A stretch of 64,000 nucleotides of DNA from an uncultured Nitrososphaeraceae archaeon (GCA_963837175.1 CAWIMJ010000025.1:64713-128712), one strand, 5' to 3'. Positions 1 to 64,000 are shown, counted from the first letter of the stretch. Program-made: numbers and translations. The notes: generated by a model not told the origin, from the letters alone.

Positions 1-798
1 TCATTAATTCTTGGATATAGTTATCTCTATAGTAATACAATAGAGTCACTCAACATCCTTCCGCAACCTATTACGCCTACATTCTATAATCCAACGAATC
101 TTTTAATATTATTTCTTGTTTGTAATGGCTTGGTTACGCCAGTAGGAATAGTTGGCTTCAAACTTGCGAAGAATAAATTACTTAAAATCCCATTGCTATT
201 CTCTGTTACAGGAGCATTCTCTTGGTTAATTTTCCAAGATACAGAATTGTTAGTTGCTGACAGGTGGATCATTTTATGCGGCATTTTTATCTCTATTTTT
301 GGTGGCTATGGCATTATTCAATTAACTCAAAAGAATACAAATGTTGCAAAGATATTAGCGGCTTCATTTCTTTTTATTGTTGTTGCAATAGGAATAATAT
401 ATGCAGTAATGCCTTATGATGGATTTTCTGTGTATGGTATTGTAGGAAAATATATTCAGAGCTTTGTACCACTTACAATGCAATTTAACTCACTAGATAT
501 CTCTCATAATGATAATCTAATAGATCTGATTTCTTGGGTAAATAAGAATACAGATCCAACTTCATTAATTATAGGAGCAAAGCACTGGCGAGGCTGGATG
601 GAAATTAAACTACAAGATAAAAGGGTTTACATATCATCAGACGATTTGTATGGATTATCTAGAAGTTTAGCGAACAAGCACAAAAATCTCTATATGATAA
701 CCCCCAGTGGAACACAACAACAACCATCTGAAACAAAATTCAAGAATATAGAAATGGTTTACTCAGATCATATATTTAATTTGTTTAAAATTAAATAA
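1..798 (+). CDS. Multi-pass membrane protein, C-terminal part (5' truncated by window edge); possibly glycosyltransferase-like
   Basis: Frame is open from base 1 to the stop at 798; several hydrophobic helices are followed by a soluble tail. Confidence 0.6.
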   Translation, partial: SLILGYSYLYSNTIESLNILPQPITPTFYNPTNLLILFLVCNGLVTPVGIVGFKLAKNKLLKIPLLFSVTGAFSWLIFQDTELLVADRWIILCGIFISIFGGYGIIQLTQKNTNVAKILAASFLFIVVAIGIIYAVMPYDGFSVYGIVGKYIQSFVPLTMQFNSLDISHNDNLIDLISWVNKNTDPTSLIIGAKHWRGWMEIKLQDKRVYISSDDLYGLSRSLANKHKNLYMITPSGTQQQPSETKFKNIEMVYSDHIFNLFKIK

Positions 799-1116
799 TT
801 GGAGCGAAGATAGTTTAGCCCTTGTAAATTAACGAGTGCTCTGGAATTTAAAATTATAGGATATGAAGATATCCATCATTGCCTTACGGTATAAGGCAAA
901 AAAAAGGGATTCTACATAAATTCTCTACTGATATAAAGAACAATATTATTCATTGAGAATATAGGTAGATCAATATACTAAACGTAATCGTTTTTAGGAT
1001 ATGTATAATAATAAAGTTGTCTCTTTTAGTGTCTGTCGATTGGGAAAGAGGAGTTTTATCATAGATGAAAAAAAATATTATCAAAACAGAAGTAATGCTT
1101 TCTCAATTATTACTGG

Positions 1117-2022
1117 GTGGTTGGTTTGTCACTTAAGGGTCTTACAGTTGCCATAACAGCAAGCCGTAGAGCATTAGAACTAGCTCACCTGATAACGAAC
1201 TTTGGAGGCATACCATATATTTCACCAACAGTTGGTATCGAGTCAAATATGGATAAATCGAAGGAAACTGAGGAATTCATAAAGAAAATAATAGAAGATA
1301 AATTAGATTACATGATTTTTATGACTGGGCCAGGAGTATACTCTCTTATGTCCGCTGCCAAAAAACTACAAATGGAAAGTAATGTCATTGAGGCTTTGAG
1401 ACAGACAATTATTGTTGCTAGGAGTTTAAAGCCAAAGATCGCCTTGGCTAATTATGGTATAAAGACTGATATTGTGCCTGACGAAAATACAGCCGATGGA
1501 ATAGCGAAGATGCTAAAGAGTAGCGGCATACAGGCAAAGAAGATTGGCGTCCTTTGGCATGGCTCATATTTTCCTATCTTAAGGAATGAGATGTCTGCAG
1601 CAGGAGCAAAAATATTTGAATGTTCTACCTACACATACTCTTTTGATCTCAAAGCGAGCGGCGCCAAAATTCTGGAGGAAATGGGATTCAATTACGTTTA
1701 TCCTGATGAAGATAAAGTGATCAAGCTCATAGAGGCTATAAACAAAGGAGATATTCATGCAATAACATTTACAAGCCCACCGTCTGCTAGAGACCTTTTC
1801 AAGATAGCGGAAACTCATAAGATGAAAGAGCCTTTGCTATTTTCACTTAATAACAATGTCATTGTGGTTGCAATAGGACCATCTACTAAGAAAGCACTTG
1901 AAGAGTACACAATTCAGGTGGATGTTATGCCACAAATATACAAGATGGGTCCTATGGTAAAAGAATTAGTCAATTATCTTAGTCGTTCTCCTATTCCAAA
2001 GAGAATTAGAAAACCCGGATAA
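1117..2022 (+). CDS. hemD: Uroporphyrinogen-III synthase
   Basis: VAITASRRA N-terminus, IFMTGPGV, AITFTSPPSA and VAIGPST motifs. Confidence 0.85.
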   Translation: MVGLSLKGLTVAITASRRALELAHLITNFGGIPYISPTVGIESNMDKSKETEEFIKKIIEDKLDYMIFMTGPGVYSLMSAAKKLQMESNVIEALRQTIIVARSLKPKIALANYGIKTDIVPDENTADGIAKMLKSSGIQAKKIGVLWHGSYFPILRNEMSAAGAKIFECSTYTYSFDLKASGAKILEEMGFNYVYPDEDKVIKLIEAINKGDIHAITFTSPPSARDLFKIAETHKMKEPLLFSLNNNVIVVAIGPSTKKALEEYTIQVDVMPQIYKMGPMVKELVNYLSRSPIPKRIRKPG

Positions 2023-2076
2023 CATAAACGACGACGATGACGACTCTGTTAGGTTAACATAACAATTACTTTTTAC

Positions 2077-2744
2077 GGCTCTGTTAACTACGCAATCACT
2101 TCTTTATTATGATAGTTAACAAACAGATTGAGCCAATTTCTCAAATGGATTAGTCTACACTTCTCTTTTCTGCATGGAAAGTAATCATCATCAAAACATT
2201 CTGTTCTGTCGTTAATGTGTTGGATTGTTCTTTGATAATACTTTTCTCATATGTGGAGTGAAGATGATATCTTAACTTGAGGAATTTACATGTATATGGA
2301 TACCATGTACCACCATATCAGTGTTGAAAGTGTATATTTTCAATAATCTTTTATCAATCAGTTTAGAAATTTCTCTTAACAAACATGTTTCTTTCTGCTA
2401 AGAGATAAACATCAAGAATTGATTTTTCTGTCGGTTCAATAGCAATCCAAATCCAAAAATACTTATTTTCTACCCTTATTTGTGTTTCATCAGTTATAAA
2501 TTCAAAAATCTTTCTTCTTTATAGCTAATTCTTCTGGGTCAATGTCTTTGCACCCAATTCTATATTGAAATATAGTCCTTTTTGTAGCTCTTGATGATAA
2601 TGTTTTAGCTGCATTCTAAATGAAAGACCTACAAAGTACAAGTCATAAGCGATATCTTCAAAAGATGTCCTATTTCTTCTTGTTTTAAATATCAGGAGAA
2701 TACAATATATTTAGCCAAAGATTTTTCCTTAAGTTAACAGAGCC
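2077..2744 (-). mobile_element. IS6-family insertion sequence relic with a pseudogenised DDE transposase
   Basis: Perfect terminal inverted repeats GGCTCTGTTAACT (2077-2089) and AGTTAACAGAGCC (2732-2744). Minus-strand fragments DETQIRVENKYFWIWIAIEP, GGTWYP and RTIQHINDRTECFDD are broken by frameshifts and stops. Confidence 0.85.
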
Positions 2745-3683
2745 GATTATTTAATGTAAACGTGAATAAAGCATCAAGATTGTCAAGGGCTGGGGGGTTT
2801 GTGAACTGTTATCGACACAAATTTGTAACCCAAAGTGGATGTGTGAATCAAATTTTACACTATTATGGTTCCCACCTATAGGCTCTTAATGTATTATTAC
2901 ATAAGCGTTGGCATGGGGTATGTGGGATGTAATACACTAGTATATGTAATCCAGTTGCGGCAGTGTAAAATGATTAGTCTAAGAGCTATTCTAGTTTGTT
3001 TTTCAAATCGAAGGTATAGTTTATCTAAAATTTAGGGCTCAAGTTTATTTAAATAAAGTTTATGGGATAATTAGTAATGGAATAATGCTATTCTATGAGG
3101 TCTTCTGCGTTGAAAGCAAACTTAACCTACCTTTTTTTACCAAAAAACCACCACAACAACAACAACCAAAACCACCACATGAAAGAAGGTTTGAAATCTA
3201 ACCTTTTAAGAGTTTCTTCTCATTCTTCTTCCTCTTCTGTTCCTTCTTCTCGTGTTGTTGTTGGCTAATATATATATTCTCGTAAATGTAATTATCGAAA
3301 TATGATGTTATGAGTAAAATGCAGTTCCATTCCTCTGGGAAGGATCTGATGCTGCTTCCATCTTCATAGTATACTTCGAATGAATTGATAAAATGATAGT
3401 CTGACAGCAATTAGAGTTATCAGAATTCTTCTAAAGTTTCTACGTTCAAGCAAGAAAGAGAATTAATGGCCGGATTCAGTAGGATTAGGTCCCGCATGTA
3501 GAAAGGTTCTGTTGGTTTTCTTATTTAGCCTTTTTCTTTTATATTATAGGGTTTAATTTTAATTTTGAATATGCAGATCATTCTTTTTATCTAACGAAGA
3601 CACTGTCTCACATATTCTTTCTATATCACTCATGCAATAGACTAAAAGTTAATTTTATATGTCATTGAACACTCTAAACAGAC

Positions 3684-4103
3684 GTGCACTATATTGACGG
3701 CGAAGGCAGTATTATTGTGCCTAAACCCGTCAGACCTATAATTGATTATAAAGAAACATCATTAGGCAATAAGAAGGGAGCCAAAAGAGAATTTCGTTAT
3801 GGAAATTTGCATATTAGAGAATATGATGATAATTATACTGTTCACAGGGATAATATAGATCCAAAGGAGGATGCACTAGGACACTTATTAGCAGATGCCC
3901 CAGAGTATTTGGCCGGTAGCCTTTCCGCGGCATTTGTTGGATATAAAGTTGGTCAAGAAGTATATGATAGAAGCAAAGCAAAAGGGAAGAATCAGAGAAC
4001 TGCTTTATATCACGCAATTTTGGCTGGATGTCTCGCAGCTTCAACTGCAGGCTCAGTTTCTTATATTGTCAATAACACCATTAGAAAAAATAGGAGAACC
4101 TAG
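3684..4103 (+). CDS. Conserved archaeal hypothetical membrane-associated protein
   Basis: LHIREYDD..VHRD.IDP..D.LGHL motif and two hydrophobic segments; 5 bp upstream of the ABC1 kinase. Confidence 0.7.
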   Translation: MHYIDGEGSIIVPKPVRPIIDYKETSLGNKKGAKREFRYGNLHIREYDDNYTVHRDNIDPKEDALGHLLADAPEYLAGSLSAAFVGYKVGQEVYDRSKAKGKNQRTALYHAILAGCLAASTAGSVSYIVNNTIRKNRRT

Positions 4104-4108
4104 ACCAA

Positions 4109-5761
4109 ATGGAGAACCCAGCTCAAGTCCCAGAACAAATTTCTTCTTTAAAGGAGCATTTTAGTGAGCAAACTGAAGTTATTCCAAAAGAGCCATCAAA
4201 AATCCGCATTGCAAGAGTATTATTTAAATTGTTACCAATAGTAGTTAACTTTAGAAGAGACAGGCGTAAATGGGTCAAACAAGAAGGAAAAAATATCGAT
4301 GAGAAAAAATTCAGAAAACATGCAGAAAAGGCCCTTAAAACTTTCATTGACCTTGGTCCTTCTTACGTTAAGTTAGGTCAATGGCTCTCAACACGAGCCG
4401 ATATTTTGCCACAACCTTATCTTGAAGTGTTGGCAAAACTGCAAGATGAAGTCCCACCAGCCTCATTCTTAGAAGTAAAATCGATAATAGAAAAAGAATT
4501 AGGAGATATTCGAAATTTATTTGACACGTTTAATACCTCATCACTTTCAGGTGCAAGTCTTGGACAGGTTTATCTTGCACGATATAATGGCAAGGATGTT
4601 ATTGTCAAGGTAAGTAGACCAAACATTGAACACATCGTAGAAAAAGACATATTCTTTCTAAAAAAAATACTTCCCCTCGCTACACGCTTTATTGATCCCA
4701 ATTTGCGTTTTTCAGCCGAAGGTATGCTATCCCAATTTATTGAAACAATTCATGAAGAAATGGATTATAGAATAGAAGCTGAAAATCTTATCACAATCAA
4801 ACATAATCTCAGAAACGATAAGATGATAATCATTCCTAATGTAATATTAGAGAGAACATCAAAACATGTACTTACTTTAGAATATATTCCAGGTATTAAA
4901 ATTACCGATATCGAAAAACTCGAAGCTATGGGAATTGACAGAGAAAAATTAGTAATGAAGATACACCGTGTTTTCTTCAAAATGTTATTACGGCATACTA
5001 TTTTTCATGCTGATCCCCATCCAGGCAACATTTCAGTAGCTCCTGATAGTGGTGGTGCAATAATTCTGTATGATTTTGGAATGGTTGGAAGAATAGATAA
5101 TGAGACTCGCATTATGTTGATCAGACTATATCTTGGATTGATCGAAAAAGACGCTGTCAGGACAGTCAATGCCCTAATGGATCTCAAAACATTAGAGCCA
5201 ACAGTCAATCGTTACGTTGTTGAAAAAGCTCTAGAGATGAGCATACAATCTCTACATGGAAAACAAGTAGACAGAATGGAAGTTAATGCATTTATGGAAC
5301 TTGCCAACAAAACCTTGACTCGATTTCCATTCAGGCTGCCAAAAAATCTGGCATTGTATATGCGAATGACATCCATCCTTGAAGGCATATATCATCATCA
5401 TAAGGTAAAGTTCCATTTTGTAAAAGTGTTAGCAAATTTGTTAGAGCAAGAGCAACTTATCAAAGAAGCTTATAAGGAAGAAATAAAAGAATCCATAAAG
5501 AGATTTACAAAAAATATCGAGGCATCTATCTATGTTGCACCATTGCTGAAATCTTATCTAGAAACACATCAACACTACTCCTACTATACCAATCCACAAA
5601 GAAATAACAATAATGTTCTTGCAGGAAGCATCTTTGCATCAGCTTTGTTCATCGGATCCGTAATAATGCTACCACATAGTCCTAATTTGTCTTACGGAGG
5701 TTTTATTGCATCTGCATTAATATTTGTAACAACAATAGTATGGAGAAAAAATCGATTCTAG
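4109..5761 (+). CDS. ABC1/AarF/UbiB family atypical kinase
   Basis: GPSYVKLGQWLSTRAD, ASLGQV, VKV, FHADPHPGN and DFGM motifs; two C-terminal TM helices. Confidence 0.92.
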   Translation: MENPAQVPEQISSLKEHFSEQTEVIPKEPSKIRIARVLFKLLPIVVNFRRDRRKWVKQEGKNIDEKKFRKHAEKALKTFIDLGPSYVKLGQWLSTRADILPQPYLEVLAKLQDEVPPASFLEVKSIIEKELGDIRNLFDTFNTSSLSGASLGQVYLARYNGKDVIVKVSRPNIEHIVEKDIFFLKKILPLATRFIDPNLRFSAEGMLSQFIETIHEEMDYRIEAENLITIKHNLRNDKMIIIPNVILERTSKHVLTLEYIPGIKITDIEKLEAMGIDREKLVMKIHRVFFKMLLRHTIFHADPHPGNISVAPDSGGAIILYDFGMVGRIDNETRIMLIRLYLGLIEKDAVRTVNALMDLKTLEPTVNRYVVEKALEMSIQSLHGKQVDRMEVNAFMELANKTLTRFPFRLPKNLALYMRMTSILEGIYHHHKVKFHFVKVLANLLEQEQLIKEAYKEEIKESIKRFTKNIEASIYVAPLLKSYLETHQHYSYYTNPQRNNNNVLAGSIFASALFIGSVIMLPHSPNLSYGGFIASALIFVTTIVWRKNRF

Positions 5762-6254
5762 ATTATTGTTGTTGTTGTTGTAATGTAACTCGTAGATCTA
5801 AAGAGGATTTAGTCTTTGTTGTTTCTGTCTACGAATTTAATCGTACTTAGCAATTAAATATCCTCTATAATTATACTTGGCTTTAGCGCGTTAGCTGTGT
5901 AAAGGAGAAGTAATCAAATGGAGAAGTTTCACAGGATCATATTTATAGATAGTGTCTGTTTTTTATTAAATTCATATTTTTGATTAAAAAAACAGATATA
6001 GAGAGAGCAAAATATTGATCAATACATCTTTGCATGATAAGATCTAGAGGATTTAATTTATCAAACCTTAATCTTAACCATGGATTCGAAAGCACATTTC
6101 TCTTTTTATATATATATAGAAATAGCCGTATCAAATTATCCTAACAATTTTTGTAGCGTCCATCATTAAATCCAGAATTTTAGCAGTCATCAAATAGAGT
6201 ATATTAAATTAAAGAACAATAGAAGATAGTTACAAAAGAACACGAATCTCTTTC

Positions 6255-6605
6255 CTAAGTTTTTATTATTCTTTGATAATCATCTTCAATTCTTACTATA
6301 TCATTTTCATCAAATTTACCATACGATATCTCAAGGATAACACAGTCATCATTCACTGCCTTAACTCTATGTTTTGCTCCTTTTGGAATAACTACATTTT
6401 CTTCTTCCTTAACTTGAAGTATCTTACCATCCAACTCTACTTGAGCAGTGCCCTTCATTACTTTCCAAAATTCCCATCTCTCTTTATGATACTGAAGACT
6501 GAGCCTAGAATTAGATTTAATATAAATTAGTTTAACTGTAGATAGTTGATTCTCATGGAATTTTTCAAATCTCCCCCAAGGACGATCTTCACTATAAACA
6601 TCCAT
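6255..6605 (-). CDS. Mannose-6-phosphate isomerase type II C-terminal cupin protein
   Basis: RPWG, LSLQYH..R.E.W and ENDIVRIEDDY motifs. Confidence 0.88.
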   Translation of the reverse strand: MDVYSEDRPWGRFEKFHENQLSTVKLIYIKSNSRLSLQYHKERWEFWKVMKGTAQVELDGKILQVKEEENVVIPKGAKHRVKAVNDDCVILEISYGKFDENDIVRIEDDYQRIIKT

Positions 6606-6710
6606 CTATGCTTGTAGTGCATCAAAATAATTTAAAAATTATGGTGTAATATCCTGTTGATAATAATAATAGTAATAATGTCAAAATAACCTAAAATATT
6701 TTATACTACA

Positions 6711-6905
6711 GTGAATAAGTCGAATAAGTGTATTCACGATGAACACGGTGTATATGAAGGAATAATACGCGAAATAAGAGGGATGCAGAACAATAAAATG
6801 TGTACTTGTTCGTGTTTTAATAATATGTATCAGCTTATAAGGAAAACTCTAGCTTTGGTAAATCAAAGAAATACCGACCTAGTTTATGGATTTCCGGGCT
6901 TTTAA
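6711..6905 (+). CDS. Small Cys/His-containing hypothetical protein (may be degenerate)
   Basis: C.HDEH and CTCSC motifs; 64 aa with a GTG start. Confidence 0.3.
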   Translation: MNKSNKCIHDEHGVYEGIIREIRGMQNNKMCTCSCFNNMYQLIRKTLALVNQRNTDLVYGFPGF

Positions 6906-7117
6906 TGCACTTAAATCATAATAATATTTTAGTTTTACTATACATTTACAAATATGCATTAGTACAAAGGGTGAAGCATATTTAAACTCCCAATCAGAGA
7001 CTAATAGATTTTGATTGACATTTTAATGGACAAAAAGTTATTAGAATTACACATAATAATAGACTAAAACCGAATAAATCTAACAGGTTGTCTTCTAATA
7101 ATAATATACTTATTATT

Positions 7118-7459
7118 CTATTCCAAGTTTTCAAGACATTGTAAAAGAAGATTACGACTCCTTTTCATAACCCACGCTGGAAATTCATCTAACATAAAGA
7201 CATATTGCTGCTGAAATGTAGGAGGAATGAATCCACCATAAGTATAAACCTGAACAATAGCGTTTTTCTCACTAACTGTAGCGACTTCTTCTTCTGCAGC
7301 TGCCTCATTTTCATCCATAATGTTTCTGTATAATAAAATAGGCTTGCCTGTTCGACTAGCACTAACAGTTGCTTTGCTAAGTTTTTCTCTTAGCCGTTCA
7401 ACCAGCCACTCATCCAATGTTACTTGCTTTTCATCTAAAGTTACCTGCTTGTTAGCCAT
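7118..7459 (-). CDS. Conserved hypothetical protein
   Basis: 113-aa ATG ORF with normal globular composition; duplicated N-terminal KQVTLDE. Confidence 0.7.
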   Translation of the reverse strand: MANKQVTLDEKQVTLDEWLVERLREKLSKATVSASRTGKPILLYRNIMDENEAAAEEEVATVSEKNAIVQVYTYGGFIPPTFQQQYVFMLDEFPAWVMKRSRNLLLQCLENLE

Positions 7460-7652
7460 AGTCTATTAACTATTATAATTTGTATTTATAATACTATATG
7501 ACAAAAATATTTAACATATTACATCTATTTAGTCTACATTTCCCTACTAAAGTTATTTTTGTTAATTCATTTCTCTATAACATTCTCTAATATAATTATG
7601 TTACTAGTATAGTTATGGGCATAATTTACAAACTTATAAAAAAGGTCGCATT

Positions 7653-10600
7653 TTACTGTATTGAAATATAGAGTTTTCGGCCTTCAAGATCTATTAATTT
7701 ATAATTTACTTTTTCAGTTACATCTTTTGTTAATACAATAGAATTCACTCTTACAAGATACTTCAATTCCTCCTTCAATGGAGAAAGGAAAGAGATTTCT
7801 TCATCAGATAAATTTGCAATGAACGCTGTTGAAAGTGTGTCTGTTGGATTATAACCACTCTCCTTTCGTAATTGCTGTAGATTTCGAGCCAAATCTCTCA
7901 AGAAGCCTTTAGATGTCAATTCCTTGTCGCGTTGCGTAGAAATAAAAACTATAAGGTCATTTCTCTCTGACATAACATATCCATCTGAGGCTAGATATGA
8001 GAGTCTTAAATCATCTGCTGAAATAGAGGTATCTCCACCTTCATATGCTAGCAGGAATGTTCCAGATGAATTCAGAGATTCGAGCAATTTTATCTTGTCG
8101 ACTTTTTCAAAGGCGAGTTTTACTTTATCAGTATTCTCCTTTACCCTAGGTGCGATTTTTTTCATTATCAGCTCAATATCGGGAACAATTGGCAATTTAT
8201 TTTCTAAGAGACTTAATAGTTTTTGTAATGCTGTACCGTCATGGATCTCTATGAGAGAGTAATTTTCAACATTTAGTTGGCTTTTCAAGATATTCGAAAT
8301 CCCAGACACAGAAAGAAATCTTGGATCAGAAGTGCAAATCAAAGCCTCCTTCATTGGCCATCGTCTCTTAAATTGAATTTTCATTCTTGCGGCATTTGCA
8401 AGAGAGATAACTTCTTTTAATTTGTCGAAAGCTTCTTCAACCGTTCTGTTAACAAGTTTTCCTTCATATTTTGGCCAACGTTCAAGGAGAATACTCTTTA
8501 GATATGGAAAGCAACTCAAGTAGAGATACTCGGTAATAAATGGCGAGTAAGGATGAAGCATTATATCTACTTGCGTGAGTGAATAGGCCAATAAAGAATA
8601 GATTGTAAATCTGCGATTAAGTCCATCTTGGCTGTCGTCCCAAATATCATTTCTGGTGACAGGAATATACGTCTGGCTTAATTGATTAATTATAAATTCT
8701 TCGATTGCTTTTGCTCCTTCATTATATCTACATCTTTCAAAAGCTATTGTGACCTCGGATACAAGACTCTGCAACTTTGATAAAAGCCATATCTCGGGTA
8801 AACTTAATAAGTTATTGTCCATCACCCAGCCAAGACTATGATTCTTCTCTTCAAACTTGTCAAAGCTGCTATTCTGTTTAAAATAAGTATGTAAGTAATA
8901 CAAGGTACTCATGACCTGATAGGGTCTTCTTTCCATTTCTTTAAGGCTAAAGTTCAATGATTCGATTGGAGATGCTTTCCACATAAAATAAAATCTGATC
9001 AAATCTACAGAATTTTCGTTGAGTAAGTTATTTGCATCAATTACATTTCCGAGACTTTTGCTCATTTTATTTCCTTTGTCATCTAGCACATGCCCTTGAA
9101 ATAAAAACGATTGAAAGGGCGCAATAGCACGTTGTTGCAATATCACATTTTCCATTAACAGAGTGTATGCCCAACCTCGTGTTTGATCTATTCCTTCAGT
9201 TAGGAAGGAAGCAGGAATTAGATTCTGATATTCTTCATCGGTGAGTGAAGCATAGGGCGCTGCACCACTATTATGCCATGTATCCAGAACAAAAGGCTCT
9301 CGTTGCGTATCTTCTCCACACTTATCACATCTTATCACAATCCTGTCAATCCACGGTCTATGAAGTTCGAAGTTGGGTCCATCTGGAAGAATTCTTGCCT
9401 TTTTTATGATTTCATCTCTTGAGAATAATGGATTTTTGTATCCACACTCAGGACACGACCAAATTGGAAGAGGGGTTCCCCAGATACGCTCCCTGGATAT
9501 ACACCATGGCACCTTTTCTTTTATAATTTCAAAAAATCTATTTTTTGGTGGTTCGTAAAAATATTCTACCTTTTGTGCTGCTTCTAGTGGCATATCACCA
9601 AGGTTCTGGATGATGTAAAAATATTCTCGTCTTGCAAGCCAGACCAACTTGTGACGGGAACGCCAGCAAGTTGGATATTGATGTTTTATTATACTTGATT
9701 TAACGGCAGCACCTACTTCTTCCATTGCTTTGATTACCATGCGATCAGCATCTCTGACAAAAGTATCTTTAAATTCACCTGCTTTTTCAGTAAAAAAAGC
9801 TCTATCGTCTATTGGTACAAATATTGGTACATTTCTTTTTGTGGCAATGTCAAAATCTACCTCACCGTTTGCAGGAGACAGATGAACTATGCCGCTACCG
9901 GTTGCGACATCTACAAACTCTTCTGCCACAACAAAGTGAATAGATCCTTCTTTTGCTAAAGTGCCAAGTTCTGGAATCAAATGGAGTAGAGGATGTATAT
10001 AATGTCTGCCATCAAGATCTTTACCATAAATAGTTTTTTCGATTTTGAATTGATAAATCCCTAACCCTTTCATCAAATCCTGCAATCGGATTTCTGCAAT
10101 AATCCATTTTTCACCGTTGACAGTTACATACACATATTTAGCTTCAGGATTGACGCCGATCATTTCATCTGTAACAACTGTAAAAGGCATGGTTGTCCAG
10201 ACTATTAGATAGATATCTTCAGTTGATAATTTTACTTTATAATAGAAAGAGGGATCCTCGACTATTTCATATCCTTGGTTAACCTCAGCATTACTAAGAG
10301 AACTTTGGCATGATGGACAATATGCAACAACCCTAAACCATTCCTTTAGTATTCCATTGTCCCAAGATTTCTTTAAGTACTTCCATTCTCTTTCAATATA
10401 TTGGTCACAGAAAGTCCAGTATGCTTTTTCATAATCAAGGGACATACCAAGTAATTTGTCTGCACTAAGCCATTTGTCATTATAATGTTGTATTAATTTC
10501 TTACATGTTTCAACAATTTTTTCTATCCCGACTTTCTTAAGATTATCTATTTTACTTCCTGTTAATCCTAATTCCTTTTCAGCCTGCAATTCTACTGGGA

Positions 10601-10865
10601 GACCCTGAGTATCCCAGCCTGCTCTGAAAATCACCTTTTTCTTTTGAAAAGTATTAAATCTATACCAGACATCTTTTATTATTCGTCCTCTTAGATGTCC
10701 TGCATGTGGCTCTCCGTTCATTGTTGGAGGACCCTCAATATAACTAACTATATCGTTATTATCAAAAATTTCATTTTCTACAAGAGATTTAAGATTGATC
10801 CTATCTAAATAACTGCGAACCTCATTTTCGACTGCCTTAGCATCGAATTTGCCTTGAAGTGTCAT
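7653..10865 (-). CDS. ileS: Isoleucine--tRNA ligase
   Basis: EGPP..NG.PHAGH (HIGH), WTTMP, GSGIVH, WCISRERIWG, EGIDQTRGW and KMSKS motifs. Confidence 0.97.
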   Translation of the reverse strand: MTLQGKFDAKAVENEVRSYLDRINLKSLVENEIFDNNDIVSYIEGPPTMNGEPHAGHLRGRIIKDVWYRFNTFQKKKVIFRAGWDTQGLPVELQAEKELGLTGSKIDNLKKVGIEKIVETCKKLIQHYNDKWLSADKLLGMSLDYEKAYWTFCDQYIEREWKYLKKSWDNGILKEWFRVVAYCPSCQSSLSNAEVNQGYEIVEDPSFYYKVKLSTEDIYLIVWTTMPFTVVTDEMIGVNPEAKYVYVTVNGEKWIIAEIRLQDLMKGLGIYQFKIEKTIYGKDLDGRHYIHPLLHLIPELGTLAKEGSIHFVVAEEFVDVATGSGIVHLSPANGEVDFDIATKRNVPIFVPIDDRAFFTEKAGEFKDTFVRDADRMVIKAMEEVGAAVKSSIIKHQYPTCWRSRHKLVWLARREYFYIIQNLGDMPLEAAQKVEYFYEPPKNRFFEIIKEKVPWCISRERIWGTPLPIWSCPECGYKNPLFSRDEIIKKARILPDGPNFELHRPWIDRIVIRCDKCGEDTQREPFVLDTWHNSGAAPYASLTDEEYQNLIPASFLTEGIDQTRGWAYTLLMENVILQQRAIAPFQSFLFQGHVLDDKGNKMSKSLGNVIDANNLLNENSVDLIRFYFMWKASPIESLNFSLKEMERRPYQVMSTLYYLHTYFKQNSSFDKFEEKNHSLGWVMDNNLLSLPEIWLLSKLQSLVSEVTIAFERCRYNEGAKAIEEFIINQLSQTYIPVTRNDIWDDSQDGLNRRFTIYSLLAYSLTQVDIMLHPYSPFITEYLYLSCFPYLKSILLERWPKYEGKLVNRTVEEAFDKLKEVISLANAARMKIQFKRRWPMKEALICTSDPRFLSVSGISNILKSQLNVENYSLIEIHDGTALQKLLSLLENKLPIVPDIELIMKKIAPRVKENTDKVKLAFEKVDKIKLLESLNSSGTFLLAYEGGDTSISADDLRLSYLASDGYVMSERNDLIVFISTQRDKELTSKGFLRDLARNLQQLRKESGYNPTDTLSTAFIANLSDEEISFLSPLKEELKYLVRVNSIVLTKDVTEKVNYKLIDLEGRKLYISIQ

Positions 10866-10915
10866 TTATACCAAAGCCACTCTTATGACCTGCGTTTATG
10901 TTTTTGGCTAATCTA

Positions 10916-13015
10916 TTACAAAGCAATAATACCAATAAAGACCGGCACAAATACTATTGCTACTGTATTCAGTAACTTAATTACAGTATTTAGAGCGGGT
11001 CCTGCTGTATCCTTGTATGGATCACCAATCAGGTCTCCAACTACTGCCACTGCATGGGCTTCGGTCTTTTTCTTTCCCAATAGTTCAACATATTTTTTCG
11101 CATTGTCCCACGCACCTCCGCTGTTTGCAAGATGATATGCCAGAAATAATCCACTAACGACAGCGCCCATTAACACGCCTGCTACAGCAGTCGGTCCTAA
11201 CAGAATTCCTGTAATTATTGGTGCTGCTACGGTCACGAGTGCAGGCTTCCATAACTCGCGTAGACTAGCGCTAGTTGCGATGTCTACGCATCGTGCATAG
11301 TCAGGAGTTTCTTTTCCATCTAAAATACCAGGCTTTTCTTTAAATTGTCTTCTTATCTCATCGACCATTTTTGCTGCAGAGTTGCTTACACCTGTAATTA
11401 GCTGACTGGTTACAAAGAAAGGAATCAGCCCGCCAACCAATAGACCTATAATCAATCCTACATCGGATAAAGAGTACAAGAATTCTTTTGTCGGAAAGAT
11501 TTTGTCTGCTTCATGTTGAAAGGCCTGGATCATAGCTAATGCCGCTAGACCAGCACTGGCAATAGCAAATCCTTTTGTGATCGCCTTTGTAGTATTTCCA
11601 ACAGCGTCTATCTTATCAGTGATAATTCTGTTCTCTTCTCCCATACCCGTCATCTCAACTAATCCTCCAGCATTATCGCTGATAGGTCCGAATGCATCTA
11701 TGCATAATACGATGCCTGCTAAGCTAAGCATGGCTGTAGCAGCCATTGCAGTACCATAGATACCCATCAAGGGATCTCCAGTAACGCCAAAAACAATCCC
11801 ATATGAAGTACCCAATACTACCACGATAGCAAGCATAAATGGACCTGTAGATCTCATTCCCATTATTATTCCAGTCAAAACATTCGACGCGTATCCCCAC
11901 TTTATTGAATCTGCAATTTCTCTAACTGGCTTATACTTATAATTAGTAAAGTAATCGGTGATCCTCTGAATGACAGGAACCAATATTACACCTACAACAG
12001 TTGTAGCAAAGAGAGCGTAGGCTAAAATTGTATTTCCAAAGAACATAGTAGTCATAAAAAAGTTTAATACTATTGCTATAATGGCGCTGATTATGAAGGC
12101 TATATTTAGAGGTTTCATAGGATCATTAATTTTTCTTGAGGTAATAGTCATTGCTCCTATAATCGATGCAATGAGACCTGATGCTCCTATTATAATTGGA
12201 TAAAGAACTAGTGGATTCACTGAAATATTGACTATTGAAAGGTTAATATAAGAAAATGTTTCTCCTGCAAGATGTTTTAAGCTATCTGGAATAACCAATG
12301 CCCCCAAGAGCATTGCTCCAAGTAGAGTGACTATGAAGGATTCATAAATATCTGATCCCATTCCTGCTGCATCGCCGACGTTGTCGCCGACATTATCAGC
12401 TATTGTTGCTGGATTTCTTGGATCGTCTTCTGGAATTCCTTCCTCCACTTTTCCTACCAGGTCTGCTCCAAGGTCAGCTGCTTTAGTAAATATTCCACCA
12501 CCAGCTCTAATGAATAAGGCAATTAAGCTTGCTCCTATTCCTACTCCAGCTATCATCAATGGTTCAGGAAACACTAGGTAAAGAACCGTGATAACGATTA
12601 AGGCCATTGCGGGCACGGATAACCCTACTGTGGCTCCTCCTCTGAAGGCAGTGGCAAAAGCAGGGCCTAACCCACGAGAAGTAGCTTGAGCCGCCCTTAC
12701 AGCTGCTTTAACTGTAATCCTTAACGACAATAATCCCGAAAGACCTGACATCGCCGCTCCTACTGCAAAAGCTATTCCATTAGAAACTCCTGATGTGAAA
12801 CTAATTATTATTGTCAAGGCTATAGCGATTGGAATAACAATTTTAAATTCGCGTTTTAGAAAGGCCATCGCACCTGTTCTAACAGCAGATGATATACTCA
12901 TCATTCCATCTGTTCCTCTATGCTGTTTTCCAATCCATACAGCAAGAGCTCCTGCAGCAGCCATCGATGCTAATGATGCACCAAGTGGAATTACCTCTTT
13001 CAATGCAATTAACAC
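10916..13015 (-). CDS. hppA: Membrane-bound H+-translocating pyrophosphatase, K+-independent type
   Basis: GGIFTKAADLGADLVGKVE, EDDPRNPA, DNVGDNVGD, GNTTKA and GGAWDNAKK motifs. Confidence 0.95.
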   Translation of the reverse strand: MLIALKEVIPLGASLASMAAAGALAVWIGKQHRGTDGMMSISSAVRTGAMAFLKREFKIVIPIAIALTIIISFTSGVSNGIAFAVGAAMSGLSGLLSLRITVKAAVRAAQATSRGLGPAFATAFRGGATVGLSVPAMALIVITVLYLVFPEPLMIAGVGIGASLIALFIRAGGGIFTKAADLGADLVGKVEEGIPEDDPRNPATIADNVGDNVGDAAGMGSDIYESFIVTLLGAMLLGALVIPDSLKHLAGETFSYINLSIVNISVNPLVLYPIIIGASGLIASIIGAMTITSRKINDPMKPLNIAFIISAIIAIVLNFFMTTMFFGNTILAYALFATTVVGVILVPVIQRITDYFTNYKYKPVREIADSIKWGYASNVLTGIIMGMRSTGPFMLAIVVVLGTSYGIVFGVTGDPLMGIYGTAMAATAMLSLAGIVLCIDAFGPISDNAGGLVEMTGMGEENRIITDKIDAVGNTTKAITKGFAIASAGLAALAMIQAFQHEADKIFPTKEFLYSLSDVGLIIGLLVGGLIPFFVTSQLITGVSNSAAKMVDEIRRQFKEKPGILDGKETPDYARCVDIATSASLRELWKPALVTVAAPIITGILLGPTAVAGVLMGAVVSGLFLAYHLANSGGAWDNAKKYVELLGKKKTEAHAVAVVGDLIGDPYKDTAGPALNTVIKLLNTVAIVFVPVFIGIIAL

Positions 13016-13623
13016 GAGTTATTATGAGAATATATATACGTACTGAGTAGTCAGCAATTAAAAATAGTATAAATTATAATGCTAGTTATCTGCGGCGGTT
13101 TTTTGTAATAGAATGTCTTTTTACTTATGAAATTGTTATTATTAGAATATTATATTATAATATTAAATTACATAAAGGACTATTAATAATTGTTAATTAA
13201 TTTCGCTCTTGAAATACTAAAAACTGGTTTAAAAAGGAAATAGAATCGTACTTATGAAATAGATACAGAAACGAGGATTTTTTGGCTAAAGATAGATAGT
13301 GGTATCTGTTGATAATATTGGTAATCTCCACATATACAGTAGTTCAATTGTTAGTCAAGATACTAGTCCTATGCTAGACTTTTGATAGGATGAAGAAGTC
13401 TGATATAAAAATCGCTGCTCCGATATCAAAAATTATGACCTTTTTTGTCATATTTAGAGTGACAGCCTTCGGGGTCTATTCATACTGATATACAGCGGTT
13501 CTCATAAGATTACAAGGAAATTAGGATGATGACATATTAATTTAGGTAATAAGAGAGCTGAAGGATTTTCAAACAAAAAGATATCTAATGAAATAGATAG
13601 ATACAAACCATTAGCTGAAAACC

Positions 13624-14871
13624 TCAAAGCGCCTTGAATTGATCACTCCATTTCATATATGCTCTAATCATCTCTGAGGTAACGCTTGGTTTTCTTATTT
13701 TGAAAATTTCCTTAAAGTCACTTGCAATAATCGCTCTTGGAATTTGCTCTACATCCATAGCCTTGCCACTTTCAAATAATTCATTTACTACTCTTAGCTG
13801 GGCTGATTGGCAGATATCTTTGATATCACTTGCACTGTATCCTTCCGTAAACTTTGCAAGTTCTTCATTTTTTAACGTCTTTTCTTTTTTTAATGGTGTT
13901 GTATACTGATTAAATAGATTTATTCTTGAAGCAATGTCGGGAAGTGTAACATAAATTCTTTTTTGAAATCTCCTAAGAAAACCCGCTTCTAAACTCCACG
14001 GTTTATTAGTTGCTCCTATAACGTATAGTTGTGTTTCTTTTGACTTTCCATTGATTCCGTCCATTTCGGTCAGGAACTGGTTTTTTACCCTAACTTCACC
14101 TCCAACTTCACTATTTCTAGTTCCCAATAGCGAATCGATTTCATCAATAAAGAGAAGAACGGGAATATTTTCATTTTCATTTAGTTTTCGAGCCATTGAG
14201 AATAATTTTGATACATTTTTTTCTGCTTCGCCCAGCCATTTACTCATCATTGAAGCTGCATCAACGTTGATAAAGTATCCATCTATCTCGGCAGCAGCAG
14301 CTGCAGCTAATAATGTCTTACCGCATCCAGGGGGACCATATAATAATATTCCCCTTGGCCAACCTAAAGGGAATAAATCAGCTCTCTTAGTTGGGTATAC
14401 AATGGATTCTCTCATCGCACGTTTTGCATCTTCCAGACCAATAACCTCATTCCAAGAAACGTCTGGTTTTTCTTTCATTACAAGATCATCAAAGTCAGCA
14501 TTTAGACTCTCCGCACTTTTGGTTTGTTTTAGTCTATCCCTCTGCATATCCGTCTTGCCGTTACCATTTGTTGGATGGAATTTTTCATTAGTATGATTAA
14601 CAGTGGAGGTCTTTTCATCATCAAGACCATGAGACATTTGTAATGATTTAATTCTATTTTGATAGGCACTAGCCCTTTCCATATATATCTTGTTTAATTT
14701 GTATTCAGGGTAGATCTCAATTAATTTAACAAGAGCCTCAATAGCCCGTTGATACGATTGGACAGCCATGCCTCGCGAACCTTGGGAATCTAATCTGATT
14801 GCCTCGGCGGCATATTTACTAGCACTATTTTCTAATTCTTGTGGAGCCAGACTCATATGTTTACCGTCCAA
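13624..14871 (-). CDS. cdvC: Vps4-like AAA ATPase (MIT + AAA), cell division protein CdvC
   Basis: N-terminal MIT helices, GPPGCGKT, FIDEIDS, SKWLGEAEK and ATNKPW motifs. Confidence 0.92.
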   Translation of the reverse strand: MDGKHMSLAPQELENSASKYAAEAIRLDSQGSRGMAVQSYQRAIEALVKLIEIYPEYKLNKIYMERASAYQNRIKSLQMSHGLDDEKTSTVNHTNEKFHPTNGNGKTDMQRDRLKQTKSAESLNADFDDLVMKEKPDVSWNEVIGLEDAKRAMRESIVYPTKRADLFPLGWPRGILLYGPPGCGKTLLAAAAAAEIDGYFINVDAASMMSKWLGEAEKNVSKLFSMARKLNENENIPVLLFIDEIDSLLGTRNSEVGGEVRVKNQFLTEMDGINGKSKETQLYVIGATNKPWSLEAGFLRRFQKRIYVTLPDIASRINLFNQYTTPLKKEKTLKNEELAKFTEGYSASDIKDICQSAQLRVVNELFESGKAMDVEQIPRAIIASDFKEIFKIRKPSVTSEMIRAYMKWSDQFKAL

Positions 14872-15335
14872 ATGGATTCTGATTCAGCTTTGAATTACTA
14901 TGTTGTAAATCTATATTGCGTAAAAAACAAAATAGTTTGCACCAACTACTAATCTGCACTTTTCAAATCCTATAGGATCATTTCTTCAATTGCTTTTAAT
15001 ATTATTATCTTCTTACATATCTTCTATTGGTATATACGATAAATTCAAATCTCATATTATAAGTTGAATTAGCTTAGATATTTAAAATCTTGTCGTGAAT
15101 AAATTATATATTTTTTGTCAAAAGAAAAAGATCTTCATTCATTTTCATTTAGATACTATTCAGAGTAATAATTCATTTGTAGTATGGGTATAATTTTCGA
15201 TGGATAGCTCATATGACTGTAATTGGGACTTGATAAAAATGGAGATAATAAAATGTTAGAAAACACATGTCATTGTGTATCTAAGAACGTGGCCACAATA
15301 GGGGCCTATGATACTGATATTGATCACATATTATA

Positions 15336-15932
15336 TCAATAAATATATTTTTTAATATTTTGTTCTGCCATTAAAGATGCCTCATTTAGCAAATGTACAG
15401 CCTCCTCATTAGCTGTTCCAAAGTTTATCGTATACGCCCCTACCTGACCTGCGTCTAGTAGAATGCATCCCAATAATTCAGAAATATTTCCTAATTTGTC
15501 CTCTGATTCAGGTAAGCTTGGATTAAGTGACGCTCTAATGTTTTTCACAACTGCCATAGCCGGTGCCAGTACAATGACTATATCTTCAAAATTAGATATT
15601 CTTAGTAATTTATTTTTTAATATCTCAAAGGCTATTTTTGATAAGAGTAATATTTGTATGATTCTTCTTCTCGAATGTACAATATCCACTGAAGGTATCA
15701 TAGAATATTGAGAATCGTTTTCCTTTATTGACAGCACCTTACCGGTTAACATCTTATCATCAATTAATTTCAGATCTTGTAGGATATGATCCCATTCTAC
15801 TATTTGAACATCTATTTTACATACCAAAGAGTCAACCCTAGGTTTTATGGATACGCCCCGAGATATTGAATTAGATCTTCTAGGACTTTGCAGATTGCAC
15901 TCTGCTTTTGCCCATTCTGATGTAAATTGTAT
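15336..15932 (-). CDS. Divergent ESCRT-III/Snf7 (CdvB-like) protein, possibly decaying
   Basis: F.SEWAK..., IKPRV, LAPAMAVVKNIRASL...LPE and EEA..LLNEAS..AEQ match the CdvB pattern; lies upstream of cdvC. The frame extends 35 codons above the TTG at 15827 to an ATA preceded by GGTGA. Confidence 0.65.
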   Translation of the reverse strand: MQFTSEWAKAECNLQSPRRSNSISRGVSIKPRVDSLVCKIDVQIVEWDHILQDLKLIDDKMLTGKVLSIKENDSQYSMIPSVDIVHSRRRIIQILLLSKIAFEILKNKLLRISNFEDIVIVLAPAMAVVKNIRASLNPSLPESEDKLGNISELLGCILLDAGQVGAYTINFGTANEEAVHLLNEASLMAEQNIKKYIY

Positions 15933-16110
15933 GTTATTTTCACCTGCGCTTTATAATCTGCTTACAGATTAATATTAAATAGAGACGTTATGATTTTGTA
16001 ACCACAGTGACATAGCTTTATTGTAACAGCTTAGCATTTTTTTTAGTTTTGATACAATCTAATTGACTAATACATTTACTTTGGTAATATGTTAGTCTTC
16101 AATACTTTCT

Positions 16111-17334
16111 ATGCAATATAGAAATAATAATAGTAACAATAATAGTAACGATCTTGTTGGAAGTTTAGAGGAGTTCGGTTTATCAAAATATGAAGCAAGG
16201 GCTTACCTCACAATGATCGGTAGGGGTTCGCTTGCTGCAAGTGAAATAGCATACTATGCAAATTTGCCCCGTACAAAAGTTTACCCAACGCTTAAGAAGC
16301 TTGAGAAAAAGAGGCTTTCAGTAATCTCTCAAAAAAAGCCAGTGATAAGTAGTGCAATACCTCCAAACGACGCTTTCGGAGAAATAGTCGAACTTCATGA
16401 ACGACGCGTAAAAAATATGAAGAAAATTGTATATAAGTTGCAGAAAATAAGTGAGGTAGGTCATAGGCCGAGAGGTTCTGAAGAAAAAAGATACTTCGTA
16501 CTTGATCCCAATCTTGCGGTTGAAAAGATCGGGAATCTTATTAGCAGTTCTAGATCTTCAATAAATGCTATTCTTGATGTATGGGGACTAAGGCTAATTT
16601 CGGAATGTAAATCATCTATTATAAGAGCAATTACAAACGGGGTAAAAATCAGGTTGCTTTTACCAAGTCAGTGCATTGGAAATGAAAATCTGTCTTCATT
16701 GCCTACAGAAATTGATTTGAGAATTGGCGATTTACCTTATAACATAATAATAATAGATTCTAACAACATGATATCAATAGACAGCACCAACGGGAAAGCG
16801 GCAGTATTTTCTTCCATCGATGTTTTTGGAATATCATATATTAGAACCTTTGAAAATGAATGGAATAATGCAATGCAGGTTAACCACATAATCGACACAG
16901 ACCCCAGTATTGCAGCGATAGCAATCCAGCTAGCAAAATTAATTGAAAAGGGATTATCCATGTGTATATTAGACCATACAATAAATCCAGAGGCTGATTT
17001 CGGTACTCATATTATCAGATCGATCGAAAATTCAGGAATAAAGATATTTGAGATAAATATTAACGAACTATTCAATATCATTGATTCTGCATTAAAAATC
17101 AGTTATTCAGGCAACTTAAAACATGACAAAACCAACAATGTAATTAGCATTCACTCAAAAACTGATAGCAAATCAGTTTTACCATGGGCATTATTACTTA
17201 CTTCATATTTCAAATACATCGGCTATGAGTCTAAGATAATGCAAAATTCTAACCAAATTACAAGCACTGAAACCATTCATCTTAAGCTTTCAAAACCTAT
17301 TCCTGAACTGAATCAAAAGGTTTCATCGCATTAG
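16111..17334 (+). CDS. TrmB family transcriptional regulator
   Basis: LEEFGLSKYEARAY...LPRTKVYPTLKKLEKK wHTH followed by an effector-binding domain. Confidence 0.88.
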   Translation: MQYRNNNSNNNSNDLVGSLEEFGLSKYEARAYLTMIGRGSLAASEIAYYANLPRTKVYPTLKKLEKKRLSVISQKKPVISSAIPPNDAFGEIVELHERRVKNMKKIVYKLQKISEVGHRPRGSEEKRYFVLDPNLAVEKIGNLISSSRSSINAILDVWGLRLISECKSSIIRAITNGVKIRLLLPSQCIGNENLSSLPTEIDLRIGDLPYNIIIIDSNNMISIDSTNGKAAVFSSIDVFGISYIRTFENEWNNAMQVNHIIDTDPSIAAIAIQLAKLIEKGLSMCILDHTINPEADFGTHIIRSIENSGIKIFEININELFNIIDSALKISYSGNLKHDKTNNVISIHSKTDSKSVLPWALLLTSYFKYIGYESKIMQNSNQITSTETIHLKLSKPIPELNQKVSSH

Positions 17335-18163
17335 GCAAACGATCTAGCAAATCTGTCGCTACCATATGTAAACCCACTTTATCATATGCCAGATTGCCTG
17401 CTACTCCATTGAAATAAACACCCAAAATTGATGCTTCATATGATTTCATTTTTGTTAATATACCCGCTGTCAAGCCAGATAATATGTCCCCTGTTCCTCC
17501 TACAGTCATTGCACAATTATGGATCTTGTTTATAGCAATTCGATCTCCATCTGAAATTATATCTGTTTTTCCTTTGAGTAAAATAGTAATATTGTATTCT
17601 TTCGCATGCTTGTAAACATTAGATATTTTTTCTTTTTCATCTATGCCTGCATCTTCTCCAAAGATTCGTTTGTATTCTCCTGCATGTGGAGTAATGATTG
17701 TGTCAGTTCCACATATTTCTTTGAGAACAGTGGGAAATATAGACGAAGCATCTAGTAGTAACCTTGTACCATTGGTTTTCAGATCCTTAATCATCGAATG
17801 TAATGCCTCTGGCCGTGCTATAGTCATCCCCATGCCAATAGCAGCTGCATGAGGTTTTTTTGGAATCATTGCAAGCAGTCGGTTAGCCGAACCCATAGTT
17901 AATTTATCATCCGACATTGGGAATGCTATTATATTTGGAGAAAAGGATCTGACTGCTACAATGTTGGATCTGGGAACAGCCGTGTAAACAATATCTGTCC
18001 CGGATCTAAGGGCAGCCATAGAAGATAGAATAGCTGCGCCATGGTAAAACTTGTTTCCTCCTACCACTAGCACGATACCATTATCACCTTTTTTGGACGA
18101 GACTAGACGAGGAACGATAAGTTCTTTAACAAGTTTGCTAGTTACTGTAACCGCTTCTGGCAA
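17297..18163 (-). CDS. nnrD: ADP/ATP-dependent NAD(P)H-hydrate dehydratase (YjeF C-terminal)
   Basis: KGDNG.VLVVGG...YHGA, ITPHAGE, LLKG and GGTGDILSG motifs. Confidence 0.92.
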   Translation of the reverse strand: MPEAVTVTSKLVKELIVPRLVSSKKGDNGIVLVVGGNKFYHGAAILSSMAALRSGTDIVYTAVPRSNIVAVRSFSPNIIAFPMSDDKLTMGSANRLLAMIPKKPHAAAIGMGMTIARPEALHSMIKDLKTNGTRLLLDASSIFPTVLKEICGTDTIITPHAGEYKRIFGEDAGIDEKEKISNVYKHAKEYNITILLKGKTDIISDGDRIAINKIHNCAMTVGGTGDILSGLTAGILTKMKSYEASILGVYFNGVAGNLAYDKVGLHMVATDLLDRLPNAMKPFDSVQE

Positions 18164-18772
18164 TTCAATTCATAAGATATTGTAATGACGAATAAACTTT
18201 GTCAATGTGGCAATGAGAGAAACAGATAAAAATTTAGGTATATAACAAAATATATAGATATATGCAATCTTCAATGTTCTCTTTTATAGCAATGCATGAT
18301 CATACTTTTATAAAGAAAAAAGTGGTCAATTAAAGCCAATAATACAAGGCTCGAAACTACGCTATTATAATTTGTTTAACCCTTGTAGATCATTGGTTGG
18401 CATTTGTCAGATTACCGTTTCCTTATTACAATAGATTCCAATCGAGTCTATATAAATAGAATATAGATTATATGAATTCATGTACCAGCGAGCCAAAAGA
18501 CGTGTGAAACAAAATTGACACGATAATTATACCGACGATTGAAAATCTTTCAGTCAATAATGACTTGGCTTTTATTTTATCACATTCATATTTTCTTTTT
18601 TAATATTAGCAATAATAATTTCTTTCCATTACTATTATTATCATCAAATGCAAAATCCTAATTTAGTTTGCTATCCTCATTCGTAAAGTCGTTTTACTAT
18701 TATTGCTATCAATATTGTTGATCTAAAGATATGATGCGAGTTTTAAATAACACACACTAGTAGGATATATGT

Positions 18773-19720
18773 ATGCCTCTAAAGGATGATAAAATGAATC
18801 ATACTAAAATAATAAACAAAAGAATTATCCTAATTATCATTGCATTATCCTTATCTGAACTAATTGTTCTTGCAGCAGCATTAGCACCTAATATTACTTC
18901 TGCGCAATCAATTCCAGTTGTCATTCTACCTCCAAGAAACAATAGTAATTCTATCTCATCGAATCAAGGGATTGCATTTCCTGGGCCCTTTCCTGCACAA
19001 TTCGGACCACCACCATCTTCCGAGCTAACTGCAACTGAAATCAGTTCGTCAACAAACAAGAAATGCACATTAACACCATCATTAATCGAAGAAGGAACAC
19101 CGCAACAAATTGAAGGCCCGTACTTTGTCGATGGGATGCCCAATCGTTCTGACATCAGGTCAGATCCCTCAGATGGTTCAGTGCAAGAAGGCTTTCCATT
19201 GCTTCTTATTCTTCACGTCTATGACGTAGATAATGGTTCATGCGTTCCTCTTAGTGGAGCACAAGTAGACATCTGGCATGCCAATTCTCAGGGCGTCTAT
19301 TCAGGCGTTCAGGATGCTGGTACTATGGGAAAGAAGTTCCTTCGTGGATATCAAGTGACAGACGATAATGGGAGTGTTGGATTTACTACGATTTATCCAG
19401 GCTGGTATCAGGGAAGAGCCATTCACATACACGTTAAGGTACGCAATTTTGAAGGATTAGAGAAAACTTTGAAGTGGACATCGCAGTTTTACCTTAACGA
19501 TTCTATCAACGAGCAGATACACAAGCAACCTCCATACAGTGACCACGGACCTCCCGACATAACGAATGAAGAGGATGGGATTTACAGAGGAGCCTCAACA
19601 GATGGATTGGTACAAAGCAATACTGGAGAGAATCTGATGCTCAATTTGACTAAAGACCCTGAGCAATCCTCCTACCTGGGAACATTCAATATTGTGCTAA
19701 AATCAGGTCAATATGGGTAG
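18773..19720 (+). CDS. Secreted or membrane-anchored intradiol ring-cleavage dioxygenase-like protein
   Basis: EGPYF, VDIWHANSQGVYS, FTTIYPGWYQGRAIHIH (Tyr/Tyr/His/His Fe ligands); N-terminal hydrophobic signal. Confidence 0.88.
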   Translation: MPLKDDKMNHTKIINKRIILIIIALSLSELIVLAAALAPNITSAQSIPVVILPPRNNSNSISSNQGIAFPGPFPAQFGPPPSSELTATEISSSTNKKCTLTPSLIEEGTPQQIEGPYFVDGMPNRSDIRSDPSDGSVQEGFPLLLILHVYDVDNGSCVPLSGAQVDIWHANSQGVYSGVQDAGTMGKKFLRGYQVTDDNGSVGFTTIYPGWYQGRAIHIHVKVRNFEGLEKTLKWTSQFYLNDSINEQIHKQPPYSDHGPPDITNEEDGIYRGASTDGLVQSNTGENLMLNLTKDPEQSSYLGTFNIVLKSGQYG

Positions 19721-19733
19721 TAATGCGTACGTC

Positions 19734-19943
19734 TTATACGAGATTCATCAACATAACGAAATTGCTGACTATCAGTACACATTGCCCAAAATTCAAATTA
19801 ATATGATTGTTGTTACGACCATGACAATGCATTGACATTTCATCTTCCTTCTTACAGCTGCCACATATGTGCTGAATAACCTCCTTGCAATCCGAACAGT
19901 ATTTGAATGCAATCATCTCCTCCCCACAGGCTCTACACAACAT
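19734..19943 (-). CDS. Small zinc-finger protein
   Basis: Three CxxC motifs (CRAC, CSDC, CGSC) plus HCH. Confidence 0.55.
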   Translation of the reverse strand: MLCRACGEEMIAFKYCSDCKEVIQHICGSCKKEDEMSMHCHGRNNNHINLNFGQCVLIVSNFVMLMNLV

Positions 19944-21328
19944 AATTTGTGTATCGACTTTATCGCTTTTAAGTGATAAGTATCATAATACATCCTTTGA
20001 GTAGCATTTCTAAGTATTGTATATATGGAAAACACATCTAATACAGACAGGTGCTATTCTAGAAGAAAGTGACAATATGTTCTAATGATCTTGTTTTTGT
20101 CAGTTAGTATTCCATACATAACCCTAAATTATACATTCAACCGTAACTGCCTTTATGGCTAGAATAAACTGCAGGCATACAAAAAATCTGATAAACAAAC
20201 ACACAGCAGATATTGCATTGTAATATCTCAGTTCGCCTTTTTAATACCCAATTATACTCTTTATATTAGTATTTATTGCCTAATGATGACAAGAACTAAG
20301 CCAAGGAGCAGTTTGTAGAATTAGGAGTTTTTAGAGTTTCGGACCCACAATACTTACTAATGCAATTATCCTGATACAGGTATTAGCAAATCTAGTAGCG
20401 ATGACCATGCTGCTACGACAGCCTCATCAGCAATGACTAGCTTTGGTATCCCGTTAATTGGTAAAATGCCAGCTGGATTTTCAATTGAATCTATGAAAGC
20501 ATAATAAACTAAGTCCTATTGAATAGATTTTGGTGTAGTATCCACTAAATACATTATCGAAGAGGTTCGAAGATAACATTTTCATAAGACATTCTTATTC
20601 GCTTGTTCTGTTGATGAAACGAGCCTTTCAGAAGATCCTATTATTCCAATTATATTTACATTCACTGACAAATAATACTAGCCGTTAATAAAACCCATAA
20701 TAATTAAATGGAGATTAACGATGTGTTTTCGTTTATATTAGCATAGACATATTTGTCTCATGTATCGCATTGTGTTTCCTTCAGAATGGAATGTGTGCCT
20801 TGTTCCCGGCTACAAACAACCTTATTTGAAGGTCTGCTATCGCAGTGCGATACATTTCATTTTACTATTCATTTCAGGAAAAGACAAGAAAATACATTCA
20901 ATTGATAAACAGTACCTCTAGAGATGCATCAAGGTATAAGCCGTATGTATATTTTATATTTCCTTTCTTGTACTATATTATGCGTGCAGATGAATCATCG
21001 AAGAAAATAGCTTGCTTATTCTTTCTTCCTAGCTATGAAATTTCTCTCCTAACTATACCATGTTAGAATTGATGCATACATACGCTGCTATCGAAAGTGA
21101 CCCTAACCAATCTATAACAATATGTCTTACTGAAGGAGTAATTCATAAGATTATTGATAGTTGTTATTCATATAATAGAGATTACATGGCTTCCTAGGTC
21201 TTGTCATCATCATATAATCTTCATTTATCATCAGAGAATCAACGAATATTATTTCCTAGTCAAGATTCAATCAAATATATTTCCTTGAAAGTCGAAACAT
21301 GTGAATTATCGTCGTTACTATCTTGTGA

Positions 21329-22690
21329 TTATTCCATATCCCAATAGATCGTTTTATCATCATCGTCTTCTGGTTGGGGCTCAGGCTCTGGTTGGGGCTC
21401 AGGCTCTGGTTGGGGCTCAGGCTCTGGTTGGGGCTCAGGCTCTGGTTGGGGCTCAGGCTCTGGTAGAGGTTCTTCTTTCTGTTGCTTCTGAGTAGATGGT
21501 GATGAAGGAGGTTCAGATGGTGTTATTGGAACAGAAGGAATTGATTCTGGTGGTGTTGTTGTTGCGGTTTTAGTATTATTATCATTATCTCCCCTGACAG
21601 AAGACGAAGAACGAGATCCTACTATCCCAGTAACATTTATGTTATAATATTTTGTTAAATAAGCAGCATTAGTATTATTATTATTGTTATTATTTTCATT
21701 ATTATTCTTGTTATCATCATCTAAACACGATATTTGTGCAGTCAACTCGTTTGTTCCGTTTGTAATTACGTGATATGTAGGGGTATACGTAAAAGTCCAA
21801 GAAGAATAATCCTTGACTCCACCTGGACCTAATGCTTTCACAATCTGAAGTGGATTTTGGCCATCCCAACCAGCATACACTGTACAGTTAGTAGCTAGAT
21901 TATCTGATGAATGTCCCGCAATCGTGAAATTTCCAACAGGAATTTCTTGTCCAGATTTATGTGATGTGATATTTACATTGACTCTGTCAAGAGTGAAATT
22001 ATTTGCAATTAGAGGACTTGGAATTGAAGTTAGAGAAGAAATATTGTCTTTTACTATTACTCCTCCTTCTTTTACTACTCCTGTTTCTTTTGAAATAGCA
22101 TTAGCAGTATTGTTGGTGTCTATGGTAAATGATTGATGTTGATCTTCTTTTGCAGATGTTATAGTAGTCGTATTATTCGTAATCCTGGCTGCTACTCCAA
22201 TTACATTTACACTATAATATTTTGTTAAATTGACAGTACGTGTACCATTATTATCATCAAAACACGATAATTTAGAAGTTAGATTGTTTGTTCCGTTTAT
22301 AATAAGATGATATTTATCAGTATACGTATAATTCCATTTAGAATAATCATCTACTCCTCCAAGACCTGCTGCTATCGCTTTCTGAAAGGGCTTCGTATTA
22401 TTCCAATCAATATATACTGTACAATCAGAAGTTGCATTATCTGTAGATATTCCTGATATTGTAAGCTGGCCAACTGGCACTTGTTGGCCTGTACTTGGTG
22501 ATGTAATCTTTACGCTTATTATTGGCGGCAAATGCTGCGGCTGTTGTTGTAGTTGTAGTTGTGGTTGCGCTTGTACATATGAAGCACCATAATAATCTGG
22601 ATGAGTAGAATAAAGTAGTAGGATTATTAGTCCAAAAATAAATAAGATATTAAGTTCTTTTGTCAACTTTACCTGGTTAGACCTTGTCAT
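21329..22690 (-). CDS. Secreted surface protein with two internal Ig-like repeats and a Pro/Glu-rich tail
   Basis: Signal/TM segment; duplicated unit V.ITS...GQ..PVG..TI.G.S.DN....CTVY..W...YH.I.NGTN.LT...SC...LTKYY..NV.G; C-terminal PEPEPQ repeats. Confidence 0.75.
   Translation of the reverse strand: MTRSNQVKLTKELNILFIFGLIILLLYSTHPDYYGASYVQAQPQLQLQQQPQHLPPIISVKITSPSTGQQVPVGQLTISGISTDNATSDCTVYIDWNNTKPFQKAIAAGLGGVDDYSKWNYTYTDKYHLIINGTNNLTSKLSCFDDNNGTRTVNLTKYYSVNVIGVAARITNNTTTITSAKEDQHQSFTIDTNNTANAISKETGVVKEGGVIVKDNISSLTSIPSPLIANNFTLDRVNVNITSHKSGQEIPVGNFTIAGHSSDNLATNCTVYAGWDGQNPLQIVKALGPGGVKDYSSWTFTYTPTYHVITNGTNELTAQISCLDDDNKNNNENNNNNNNTNAAYLTKYYNINVTGIVGSRSSSSVRGDNDNNTKTATTTPPESIPSVPITPSEPPSSPSTQKQQKEEPLPEPEPQPEPEPQPEPEPQPEPEPQPEPEPQPEDDDDKTIYWDME
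21369..21464. repeat. Perfect 18-bp tandem repeat (TCTGGTTGGGGCTCAGGC, about 5.3 copies) encoding PEPEPQ
   Basis: Read directly from the sequence. Confidence 0.95.
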
Positions 22691-22915
22691 ACTTTATACT
22701 ACCTATCTATGACAATATTACTGCTACAATAATAGAGTTAGGAATAGAATGGGGATGGTCCTGTTCAATGGGTCTATGGATCTCTTTGACATGTAGAGAT
22801 GAGTTTGATGCTATTTCCAAAGGCCATTATATGAAACATTAGTTCCAGTTTTGAACCCGTTAATGATATAGAACTTTAACATATGATAAACTACATTACT
22901 GTCATTATATAATTT

Positions 22916-23566
22916 TCATTTTCTAGCCAATCGCTCAATCTTTTGCTCGAATTCATATCTCCATCCTTCTGGCAGAGCTTCTATTTTTGTTGCTCGCCTC
23001 ATAGTTTCAATGTCTTCGTCGTCTCTAACATAAAGGCGCACAATGTCTTTTATCGTGACATTATTTTCATCTTTTCTAATAATACTTATCTTATCACCTG
23101 CTTCGACTTGTCCTTCTTGTAATACCTTAAAATAAATACCTGGACGATCACTTGCCATAAATCTTCTAATGACATCCATACGTCCAAACCTAACGCCAAG
23201 TTTGTAACATGGCATTCTAGGCTGGGTTGCAACAAGTTTAGCTGATCCAATCTGAAATTTATTACCGATATTAACAGTATCTTCCATTAGTCCTTCAGTA
23301 GTAAAGTTCTCTCCAAACATCCCCCATCTAAGATCCATATCAGGAAACTGCTTACGCCAAAAGTCATAATGTTCTTCTGGATAAGAATATACTGCCTTGT
23401 CTAGCCCTCCGTGGACAGTTAAATCTGCTTGTCTGTCACCATCAAGGTTAAGCTTTCGCAACATTATTGGACCTTTGACTGGATCCTTGAAGATAGAAGT
23501 AGTTACAATTTGCCCATTAAAGACCACTTGTCTTGGAAGCCCAACATTGACTGAAAGCACTCTCAT
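22916..23566 (-). CDS. MOSC domain protein (YiiM-like, with 3-alpha domain)
   Basis: GDRQADLTVHGG.DKAV, FGENFT, TQPRMPCYKL and G.YFKVLQEG motifs. Confidence 0.92.
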   Translation of the reverse strand: MRVLSVNVGLPRQVVFNGQIVTTSIFKDPVKGPIMLRKLNLDGDRQADLTVHGGLDKAVYSYPEEHYDFWRKQFPDMDLRWGMFGENFTTEGLMEDTVNIGNKFQIGSAKLVATQPRMPCYKLGVRFGRMDVIRRFMASDRPGIYFKVLQEGQVEAGDKISIIRKDENNVTIKDIVRLYVRDDEDIETMRRATKIEALPEGWRYEFEQKIERLARK

Positions 23567-23639
23567 TGTTATACAAGATTGAATGCATAGTTTATAATTG
23601 ATTGTAGTTACAGGATGAAAATAAGAGGACTAAAATCTG

Positions 23640-24010
23640 TTTATCTTCATTTGGTTGCTTTTCTCCCTCATGGAAGCCCACGAGATATTTTCTTCCAATT
23701 TAATACAATATCGTGCATTACATAAAGTAGCTTGGTTGCCTTGTAATAATTGGTATTTGTAGATTCAGATATTTCTGCTCTTCTAAGTCTATCTTTTTGA
23801 AACTCTGAATGACATAAGGATTTCTTGAGTCCACCGCTGATTTTCTCTTGCCTTTAGGACAAATTGTTTAGTCTATTCTTCTAATGTTCCTGAGATTTAT
23901 AGAAATTCCAAGAAATATTGGAACCTACGGAGGTATTGGCTTTTTATATCAGGTGCTCGTAAGCCATACATAAAAGTTGCTAGAACGTCTCTTTCTTTTA
24001 GAATGAAGAA
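23640..24010 (-). pseudogene. Degenerate N-terminal part of a tyrosine integrase next to tRNA-Ile
   Basis: Fragments FMYGLRAPD.K.QY.RR, FV.KARENQRW.QE, FQKDR.RRAEISEST..NYYKATKL..VMHDIVLNWKKISRGLP resemble tRNA-associated Nitrososphaeraceae integrases; stops and frameshifts present; boundaries approximate. Confidence 0.7.
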
Positions 24011-24062
24011 TTTATATGTATATAATTGGAAGGTGGGCCTAAATAAAGCGTCAAGATTGACT

Positions 24063-24136
24063 TGGGCCGAAAGGGAGTTGAACCCTCGACCTTTCGATTA
24101 TCAGTCGAACGCTCCACCAAGCTGAGCTATCGGCCC
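24063..24136 (-). tRNA. tRNA-Ile(GAT)
   Basis: GGGCCGATAGCTCAGCTTGGTGGAGCGTTCGACTGATAATCGAAAGGTCGAGGGTTCAACTCCCTTTCGGCCCA folds as a cloverleaf with anticodon GAT. Confidence 0.97.
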
Positions 24137-24566
24137 GTTGATTTGTTGAAAATTAGCGATATTTAATCGTGTGGCTTTTGAAAATGAAATCCATTATTAT
24201 TCATCATCATAGACGTGTACAAATTTTATATGATAGAATTGTCTTATAGTACTTGCAAGGGATTATCGTAATCTAAAAATACTCGAGTCGAGAATATCAT
24301 TAAGCGAACTTTCACTATATATTTTATTAAGCGAATAAGAGCGCATGCAAACACCTATCTGTCGCCAATGAACTAAAATGATCTATGCAAATCTTGATTC
24401 ATGGATTTTGATCATAATTACTACCCTTTTATTTCTTTCATTATATTTGGTGTCAGTATATAAAATTTTCATGACCATATATAATTCAGTAGTAACTTAT
24501 AAAAAAAGTTCTCTCCGACTGCGTGGCTAGCTGTATTCTCTTTATCCAATCCCATTTAATGATTTG

Positions 24567-26408
24567 TTAATAATTGTTAATTGGAATACTGAAAACAAAA
24601 GTTGCTCCTTTTCCGTCTGCATTATTTGCAGCCCATATATTTCCACCATGTCTCTCTACTATGCTTTTAGAGATATACAAACCTAAGCCAGTTCCCTTTT
24701 CTGATTTTGTAGCAAATTTTGAAAATAACCTTGGTAGGATTTCAGAGTCTATTCCCACACCTGTATCCTTTACGGTAATTATTACATCTTTGCCTTTCGT
24801 TTCCGTTGAAATTGAAATGTAACCTTCTTCAGTGAATTTTAGAGCATTACTTAGTACGTTGGAAATGACTTGGGAAATCCTCTCTTTATCTGCTGATACA
24901 ATAACATCATCGGCTTTGTAAAGTACTTGCAAAGAAGGATTATTTCCAATATTTTTTGCGATATGATCTCTGAGATCTTGTACTGTGGCTGATAAAACTT
25001 CCTTTAGATTAAATCTTTCCTTATTCAACTTAAGTGACTGGCTTTCAATTTTTGAAACATCAAGGATATCCGATGCGAGTCGATCTAACCTTTTTGCATT
25101 CCGAATTATCAATGAAAGTTGTTCCTTTTCTATTTCAATAGTTTTCCTCTTATTATTGAACTGATGTTCAATAAACTCTGCTTCGCCCAGAATTGGCATT
25201 ATTGGAGTTCGTAATTCATGAGCTGCGATATTGATAAACTCCTTCTGCATTTTGTCATGAACTTTCAACTGTTCGTTTGCTGCGGCTAGCAATTTATTCG
25301 ACTCTATTAACGAGTCGTTTACTTTCTTGAGCTCTGCAGTCCTACCATTTACTGCGGTTTCCAACCTCCTGTTCCAAGACAAAATTAAAAATGCAATGCC
25401 AACTGCTATTGCACCAATTATAATGACCATGAGTGTGCTAAAGTTTTTTTGTTGCTCTATCACATTCCCAACGTTGCTTGTGAGCTTATGCGGAGAGCTA
25501 ATGAAAAGTGTCCATAGGTTTTTTCCCTCAATTAGTACTGGCTGGTATGATATTGTAGTCATCTCATTATCAATTGTAACATCTTCGGCGTTCGCCTTAT
25601 TTTGCAATGACCGTTTCAAAATTGTATTATATTGTTCTTTTATCTCAGGTGGAATCACTGATTGAAAATCTTTTCCTAAATAATCTTTACCTATAAGGGA
25701 TTGATTTCGAGCATATAAAATTACTCCATTTTTGTCCATCAATCCCACATTGCTTGCAAATTCCGGTGATATTTCATTTTGCAAAAACTTTCCCAAAGTG
25801 CGTATATCTATTACCGCAACGACAACTCCTTTGAACGTTCTCGATCCACCATTCTGAACTCCAGCATTAATATCTTTTTTCTGATTATCCAGTATTGGAA
25901 AAGAAATATAAAGTCTAGGAATATTATTGGATGACTCTACTACGCTACTGTAATATGCTGAATGCTTGTCTTTTGGCATGACAAAGTATTGTGTATAGCT
26001 CAAGTCCACTTTAGTGCCCATCGGGTATTTTGTATCATTTCTATTACTCCATGTAAGTAGTAGACCATCTTTATCAAGCAGGTAATATGCATTTGTCAAT
26101 CCACTCGTCGAATTTTGGGCGGTATTTAAAAGAATTTGCGACATATCCGTTCGATTATTTTGGATGGTCGGAGAATTAACAAGAATTCTCAAATTAGTTG
26201 TAATAGAGTCTATACCATGAACTAGGATACGCGATAAATCATATGCTTGTATCTTAGCATTTGACGTTACATCTTGTGAAGCAATTTTGGATATTTCACC
26301 TGCCGTAAAAGAAGAATACTGATAGGAAACCACAGACAAAGCCACACCGACCGCAGCAATTATAAAAAGTAACGCTATGTTATGGTTTGAGAGTGCTATT
26401 TGTATCAA
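24567..26408 (-). CDS. Membrane sensor histidine kinase (Cache domain + HisKA + HATPase)
   Basis: Two TM helices flank the sensor domain; AAHELRTP, NVLSNALKFT, DTGVGI and GTGLGLYISK motifs. Confidence 0.95.
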   Translation of the reverse strand: MIQIALSNHNIALLFIIAAVGVALSVVSYQYSSFTAGEISKIASQDVTSNAKIQAYDLSRILVHGIDSITTNLRILVNSPTIQNNRTDMSQILLNTAQNSTSGLTNAYYLLDKDGLLLTWSNRNDTKYPMGTKVDLSYTQYFVMPKDKHSAYYSSVVESSNNIPRLYISFPILDNQKKDINAGVQNGGSRTFKGVVVAVIDIRTLGKFLQNEISPEFASNVGLMDKNGVILYARNQSLIGKDYLGKDFQSVIPPEIKEQYNTILKRSLQNKANAEDVTIDNEMTTISYQPVLIEGKNLWTLFISSPHKLTSNVGNVIEQQKNFSTLMVIIIGAIAVGIAFLILSWNRRLETAVNGRTAELKKVNDSLIESNKLLAAANEQLKVHDKMQKEFINIAAHELRTPIMPILGEAEFIEHQFNNKRKTIEIEKEQLSLIIRNAKRLDRLASDILDVSKIESQSLKLNKERFNLKEVLSATVQDLRDHIAKNIGNNPSLQVLYKADDVIVSADKERISQVISNVLSNALKFTEEGYISISTETKGKDVIITVKDTGVGIDSEILPRLFSKFATKSEKGTGLGLYISKSIVERHGGNIWAANNADGKGATFVFSIPINNY

Positions 26409-26662
26409 TAATTTATATTAATTAGATTGTTGTACTTATAAATAAATCACACCAATACAATATTCTATAAATTTGCTTTGACAGACAAATGAATCCAAAA
26501 TGTATCCATTTGTTTTTAACCGATCACTTTGAGCAAATAATTAATTTATAGTATCTTACCTCAAATAATTATTGTCATACTCATCAAGAAAAACATGAAA
26601 TGTTTAAAAAATGCCGAATCATAGCCTAGTTTATTGTTATCGATAGGACTTGTATATAGAGC

Positions 26663-27166
26663 TCAAACTAAAATGTTCTTGAAACGACGTCTCAGATTAT
26701 TTCCACAAAGCTCACATTGGTTAATATTTGGCCCATATGCTTTATTACATGCACTACAAAAGTTTATCCATCTTCTAACTTTTGTTATGCCGTTATTTGC
26801 AATACTCCTGACTGGAATTTTTAAAAGGGCGGCAGTATTCTGTACTGCATAATCGTCTGAAATCAATATTGAATTTAGCTGAAGGGCAAGAGCAAGAACT
26901 GATAGATCGGCAGTCGAAAGTCTTTGGTAATCGCCAGTTTTTTTTGCTATTGTAACAACCTTTCTGAGAAATTCTTTGCTGGGTTCTAATATTTTTAATT
27001 TATCTGAATCTATCAAAAATTCTATTGCACCATATCTTCGGTTTAGATGTTTTATTTCACTTAAAATTGAATTCGTAGTGTAGCATGTTGAAACAGTTAG
27101 AAAAGAAACACCCGAGTAAAAGGCACTTGCATCTATAACCAATTTCTTAGAAGCCAAGTTTTGCAA
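26663..27166 (-). CDS. nob1: NOB1-family endoribonuclease (PIN + Zn ribbon)
   Basis: VIDASAF, LSTADLSVLALA, SDDYAVQN and CSAC...CELCG motifs. Confidence 0.88.
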   Translation of the reverse strand: MQNLASKKLVIDASAFYSGVSFLTVSTCYTTNSILSEIKHLNRRYGAIEFLIDSDKLKILEPSKEFLRKVVTIAKKTGDYQRLSTADLSVLALALQLNSILISDDYAVQNTAALLKIPVRSIANNGITKVRRWINFCSACNKAYGPNINQCELCGNNLRRRFKNILV

Positions 27167-27968
27167 GCTGCCTCATACCCTTTTTACGAAGTCGAATAAA
27201 TTGCGCATCAGGATAAAAACGAGAAATCTTTACGCTTTGTCCTGCAAACACCTTGAATATTTCCTGTCCATCTATTATTAGATTTGCATCATGAGTACTC
27301 TTAATTTCTACTTCCTCAGTAGGAATTACTAGCTTTGGCAATCTGTTAACTGACGCAATTGGACTGAGCATTAAACAGTTCATCGCTTCATGCAGAACTG
27401 GACTACCGATGGAAAATGAGTGACCCGTTGACCCTGTTGGAGTTGAAATAAGGATACCATCCATTCTCTGTTTGATTTCATCATTCATAAATCTTAGAGA
27501 TATAGTGGGTGTTCGTGTCAAATTTATTCTCGTAAATAGAAAGTCATTCAATGCAGCTGAAGTCGTCGTACCCTCTACTGAAGCCTGTATTCTGAGTCGA
27601 GAATCATAAAAATAACGTCCTTCCACTATTGCACTAATAGCATCATCTATTGAATCTACTCCCAGCTCTGCCAATATACCCCTATTGCCACCGATATTCA
27701 TACTGAATACTGGTATTTCGCAGGGAATAATTCTGAATGCTCTCAAAGTAGTGCCATCTCCTCCTATTGCAAAAATAAGATCAAGATTAATTGTTTTTAA
27801 TTCTTCAGGTGACTTTGATGTACTGTATTCTTCTAGTATCAGTGGATAAACACAATAAACTTTGATCTCTCTGCTAGTAAGTAACTTTGTAATCCTTCTT
27901 GCAGCCTCTTCAGCCTGAATACTATTAATTTTTGTTATTACGGCTACATTGCAGATTGCACCAGCCAT
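27147..27968 (-). CDS. nadK: NAD(+) kinase
   Basis: GGDGT, ALND, DGILISTPTGSTGH motifs. Confidence 0.93.
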   Translation of the reverse strand: MAGAICNVAVITKINSIQAEEAARRITKLLTSREIKVYCVYPLILEEYSTSKSPEELKTINLDLIFAIGGDGTTLRAFRIIPCEIPVFSMNIGGNRGILAELGVDSIDDAISAIVEGRYFYDSRLRIQASVEGTTTSAALNDFLFTRINLTRTPTISLRFMNDEIKQRMDGILISTPTGSTGHSFSIGSPVLHEAMNCLMLSPIASVNRLPKLVIPTEEVEIKSTHDANLIIDGQEIFKVFAGQSVKISRFYPDAQFIRLRKKGMRQLAKLGF

Positions 27969-28331
27969 TTAACTGAGATACTTATCAGTTGTCTTAGTCT
28001 TAAATGCATTTAGATCCATTTTGTAATTACTTTTGAGCATATCTACGCGCTAAACTATCATAATAACATTATAAATCTGTAAACACGGATTTACATTATA
28101 AATTATGGTATATCAAAAAATAATTTATTTCATTAGTGCAGTCTATTTCGCAGAGTAAACACGACGATCCTCTTGAGTTTGATTAAAATTATATCAAGTA
28201 TTTAATAGTGATATGTAAAATCTGTATATCAAAGGTTGAGGATCTAATACTAATGTAATTATAATGATAAATTCTCTAGGGATATTAAAAATACGTTTGC
28301 TAGCCAAACATATTATAATCTTTGCCGTATA

Positions 28332-28955
28332 ATGGTTAGAGATTATTCTGACCTAATTTTTATATCACGAACACTAATCATAATCCATACTACTATGACT
28401 CAGTCTAATTTGAAAAATGATGATTCAGAAACAAGAAATTTTTTTCTTGTCGTCTTTTATGCATCTGCTGTGGGAATGATACTCATTACATCTTATGGTC
28501 TTTATATTAGTGCTGGAGAATATTTTAATTCAGGTAGAATCGTTATTGGTGAAGTACTTGTCGATACTGACGTTCCTTTTTCAGGGTTTCCAAAACTAGT
28601 CACCTATCTCATGATTCTTTCGGTCATCACTTGGTATTGCGTAACTAAAATTGGTGGCGAAAAGGCGATTAATATACCAAACTCAACCAAATCTATTCTT
28701 CAGCTATTCGCGATTGGAATAGCTGTGATAGCACTGTATGAATTCCTTTACAATTTTATTATTTGGAGTTCTCTTATTACAGATAATGCACTAAAAGGCA
28801 TAATAAATACAGATCAGATAATTATACCTTATCCAAATCCAGAGACCCCCTGGAATCTTGTATTTGCAACAAAAATGAATCTAGCTGCGTTTCTTATATC
28901 TGCACATGCATTTTATAAGATTTCGAAATTCGGTGAAAAGAAAATACAATTCTGA
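28332..28955 (+). CDS. Hypothetical membrane protein (about 4 TM); true start may be ATG at 28395
   Basis: Hydrophobic helices and a PYPNPETPWNLVFATK segment. Confidence 0.65.
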   Translation: MVRDYSDLIFISRTLIIIHTTMTQSNLKNDDSETRNFFLVVFYASAVGMILITSYGLYISAGEYFNSGRIVIGEVLVDTDVPFSGFPKLVTYLMILSVITWYCVTKIGGEKAINIPNSTKSILQLFAIGIAVIALYEFLYNFIIWSSLITDNALKGIINTDQIIIPYPNPETPWNLVFATKMNLAAFLISAHAFYKISKFGEKKIQF

Positions 28956-29378
28956 TATAATAGAATTTATTTAAACTAAACATTTATGATTTGACTAATC
29001 ACCATACGGTGGATTATTCCAAAATAAATTTTTAAAATGATCGCTGAATACAGTAGTATGTGTTTTATGTTAAATTTTTGTCACTATAACATCATCTGAG
29101 GCGATTCAATAATTGTACACTTTCCTACAGAAAGATCAATTTGTAATTTCAGGATGTACCTAGGCTTCTAATAGCATTAGATCTGCACATTTTAATGAAG
29201 AGTAAAGGATTTGTTGGCAAGATATCACCAAAACAATATTGACACATTCTTTGGTTGGGCTAATATCAGGCTTACTAGATATTGTATTGCATGACAAAAT
29301 AGAATATATTACTTTTTATTATCGGATCAAATTTCTATTAAACTATATTCCAATTTCTCATTTAATCTGAATACATCC

Positions 29379-30290
29379 TCATTTCAATTCAATCTTGTAC
29401 CGATTCTCAGTCCATTCAACTAATGATTGTACATCCTTGGTAACGTAATCTGCTCCAGTAGTTTCTGAGAGTGAGAGCAGCTCAGTTGTACTCATTAATA
29501 CCATTTTAATTTCCGCTTTCAATTTTTCTTTAATTGACTTTGTAGCGGCAGATAGAAAGCGCAAGGAGCTCTCTTCAGATGAATAAATGAAAATGATCAT
29601 CAAACCCTTCTTGTTATTCCACACTTTAGCAACATACCGTTGGAAATCAATATCAAAGAAAGGATCTATAAAATGTTCAACATTGCCAATATATGATGAA
29701 TCCCAACCCAATATCTGCAGTGATACAGCTCCAATCTTAGCATAACAAATTTGGTCCTCTGATCCGACAACACTTATTGCATGTGCATTTGGCTTCATTT
29801 TATCTGGCCGTATATTATGTTTTAGTAAATCAACTAGCTCGGATATGATATTTAAAAGCGAAATTCGTTCTGTCACTCCCATTCTTCCCCTATTATAAAG
29901 TTCGTTAAGAGTATTAACGCTGGGCAAAACGACATCAGTTAATATTCTAATCTTTTCTATATCTGAATTTATTATATTTATTATAATTCTATATGCTTGA
30001 TTTTGATCACCAACCAAGATTGCATTCATAAATTTTTGCTGCACTTCAAGGTAGTTAATCGGAAATTCAAATTCTGTTACGCCTGTTTCTAGAAACCACA
30101 CATTTACAGAGCCTACCTTTTTTTTCTTGATCAGGCCAATTGTATACAATACATCGAGATATTTTGTTATTGTCATCCTGTTAATCCCAGTTTCGTTAGA
30201 AACTTCAACTCCCGACAGACCGGTAACATTACTTTGCAAAACATCAATAATCTTGCGTTTTACTTCCTCCAATGTGTACCGTCTGTACAT
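29379..30290 (-). CDS. wHTH transcriptional regulator with a B12-binding-like helical cap and Rossmann domain
   Basis: N-terminal HTH (GLSGVEV...GINRMTITKYL); V.LPSV..L.ELY.RG.M.VTE cap; LQILGW.S.YIG. Start taken at ATG 30290, divergent from argG. Confidence 0.7.
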   Translation of the reverse strand: MYRRYTLEEVKRKIIDVLQSNVTGLSGVEVSNETGINRMTITKYLDVLYTIGLIKKKKVGSVNVWFLETGVTEFEFPINYLEVQQKFMNAILVGDQNQAYRIIINIINSDIEKIRILTDVVLPSVNTLNELYNRGRMGVTERISLLNIISELVDLLKHNIRPDKMKPNAHAISVVGSEDQICYAKIGAVSLQILGWDSSYIGNVEHFIDPFFDIDFQRYVAKVWNNKKGLMIIFIYSSEESSLRFLSAATKSIKEKLKAEIKMVLMSTTELLSLSETTGADYVTKDVQSLVEWTENRYKIELK

Positions 30291-30640
30291 GATCTCGTTA
30301 AGATTTTGGCATAATAAAATCTTTATCAACATTTTTTTGAAAAAGCATGAAATAGATACTAAATCAGTTATTGCATAAAGTAATCTACATGACGTCAGCC
30401 ATTTTTTACGCGTACTATAATATCCATATATCACGAGATGTTCTCTCCAACAATGTTTGATGTTCTTGAGCTAAGTTGACTTAAGATGATGATTAACTGT
30501 CCATAAGTTCTCTTTTTCTATGTATATGATGGAACTGTGATTTATCCAGATTTAACTACAAAGCTCATCTTATAACCTATTTTAGGTCATCATGGACCAA
30601 AAAATTATAAATGTAGTGTAATGAATGACAGCGCGTACTA

Positions 30641-31853
30641 TTGGTAAAAGAAAAAGTAGTTTTGGCATTTTCGGGTGGACTTGACACCTCAGTGTGCGTC
30701 AGATATTTACAGATCATTCATAAAGTTGGATGTCATAACTCTGACTGTAGACTGTGGACAAAACGAAGATTTTCAAGAAGTTGAAATAAAAGCAAAGACA
30801 ATCGGTGCCGTAAAACACATTTACATTGATGCCAGAGAAGATTTTGCAAAAAACTACGTAATCCCAAGCATCAAAGCAAATGGATTGTATCAGGGTAAAT
30901 ATCCTTTGGCAACAGCTCTTGCTCGTCCTTTGATTGCAACCAAGGCAGTAGAAGTCGCAGAGAATGAGGGTGCTACTGCCGTTGCACATGGTTGTACAGG
31001 AAAGGGAAATGATCAAATAAGGTTTGATGTTACAATGCGAGCCTTGAATCCAAATTTGAATATTATTGCTCCAATAAGGGACATGAACCTTACAAGAGAT
31101 ATTGAAGTGAAATTTGCCAAAGAGCAAAATATTCCTGTTGCCGACGAAGCAAAGAAATATAGCATAGATCTCAACCTTTGGGGACGAGCTATAGAAGGAG
31201 GAAATATAGAAGATGCTTATTTGGAGTCACCAGAAGACGCATTTCAATTGATAAAATTCAATAATACTGATGTCGGCTATATGGAAATAGAATTCGACAA
31301 TGGTATTCCAGTTTCAGTAGACGGAAACCAAATGCAAATTAAAGATTTGATATATTACATCAACAATAAAGCAGGCTATCACGGAGTAGGAATAACTGAT
31401 CACATAGAAGACAGAGTAGTTGGAATAAAATCAAGGGAAATTTATGAAGCTCCTGCAGCTACCTGTATACTCGAGTCTCACAAGGATCTTGAAAAGTTGG
31501 TTTTGACCAAGCATGAACTCCGATTTAAACAGATAGTAGACGAACAATGGAGCTGGTTAGTTTACTCTGGTTTATGGCAAGATCCACTTCGTTCAGACCT
31601 AGACAGATTTATAGATGCCACTCAGAAAAGAGTTAGCGGAAAAGTAAAATTAAAAATGCATAATGGATCCCTGAGAGTGGTAGGGCGAGAATCAAAATAT
31701 TCCCTTTATAAAAATGATTTGGCTACCTACGCAATGGGCTCTACCTTCGATCAAACTCTTGCGAAGGGATTCATTGAACTATGGGGTTTACAAACCATAA
31801 CTGCAAACTCAATAGCATCTAGCATAGATAAAACAGGCGAAAATCTAAAATGA
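30641..31853 (+). CDS. argG: Argininosuccinate synthase, with an apparent +1 frameshift near 30722
   Basis: TTG at 30641 gives KVVLAFSGGLDTS in another frame; the main ORF has YPLATALARP, HGCTGKGNDQIRF and KSREIYEAP. Confidence 0.93.
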
Positions 31854-32059
31854 AGATAGAATGCCATAGACATGGAGCAGAAATTAATAATCTAGGGAAC
31901 ATAATAGTTGGCGAATTGGCTCTCATATGGACTCTAGTGCTGGTGATGATGATGATGAGGATGAGGATGTCAACAACATTAACCCAAGAAATAACAATAA
32001 CAAAAGATAAAATGGAATTTAAGCTTGCTGAAAAGGTGGGCAAACACTGGGGACGATAG
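31850..32059 (+). pseudogene. lysW: Degenerate LysW/ArgW carrier protein
   Basis: Lies between argG and argX; C...GAEI....I.GEL start and FKLAEKVGKHWGR end resemble LysW, but three Zn Cys and the terminal EDWGE are lost and a GAT microsatellite is inserted. Confidence 0.7.
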
Positions 32060-32060
32060 A

Positions 32061-41462: not shown

Positions 41463-42923
41463 ATGTTAAAGCCATCGATGATTAATAATCGTCCTAAGCA
41501 ATCTGCCATTATTCCTCCTGAGCTAATGCAATTTGTTAAATATAATACATATTCGCTTCTTATCAAAGGTTATGCGGGAACAGGTAAAACCACACTTTCC
41601 CTTACTATCCTACGAGTATTAAATATTAAAAGTAATTTTTTTTATATATCTACTAGGATTTCTCCAAAACAAATTTTTGTTTATTATCCATGGCTCAGCA
41701 AATTTATTGATGGATCCAAACTGTCCAATTCTGTTGAAAATGGGTATAACTTATCAAGTTTTGAAGATGCACGTCTAGATGAACCTGAATCGCTTTTTGA
41801 AAGAATTACGAATCAATTAATGGATGTAAAAGCGCCAATAATTATTATTGACAGTTGGAATGGAATTGCATCCTTTATGGATAAGGAAGCCAAGCTAAAT
41901 AATGAGCGAGTCTTGCAGACATGGCGAGAAAGAGCAGGTGCTAAACTAATATTTATTAATGAAGATCCGAGGGATACAACACTTGATTCTCTTGTCGATG
42001 GAATAGTAGAACTAAAGCAGATTCTTTACGATAATATCAGAATAAGAGAGATTCTCCTTTCAAAATTACGAGGAATTAGGATAAACAGGCCCGCGTATAT
42101 TTATACACTCAATAACACCATTTTCCGAAGCTGTGCTCCTTTCCGATCGACAGAATTTATTATTAACATAAATACTAAATCAAAGATAGTTAAGAAAGGA
42201 CAACAAAAACTTGGGCCACTTTCTACAGGCACATATATTACTACAGGATACCAAAAATTAGATAACGAACTAGGCGGAGGCTTCCCAAAAGGAAGTATAG
42301 TATTATTAGAAACTGATTCAGATGTAAATAAGCAAATTACAATGGCATTCTTGGCCAAAATTATGTATAGCTTCATTGGTACGTCTAATCCAATTTTATT
42401 TGGACCATTTGAAATATTCGAACCTGCCATGGTGATTACTTACCTGAAATCATATTTACAGAAAGACCCCAGAGAAGGACTTGTTAAAATTCTATGGCCT
42501 GCAAATATGGCCAAGAATCCATTTTCTGAATACATTATTCCATACCAAAAGTATAATAGCAAACGAAGAGTTGAATCTTTTCAAGATCAAGTATTTAAAG
42601 TAAAAGAAGAGAATCCACGGAAGTGTTTGCTAAACATAACGGGTTTGGATATAAGTAAGAAAGTAGAATGTTTTGAAAAAGCCGATGAAATTGAAGAGAT
42701 ATTATCTTTTATGAGGAACAATATAGATTTATCTCTTTTTGTTACCCAATGTTCAGCAAACATGAAATCGAATTTCTACGGTGAATATGATATTCACATG
42801 CGGTTAAGAATAGTAAATGGCAGCTTGTTTTTACAGTTATTGAGCACGAATTCACCTCTATATGAAATGATAAACGATACTTCGTCTGGCTATCCACAAA
42901 TTAAATTGGATCCTATGGTTTAG
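41463..42923 (+). CDS. KaiC/GvpD-like tandem RecA-superfamily ATPase
   Basis: SLLIKGYAGTGKT, IIIDSW, VDGIVEL and KLRG; second domain ITTG...LD..LGGGFPKGS with a degenerate Walker A. Confidence 0.8.
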   Translation: MLKPSMINNRPKQSAIIPPELMQFVKYNTYSLLIKGYAGTGKTTLSLTILRVLNIKSNFFYISTRISPKQIFVYYPWLSKFIDGSKLSNSVENGYNLSSFEDARLDEPESLFERITNQLMDVKAPIIIIDSWNGIASFMDKEAKLNNERVLQTWRERAGAKLIFINEDPRDTTLDSLVDGIVELKQILYDNIRIREILLSKLRGIRINRPAYIYTLNNTIFRSCAPFRSTEFIININTKSKIVKKGQQKLGPLSTGTYITTGYQKLDNELGGGFPKGSIVLLETDSDVNKQITMAFLAKIMYSFIGTSNPILFGPFEIFEPAMVITYLKSYLQKDPREGLVKILWPANMAKNPFSEYIIPYQKYNSKRRVESFQDQVFKVKEENPRKCLLNITGLDISKKVECFEKADEIEEILSFMRNNIDLSLFVTQCSANMKSNFYGEYDIHMRLRIVNGSLFLQLLSTNSPLYEMINDTSSGYPQIKLDPMV

Positions 42924-42928
42924 CTATA

Positions 42929-43225
42929 TTATGTACTGAGATGATAATACTCTTCTACAATATTTTCTTCTATACCTACAGGCAACAATTCTCTCAGTTG
43001 GTCATAGTATGCCAGGAACTTATTGCCTTTATGTGTAATTCGATAGACCATTTTATTTCCAATGTTGACCTCTTGGACAAGACCACTCTGAAGTAGAGAA
43101 TCAAGGTAAACTTTGCATTGGTCGTTGCTCAGCATAGCTTTGTACATTATTTTGGTCCTTGTTTCTTCTTTACTAGCAGATTTTAGAATTGCTGCAATTA
43201 CTTCATAACGACTACGGTTCTTCAT
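42929..43225 (-). CDS. Winged-helix transcriptional regulator (archaeal HTH_45-like)
   Basis: RSRYEVIAAIL...TKIMYKAMLS...YRITHKG. Confidence 0.85.
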   Translation of the reverse strand: MKNRSRYEVIAAILKSASKEETRTKIMYKAMLSNDQCKVYLDSLLQSGLVQEVNIGNKMVYRITHKGNKFLAYYDQLRELLPVGIEENIVEEYYHLST

Positions 43226-43535
43226 TGGTACGATACAATTAAACCCACATTTCATTTAATCGGAGTGGAACTATCAGATAGAAATATTGTTCAGCCGAGA
43301 GATAATAATTTTAATTAGTATATTATCAGATTTATGATATATATAGTATGTGTAAATAATTTTTATCTAATATCCCTCGATTGAATCGAAGGTGTGTTCT
43401 GAACTATAACGATATGTGACTTCTGAAGATATATAATACTATTGAATCAATATATCCTTCTAATTGTTTGAAACAACACTTATAAAATCCTCAGAACACG
43501 GAACACTTTAAAGTCTATTGTTACCATAAATTCTT

Positions 43536-44333
43536 ATGCTATCTTCAAGAACCGGTGTTAATGTAATATATTCGTCGAAGGATATACCAGATATACATTC
43601 TCCATATTTGATTTGTGGATTTCCAGGTAGTGGCTTTGTAGGAAAGATAGCAGTTGATCACTTGATTCAAGAGCTTAAAGCAAAACACCTAGCAGATATA
43701 TACTCCACATCATTTCCACCTCAGGTTTTGATAAGGGCTGACGGAACCGCAGACCTGATGAAAAATAGTATTTTTTATTCAAAAGACAGCGATACTGACA
43801 TACTATTGTTAACGGGAGATTCTCAACCAGTAAATCCAGATTCTGAATATGTTCTAGCTGAGGAGATTTTAGATATAGCCGCAAAATTTAATACAAAACA
43901 TGTATTCACATTGGCTGCATATATAACAGGAGTATTTGTTGACAAACCCAGAATCTTTGGAACGGCTACTGATACTGATATTGTAAAATCGTTCTATGAA
44001 AAAAATATATCCACAATGGATGTTGGTAGTATAACTGGAATGAACGGGCTTATTATCGGAATTGCTAAGCTCCGTGGAACGAGAGGAACATGTTTGTTGG
44101 GAGAAACATCGGGATATGTAGTTGACGCTAAGGCTTCTAAGTCTATTCTTGAGACGTTGCTTTCGATAGTCGGAATAAAGATAGATATGGCAACGCTTGA
44201 AAAAAGAGCAAAAGATACTGAAATGTTAATCAAAACTATTGAGCAACAAATGGCAGGAAGATCAGGCAAATTGCTGGAAGGCCAACAGACGGCTCCACAA
44301 GCTAAATCGCCTAATATGGGATATATCAGCTAA
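43536..44333 (+). CDS. PAC2-family proteasome assembly chaperone
   Basis: GFPGSGFVGKIA, FPPQV, GDSQP, ITGMNG and LLGETSG motifs. Confidence 0.9.
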   Translation: MLSSRTGVNVIYSSKDIPDIHSPYLICGFPGSGFVGKIAVDHLIQELKAKHLADIYSTSFPPQVLIRADGTADLMKNSIFYSKDSDTDILLLTGDSQPVNPDSEYVLAEEILDIAAKFNTKHVFTLAAYITGVFVDKPRIFGTATDTDIVKSFYEKNISTMDVGSITGMNGLIIGIAKLRGTRGTCLLGETSGYVVDAKASKSILETLLSIVGIKIDMATLEKRAKDTEMLIKTIEQQMAGRSGKLLEGQQTAPQAKSPNMGYIS

Positions 44334-44582
44334 GCTTGTTTCATCATATGTGATCTAAAATATTATCAATTTGAAGATATTTCTTTAAAGGACTGACCGA
44401 GGGTGAAACAAAGAACAATTTGTCTTTATATGAAAATATAAATATAAATATAAATATAAATAGATAGATATAAGTCCAAACTGCATGAAAATGAAATATT
44501 ATTTTACTGTTATTTGAATCAGGTTGTTAATCGTATGTCGTTTGTTTTATTTAATATAATTATCATATTAAGAAATTAGAAA

Positions 44583-44870
44583 TTAAACTTTTTTTAAATT
44601 TCCGTATCTACCTATATTTAAACTACTCTCTCCACGAAATGCCTGAGTATATCCATTTTCAACAGAAACCCGGTCCCCTTGCTTTACCATGTTAATCTGA
44701 TCATCCCATAACGAAAGTTTTATACTTCCTGTCTCATCCGAAATAGTAGCGTCTGCGACTTGAGCAGTCCCGCCCGCTCTAAGATTCACAGTTCGCGGTT
44801 CAGTGAGGCTATCTATTGTTCCCTCAACACTTACCCCTCGCATTCCTGCCTTTAAGTCACCGATATTCAT
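44583..44870 (-). CDS. ssb: Single OB-fold single-stranded DNA-binding protein
   Basis: I.DLK.GM, DETGSIKLSLW, ENGY...FRGE..LNIGRYG motifs. Confidence 0.9.
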   Translation of the reverse strand: MNIGDLKAGMRGVSVEGTIDSLTEPRTVNLRAGGTAQVADATISDETGSIKLSLWDDQINMVKQGDRVSVENGYTQAFRGESSLNIGRYGNLKKV

Positions 44871-45192
44871 TTCTCTTAGAACTTCAGCTATTTGTTATAA
44901 TAAAGGTTCCTGATTACATGTTGATCTCTGTCATTGTTTGACCGCAATCAGTACAAACTAGCTTTATACCTGTAATACTCTTTTCCCTTACTTCATGAAG
45001 GGTTTTTGAATGACATTTTATACATAATTTTGAAACTGTTTCTGGTTTAGCCATACCATTAAATACACCATATTTATTTAATTTATAAATAAAACATTTA
45101 CTCTAACTTTAGCCAAAGTCATCGAAGAATGGTACATTTTTATTCGATGAATAGTAATCAGCAAATAAGGTCCATAAAGCGCATGTTATAAT

Positions 45193-45323
45193 GGAGGGGT
45201 AGCGAAGCCTGGTCAAACGCGCAGGACTCAAGATTCAAGCACATTTTCGACTTAAATAGGGATTGCATATGGGTGATCCCGTCCCTTAGGGGTTCGTGGG
45301 TTCGAATCCCACTCCCTCCACCA
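45193..45323 (+). tRNA. tRNA-Leu(CAA) with a 43-nt intron at 37/38 (45233-45275) and encoded CCA
   Basis: GGAGGGG/TCCCTCC acceptor stem, long variable arm, GTGGGTTCGAATCCCAC T arm; BHB formed by CTCA/TGGG with AGA and TGA bulges. Confidence 0.92.
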
Positions 45324-45740
45324 TTATAAAAGCTAAGTAGGATGAAAATTATGTCCATTAATATGACTTGCAAGTACAATTCAAAGGCTAGAGAAATTCA
45401 AATAAATATTGTCTCCATTAGATATAAGCTTTCTGAATGTATATAGTTATTATCACGTCTTATGGAAAGCAAGCAGGTGTATATACTCAACTAGGAAATG
45501 ACTCTACTAAGACTATTTCTACGCTCGAATCTATTCATTATGCTATCCAACTGACAATTTTTACAAAAGCGACATATCTTTCTACAGTTATATCACGTGC
45601 GAAGCCAAATTTTAATATCCATTCTTTCAGAAAATGCTTTAACGTTCACATAGCCCGTTATCTAAAAATAATTTCAAAACAAGAGTAGAGTAATTAATTA
45701 ATCCATTACCTAGTTGTATATAAAATGTAATATTGTTGTT

Positions 45741-46136
45741 TTAATAAAGTGGCTTAGGCATCCTAATGCCTTTATTGCTGACTAATGAGTATAATTCTGG
45801 TAAGGAATATACAAATCCAACGTGAACGCAATCTCCTCTTTCATCTAAAAGACATTGTAGTTCTCCATTTTTTAATAAGACCTCCGCGATCCTATTTCGC
45901 TTGTTGTCTTTTACGATTACACGATTTTGATCAATAGCAATTTTTTCCATGAGAGGAGCATGTTTGGCAAATGCTTCATATTTTATTATCATTTCCTCCA
46001 TCATACTCGTGAGATAACCTGAAAAACTTGTAATACCCTTTAATTCTAAGTCCTTTTTGCTTCGCATATAAACATCAAAGAACTTTTTATAAACATTTTC
46101 ACTTACAGTGATGGATTTGAAGCCTGCTTTTGGCAT
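45741..46136 (-). CDS. Conserved hypothetical protein, putative RHH-like DNA-binding N-terminus
   Basis: MPKAGFKSITVSE.VY N-terminus; C-terminal C..D...DC.H motif. Confidence 0.7.
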   Translation of the reverse strand: MPKAGFKSITVSENVYKKFFDVYMRSKKDLELKGITSFSGYLTSMMEEMIIKYEAFAKHAPLMEKIAIDQNRVIVKDNKRNRIAEVLLKNGELQCLLDERGDCVHVGFVYSLPELYSLVSNKGIRMPKPLY

Positions 46137-46890
46137 AGTACAAGTACGGTAATGGACGGAACAATATAAGATTTATCATCGATGCATTGTCAACTATCTA
46201 CATGTCAACAAAGGTATGTCAAATATGCATGCTAGCAATCAGCGAGCGTTCTAAATGAACTTGTAGTAATAAATATAAGGTGAACACGAATTCATGTCAA
46301 AGTTATACTCGAAGATTATTTTCATGAGATTCTTTATAAATAAATATAATGCAATCTATCTTAGTCTTATATCCCCTTTGTATGGTATATTATGCGGGAG
46401 ATATGATATGGGCGATAATTTATTTAGTAATAGGCATATCATTCCTGTAATCTTATTGAGATTCCTGTTAGGCATAACATGATAGATAAAATTCTCATCC
46501 ATAAACAAGATGCAGTATATCTTAGATCCAACTACTCTGGAAGATCGAATGAATAGACAGATGAAATTAAAGGTAGAATAACTGTTGAGATAGTCCTCAA
46601 CTAGTAAGGTCTTACCAATTTTGGTTTCCTTTAAATAACATACTCCCGGAGATATGATAGTCAAAAAAGCGTGATTATTTTACTATTAGTGAACTAAAAT
46701 GCGAACTCCTCTCATTCTATAAGACCTGTAAAACCTATCGAGTACGGCTAGATCGAAGTAAAGTCATATTAGAATTTCTAAATGTTTAGGCTTTATCATT
46801 TTTATATTTCTTATTATTTCCATTAGCAATAGAATTTCCTAATTTCTAGAAAAACTATGGATAATAAAAGAAGTCTTTCATGTTGTTCTA

Positions 46891-47838
46891 ATGGAACCCG
46901 CTGAACAACAAATACCATCATCAAGCAAATCAAAGGATCTAAATGGTGTATCCTATTGTGATCAATGTAATAGCGAGTGTGTTATTTTTGATATGGTCTC
47001 TAGTGAATATGTCTGCAGCTCTTGTGGTTGTGTCGCAAATACTGAAATTTTTACAAGTGAACCCGATAGTAGCCATTCGTCGCAATCTACGTATAGTGAT
47101 AGATCAAGGACAGGTATGCCAGAGTCTCTTGCGATTCATCATAAGGGTTTGTCTACATTAATTGGAATTGGAGATACTGATGCAAGAGGAAAGGCCCTCG
47201 AACCATCTCAACGAATCAAAATACAAAGGTTAAGAACATGGAATAATAGATCACAACTTAATGATTCGATTTCGAGAAATTTAGAGAAAGCTTTAAAATT
47301 TCTCAATAACTTTGGAGATAAGTTGTATCTCAGTCAGGCAGTTATGGAAAGTGCTGCATATATTTATCGAAAAGCTGCATTAAAAAAACTTGCAAAAGGT
47401 AGATCAACTCTTGGCTTAGTCGGCGCTGCACTTTATGCTGCCTGCAGAGAGACAGCCACTCCGAAAACAATTTCAGATGTAGCAACTGTTTGTAATTTAT
47501 CCAGCAAAGATGTAATGTCTCACTACAAATTGATTCTCAGAGAGCTGTCTTTACAAATGCCTGTTCTTCATGGACCTGATTATGTAACCCTTATCGCAAA
47601 TAGATTAGATTTAAGCGAAAAAACAAAACGTGAAGCTTTGAAAATTTATTCCAGTGTTCAGCAAAATAGGATTTCAATAGGAAAAAATCCAAGGGCCCTG
47701 GCCGGTGCGGTGATATATATAGCTTCACACAATTGTAACGAGTTTCTGAGGCAGGTTGAGATCTGTCAGGTAGCAGATATATCCACTGTATCATTGAGAA
47801 AGCGTTGCAAGGAAATAAAAGGAACTCTTGAAATCTGA
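46891..47838 (+). CDS. tfb: Transcription initiation factor IIB (TFB paralog)
   Basis: CDQC...CSSCG Zn ribbon, SRTG.P, KGLST, LRTW, KGRS...ALYAACR and GKNP motifs. Confidence 0.93.
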   Translation: MEPAEQQIPSSSKSKDLNGVSYCDQCNSECVIFDMVSSEYVCSSCGCVANTEIFTSEPDSSHSSQSTYSDRSRTGMPESLAIHHKGLSTLIGIGDTDARGKALEPSQRIKIQRLRTWNNRSQLNDSISRNLEKALKFLNNFGDKLYLSQAVMESAAYIYRKAALKKLAKGRSTLGLVGAALYAACRETATPKTISDVATVCNLSSKDVMSHYKLILRELSLQMPVLHGPDYVTLIANRLDLSEKTKREALKIYSSVQQNRISIGKNPRALAGAVIYIASHNCNEFLRQVEICQVADISTVSLRKRCKEIKGTLEI

Positions 47839-47839
47839 T

Positions 47840-48760
47840 TTACATAAGTTTTAGGATATAACGCGTCAGATCTCTGCCTGTGCAAATTGATTTCCACTGA
47901 CTGGCCGTGATAGACAAGTAAGCTGCCTCGAAATTTGGATATGCCTCTTTACACGAGAATATGGTCACAATCATGCCATCATGGTCGATCTTGTAACCTC
48001 TACAAGGCTCGTGTCCTCTTATTATCATTTTAGTCTTAGTTAATCTCAACCAACCTTTAGAAATATTAATTCCGAAGTGTCTTCCAATACCTCTCCTAGA
48101 AGGTTCCCATTCTCGATGATTTTGGATGTGTTGTCGTGGATCATTCCATAAAATTTCCTCCATCCACCCATTATGAATATTTTTATCTGCCGTGGCTATG
48201 GAATTTTTAATATCTGTCATGCCTCCTATACATCGTGTAGGAAGTCCACCATGAACAATCAGAACCTGACTTCGTATCAAAGTCGAGAGAATCAGTAGTC
48301 GAAAAAAAGGCAATATTTTCTCATTATAGATTAGTCTTCCCTTCTCTCCATATCGTTCTACAAATTTGAAAGGTAAATCGTGTGAAGAAAATGGGAATTC
48401 ACTGGGTGCTTCATGATTTCCTCGCATAAGTATAACAGAATTTGGATATTTTTGTTTGAGATAACAAATCATATACAACACTGCAATTGATTGACTCCCT
48501 CTATCTACATAATCACCCATAAAAATTAATTTGTTCTTCGAGTTAGCAAGAAACATTTCAAAATCTATATTCTCCAGAATGTGAAACAATGAGTTTATAT
48601 CACCATGAATGTCGCCAATAATTACAACATTTTGCGGAATTTTCAATTCAGCAAATCCAGATGTAATGGATCCTCCCGGAATGTTACAATATTGTCTTTG
48701 CCTATCCATGCTAGCGGTAGCAGCATCAATAATTCTAATAAAATCAGCAGCATTTGCCAT
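47840..48760 (-). CDS. PPP-family Ser/Thr protein phosphatase
   Basis: GDIHG, GDYVDRG, RGNHE, VHGG, ILWNDP and IRGHE motifs. Confidence 0.9.
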   Translation of the reverse strand: MANAADFIRIIDAATASMDRQRQYCNIPGGSITSGFAELKIPQNVVIIGDIHGDINSLFHILENIDFEMFLANSKNKLIFMGDYVDRGSQSIAVLYMICYLKQKYPNSVILMRGNHEAPSEFPFSSHDLPFKFVERYGEKGRLIYNEKILPFFRLLILSTLIRSQVLIVHGGLPTRCIGGMTDIKNSIATADKNIHNGWMEEILWNDPRQHIQNHREWEPSRRGIGRHFGINISKGWLRLTKTKMIIRGHEPCRGYKIDHDGMIVTIFSCKEAYPNFEAAYLSITASQWKSICTGRDLTRYILKLM

Positions 48761-49044
48761 AATTGAGGATCGGTATAATTTATTTAAGTACAATAACAAA
48801 ATTTAGAGGTTAATAATTATTAACAATTATTAGAAAATATAGGATTAAGATAATATAGAGACAGGAAATCAGTAATCTATATTTTCCCGTACTTATCGAC
48901 ATATGATTGACAAGTTGATGGAAGTCGGGATCATATACAGGGTTTTATCCAATATACAGATATAGAAATGTTCTATGTTCTTTTTGGATTAAAAAGTATG
49001 TTTATCATTAAAAGCAATGGATCGAGAAATACTTTCAGTTATAA

Positions 49045-49338
49045 TTGCCACTTGATACAACCGGTTGGAGCAATAGGGGATGGTTAGAGATAATCGAATT
49101 TATTCTTTCAATGTGTGAAAATGGTGCAAGGAAGACTCATGTGATGTACCGAAGTAATTTGAATTCCAAACAGATTAATGAATATCTAAACTTTCTTCTC
49201 GCTTCCGGAATGCTAGAAAAGATGCAAGAACGGCCAAATTCAAAACGTTCTATTTATCGAACAACTGAGATAGGAAAAAGTTTTATAATTAAATATAAAC
49301 AGATTTTAGAACTATTTAGTCAGCGTACCTCTGCATAA
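49045..49338 (+). CDS. Winged-helix transcriptional regulator (HTH_45-like)
   Basis: RGWLEIIEFIL...KTHVMYRSNLN...YRTTEIG. Confidence 0.85.
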   Translation: MPLDTTGWSNRGWLEIIEFILSMCENGARKTHVMYRSNLNSKQINEYLNFLLASGMLEKMQERPNSKRSIYRTTEIGKSFIIKYKQILELFSQRTSA

Positions 49339-49654
49339 ATAAAATATCTTAGAATTAATTATAAAAAGTAAATTCTCCTTATAGTCTAGTTAGTTATAGA
49401 ATGAATATATTTTATTATATTTTTAGATAATCTAACCAAACTGTTTTCTTTATATAATATATATCAATAAAATAGAAAAAATTTCTGAATATATATTATA
49501 TATAGTAGGTACTAAACTAAATACATAATTCTATTGCATATAAAAATTTAATAACTCCACTTTTAGGAATCGATTGTAATAAGAAATGCTAACAACAGCT
49601 TTTTGCTTCAATGTCGTATTGAACAATATTTATCTATACAAATTAAAATCTTGA

Positions 49655-50059
49655 TCACTGAATAAAATATTCTTTGCTCTTTGTCAAGTGTGGTAGTACT
49701 TTCTTATCAATAATTGCTTTGACATCGGAATCTGGATCAAATGATAGAAGTAGATAGAACTTTTTACCTTCATTTCTACTAAATAGTATAGGAACAGTTG
49801 CACGTATTAACCTTTCATATTTGCCTATTGAATACTCTAGCTTTCCTATCTTTGATTCAAAATCTTCACGTATAGCGGCACGAAGAACTGCTTGTATTGA
49901 ATATTGCGAAGTTTCTTCTTTCGTCATTAACGGAACCAGATTCTCTCTATATACTGTTACAATAAGACTGCCAAGATGATTTGCTATACCTACAAATCTG
50001 ATTGATTGATTACTGGCTAGTATTTCCCTACAAAAACTTTCAAAATAATCCTTTTGCAT
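49655..50059 (-). CDS. Roadblock/longin-like small protein of a family expanded in Nitrososphaeria
   Basis: C.EIL.....IRFVGIAN..G......RE.L.PLMT.EE...IGKLEY....YE pattern. Confidence 0.7.
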   Translation of the reverse strand: MQKDYFESFCREILASNQSIRFVGIANHLGSLIVTVYRENLVPLMTKEETSQYSIQAVLRAAIREDFESKIGKLEYSIGKYERLIRATVPILFSRNEGKKFYLLLSFDPDSDVKAIIDKKVLPHLTKSKEYFIQ

Positions 50060-51017
50060 TGTTTAGATATTCATGATAAATATTTATAGATTAAGTTCTA
50101 GAAGCTACCTGTAAGACGTCTCAGTATGAATTAATCATTGCATATGATTAAGCTCTACGATAATATTTAAGTGAGTCTAGCCTCTATCAGTATTTTAATG
50201 GCCTATAATCTATTCAAAGACTACTTCTAAAAAATCCCTACTACTACTATATATAATTTAATTCATTAGAAAGACAGGTTCACAATATCGCTTGACGCAA
50301 AGAGTGCCGGCAATCCTAACGCATAGACTAAAGATTTCTGGGATGTGCGCAAAACAAAATGTACTAGCAGCTAAGAAACCTTGCGTTAGCTTTGTTAATA
50401 ATCATATAATATCCTTTTCTCTAAAATGATAAAACTTCAATGAAAGTCTAAAAGAATCAAATATGCTGCTATTGTTAATGGAGTCAACTATTTCTACATA
50501 TTTCACAGCAGGTGTTCCATATGATGATGATACTCCTAGGAATATTTAAAGACTTCAAGGATTTTTGCAATCAATCATTGGAATGTCAACGTAGTATTTT
50601 TACTTGTCAATTTGAAATTTACGATAATATCACGCAATTATTAATATTCATATTTTATCGTATCCTCCGCTAAGTATACTGAGTAACTATGATGTATGAG
50701 ATGAATAGTAACAATGAATAATCAGGAGTGAGAAAGGTTAGTTTGAAGAAGATATTGAAAATGTACTATCAGGTATTGCACTAAAATACTGGATTTGAGA
50801 ACAAAGCTGACTGCGTGATAGAACATTTGTAAAGCGAAAGAATCCTGTAGCAAGATATCCAACAATGAGAAAATAAGATAAAAAATAACTATACAGGCTA
50901 TGTATTATTATATCTATGAATAAAAAAGAAGATTACCATTTTCTGGTAATATAGTAGTTCTTGTTCTATCTTCAACTATATTGTATCTGCAACACTGAAA
51001 TAATACATCTATCATCC

Positions 51018-51626
51018 TCATACCCCGCTGTTGCCAACGATTTCTATAAACCTACTTTCTGGGCCAAAGATAATAGTCAACGTTCTGTCTGTATTTGTAT
51101 TTCCAGTTGCTTTGAAAGTATTGAAGATATTAGGACAGGTTCCAATACATATGCCACTTGGCTCGCCACTTATCCGCTGACCATCGATCTTTACAAGATA
51201 TGAGGCATCCATACCCTGAGTAGTTTTGGCATCTAGTGCGTTTCTAGGTAAGGCAATCTCCAATGCTCCCCCATTGTTTCCAGGAGTAACGACAACATAC
51301 AAGGCATGTCTTTGAGGATCTCCTAACATTCCGACTACTGCACCGCCTATTATATTATAATTGATAGGGGCAGTAATTCCCTTGTATGTGACATCATACT
51401 TGTTACCAAATCCTGGCGTTGCAAGAGTTTGAATTACAGTACTAGGAACCTGATCACTCTCAGTAGCATTTTCCAGTTGTACTGTGACATTCTGCGCCTT
51501 TACTGCTTGAAAGGGCAGAAGTATTGTGGTAGATAAGATGATGGCTAAAACAAAAGATACAACCAACAGTGGTGATGCAATCTTTGTATTATTCTTCAGC
51601 TTAATAACCAAACTTTTTTTGACCAT
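51018..51626 (-). CDS. Secreted hypothetical protein
   Basis: Signal peptide ending AVKAQ; G.LEI.LPR..LDA and RTLTI.F......IEIVG beta-sandwich pattern. Confidence 0.7.
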   Translation of the reverse strand: MVKKSLVIKLKNNTKIASPLLVVSFVLAIILSTTILLPFQAVKAQNVTVQLENATESDQVPSTVIQTLATPGFGNKYDVTYKGITAPINYNIIGGAVVGMLGDPQRHALYVVVTPGNNGGALEIALPRNALDAKTTQGMDASYLVKIDGQRISGEPSGICIGTCPNIFNTFKATGNTNTDRTLTIIFGPESRFIEIVGNSGV

Positions 51627-51975
51627 TTATAATGAGCACGAATACAATCTATTTACGAGTTTCTATGTTTTTATTATTGACTAATGTTCTACTTGAATGG
51701 TAACAAGAAGAAGAACGTGATAAATTCCAAAAAACTAAGTTATGGAGAAAAGTAAGAAGAAAAACAACAGAAAGAACAGCTGAAGCACAAGGATAACAAA
51801 AAGCTGCAGAAGGTTATAGACCACTATGCTGGGGAGCGTAAAGACATGGTAGTTCTCCGGCCAGGTAAAGCTTGAAAGCGTCAAAAAAAATGGTGTTTTT
51901 ATTGGGTTAGGTTAGTTAGTTGAGGATTGGGCATAAATCAATTTTTCCATCTTTCTCTCTTCATCTACTTATTGA

Positions 51976-52160
51976 TTAGCTACATAACATGTGTGTTTGA
52001 TTGCTTTTGGTTGTTGATGTTTGGTTTTTAGATTGTGGTAAACAAGTATCTGATATAGGAGCACTGATAAAAGTACTAGTCCAGCAGCCTTCTGATATCC
52101 TCTTATTGGTAATGGATCTACTATTATGAATACTTGTTTTAGATGTTCTATTAATACATG
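51976..52160 (-). pseudogene. C-terminal fragment of a DDE transposase (IS4/IS5-like)
   Basis: LIEHLKQVF..DPLPIRGY.K..GLVLLSVLLYQILVYHN.K......AIKH resembles transposase C-termini of this lineage; recognised from memory only. Confidence 0.5.
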
Positions 52161-54012
52161 CTGCTTCACGACGCCCAGAAGTAGAAAGAGAAGTATTACA
52201 GGCACAAAGCGAACATAAAAAATAATACCATATTTTCATAGAGGTGTAAGCAAAAATGAAATAAAGTGGGATTTAGGCAGGCTTCAGGGAATTGAATTTG
52301 GGACGATATTTGAGCTGCGCAGATATCTTTATTCAAAGATTACAAAGATTCAAAAATAGTGTCTCAGGACCAAAAAAAGAAGAAGAAAGCAAATAAAATA
52401 AAGAAAATAATAAGAAAGGAATACAAAGTCCCTATTAATCAGTTATTTGAAGTTATAGTGGGGATATTAGCTGCTTAATTATCTGGTTAATCAAGTCCTA
52501 TCTGGTTTTGTAGTATACACTTCCGAAAGTTATCTATATTTTAAGATATATTACTCTAGAAAAAATACAATTATAATAAAAGTTACTACAACATCAATTT
52601 AGCATTTACCTCGAAAGGCTTGGAAAACATAAGATAAAGAAGAAAAGAATGTGATTCAGCATTGATCTAATTTCTCTACTATTTTCTATCCTATATTCAG
52701 TGATAATATCTCCTTTGATAGCAGTTTTTTTCTGTCTTTATCTTTTCTTCTTTCAGCTTATCTTATTCTCGACATTGTGATATAATATTATGCATGAAAA
52801 GGATTCATAATTAAGTTGCTCCATTATATTATAACGAGATTTTAGGCTCAAAAGTCAGGTTGTTATTATAGATATCTGTACAGCTATTATGTAGTATGGC
52901 GCTCTTAAATATTACATTACAAGTATAGCTTTCAAGTTAGACATTAAAATAATGCAAACATGAGCCTTTGGCAGGAATTTTGAAGCCCTTGGTTATCAAG
53001 ACTTGTCATTTAGTCATGTCTAACCATGGCATCGGCTCCAAATTCCCGCGAATTTTTGTTCTTCTTAAAAATATACTAAAATATATAACAAAAGATATAT
53101 TCTCTGACAGAAGAATTAAAGATCATTCGCCATCTGTTTTGCCTATATTACATTTTATCCAGTTACTAACTATATTTTCTAACTTGTTAGTACTCTCTCC
53201 TTTGCTTTGATCGAACTGTAAAAACCTACAAGAATAAGGAGTGAAAATAAGGAAAATTATCGATATGTAATTTAGGAATGAGCGATCAAAGATTCAGAAA
53301 AAACTGTAAAATACTCATTTCCTTACTATGTTTTAGTAGAAATTTCGCAAAGATTTCGAAGGGTATGCAATACTGGAATTACAAACTACTAATATTGGAT
53401 AATATTTGTGATTCCTATATTCTTATACATGTAGTGTAACCTTTAAATTTTTTAAAAACCTATGGCGCAACTTTCTGCATCGTCGCCGAACGCTCAAGAT
53501 ATTTCGCTATTTTAAGAAGGTCTTCAAATGGGGTATTAAGTCTTGTATTATGGATAATCTCTGAAGCTGCCTATCTTTTTTCTTGCTTTAATGGCCTATA
53601 TTTAACAAGATGTGAAGGTGGAGTTTTTGTCTCGAGTTTCTCTAAATTTCCTCTTTTTCTTTTACCATTCATATTCATAAAACATTTCTCGGTTTTTTGT
53701 TGTCCTATTTCATTAGGATCTTTTCCATAATGAATATGTCCATAACAAGATGGAGAAGGGATTATGAGCCTATCTTTTCTCTTTCGTCAGGATTATAAGC
53801 CAATTCATTTAGAACATAGAACATAATGAATCATCCTGATGCAGCTTATAGGAAATCATATTTTTGATATACCTTCAAAAATGGTATGCTAAAATAAATT
53901 ATTCTTCTTTATCTTCTTAATCAGCGACTTTTATTTCATATAACAAGCAAAAGGATAAAGACAATCTGAAAATTATTATTGCATGACAATGTTACATTTA
54001 TCCACTGATTCT

Positions 54013-54474
54013 TCACTTTACTACCATTACAGGACATGTTGCGTAAGTAACTACTCCCGATGCAACACTTCCAAGCAACATCTTTTTGAAGCCTGATCTT
54101 CCTCTTGTTCCTATTATTATTAAATCGACTCCGTGAGATTCTGCATACTCTACTATTGCGGCCTCAATAGACATTTGACTGTCAATAATTTCTGTTTTTA
54201 ATTGGACATCGTTTTGTTTTGCAATCTGGATAAGCTTCTGAAGCCATTGTTTAGCTTCAAGTATCTCTTCTCTTTCTTTTGGATGGCTTAATTCACCTTG
54301 AGGGGTAACCAAACCATACGAAGACAATGGAATACGTATGATAGTTAAAGCTATTAGTTCGGTGCCATCTTTTTTTGTCATCTCTATTGCATAATCTGCC
54401 GCATCCATTGATGCTTGGGAACCATCTATTGCAACCAGTATTTTTGAAAAGTTTCCTTTAATTTTAGAAGTCAA
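54013..54474 (-). CDS. Universal stress protein (UspA family)
   Basis: KILVAIDGS and DLIIIGTRGRSGFKKMLLGSVASGVV.YATCPVMVVK motifs. Confidence 0.93.
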   Translation of the reverse strand: MTSKIKGNFSKILVAIDGSQASMDAADYAIEMTKKDGTELIALTIIRIPLSSYGLVTPQGELSHPKEREEILEAKQWLQKLIQIAKQNDVQLKTEIIDSQMSIEAAIVEYAESHGVDLIIIGTRGRSGFKKMLLGSVASGVVTYATCPVMVVK

Positions 54475-55110
54475 TTTATTTATTATCAGTGTTTAATATA
54501 CACGGGCTATTTAATAAGTCTCAAATAAAATAATAATAGTGTTTATTAAATAAAGATATCTACTATAATAGAGCTAGCAATAATATTTATTTTAATAGAA
54601 TCAGATAGGAATGTAATCTCATGTTATTCTACATATGATTTAAATATCAATACAAAATAAGCATTATTATAGAGTTCCTATAGCGGTTCCAGCAACAGCA
54701 TTGCCATCAATAAGTAGTACATCATCAACAACATTTAATGATATCAGCACAGATAAAAGAGAAGTATTCAAAGGACCTATTACAGTTGCAGGTGTTGAAG
54801 GAGATTGTGGAGAAGCAAAAATAGCAGTAACGTACAAAGCGCAAACATTGGATCTGTGCGAAGATGACGAAAGACCATTTTGAAGAACCAAGAACAGATC
54901 CAATAAAGTCTCAAGGATCAGTATGAATTGTAAAAAGGGCAAACTGGAGTCCGAGAATCCTATAACATTTGTTAAGTTTCTGGAAAACCACAACGATGCA
55001 AGACAATAGAAAATTCCTATTCAGCAATGGAAAGTATCTCCAACTATCAAATATGAAAATTAGTGGCAGAATTATACCCCATCCTTTATCAATATCATTA
55101 TAAAAATAAA

Positions 55111-55158
<48 letters not shown>

Positions 55159-55768
55159 TGCTTACAGAAGACATCTCAAAAGAGCTCGCAAAACACATAT
55201 GCGTTTAGGTAGCATTTTCGAATCAGAATCCCGAGACCGCCAGCTTCAATTAATTGCCTACATGTTTTGTCTCAGAATCTTCTATTTCTTGGCTATAGAA
55301 GATGTCTTCATATTGTCGCAAAATATTGTGTTCATATGGTGTACTTTGAAATCAACAATTTTCTTTGCTTTTCAGTTCTCCTCATTGGTAACGTTTGCGT
55401 CCATCGGAGAAGTGTAAAGCTTACTCTATATTAATAACTTCGCTAAAATAAAGTGCGTGTAAAAATCCGTGTAATAATTTTAAATTCGTGTAAAGCGTTG
55501 TATTACTGGGCTACACTAAATAATACTTGAATATATAGCTTATTGTATCACCGCAGTTTTCTTGTACAAATCTAATAATCTCTGGACTACATATGACATA
55601 GAATCTCTATATTTAGCCATTTCTACTAGCTCCCTTGTGTATGCGGATCTATTCTATAAACTTGATAGATTTTTCTGGCATGTAGTACTTTGTAATACAT
55701 CATAATACATAGTTTACGTTATAATATACGGTAAAGTTTATGTCGTTATATATGGTAAACTTTAGATT

Positions 55769-56053
55769 GTAGAGTTATGTAAATTGGCAAAGAAAGAGGG
55801 ATGGATATGAGCAGGTAGTTAATGTTATAGATATTGCTGCTAATAAACTTCCACAGATGGAAGGTCTCTATAGACAAGTCAAAGATGAGTTAGATAATAT
55901 GTAACGCACGGGACAATATTTATCAAACGATATACAAGCTTTGAAGAATAAAATTTCAATATTAGATAAAACCGCATTCTCTAGTGAACAAGAGTGTAGG
56001 AGCAAAGAACAACAATCACAACCTCTTACTATTCAAAAGGATAGAAGATTCTG
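55769..56053 (+). pseudogene. Fragment of a coiled-coil hypothetical protein often seen in Nitrososphaeraceae mobile regions
   Basis: KLAKKEG..EQVVNVIDIAANKLPQMEGLYRQVKDELDNM*...LSNDIQALKNKISILDK with an internal stop and a frameshift. Confidence 0.45.
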
Positions 56054-56062
56054 ATCGAACTT

Positions 56063-57052
56063 TTGAGTATAAAACAAATAAGCCTTGGCCGGGATTTCGA
56101 CCCGGGACCTTTTCCTTACCAAGGCTGTATAGGCTTCTCCAACCAAGGTAATATAGCTGGCTCCAAATCCCAACCAAGGCTCCTATTTACTTCCAGCTCC
56201 ACTTTAAATAACGCATTACCTCGTAGAGCTTTGTCAGATCCTTCTTTCTGGAATAAATTTGAAAACTATGTTAAGAACAACCTTAGCCGCCATACAGCAA
56301 AATGTAGAATATCGTATGCTAAGACGTACATGCATGTTCTGATAGAAGGAGATGCTCAAGAGCTTTTGACATTATCTAATGACAAAAGAATACACGTTAT
56401 GAAAGCTTTGGCAGCGTTATCCAAATACTTAGGCTGTTACGACCTATGGAAGGATATCATTGAGCGGTATAGTCTAAAATGGTCAAATGAAGATGCAATT
56501 CAAGTATTTCAGAATATGACCGATGTTGACCATGATTTTAGTTCAATGATAAAATGGCTCAATGATTCATATTCAAAATTACCAGCTTCATATGGAAATA
56601 TCCTTTTATTTAATGCACTAACTGGTCTTAGACCGGAAGAGGCTATCCAAAGTATCAAGATATTGCATACTGAGCCAAATAATTATCTTAAAGACAACAC
56701 CATTTTAGAGCACTACAAATACCCATCTATTTTTATTAGGAGGACTAAGAAGGCTTACATAAGTGTAGTGAATAAGACAATTTTAAGTCTAGCAAAACAA
56801 GCCGGTGATCATAGCTACAATGCCCTTAGATTATTGATAAAGCTCAAGGGACTTGATATGAATATGGCTTTTTGCAGAAAGATATTTGCTACTCATCTTA
56901 GAAATAATACTATTGAACAAGAAAATATTGACTTACTGCAGGGAAGATTACCAAGATCTGTATTTGCAAGGCATTACTTCAGACCTGATTTTAATTACGA
57001 TAGAATAAAGGATTTGGTAAATTCGTTATATCATTCCCTAATTCTTCCTTAA
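56063..57052 (+). CDS. SSV1-type tyrosine integrase, C-terminal fragment int(C)
   Basis: TGLRPEEA, TKKAY, CRKIFAT, DLLQGR and ARHY catalytic motifs; the 5' end reads through an antisense tRNA half (SLGRDFDPGPFPYQG). Confidence 0.9.
   Translation: MSIKQISLGRDFDPGPFPYQGCIGFSNQGNIAGSKSQPRLLFTSSSTLNNALPRRALSDPSFWNKFENYVKNNLSRHTAKCRISYAKTYMHVLIEGDAQELLTLSNDKRIHVMKALAALSKYLGCYDLWKDIIERYSLKWSNEDAIQVFQNMTDVDHDFSSMIKWLNDSYSKLPASYGNILLFNALTGLRPEEAIQSIKILHTEPNNYLKDNTILEHYKYPSIFIRRTKKAYISVVNKTILSLAKQAGDHSYNALRLLIKLKGLDMNMAFCRKIFATHLRNNTIEQENIDLLQGRLPRSVFARHYFRPDFNYDRIKDLVNSLYHSLILP
56081..56124 (-). repeat. att site: 44-bp copy of the 3' half of tRNA-Thr(GGT)
   Basis: Reverse complement CCTTGGTAAGGAAAAGGTCCCGGGTCGAAATCCCGGCCAAGGCT contains the anticodon loop GGT, T arm and acceptor 3' strand; no 5' half present. 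Confidence 0.88.
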
Positions 57053-57272
57053 TATCTGCAGAATGACAAATGTGTGATTTGAACCCGCATTGTAGTTTAA
57101 ATCTTTTGGCAACTTATACCAACGATGTAATCCTGGATGCTCTATCGACTACTCTTCGGATCGTCTATAGACGGATAGCTTAATGTTTTCTTATTTCTAT
57201 AAAAATACACGGAGTATTAATAAGATATATTTATGTTCGACTTAATCCCAATATAGCGCGGACTACCACTCT

Positions 57273-59963
57273 TTGAAACTCCAAAGAAAATGTTGCTATT
57301 TAACGATATTTGGAATTGCGTCATTTCTATGTTTATCCATAATAATGATGCCACATTACATATATGCACAAGAAGTATCTTCAGATTTGTCAATATCTGC
57401 TATTGGCGAGATCAAGGTAGGTAAGACTCCCACTAATATAGTTGTTAATACTAATACAGATACGGCGTATGTCTGGAGCTATCTTATAAAAAATACTTCT
57501 ATCTCTGTAATAAACGGTACAGAAAATAAAGTTGTAGATATTATACCAGTTAGGGAATTAGTTGATTTAGTTTTCAATCCAAAGACAAACAAAGGATACG
57601 CAGCCAGTGAAATTAATAATACAGTAATAGTAATAAATGGTAGCAACAATAACATTATCAAAAAACATCTTAATTTATCTGGAAGTAAAATAAGTTCCCT
57701 ATCTGTTAATCCAAGTGCGAATGAGGTTTATATCCTTAATTCTACTTATGGAAAAGGATCAATCGATACCATATCTGTAATAGATAGTGCAAGTGATGAG
57801 GTAGTAGATCTTATTCGAATAGACAAGGGTTATGATATAATGGCGGTTAATCCAACACTCAACAAGATTTATCTTACCAATCAAGATGATAAAACAATAT
57901 CCGTAGTGGATAGAAAAACAAAGAAGATGTCGATTATTCCAACATCAGGCAGTTTATTAGCCATGTTAGAAGTAAATCCAGCTAATAACAAGGTATATGC
58001 ATCCTTTCACGAAGCCAACAGAATCTTAGTAATTGACAGCAATTGGGATACTTTCGTCACCACTTTTATAGCAGATAATAAGACTCCAAATTTTAGTTCA
58101 GCTGGCGTTTTAGCCATGGGAGTAGATCCTAAATCAGATATTTTGTATACGGCAAATTCTGATACAGATAGTGTTTCTGTAATAAATGGATCGACGGGCT
58201 TGGTTTCAGAGATTCCTGTTGGAAAAGATCCCAAGGATATAGCTGTCAACCCAATAACTGGCAAAGTCTATACGGCTAATACTGACTCCGATAGTGTCAC
58301 AGTTATTAATGCATCTATTTCTAGAATGAAATCTCAATCCAGCAATACCTCTGTAGTTGATATCCCAGGAATAAAAGTAGGTGCTGCACCACGTGATATC
58401 GTTATCAACCCAGTTACAAAAATGATTTATGTGGCTAATCTTGCATCTCATACCGTGTCTGTCATAGATGGATCGAATAATAAAGTAACAAGAGATATAC
58501 CCATTATAAAAGACACACTAACAGGTACACCATTATTGGATATATCTGTTAACCCAGTTACAAATACGTTATATGCTTCAGGAGAACAAAATGTTAGCAT
58601 AATTAACACCTCAAATTACACTAAAGTAGATAACATTATAAGCACAACAACGGACATCGACGTTTCTTCTGGAACAAATAGAATTTATTTAGGCGAAGAA
58701 GATCTTATTCGTGTAATAGACGGAACATCAAACAAGCCATTGGCTGACATACGGCCAGATGATTTTATAGCAGAGGGCCAAGGTTATTTTAGGGAAATAG
58801 GGGCGGTTGCATTTGATAAAGATTTAGAAAGAGACAGAATATATGTTTCTACTATCCGCTATCTAGAGAATAAAGAACAAGAGACGCTTTATATAATAGA
58901 CTTCGATCCTGAAGATAAGAATAATAATAATATTACTCTTGAGACGGCGGGTAGAATACCATTAGAAGAAGAACCTTCCGCACTAGCTGTTAACTACAAT
59001 ACTCAAATGGCCTATGCGGCGAATCAATTTTCAGATAGTGTTAGTGTAATAGACTTGTATTTTCAGAAAGTAATAGCAAATGTTCCAGTAGGAAATGGTC
59101 CAGTAGATATAACAATTGATCCGGATACTAATCTAGTATATGTTGTTAATCAAGATAGTGATAATATTACTGTAATAGATGGCTTTCATAATAAAGCTGT
59201 AACAACTATACCTGTGGGGAAATCGCCTTACAATATAGCAGTTAATTCCGATACTAATATGATCTATGTGTCTAATACTGACTCTAATACTGTCTCTGTA
59301 ATAGACAGTTCGATAAATAAGGTCTTATTACCAGGAAACGTATCATTTAATATCATTCCATCTAACTCAGGTCAGATAAAATGTAACCATAAAGAATATC
59401 CAACAAAACAGTTATTTAGAATAGCATTTGCTTCACAATGTGTAGCTGAAGCCAATAGAGGGTTTCAATTTAGCAGCTGGACTGAAGATTTAGGTAACAA
59501 TTCAACTAAAACAATATCTGGGTCTATGGTTTCTGATGCTCCTTTTGATGTCCTTTTGAGGACCTTTGAATTTAATCTTTTTGACAAAGGATCATTGTTA
59601 AACATGACTAAAAGTGGTTATTTTACGGCTAATTTCAAAGAAGTGCCACCACCCATACCACAACAATATATGATTGGACTATATACTCTAGCAGTAACAG
59701 TTTTTACGGGATGGCTTGTGCCGAATATAGCACGTTGGGTAAACTCAATATTACAAAGAAGACATATGATGCAATTTCTTACAGATATAGAGACATTAAA
59801 TAAAGATAAAAATGGCAATAACTATTTACAAAAATCAGAAGGACTCAAAAATAGAATTACACATGCATATGCAAAAGGAAAGATAAATGAGCAACATTAT
59901 AATTTACTAAACAAGAAGATTTCAGATTATGAGAATAGTAGCCCTCATACAAATAAAACCTAA
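57273..59963 (+). CDS. YncE/YVTN-type beta-propeller repeat surface protein with a C-terminal TM anchor
   Basis: Signal peptide; many I.VG..P..I.VNP.T..VY.AN..S..VSVIDG repeats; TM near aa 800; cytoplasmic tail ending YAKGKINEQHY. Confidence 0.9.
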   Translation: MKLQRKCCYLTIFGIASFLCLSIIMMPHYIYAQEVSSDLSISAIGEIKVGKTPTNIVVNTNTDTAYVWSYLIKNTSISVINGTENKVVDIIPVRELVDLVFNPKTNKGYAASEINNTVIVINGSNNNIIKKHLNLSGSKISSLSVNPSANEVYILNSTYGKGSIDTISVIDSASDEVVDLIRIDKGYDIMAVNPTLNKIYLTNQDDKTISVVDRKTKKMSIIPTSGSLLAMLEVNPANNKVYASFHEANRILVIDSNWDTFVTTFIADNKTPNFSSAGVLAMGVDPKSDILYTANSDTDSVSVINGSTGLVSEIPVGKDPKDIAVNPITGKVYTANTDSDSVTVINASISRMKSQSSNTSVVDIPGIKVGAAPRDIVINPVTKMIYVANLASHTVSVIDGSNNKVTRDIPIIKDTLTGTPLLDISVNPVTNTLYASGEQNVSIINTSNYTKVDNIISTTTDIDVSSGTNRIYLGEEDLIRVIDGTSNKPLADIRPDDFIAEGQGYFREIGAVAFDKDLERDRIYVSTIRYLENKEQETLYIIDFDPEDKNNNNITLETAGRIPLEEEPSALAVNYNTQMAYAANQFSDSVSVIDLYFQKVIANVPVGNGPVDITIDPDTNLVYVVNQDSDNITVIDGFHNKAVTTIPVGKSPYNIAVNSDTNMIYVSNTDSNTVSVIDSSINKVLLPGNVSFNIIPSNSGQIKCNHKEYPTKQLFRIAFASQCVAEANRGFQFSSWTEDLGNNSTKTISGSMVSDAPFDVLLRTFEFNLFDKGSLLNMTKSGYFTANFKEVPPPIPQQYMIGLYTLAVTVFTGWLVPNIARWVNSILQRRHMMQFLTDIETLNKDKNGNNYLQKSEGLKNRITHAYAKGKINEQHYNLLNKKISDYENSSPHTNKT

Positions 59964-60471
59964 TTTGGCATTCGTAGAACAATGTAACAAATTTTATTTT
60001 GTAAAAAACAAAAAATAGCAATATCTGCCAGAAAAAATATATCCCTAATTTCTAAAACTATTACCTGACGTCGACCATCTAACACAATCTACCATCTCTT
60101 AAAGACACACGCTTAGAGAGACTTTTTCCTGGATTATTCAAAGGAATGCCAAGAAAGGCTGCAACATAGAAGACAAACAAAGATATGCAGCTTAGAACAA
60201 CAGCTCAAGGAAGTCGGATTCAGATTATTGAATATTTCGGTAAAAAATATCTGCAAATAATACTATAATGGTCGAATATACTATCGAGACAAATGCAGAA
60301 ATCCAAGAATATAGCTGTACATTAATTGTTCATACACCTATAGATAATATTCTATAATTACTTTTGATGATTGAGACAGTATATATCAATGCATTAATGG
60401 CAAAGAAGAATGATGCTTTCTCTAGAACGAACTCAATACATGACATTCTTTACTAAAAGTAATTAATTGCC

Positions 60472-60690
60472 TACTTTGCAAATCTTTCCATGAGTAAAAC
60501 AAGATTATCTTTTACTTGTAAAAATTCTTTCTTAATTTCTTGGAGTTCCTTAGGATTAAATAATTTCTTAAGCCTACTTGTACTTTCATCATTTAATACC
60601 CGTTCGACATTAAAATCCCTGCTTAATATTGATTCAAATAACGCCTCTAGAAATCCTTCTTTAATTCTCTCTTTTGATATGCTCGCCTTC
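60472..60690 (-). pseudogene. Start-less helical ORF fragment
   Basis: About 72 open codons (KERIKEGFLEALFESIL...LVLLMERFAK*) bounded upstream by TAG with no start. Confidence 0.3.
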
Positions 60691-60787
60691 TAATATTGAT
60701 CTATTTTTATCTTGGAACGAAACAGCTGAGTGCACATAATAATTTCTCACTATCTTAAAAAATCTCTTTTGTTGTAACGGATCAGAA

Positions 60788-63392
60788 ATGGCAATAATGG
60801 AGATAATGCCAAGAGCGAGCATTATAATATTTCAAGTTACTGAGAACATGAAAAACATTGGGATTAAAGATTTCATTCTCAATAGATTTGACTTTGAAAT
60901 TACTCTTATAAGCGGCAGAAAATGTTGTGTGTTATTTTCGTCAAAGAAGACATCGATATCAGAACATGCCAAAAGTATAGAAAAAAAATTATGGCATGAT
61001 ACTAACGTTAAAACAGGAGAAAACGCCTTTGGATCTGCAATAGCAGATATCGAAGATCAGTTGATCCGTAAAAGAGATGAGCTGTTCAAGATCTCAACTG
61101 AAGGTCATACGGCCGGAGATGTAAATACAGAGGATCCTTCAAAATCTAAGTTCAAAGAAGATGTTACTAACCTAAGGAACCAATTCAAACAATCAGGTAC
61201 AATCTTCCAGGACTGGCAATCAATAATCGCAGAAAAATATGAAAATTTACGAAAGATAACTGTCAAACATTATCCCGAAGCATTACCGTTTTTAGAATCC
61301 TGCTTAGCAGTAAAATCGATTCTAAACATTGAGCACATCACGCTGCCATTTATCGGTGTAATACTGGCTGCGCCAGCATCAATGAAGACAATGGTTATTC
61401 AGCTTTTTAGAAAGTATCCTACTTCTTTTTATAGTGATAATTTTACAGCCAATTCACTTGTTTCCCATAATTCAGCATTTACAGAAGAGGAGTTGCAGAA
61501 GGTCGATATGCTTCCTAAAATGAGAGATAAATTAGTTTTAACTCCAGAGCTAGCTCCAATATTTACATCCAAAGAAGATGATTTGCATAAGATACTTGGC
61601 ATAATTACGAGAATTCTTGACGGAGATGGATTTGAAAGTGATTCTGGTGCACAAGGTCATCGTCATTATGGAGATACAATGTTTGTATGGATTGGAGGAG
61701 CAGTGGAGATACCATTTAGAGTTTGGAAGGTGCTTGGCAGTTTAGGACATAAGATCTATTTTCTAAGACCTCAATTGTCTGAAAAGACTATAGAACAACT
61801 CAAACAAATAGCAAAGACTAATGATTTTGGAGCTAAATTCAGAGAGATTGAAGAAGCTCTACTTGATTATCTTAAGTATTTTGACGCTGCACCTGAAACT
61901 CTGCGGGATACACTGACAGATAAAAATGGAATTGTAAAGATTAGATGGAACCATGAACTTGAAGGCGAACAAGACAAAGCAACCGGATATATCGCAGAAG
62001 TTGCCAAACTACTTGCACATTTACGTGGAAGTGTATACATTTCAGCAGCAAAACCAGCAAAAATAGGTCGTAGATATGATAGCACTAGTGATAATAACAC
62101 TCAAGAGCAACAAGATAGTAGCAATTTAGTTCAGATTGAAGGTCAGGACTACAATACAGACCTACCTATAATAGAAGGTCCATCAAGAGCAGTAATTTTA
62201 GAGAAACTTAGCAATTGGACATGCAATTTCACAGGGAAGAAATTCTATAGGTTTGCAAGACATTCCTATGGTTATTAAGGTCGCCTTATCAACAGCGATG
62301 GTTTCTAGAGTGAAAGTTTTTCATTTATTACTGAAGAATAGAGGGGAGCTGAAGACTACTGATATTACAAAAGGACTCAGGGTTTCAGAGCCTACTGCCA
62401 GACGTACGATGAGAGAGTTTTACGCCTTAGGAATCGTAGATATCTCTGCAATTTCAGAGTATAGTAATGCTGAACTGAAAATATCCTTAAAATGTGAGTA
62501 TGATTGGTTCAAGAGCCAAGGATTTGAAAAGCTCAGAGACGGATTTGTTCCAGCTAATAATGATGGAGCAAATAACAATGATAGTAACGTTATAGATTCA
62601 TCTAATGGCAAGGTGAACGATGACAATAATAATAGTGCCGCATCAGGTCAAATAACAGTTTTATCTTATGAAACAGATGATAAACAACAGCAATGAGATA
62701 ATAATCAGAATTCAGGAGCATTTGACAGTCACAGGCTGAAAGTGAAATCACCTCCAGAGACAGAGCAAGAAAATAATGATAATTCAACAAAATGTGACCG
62801 ACCATTACTAGAAGAAGACAAGAACAACAGTAATGACGAAAGCTCCTCTCTAAATATTAATTCTACTTCAGTTAATTCAAAAGGAGAAGAATCCGATAAT
62901 AAAATAAATGATGATTATAGCTCAGATTCAATTGTTAGTAGTAGTAATTCTGAAGGAGGTTCTAATGATTATAATAATTGTGAACAGTTATGTAACAACA
63001 AATCAATAGAAGATAATTCTCATAGCGTAGAAGAAAATAGTGCCTCTCTCTGGGGGGCAAATCATTTTCAGCCTTTGACTCAGTTACACGATCACATACA
63101 ATCATCACCCGACGAAGGATTGAACGATGCTACAAAAGGAGAAGAAGAAAGTAAGGTACTTGAAGAAATTGTTGCTACGATAAAGGAAGTTAACGGTTTC
63201 CAGATTGCACTTAATAGTGCTATACAATCTGCATATAATAGAAATGAACAGGTAAGAACCTACTTAGGAGACAAGCTAACACAACGTGAGAATAAGAGCG
63301 TAAAAAAACTGTGCTTGAACATAATTAGACATCCGAATATAGAGGTAGTCAAACACAAGCCGCAATTAGTTGTAAGATGGTCTTCGCTGTAG
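60788..63392 (+). pseudogene. MCM-like AAA+ ATPase + wHTH + low-complexity linker + C-terminal domain; one gene broken by a frameshift (about 62200) and an in-frame TGA (62694-62696)
   Basis: Walker A variant AAPASMKT and Walker B variant LVLTPE. PSRAVIL continues as RNLAIGHAISQGR in the 62253 frame; HTH VSEPTARRTMRE; ORFs 62253 and 62742 share a frame. Confidence 0.65.
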
Positions 63393-63454
63393 ACAGAGCA
63401 ACACAGTCATGACCAACCTATCACAAGTCACGAAAGTGAAAGAGCAATAATTCA

Positions 63455-63760
63455 ATGACTGCTACTGCAAAAGCCATTTCTCAAGAATATATCTCACATA
63501 GAAATGAGCTATTAAATGATATTTATGCAGCTATAGATATAGAATATAGAGTAAATGAGAATGAAAGTAATAACCTAAAACCATACACTATTTTTGCAGT
63601 AGCAATAGTCGATAGTCTTGGTATTGTGAAGGTAAAACATGAATCAGATTTTGCTAATTGTAAATATCCAGAAAAAGAGCTTGTACAATGGGCAATGTCT
63701 GAAATATTAAAATATAAACTTACAATCGGCTGGTATAGCAAAGGAGTTAGACTGGCATAA
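63455..63760 (+). pseudogene. Truncated N-terminal exonuclease-like part of a family B DNA polymerase
   Basis: AAIDIEY (ExoI DxE), IFAVAIVDS and EKELVQW...ILKY.LTIGWYS; ends before any polymerase motif. Confidence 0.5.
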
Positions 63761-63775
63761 AGATAAGACCTATCT

Positions 63776-64000
63776 ATGGCCAAATGCTGTTCCTGTGGTC
63801 AAGGTATCAATTCAACATATATCAGAGAAGGCTCAAAAGGCTTAATGCGAAAGGTTGGATTTTACTGCTCTTATTGCGATATTTATTGTGATTCAACATC
63901 CGAAAAACTGTACACAGTTAATACTAAAACCGTATACAGTAATATAGCGACAAAGTCAGAAGAGCAGCCACTAACCAAAAAAGTGAGCATAAAACAACCA
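63776..64000 (+). CDS. Putative integrase N-terminal fragment int(N) with Zn ribbon (runs off the window); not in the ORF track
   Basis: MAKCCSCGQG...GFYCSYCD...KKVSIKQP, open to the window end; final codons match the SIKQ just upstream of att at 56066-56077. Confidence 0.65.
   Translation, partial: MAKCCSCGQGINSTYIREGSKGLMRKVGFYCSYCDIYCDSTSEKLYTVNTKTVYSNIATKSEEQPLTKKVSIKQP

Follow-up and report, generated by a model that had tools for sequence, protein, structure and literature searches.

A probable SSV-type split-integrase element at tRNA-Thr(GGT) in an uncultured soil Nitrososphaeraceae archaeon

The DNA analyzed here, a stretch of 64,000 nt from an uncultured Nitrososphaeraceae archaeon (the window), ends at the last nucleotide of contig C25. 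Its right-hand part contains the following features, with coordinates counted from the first nucleotide of the window:

55036–56046, left flank X′, relic of an older insertion and member of a multi-copy repeat family
55789–56046, truncated pseudogene that ends X′, from a multi-copy HTH/coiled-coil gene family
56047–56080 (+), 34-nt tail before the att, interpreted as what is left of the 3′ end of a previous int(N)
56063–57052 (+), int(C), tyrosine integrase frame of 329 codons
56081–56125 (−), attL, antisense to int, covering tRNA-Thr(GGT) from its anticodon stem through its 3′ end and matching C56:65568–65524
56159–56181, inverted-repeat arm between the att and the integrase body, a degenerate copy, in sense, of T-arm and acceptor end of the tRNA
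57273–59963 (+), beta-propeller cargo gene, YVTN-type repeat protein of 896 aa, frame intact
60788–63392 (+), replication gene with an AAA+ MCM-like helicase core, a winged helix and a C-terminal domain, broken
60788–62278, 62253–62696 and 62742–63392 (+), the three ORFs into which the helicase gene is divided
63455–63760 (+), remnant of a family B DNA polymerase (PolB), the first 101 of about 665 codons
63776–64000 (+), int(N), Zn-ribbon module (CxxC...CxxC) of 75 codons, open at the contig end

The attL is identical in 43 of 45 positions to the 3′-terminal 45 nt of the tRNA-Thr(GGT) gene at C56:65495–65568, with mismatches at 56098 and 56113, and the identity is bounded by the 5′ strand of the anticodon stem. 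A previous examination of this DNA without database searches (the sequence-only reading) had described a tRNA-Thr 3′ half of 44 bp lying antisense in the 5′ end of an integrase ORF, which is borne out except that it spans 45 nt; this length is within the approximately 40–50 bp of SSV-type att sites, and relatives have sites of 45, 46, and 57 nt. ARAGORN detected a single tRNA-Thr(GGT) gene in the 58 contigs of the assembly, that on C56, and there is no tRNA-Thr within the 64-kb window. Pattern and sequence searches revealed no third att copy in the assembly. There is next to no probability that the resemblance to a tRNA arose by chance or reflects a tRNA pseudogene without any tie to the integrase: a 29-nt att pattern, allowing up to three mismatches, occurs in only two places in 3.81 Mb, attL and the C56 tRNA, against no matches for the reversed control pattern; the same tRNA-derived stretch precedes int(C) in the same-genus relative L004; and pieces of tRNA genes are found 5′ of int(C) throughout the integrase family. 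The 23-nt arm at 56159–56181 is 83% complementary to positions 56081–56103, with 55 nt between the arms, and a similar stretch occurs 3′ of the att in L004, L048, L050, and L051.

The integrase frame is open from 56045 to 57052, following a stop codon at 56042–56044, with the first TTG at 56063, no ATG before codon 90, and a conserved body that starts around codon 60 with an FW motif. The attL lies inside this frame, as attP lies within the int gene of SSV-type elements, and is read in the same frame as in the int(N) ORFs at tRNA-Thr(GGT) in L064 and L069. Int(C) matched phrog_5127 (7.6e-11) and, with 24.4 bits against a cut-off of 27, PF16795, a family built on the SSV1 catalytic domain and found in 113 of its 120 best homologs. 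In total we retrieved 853 homologs, and the integrase body is present in 51 of the 151 genomes of the family searched. A PDB search with the single int(C) sequence did not yield any recombinase; a profile of 20 family members matched, among recombinases, only entries for the SSV1 integrase catalytic domain (3uxu, 4dks, and 3vcf, with E values from 1.4e-3 to 1.7e-3). In alignment A1, R190 is nearly invariant and K229/K230, R272, R295, and Y305 are invariant or nearly so; we take these to be, from their roles in the literature, the catalytic Arg, Lys, Arg, Arg/His, and Tyr positions, and R272, R295, and Y305 align with the SSV1 chain in the profile comparison. The sequence-only reading had described R..K..RK..GR..Y residues as intact. 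An AF2 model of int(C) had a pLDDT of about 30 for residues 1–50, was ordered from approximately residue 51, and had the fold of tyrosine recombinases, including the SSV1 Int catalytic domain (TM 0.55–0.62, normalized by target length); Foldseek ranked archaeal XerA first, with no match reaching E ≤ 0.001. The frame at 56063–57052 is a tyrosine integrase of the PF16795/SSV1 Int type, an assignment that is borderline for the sequence alone and comes through its homologs.

The last ORF of the window lies 6.7 kb downstream of int(C), on the same strand. Zinc-finger families stayed below threshold in Pfam searches with the Zn-ribbon module, and nothing was found in PHROGs or NCBIfam; its homologs occur in 27 of the 151 family genomes. 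We located this module in 62 places, and for 16 of them an integrase match lies on the same contig at a distance of no more than 40 kb. The strand is shared in 14 of these cases; in seven of the 14 the module is 81–301 nt upstream of the integrase, in seven it is 3.7–34 kb downstream, and in none is it far upstream. In relatives, the module directly precedes the integrase body or else follows it on the same strand at a distance of kilobases, where it runs into an antisense tRNA. A tRNA predicted by ARAGORN overlaps the 3′ end of the module in nine of 30 fetched loci, and in two of these nine it is an antisense tRNA-Thr(GGT) read in the frame of the window int(C), with the tRNA-coded peptide SL(G/D)RD starting after 74 (L064) and 73 (L069) residues. 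The closest homolog, P0121 (70% identity to the window int(N)), runs straight into an antisense tRNA-Thr att, which it reads in a frame other than that of the window. These comparisons support the identification of the last ORF as the Zn-ribbon int(N) of this integrase family.

Relatives with both ends assembled display the split directly. The single-contig genome G106 contains 46-nt direct repeats 11.1 kb apart, whose virtual excision generates an in-frame int(N)-att-int(C) of 395 aa. Likewise, locus L088 has on one contig attL, int(C), the Zn-ribbon int(N), and an attR that overlaps an antisense tRNA-Val, in an element of 6,024 nt whose N and C halves are in frame across the att; L089 shows the same layout over 10.5 kb. 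Additionally, the distal Zn-ribbon ORFs of L061, L063, L068, L071, and L073 read the att in the frame used by int(C) in L026 and L028. The in-frame excision in G106 and L088, together with the Zn-ribbon int(N), supports the earlier proposal that this is an integrase of the SSV1/pTN3 type, split upon integration.

We consider it likely that the window contains an integrated and decayed element with an SSV-type ("suicidal", type I) split tyrosine integrase at tRNA-Thr. In the free circle, the integrase would be a single frame of 398 codons comprising, in this order, the Zn-ribbon N-module (63776–64000), the 45-nt attP antisense to tRNA-Thr(GGT), a linker modeled with low confidence, and, up to 57052, the core-binding domain and the catalytic domain. 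The gene would be split when attP recombines with the 3′ portion of the tRNA gene, the boundary of identity being in the anticodon stem: att-int(C) would remain at the left end, and int(N) would form the right end and read on into the restored tRNA. The integrated copy would then not produce a full-length integrase, so that its excision would need a related integrase in trans. Being to the right of the relic of an earlier insertion (X′ and the int(N) tail), the element would be the tRNA-proximal member of an array. Observed directly are attL, int(C), and int(N), with their order and strand, and the splitting of the gene in relatives; the right junction, a single polypeptide in this element, and the position of the crossover are inferred.

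The integrase could instead be whole, with about 274 aa from the TTG at 56228, and simply lie beside the att, following a pNOB8-type or lambda-type logic. Family conservation begins only at the FW motif, and 16 of 18 shorter homologs that we pulled start 5–20 residues before its conserved W, several with "MS", as a complete shorter protein would; in L026, L028, and L065, moreover, the Zn-ribbon ORF directly 5′ of int(C) ends in the att in a different frame or with stops, with an int(C) ATG at the att edge, and the low pLDDT of the first 50 residues of the model also fits a start further downstream. However, distal Zn-ribbon ORFs share the att frame with the matching int(C), including those of L064 and L069 with the window; the halves fuse in frame across the att in L088 and G106; the frames from the tRNA into int(C) are open for 61–100 codons in all four sense-type loci; and the window frame lacks an early ATG. 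On this evidence we regard a whole integrase as quite improbable, and a start at TTG 56228, which was our first reading, was dropped after the comparisons with G106, L088, and the Zn-ribbon modules. With a whole integrase, the Zn-ribbon ORF would be a separate small gene, such as a regulator or directionality factor, abutting the att by chance.

Under the split-integrase reading, the right end of the element should coincide with the end of the contig, where int(N) is still open. The right att is predicted to start at 64001, because the last 18 nt of the window match the 18 nt before attL in 14 positions, a score reached by no other 18-mer among the 63,982 in the window; it would occupy 64001–64045, giving an element of 7,920 nt (56081 to 64000). 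Int(N) has 75 codons up to this point, compared with 74 and 73 before the att in L064 and L069, and with the att placed at 64001 the joined N-att-C frame has 398 codons with no internal stop. The size of about 8 kb and a right junction just past the window, as the sequence-only reading had anticipated, fit with an int(N) on the strand of int(C) at the opposite end and a contig that stops at the predicted att edge, but the junction itself is absent from the assembly. There was no suffix-prefix overlap of at least 12 nt between the 3′ ends of C25 or C56 and any contig, and joining C25 to another contig was discarded since no contig end overlaps its end. Four public soil metagenome runs yielded only short, low-depth contigs over 54000–64000; in each of the four, loose ends at 56125 lead on into the 5′ half of the tRNA, nothing usable came from the 64000 end, and a circle junction was not seen among these short contigs. 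The runs carry no weight in either direction.

The left flank bears on what adjoins the tRNA. X′ is 94.96% identical over 1,091 nt to the end of contig C56 (66599–65524), while other copies of the repeat, at 75–93%, are on C12, C9, C52, C8, C32, C2, C36, and C16; intact members of the HTH/coiled-coil family, of about 250–380 aa, are on C2, C36, and C16. The 34-nt tail is common to C25 and C56 only, and the tRNA-Thr(GGT) on C56 is preceded by X and not by int(N). Most simply, the C56 tRNA, next to which the left flank recurs at 95% identity, would represent an allele without the element. Co-assembled variants are common: in the assembly, stretches of 800 nt or more form 172 near-identical pairs, amounting to 364 kb, and many of these are contig-end overlaps of 5–12 kb at 97–99.6%. 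A real element could also end at 64000 away from the tRNA, at a third att followed by a further, unassembled element ending in the X next to the C56 tRNA. The arrangement X-att-tRNA does exist on C56, G041 has a contig with two copies of the att at this tRNA, separated by 27.6 kb, and X belongs to a repeat family that could break contigs. Against this, a single genome would have to carry two copies of X at 95% identity that share both the truncation point and the 34-nt tail; neither a third att nor another int(C) or post-att spacer is present in the assembly; and co-assembled variants are common there. We therefore find this arrangement rather unlikely; it would amount to a three-member array in one genome and not to two alleles. 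As to the left end of the older relic, in same-genus genomes the downstream flank of tRNA-Thr is a conserved DNA methylase gene, of which there are two homologs here (on C17 and at 53293–53902 of the window), either of which may be the ortholog of the flank gene.

The cargo of the element combines an intact gene with broken replication genes. The beta-propeller protein matched the TIGR02276 repeat (9.4e-43) and PF10282 (1.8e-18); by eye, it also shows an N-terminal signal-like and a C-terminal hydrophobic segment. Relatives of the helicase, of 675–825 aa, align in order over the three ORFs, with a frame change around 62200, where a 2-nt deletion shows as a gap with respect to L085, and an in-frame TGA at 62694–62696. 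The helicase family has a consensus Walker A motif GxPSSxKT and AAA_lid_2 in 12 of 51 members; the AF2 model (pLDDT 85.3) had MCM subunits as best folds, at E 3e-4, and a search of viral contigs with the helicase ORF yielded nothing. The PolB remnant is 85–91% identical to the N-termini of proteins of 664–668 aa, with identity ending directly after the motif GVRL; among its matches, 54 of 73 contain PF00136, some also PF03175, and a first metagenome scan with the remnant retrieved nothing. The helicase and PolB module of the sequence-only reading is thus real by homology, but both genes are broken. Its other statement on content, that there are no recognizable capsid or conjugation genes, agrees with Pfam and NCBIfam searches, which found no such families in the element ORFs, and with PHROG searches, in which only the integrase among eight ORFs had a match. 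The GC content is 31–37% both inside and outside the element, with no contrast. Since its replication genes are broken, the element is probably a fossil, with the beta-propeller gene and the two halves of the integrase still open.

Self-disrupting integrases have been known mainly from hyperthermophiles (Sulfolobales, Thermococcales, and Archaeoglobales) and from a few Methanosarcinales. For Thaumarchaeota, we found one noted case in the literature, the cryptic element NitEve-E3 integrated in Ca. Nitrososphaera evergladensis, whose SSV1-like integrase is split in two according to the part of Krupovic et al. (2019; PMC6563490) available to us; the type can fairly be called little described in soil ammonia-oxidizing archaea (AOA), but not new. 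The integrase family is common in the genomes searched, where it targets many tRNA genes and has the Zn-ribbon N-module in common, and its halves are annotated as unrelated short genes; recognizing them makes it easier to set the limits of islands in AOA genomes and is relevant to the persistence of self-trapping elements. We tentatively suggest, with more doubt than confidence, that the element is part of a large, largely unrecognized lineage of suicidal integrases in soil AOA. In that case, Int(N) would be the identity of arCOG08677, a "Zn-ribbon domain protein" that, according to Table 1 of PMC6563490, is one of the genes most often found in integrated elements of Thaumarchaeota. Some family members have the tRNA 3′ half in sense and an extra, inverted tRNA 5′ half within the frame, and the part of PMC8371274 available to us contains no description of this design. 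It would be a new att design, in which a spacer bearing paired CTTAC-N8-GTAAG motifs separates the sense-oriented 3′ half of the tRNA from an inverted 5′ half, and with it integration could perhaps change its orientation or its target.

Among known systems, a casposon or protein-primed PolB element was discarded, with no Cas1 match in any ORF of 56063–64000 and integration by a tyrosine recombinase at a tRNA. In terms of the cryptic thaumarchaeal elements of Krupovic et al. (2019), the locus has an integrase, replication genes, a predicted second att, and no capsid, packaging, or conjugation genes. As in pNOB8-type (type II) elements, a tyrosine recombinase acts at tRNA genes with direct repeats of part of the tRNA; however, those elements keep int whole, whereas here the frame is cut by the att and the stop at 56042–56044, lacks an ATG before codon 90, and has its N-module at the other end, 6.7 kb downstream. 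The TTG at 56228 leaves a weak alternative in this respect. The suicidal integrases of pTN3, pT26-2, and TKV from Thermococcales, as far as the available part of PMC8371274 describes them, share a plasmid-like or cryptic nature, PF16795, many tRNA targets, arrays, and inversions between related copies, but come from another phylum and temperature range. With the fuselloviruses SSV1 and SSV2 the element shares an attP inside the int ORF, an att of 40–50 bp matching a tRNA gene read antisense, and, as predicted for the window, the separation of int(N) from int(C) upon integration, and with SSV1 also the C-terminal motifs (RK.., ..QGR.., and ..HY) and the catalytic fold; it differs in its mesophilic soil host, in an N-module that is a Zn ribbon without Pfam matches above the cut-off, in a low-confidence linker of about 40 codons between the att and the conserved body, and in having no virion genes. 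A further parallel in description is NitEve-E3, likewise from a soil AOA, with a split SSV1-like integrase, no virus hallmark genes, and an AAA+ helicase (MCM in that case), as portrayed in the accessible part of PMC6563490. Compared by that description, the helicase here is MCM-like but divergent and includes a winged helix, and it is accompanied by a PolB remnant, both genes being broken; the window element stands as a well-delimited further example from a soil ammonia oxidizer.

The frame open at 56045–57052, which follows a stop at 56042–44 and has its first TTG at 56063 and its first ATG only at codon 90, is that of a tyrosine integrase. Its product matches phrog_5127 (7.6e-11) and, below the cut-off of 27, PF16795 (24.4 bits), a domain present in 113 of the best 120 of its 853 homologues; the source names recorded for these homologues point to Nitrososphaeraceae or Thaumarchaeota, and the integrase body is present in 51 of the 151 family genomes searched. 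A 20-sequence family profile run against the PDB retrieved, as recombinase matches, three entries of the SSV1 integrase catalytic domain only (E 1.4e-3 to 1.7e-3). The AF2 model (mean pLDDT 71.8) has values of about 30 over residues 1–50, with order beginning near residue 51, and resembles tyrosine recombinases, XerA being the top match (E 1.4e-3) and the SSV1 catalytic domain giving a TM of 0.55–0.62, normalised by target length; the structure search with this model gave no match at E <= 0.001.

The tRNA-Thr 3′ half that the sequence-only reading saw antisense within the 5′ end of this gene was confirmed. Positions 56081–56125 (attL), inside the open frame, are the reverse complement of the final 45 nt of the tRNA-Thr(GGT) gene, with two mismatches (56098 and 56113), and identity stops within the 5′ strand of the anticodon stem. 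ARAGORN identified three tRNA-Thr genes in the assembly, with the GGT type found once (contig C56, 65495–65568), 1,031 nt away from the contig end. A 29-nt att pattern, allowing up to three mismatches, has two sites in the genome, attL and the tRNA on C56, and a control pattern has none. The proposed element comprises, from left to right:

56063–57052, integrase frame containing attL, here int(C)
57273–59963, YVTN beta-propeller protein, 896 aa, intact
60788–62278, 62253–62696 and 62742–63392, ORFs corresponding to a single helicase gene of 675–825 aa in relatives
63455–63760, remnant of a family B polymerase, first 101 codons of ~665 aa, 85–91% identical to full-length proteins
63776–64000, Zn-ribbon ORF (CxxC...CxxC), here int(N), 75 codons, open at the contig end and last ORF of the window

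Our first view was that the integrase is whole, not split. No conservation is seen in the family ahead of an FW motif near residue 62, and 16 of the 18 shorter homologues retrieved start 5–20 residues before it. The longer homologues have N-terminal extensions that resemble translated tRNA, sense or antisense. Comparison with whole genomes changed this view to a split integrase. In the single-contig genome G106, a sense-type relative adjoins a tRNA-Glu gene whose 3′ half is repeated directly (46 nt) 11.1 kb downstream; the far-end ORF enters this repeat in the same frame as the frame that is open from the tRNA to int(C), and virtual excision yields a single frame of 395 aa. Locus L088 holds attL, int(C), a Zn-ribbon int(N) and an attR (44/45) overlapping an antisense tRNA-Val within 6,024 nt of one contig; its virtual junction is in frame, leading from the Zn ribbon through the att to the FW motif, and the sole stop in the joined frame is the one inside int(C) already flagged by the integrase-body search. 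The same layout occurs over 10.5 kb, with 57-nt repeats, in another single-contig genome (L089), where the start of the int(N) ORF was not located and int(C) carries two stops flagged by that search. Against a split, the frames differ or contain stops in the three loci (L026, L028 and L065) with a Zn-ribbon ORF directly preceding int(C), and the closest int(N) homologue (P0121; 133 aa, 70% identical) uses another frame through the att.

Homologues of the Zn-ribbon ORF were found in 27 of 151 family genomes, at 62 places; for 16 of these, an integrase match lies on the same contig no more than 40 kb away (the pairing used 76 integrase rows; the rows omitted are on contigs without a Zn-ribbon match). 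Fourteen of these pairs are on the same strand and two on opposite strands. Among the 14, the Zn-ribbon ORF lies 81–301 nt upstream of int(C) in seven and 3.7–34 kb downstream in the other seven, including the window, and in none is it far upstream. In nine of 30 fetched loci the Zn-ribbon ORF overlaps at its 3′ end with a tRNA predicted by ARAGORN, which is antisense in seven (Gln, Thr twice, Arg, Gly and Val twice) and sense in two (Arg), and tRNA-like peptides terminate many further ORFs from this set. At two tRNA-Thr(GGT) loci (L064 and L069) the att is translated as SL(G/D)RDLDPGPLPYQG, which is the same reading as in the int(C) frame of the window (SLGRDFDPGPFPYQG). The assembly also contains three decayed, frameshifted copies of a longer int(N) (C29:~14,900–15,300, C45:1,145–1,720 and C34:94,866–96,461), in which the Zn ribbon is followed by a '..YEYKIKSIIK..ELPLIL..WAGYGDG..' segment; each runs into a truncated sense tRNA-Thr fragment of 23–27 nt and adjoins duplicated ORFs of ~500 aa that, as judged by eye, would encode a PQQ-dependent dehydrogenase.

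A second architecture of the same integrase family occurs in L005 (G017), L006 (G036), L008 (G112) and the G106 region (L036/L037). There, a complete tRNA in sense orientation is separated by a spacer of ~100 nt, bearing two CTTAC-N8-GTAAG motifs, from an inverted tRNA 5′-half copy, which int(C) follows. One open frame covers this entire stretch, and three genomes of the same genus have the arrangement at the same tRNA-Thr(GGT). The frame from the tRNA to int(C) is open for 61–100 codons in all four sense-type loci inspected (L005, L006, L008 and L010).

The right junction had been predicted immediately after the window; since this spans 64,713–128,712 of a contig of 128,712 nt (C25), base 64000 is also the final base of the contig. 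The end of C25 overlaps with no other contig, and there is no third att copy in the assembly. Three results bear on the prediction. The final 18 nt of the window match the 18 nt preceding attL (56063–56080) at 14 positions, a score unique among the 63,982 other 18-mers of the window. The att-coded peptide is preceded by 74 and 73 int(N) residues in L064 and L069, respectively, compared with 75 codons ahead of the contig end in the window. Finally, P0121 passes from the Zn ribbon into an antisense tRNA-Thr att 16 residues past a motif shared with the window int(N), which has 19 residues from that motif to its end. With an att beginning at 64001, joining the two halves would give an uninterrupted frame of 398 codons, and the element would be 7,920 nt long. 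The split-integrase reading stands as observation and as interpretation, except for the right junction itself, which is unassembled. The 240-aa called form of the window integrase (cluster P0001) is also recorded from a contig of 857,956 nt, so an assembly with much better contiguity exists for this or a near-identical organism.

The helicase claimed from sequence alone was supported: its family shows a Walker A motif (GxPSSxKT), a winged helix and, in 12 of 51 members, AAA_lid_2, and the AF2 model (pLDDT 85.3) is closest to MCM subunits (E 3e-4), followed by SF3 helicases. The gene has a 2-nt gap at ~62200, compared to L085, and an in-frame TGA at 62694–6; these lesions may be genuine or may stem from errors in a noisy assembly. 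PF00136 is present in 54 of 73 matches to the polymerase remnant, and the remainder of this gene is missing. In metagenome relatives, the helicase gene is followed by the polymerase (L085), and the polymerase by an ORF that by eye is primase-like (L083). Another polymerase fragment (C16:38245–38544 and 38790–39110) resumes where the window remnant ends and adjoins an ORF that looks, by eye, like part of an unrelated tyrosine recombinase. The integrase was the only one of eight ORFs searched with a PHROG match.

C56 is oriented as expected when reversed and set after C25: the tRNA is on the minus strand, and pdxT (SNO, 8.8e-46) and the last part of pdxS follow it. What precedes this tRNA, however, is a sequence, X, and not int(N). 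X (1,091 nt) extends to the last base of C56 and is 94.96% identical to window positions 55036–56125, the first 70 nt being identical and the rest containing 39 substitutions and three indels. It combines a repeat-family member with a pseudogene derived from a multi-copy HTH/coiled-coil gene, with the same truncation point in X and in its window counterpart (X′, 55036–56046), and a 34-nt tail common to both after the pseudogene resembles an int(N) end. In our reading, an older element, now decayed, left X′ as its tRNA-proximal end, and the present element would have inserted into the tRNA beside it at a later time. In the assembly (58 contigs, 3.81 Mb, completeness 91.5%, contamination 3.2%), 172 non-self sequence pairs share at least 88% identity over 800 nt or more, totalling 364 kb, and many of them are contig-end overlaps of 5–12 kb with 97–99.6% identity; the assembly gives the impression of combining close variants or unmerged haplotigs, which would inflate its size. 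C56 is most simply explained as coming from a co-assembled variant whose allele lacks the element. Alternatively, a single genome could carry a three-member array, and arrays at tRNA-Thr(GGT) do exist, as in G041, where a single contig has two att copies separated by 27.6 kb. The limits of the element are unchanged under either the allele or the array reading.

The G041 att copies (contig C25 of that genome; L033, L034, L047 and L051) are partial and in direct orientation, and belong to an array in which int(C) is lost from a sense-type element and retained in an antisense-type one; the retained int(C) is 78% identical to that of the window, and its element also carries a beta-propeller gene (30% identity). 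The G041 element has an intact HTH/coiled-coil family member of 384 aa. Proteins of this family are ~250–380 aa long, carry an HTH-like segment at the N terminus and contain long stretches resembling coiled coils. The family has these copies in the assembly studied, several of them broken:

window 55789–56046
C2:13250–14000
C36:25400–26200
C16:32230–33000
C8:96300–97050
C29:18000–18700
C12:209650–210400
C45:1–480

Farther left, window positions 53293–53902 have no long ORF and are 73–80% identical to a DNA methylase gene, with a better copy at C17:39898–40869, that is found immediately downstream of tRNA-Thr(GGT) in three genomes of the same genus; this region may mark the old left edge of an insertion hot spot. 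Genes for USP (54013–54474) and TFIIB (46891–47838) are nearby, both of kinds included as common cargo of thaumarchaeal elements in Table 1 of Krupovic et al. (2019; PMC6563490). An (ATA)n-type microsatellite at 55084–55162 is 14 nt longer than in the C56 copy, and public-run contigs break at it.

A full-text literature search found no paper on suicidal integrases of Nitrososphaer- archaea, and the supplementary tables of PMC6563490 could hold further cases. Among the thaumarchaeal elements already described (74 integrated elements from 20 genomes), that work singles out NitEve-E3, with an SSV1-like integrase that is split upon integration. A 2021 review (PMC8371274) associates suicidal integrases with PF16795 and with the SSV, pTN3 and pT26-2 families. 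For its dataset, integrases of the pTN3 and pT26-2 families and of archaeal viruses were added to a conserved-domain set; the review passages covered here name no thaumarchaeal suicidal integrase. Badel et al. (2020; PMC7253208) list integrases from Thermococcales, Archaeoglobales and five Methanosarcinales. The element studied here is a decayed, further example of this already known kind, and the family-level picture obtained from testing it is of more interest than the element itself.
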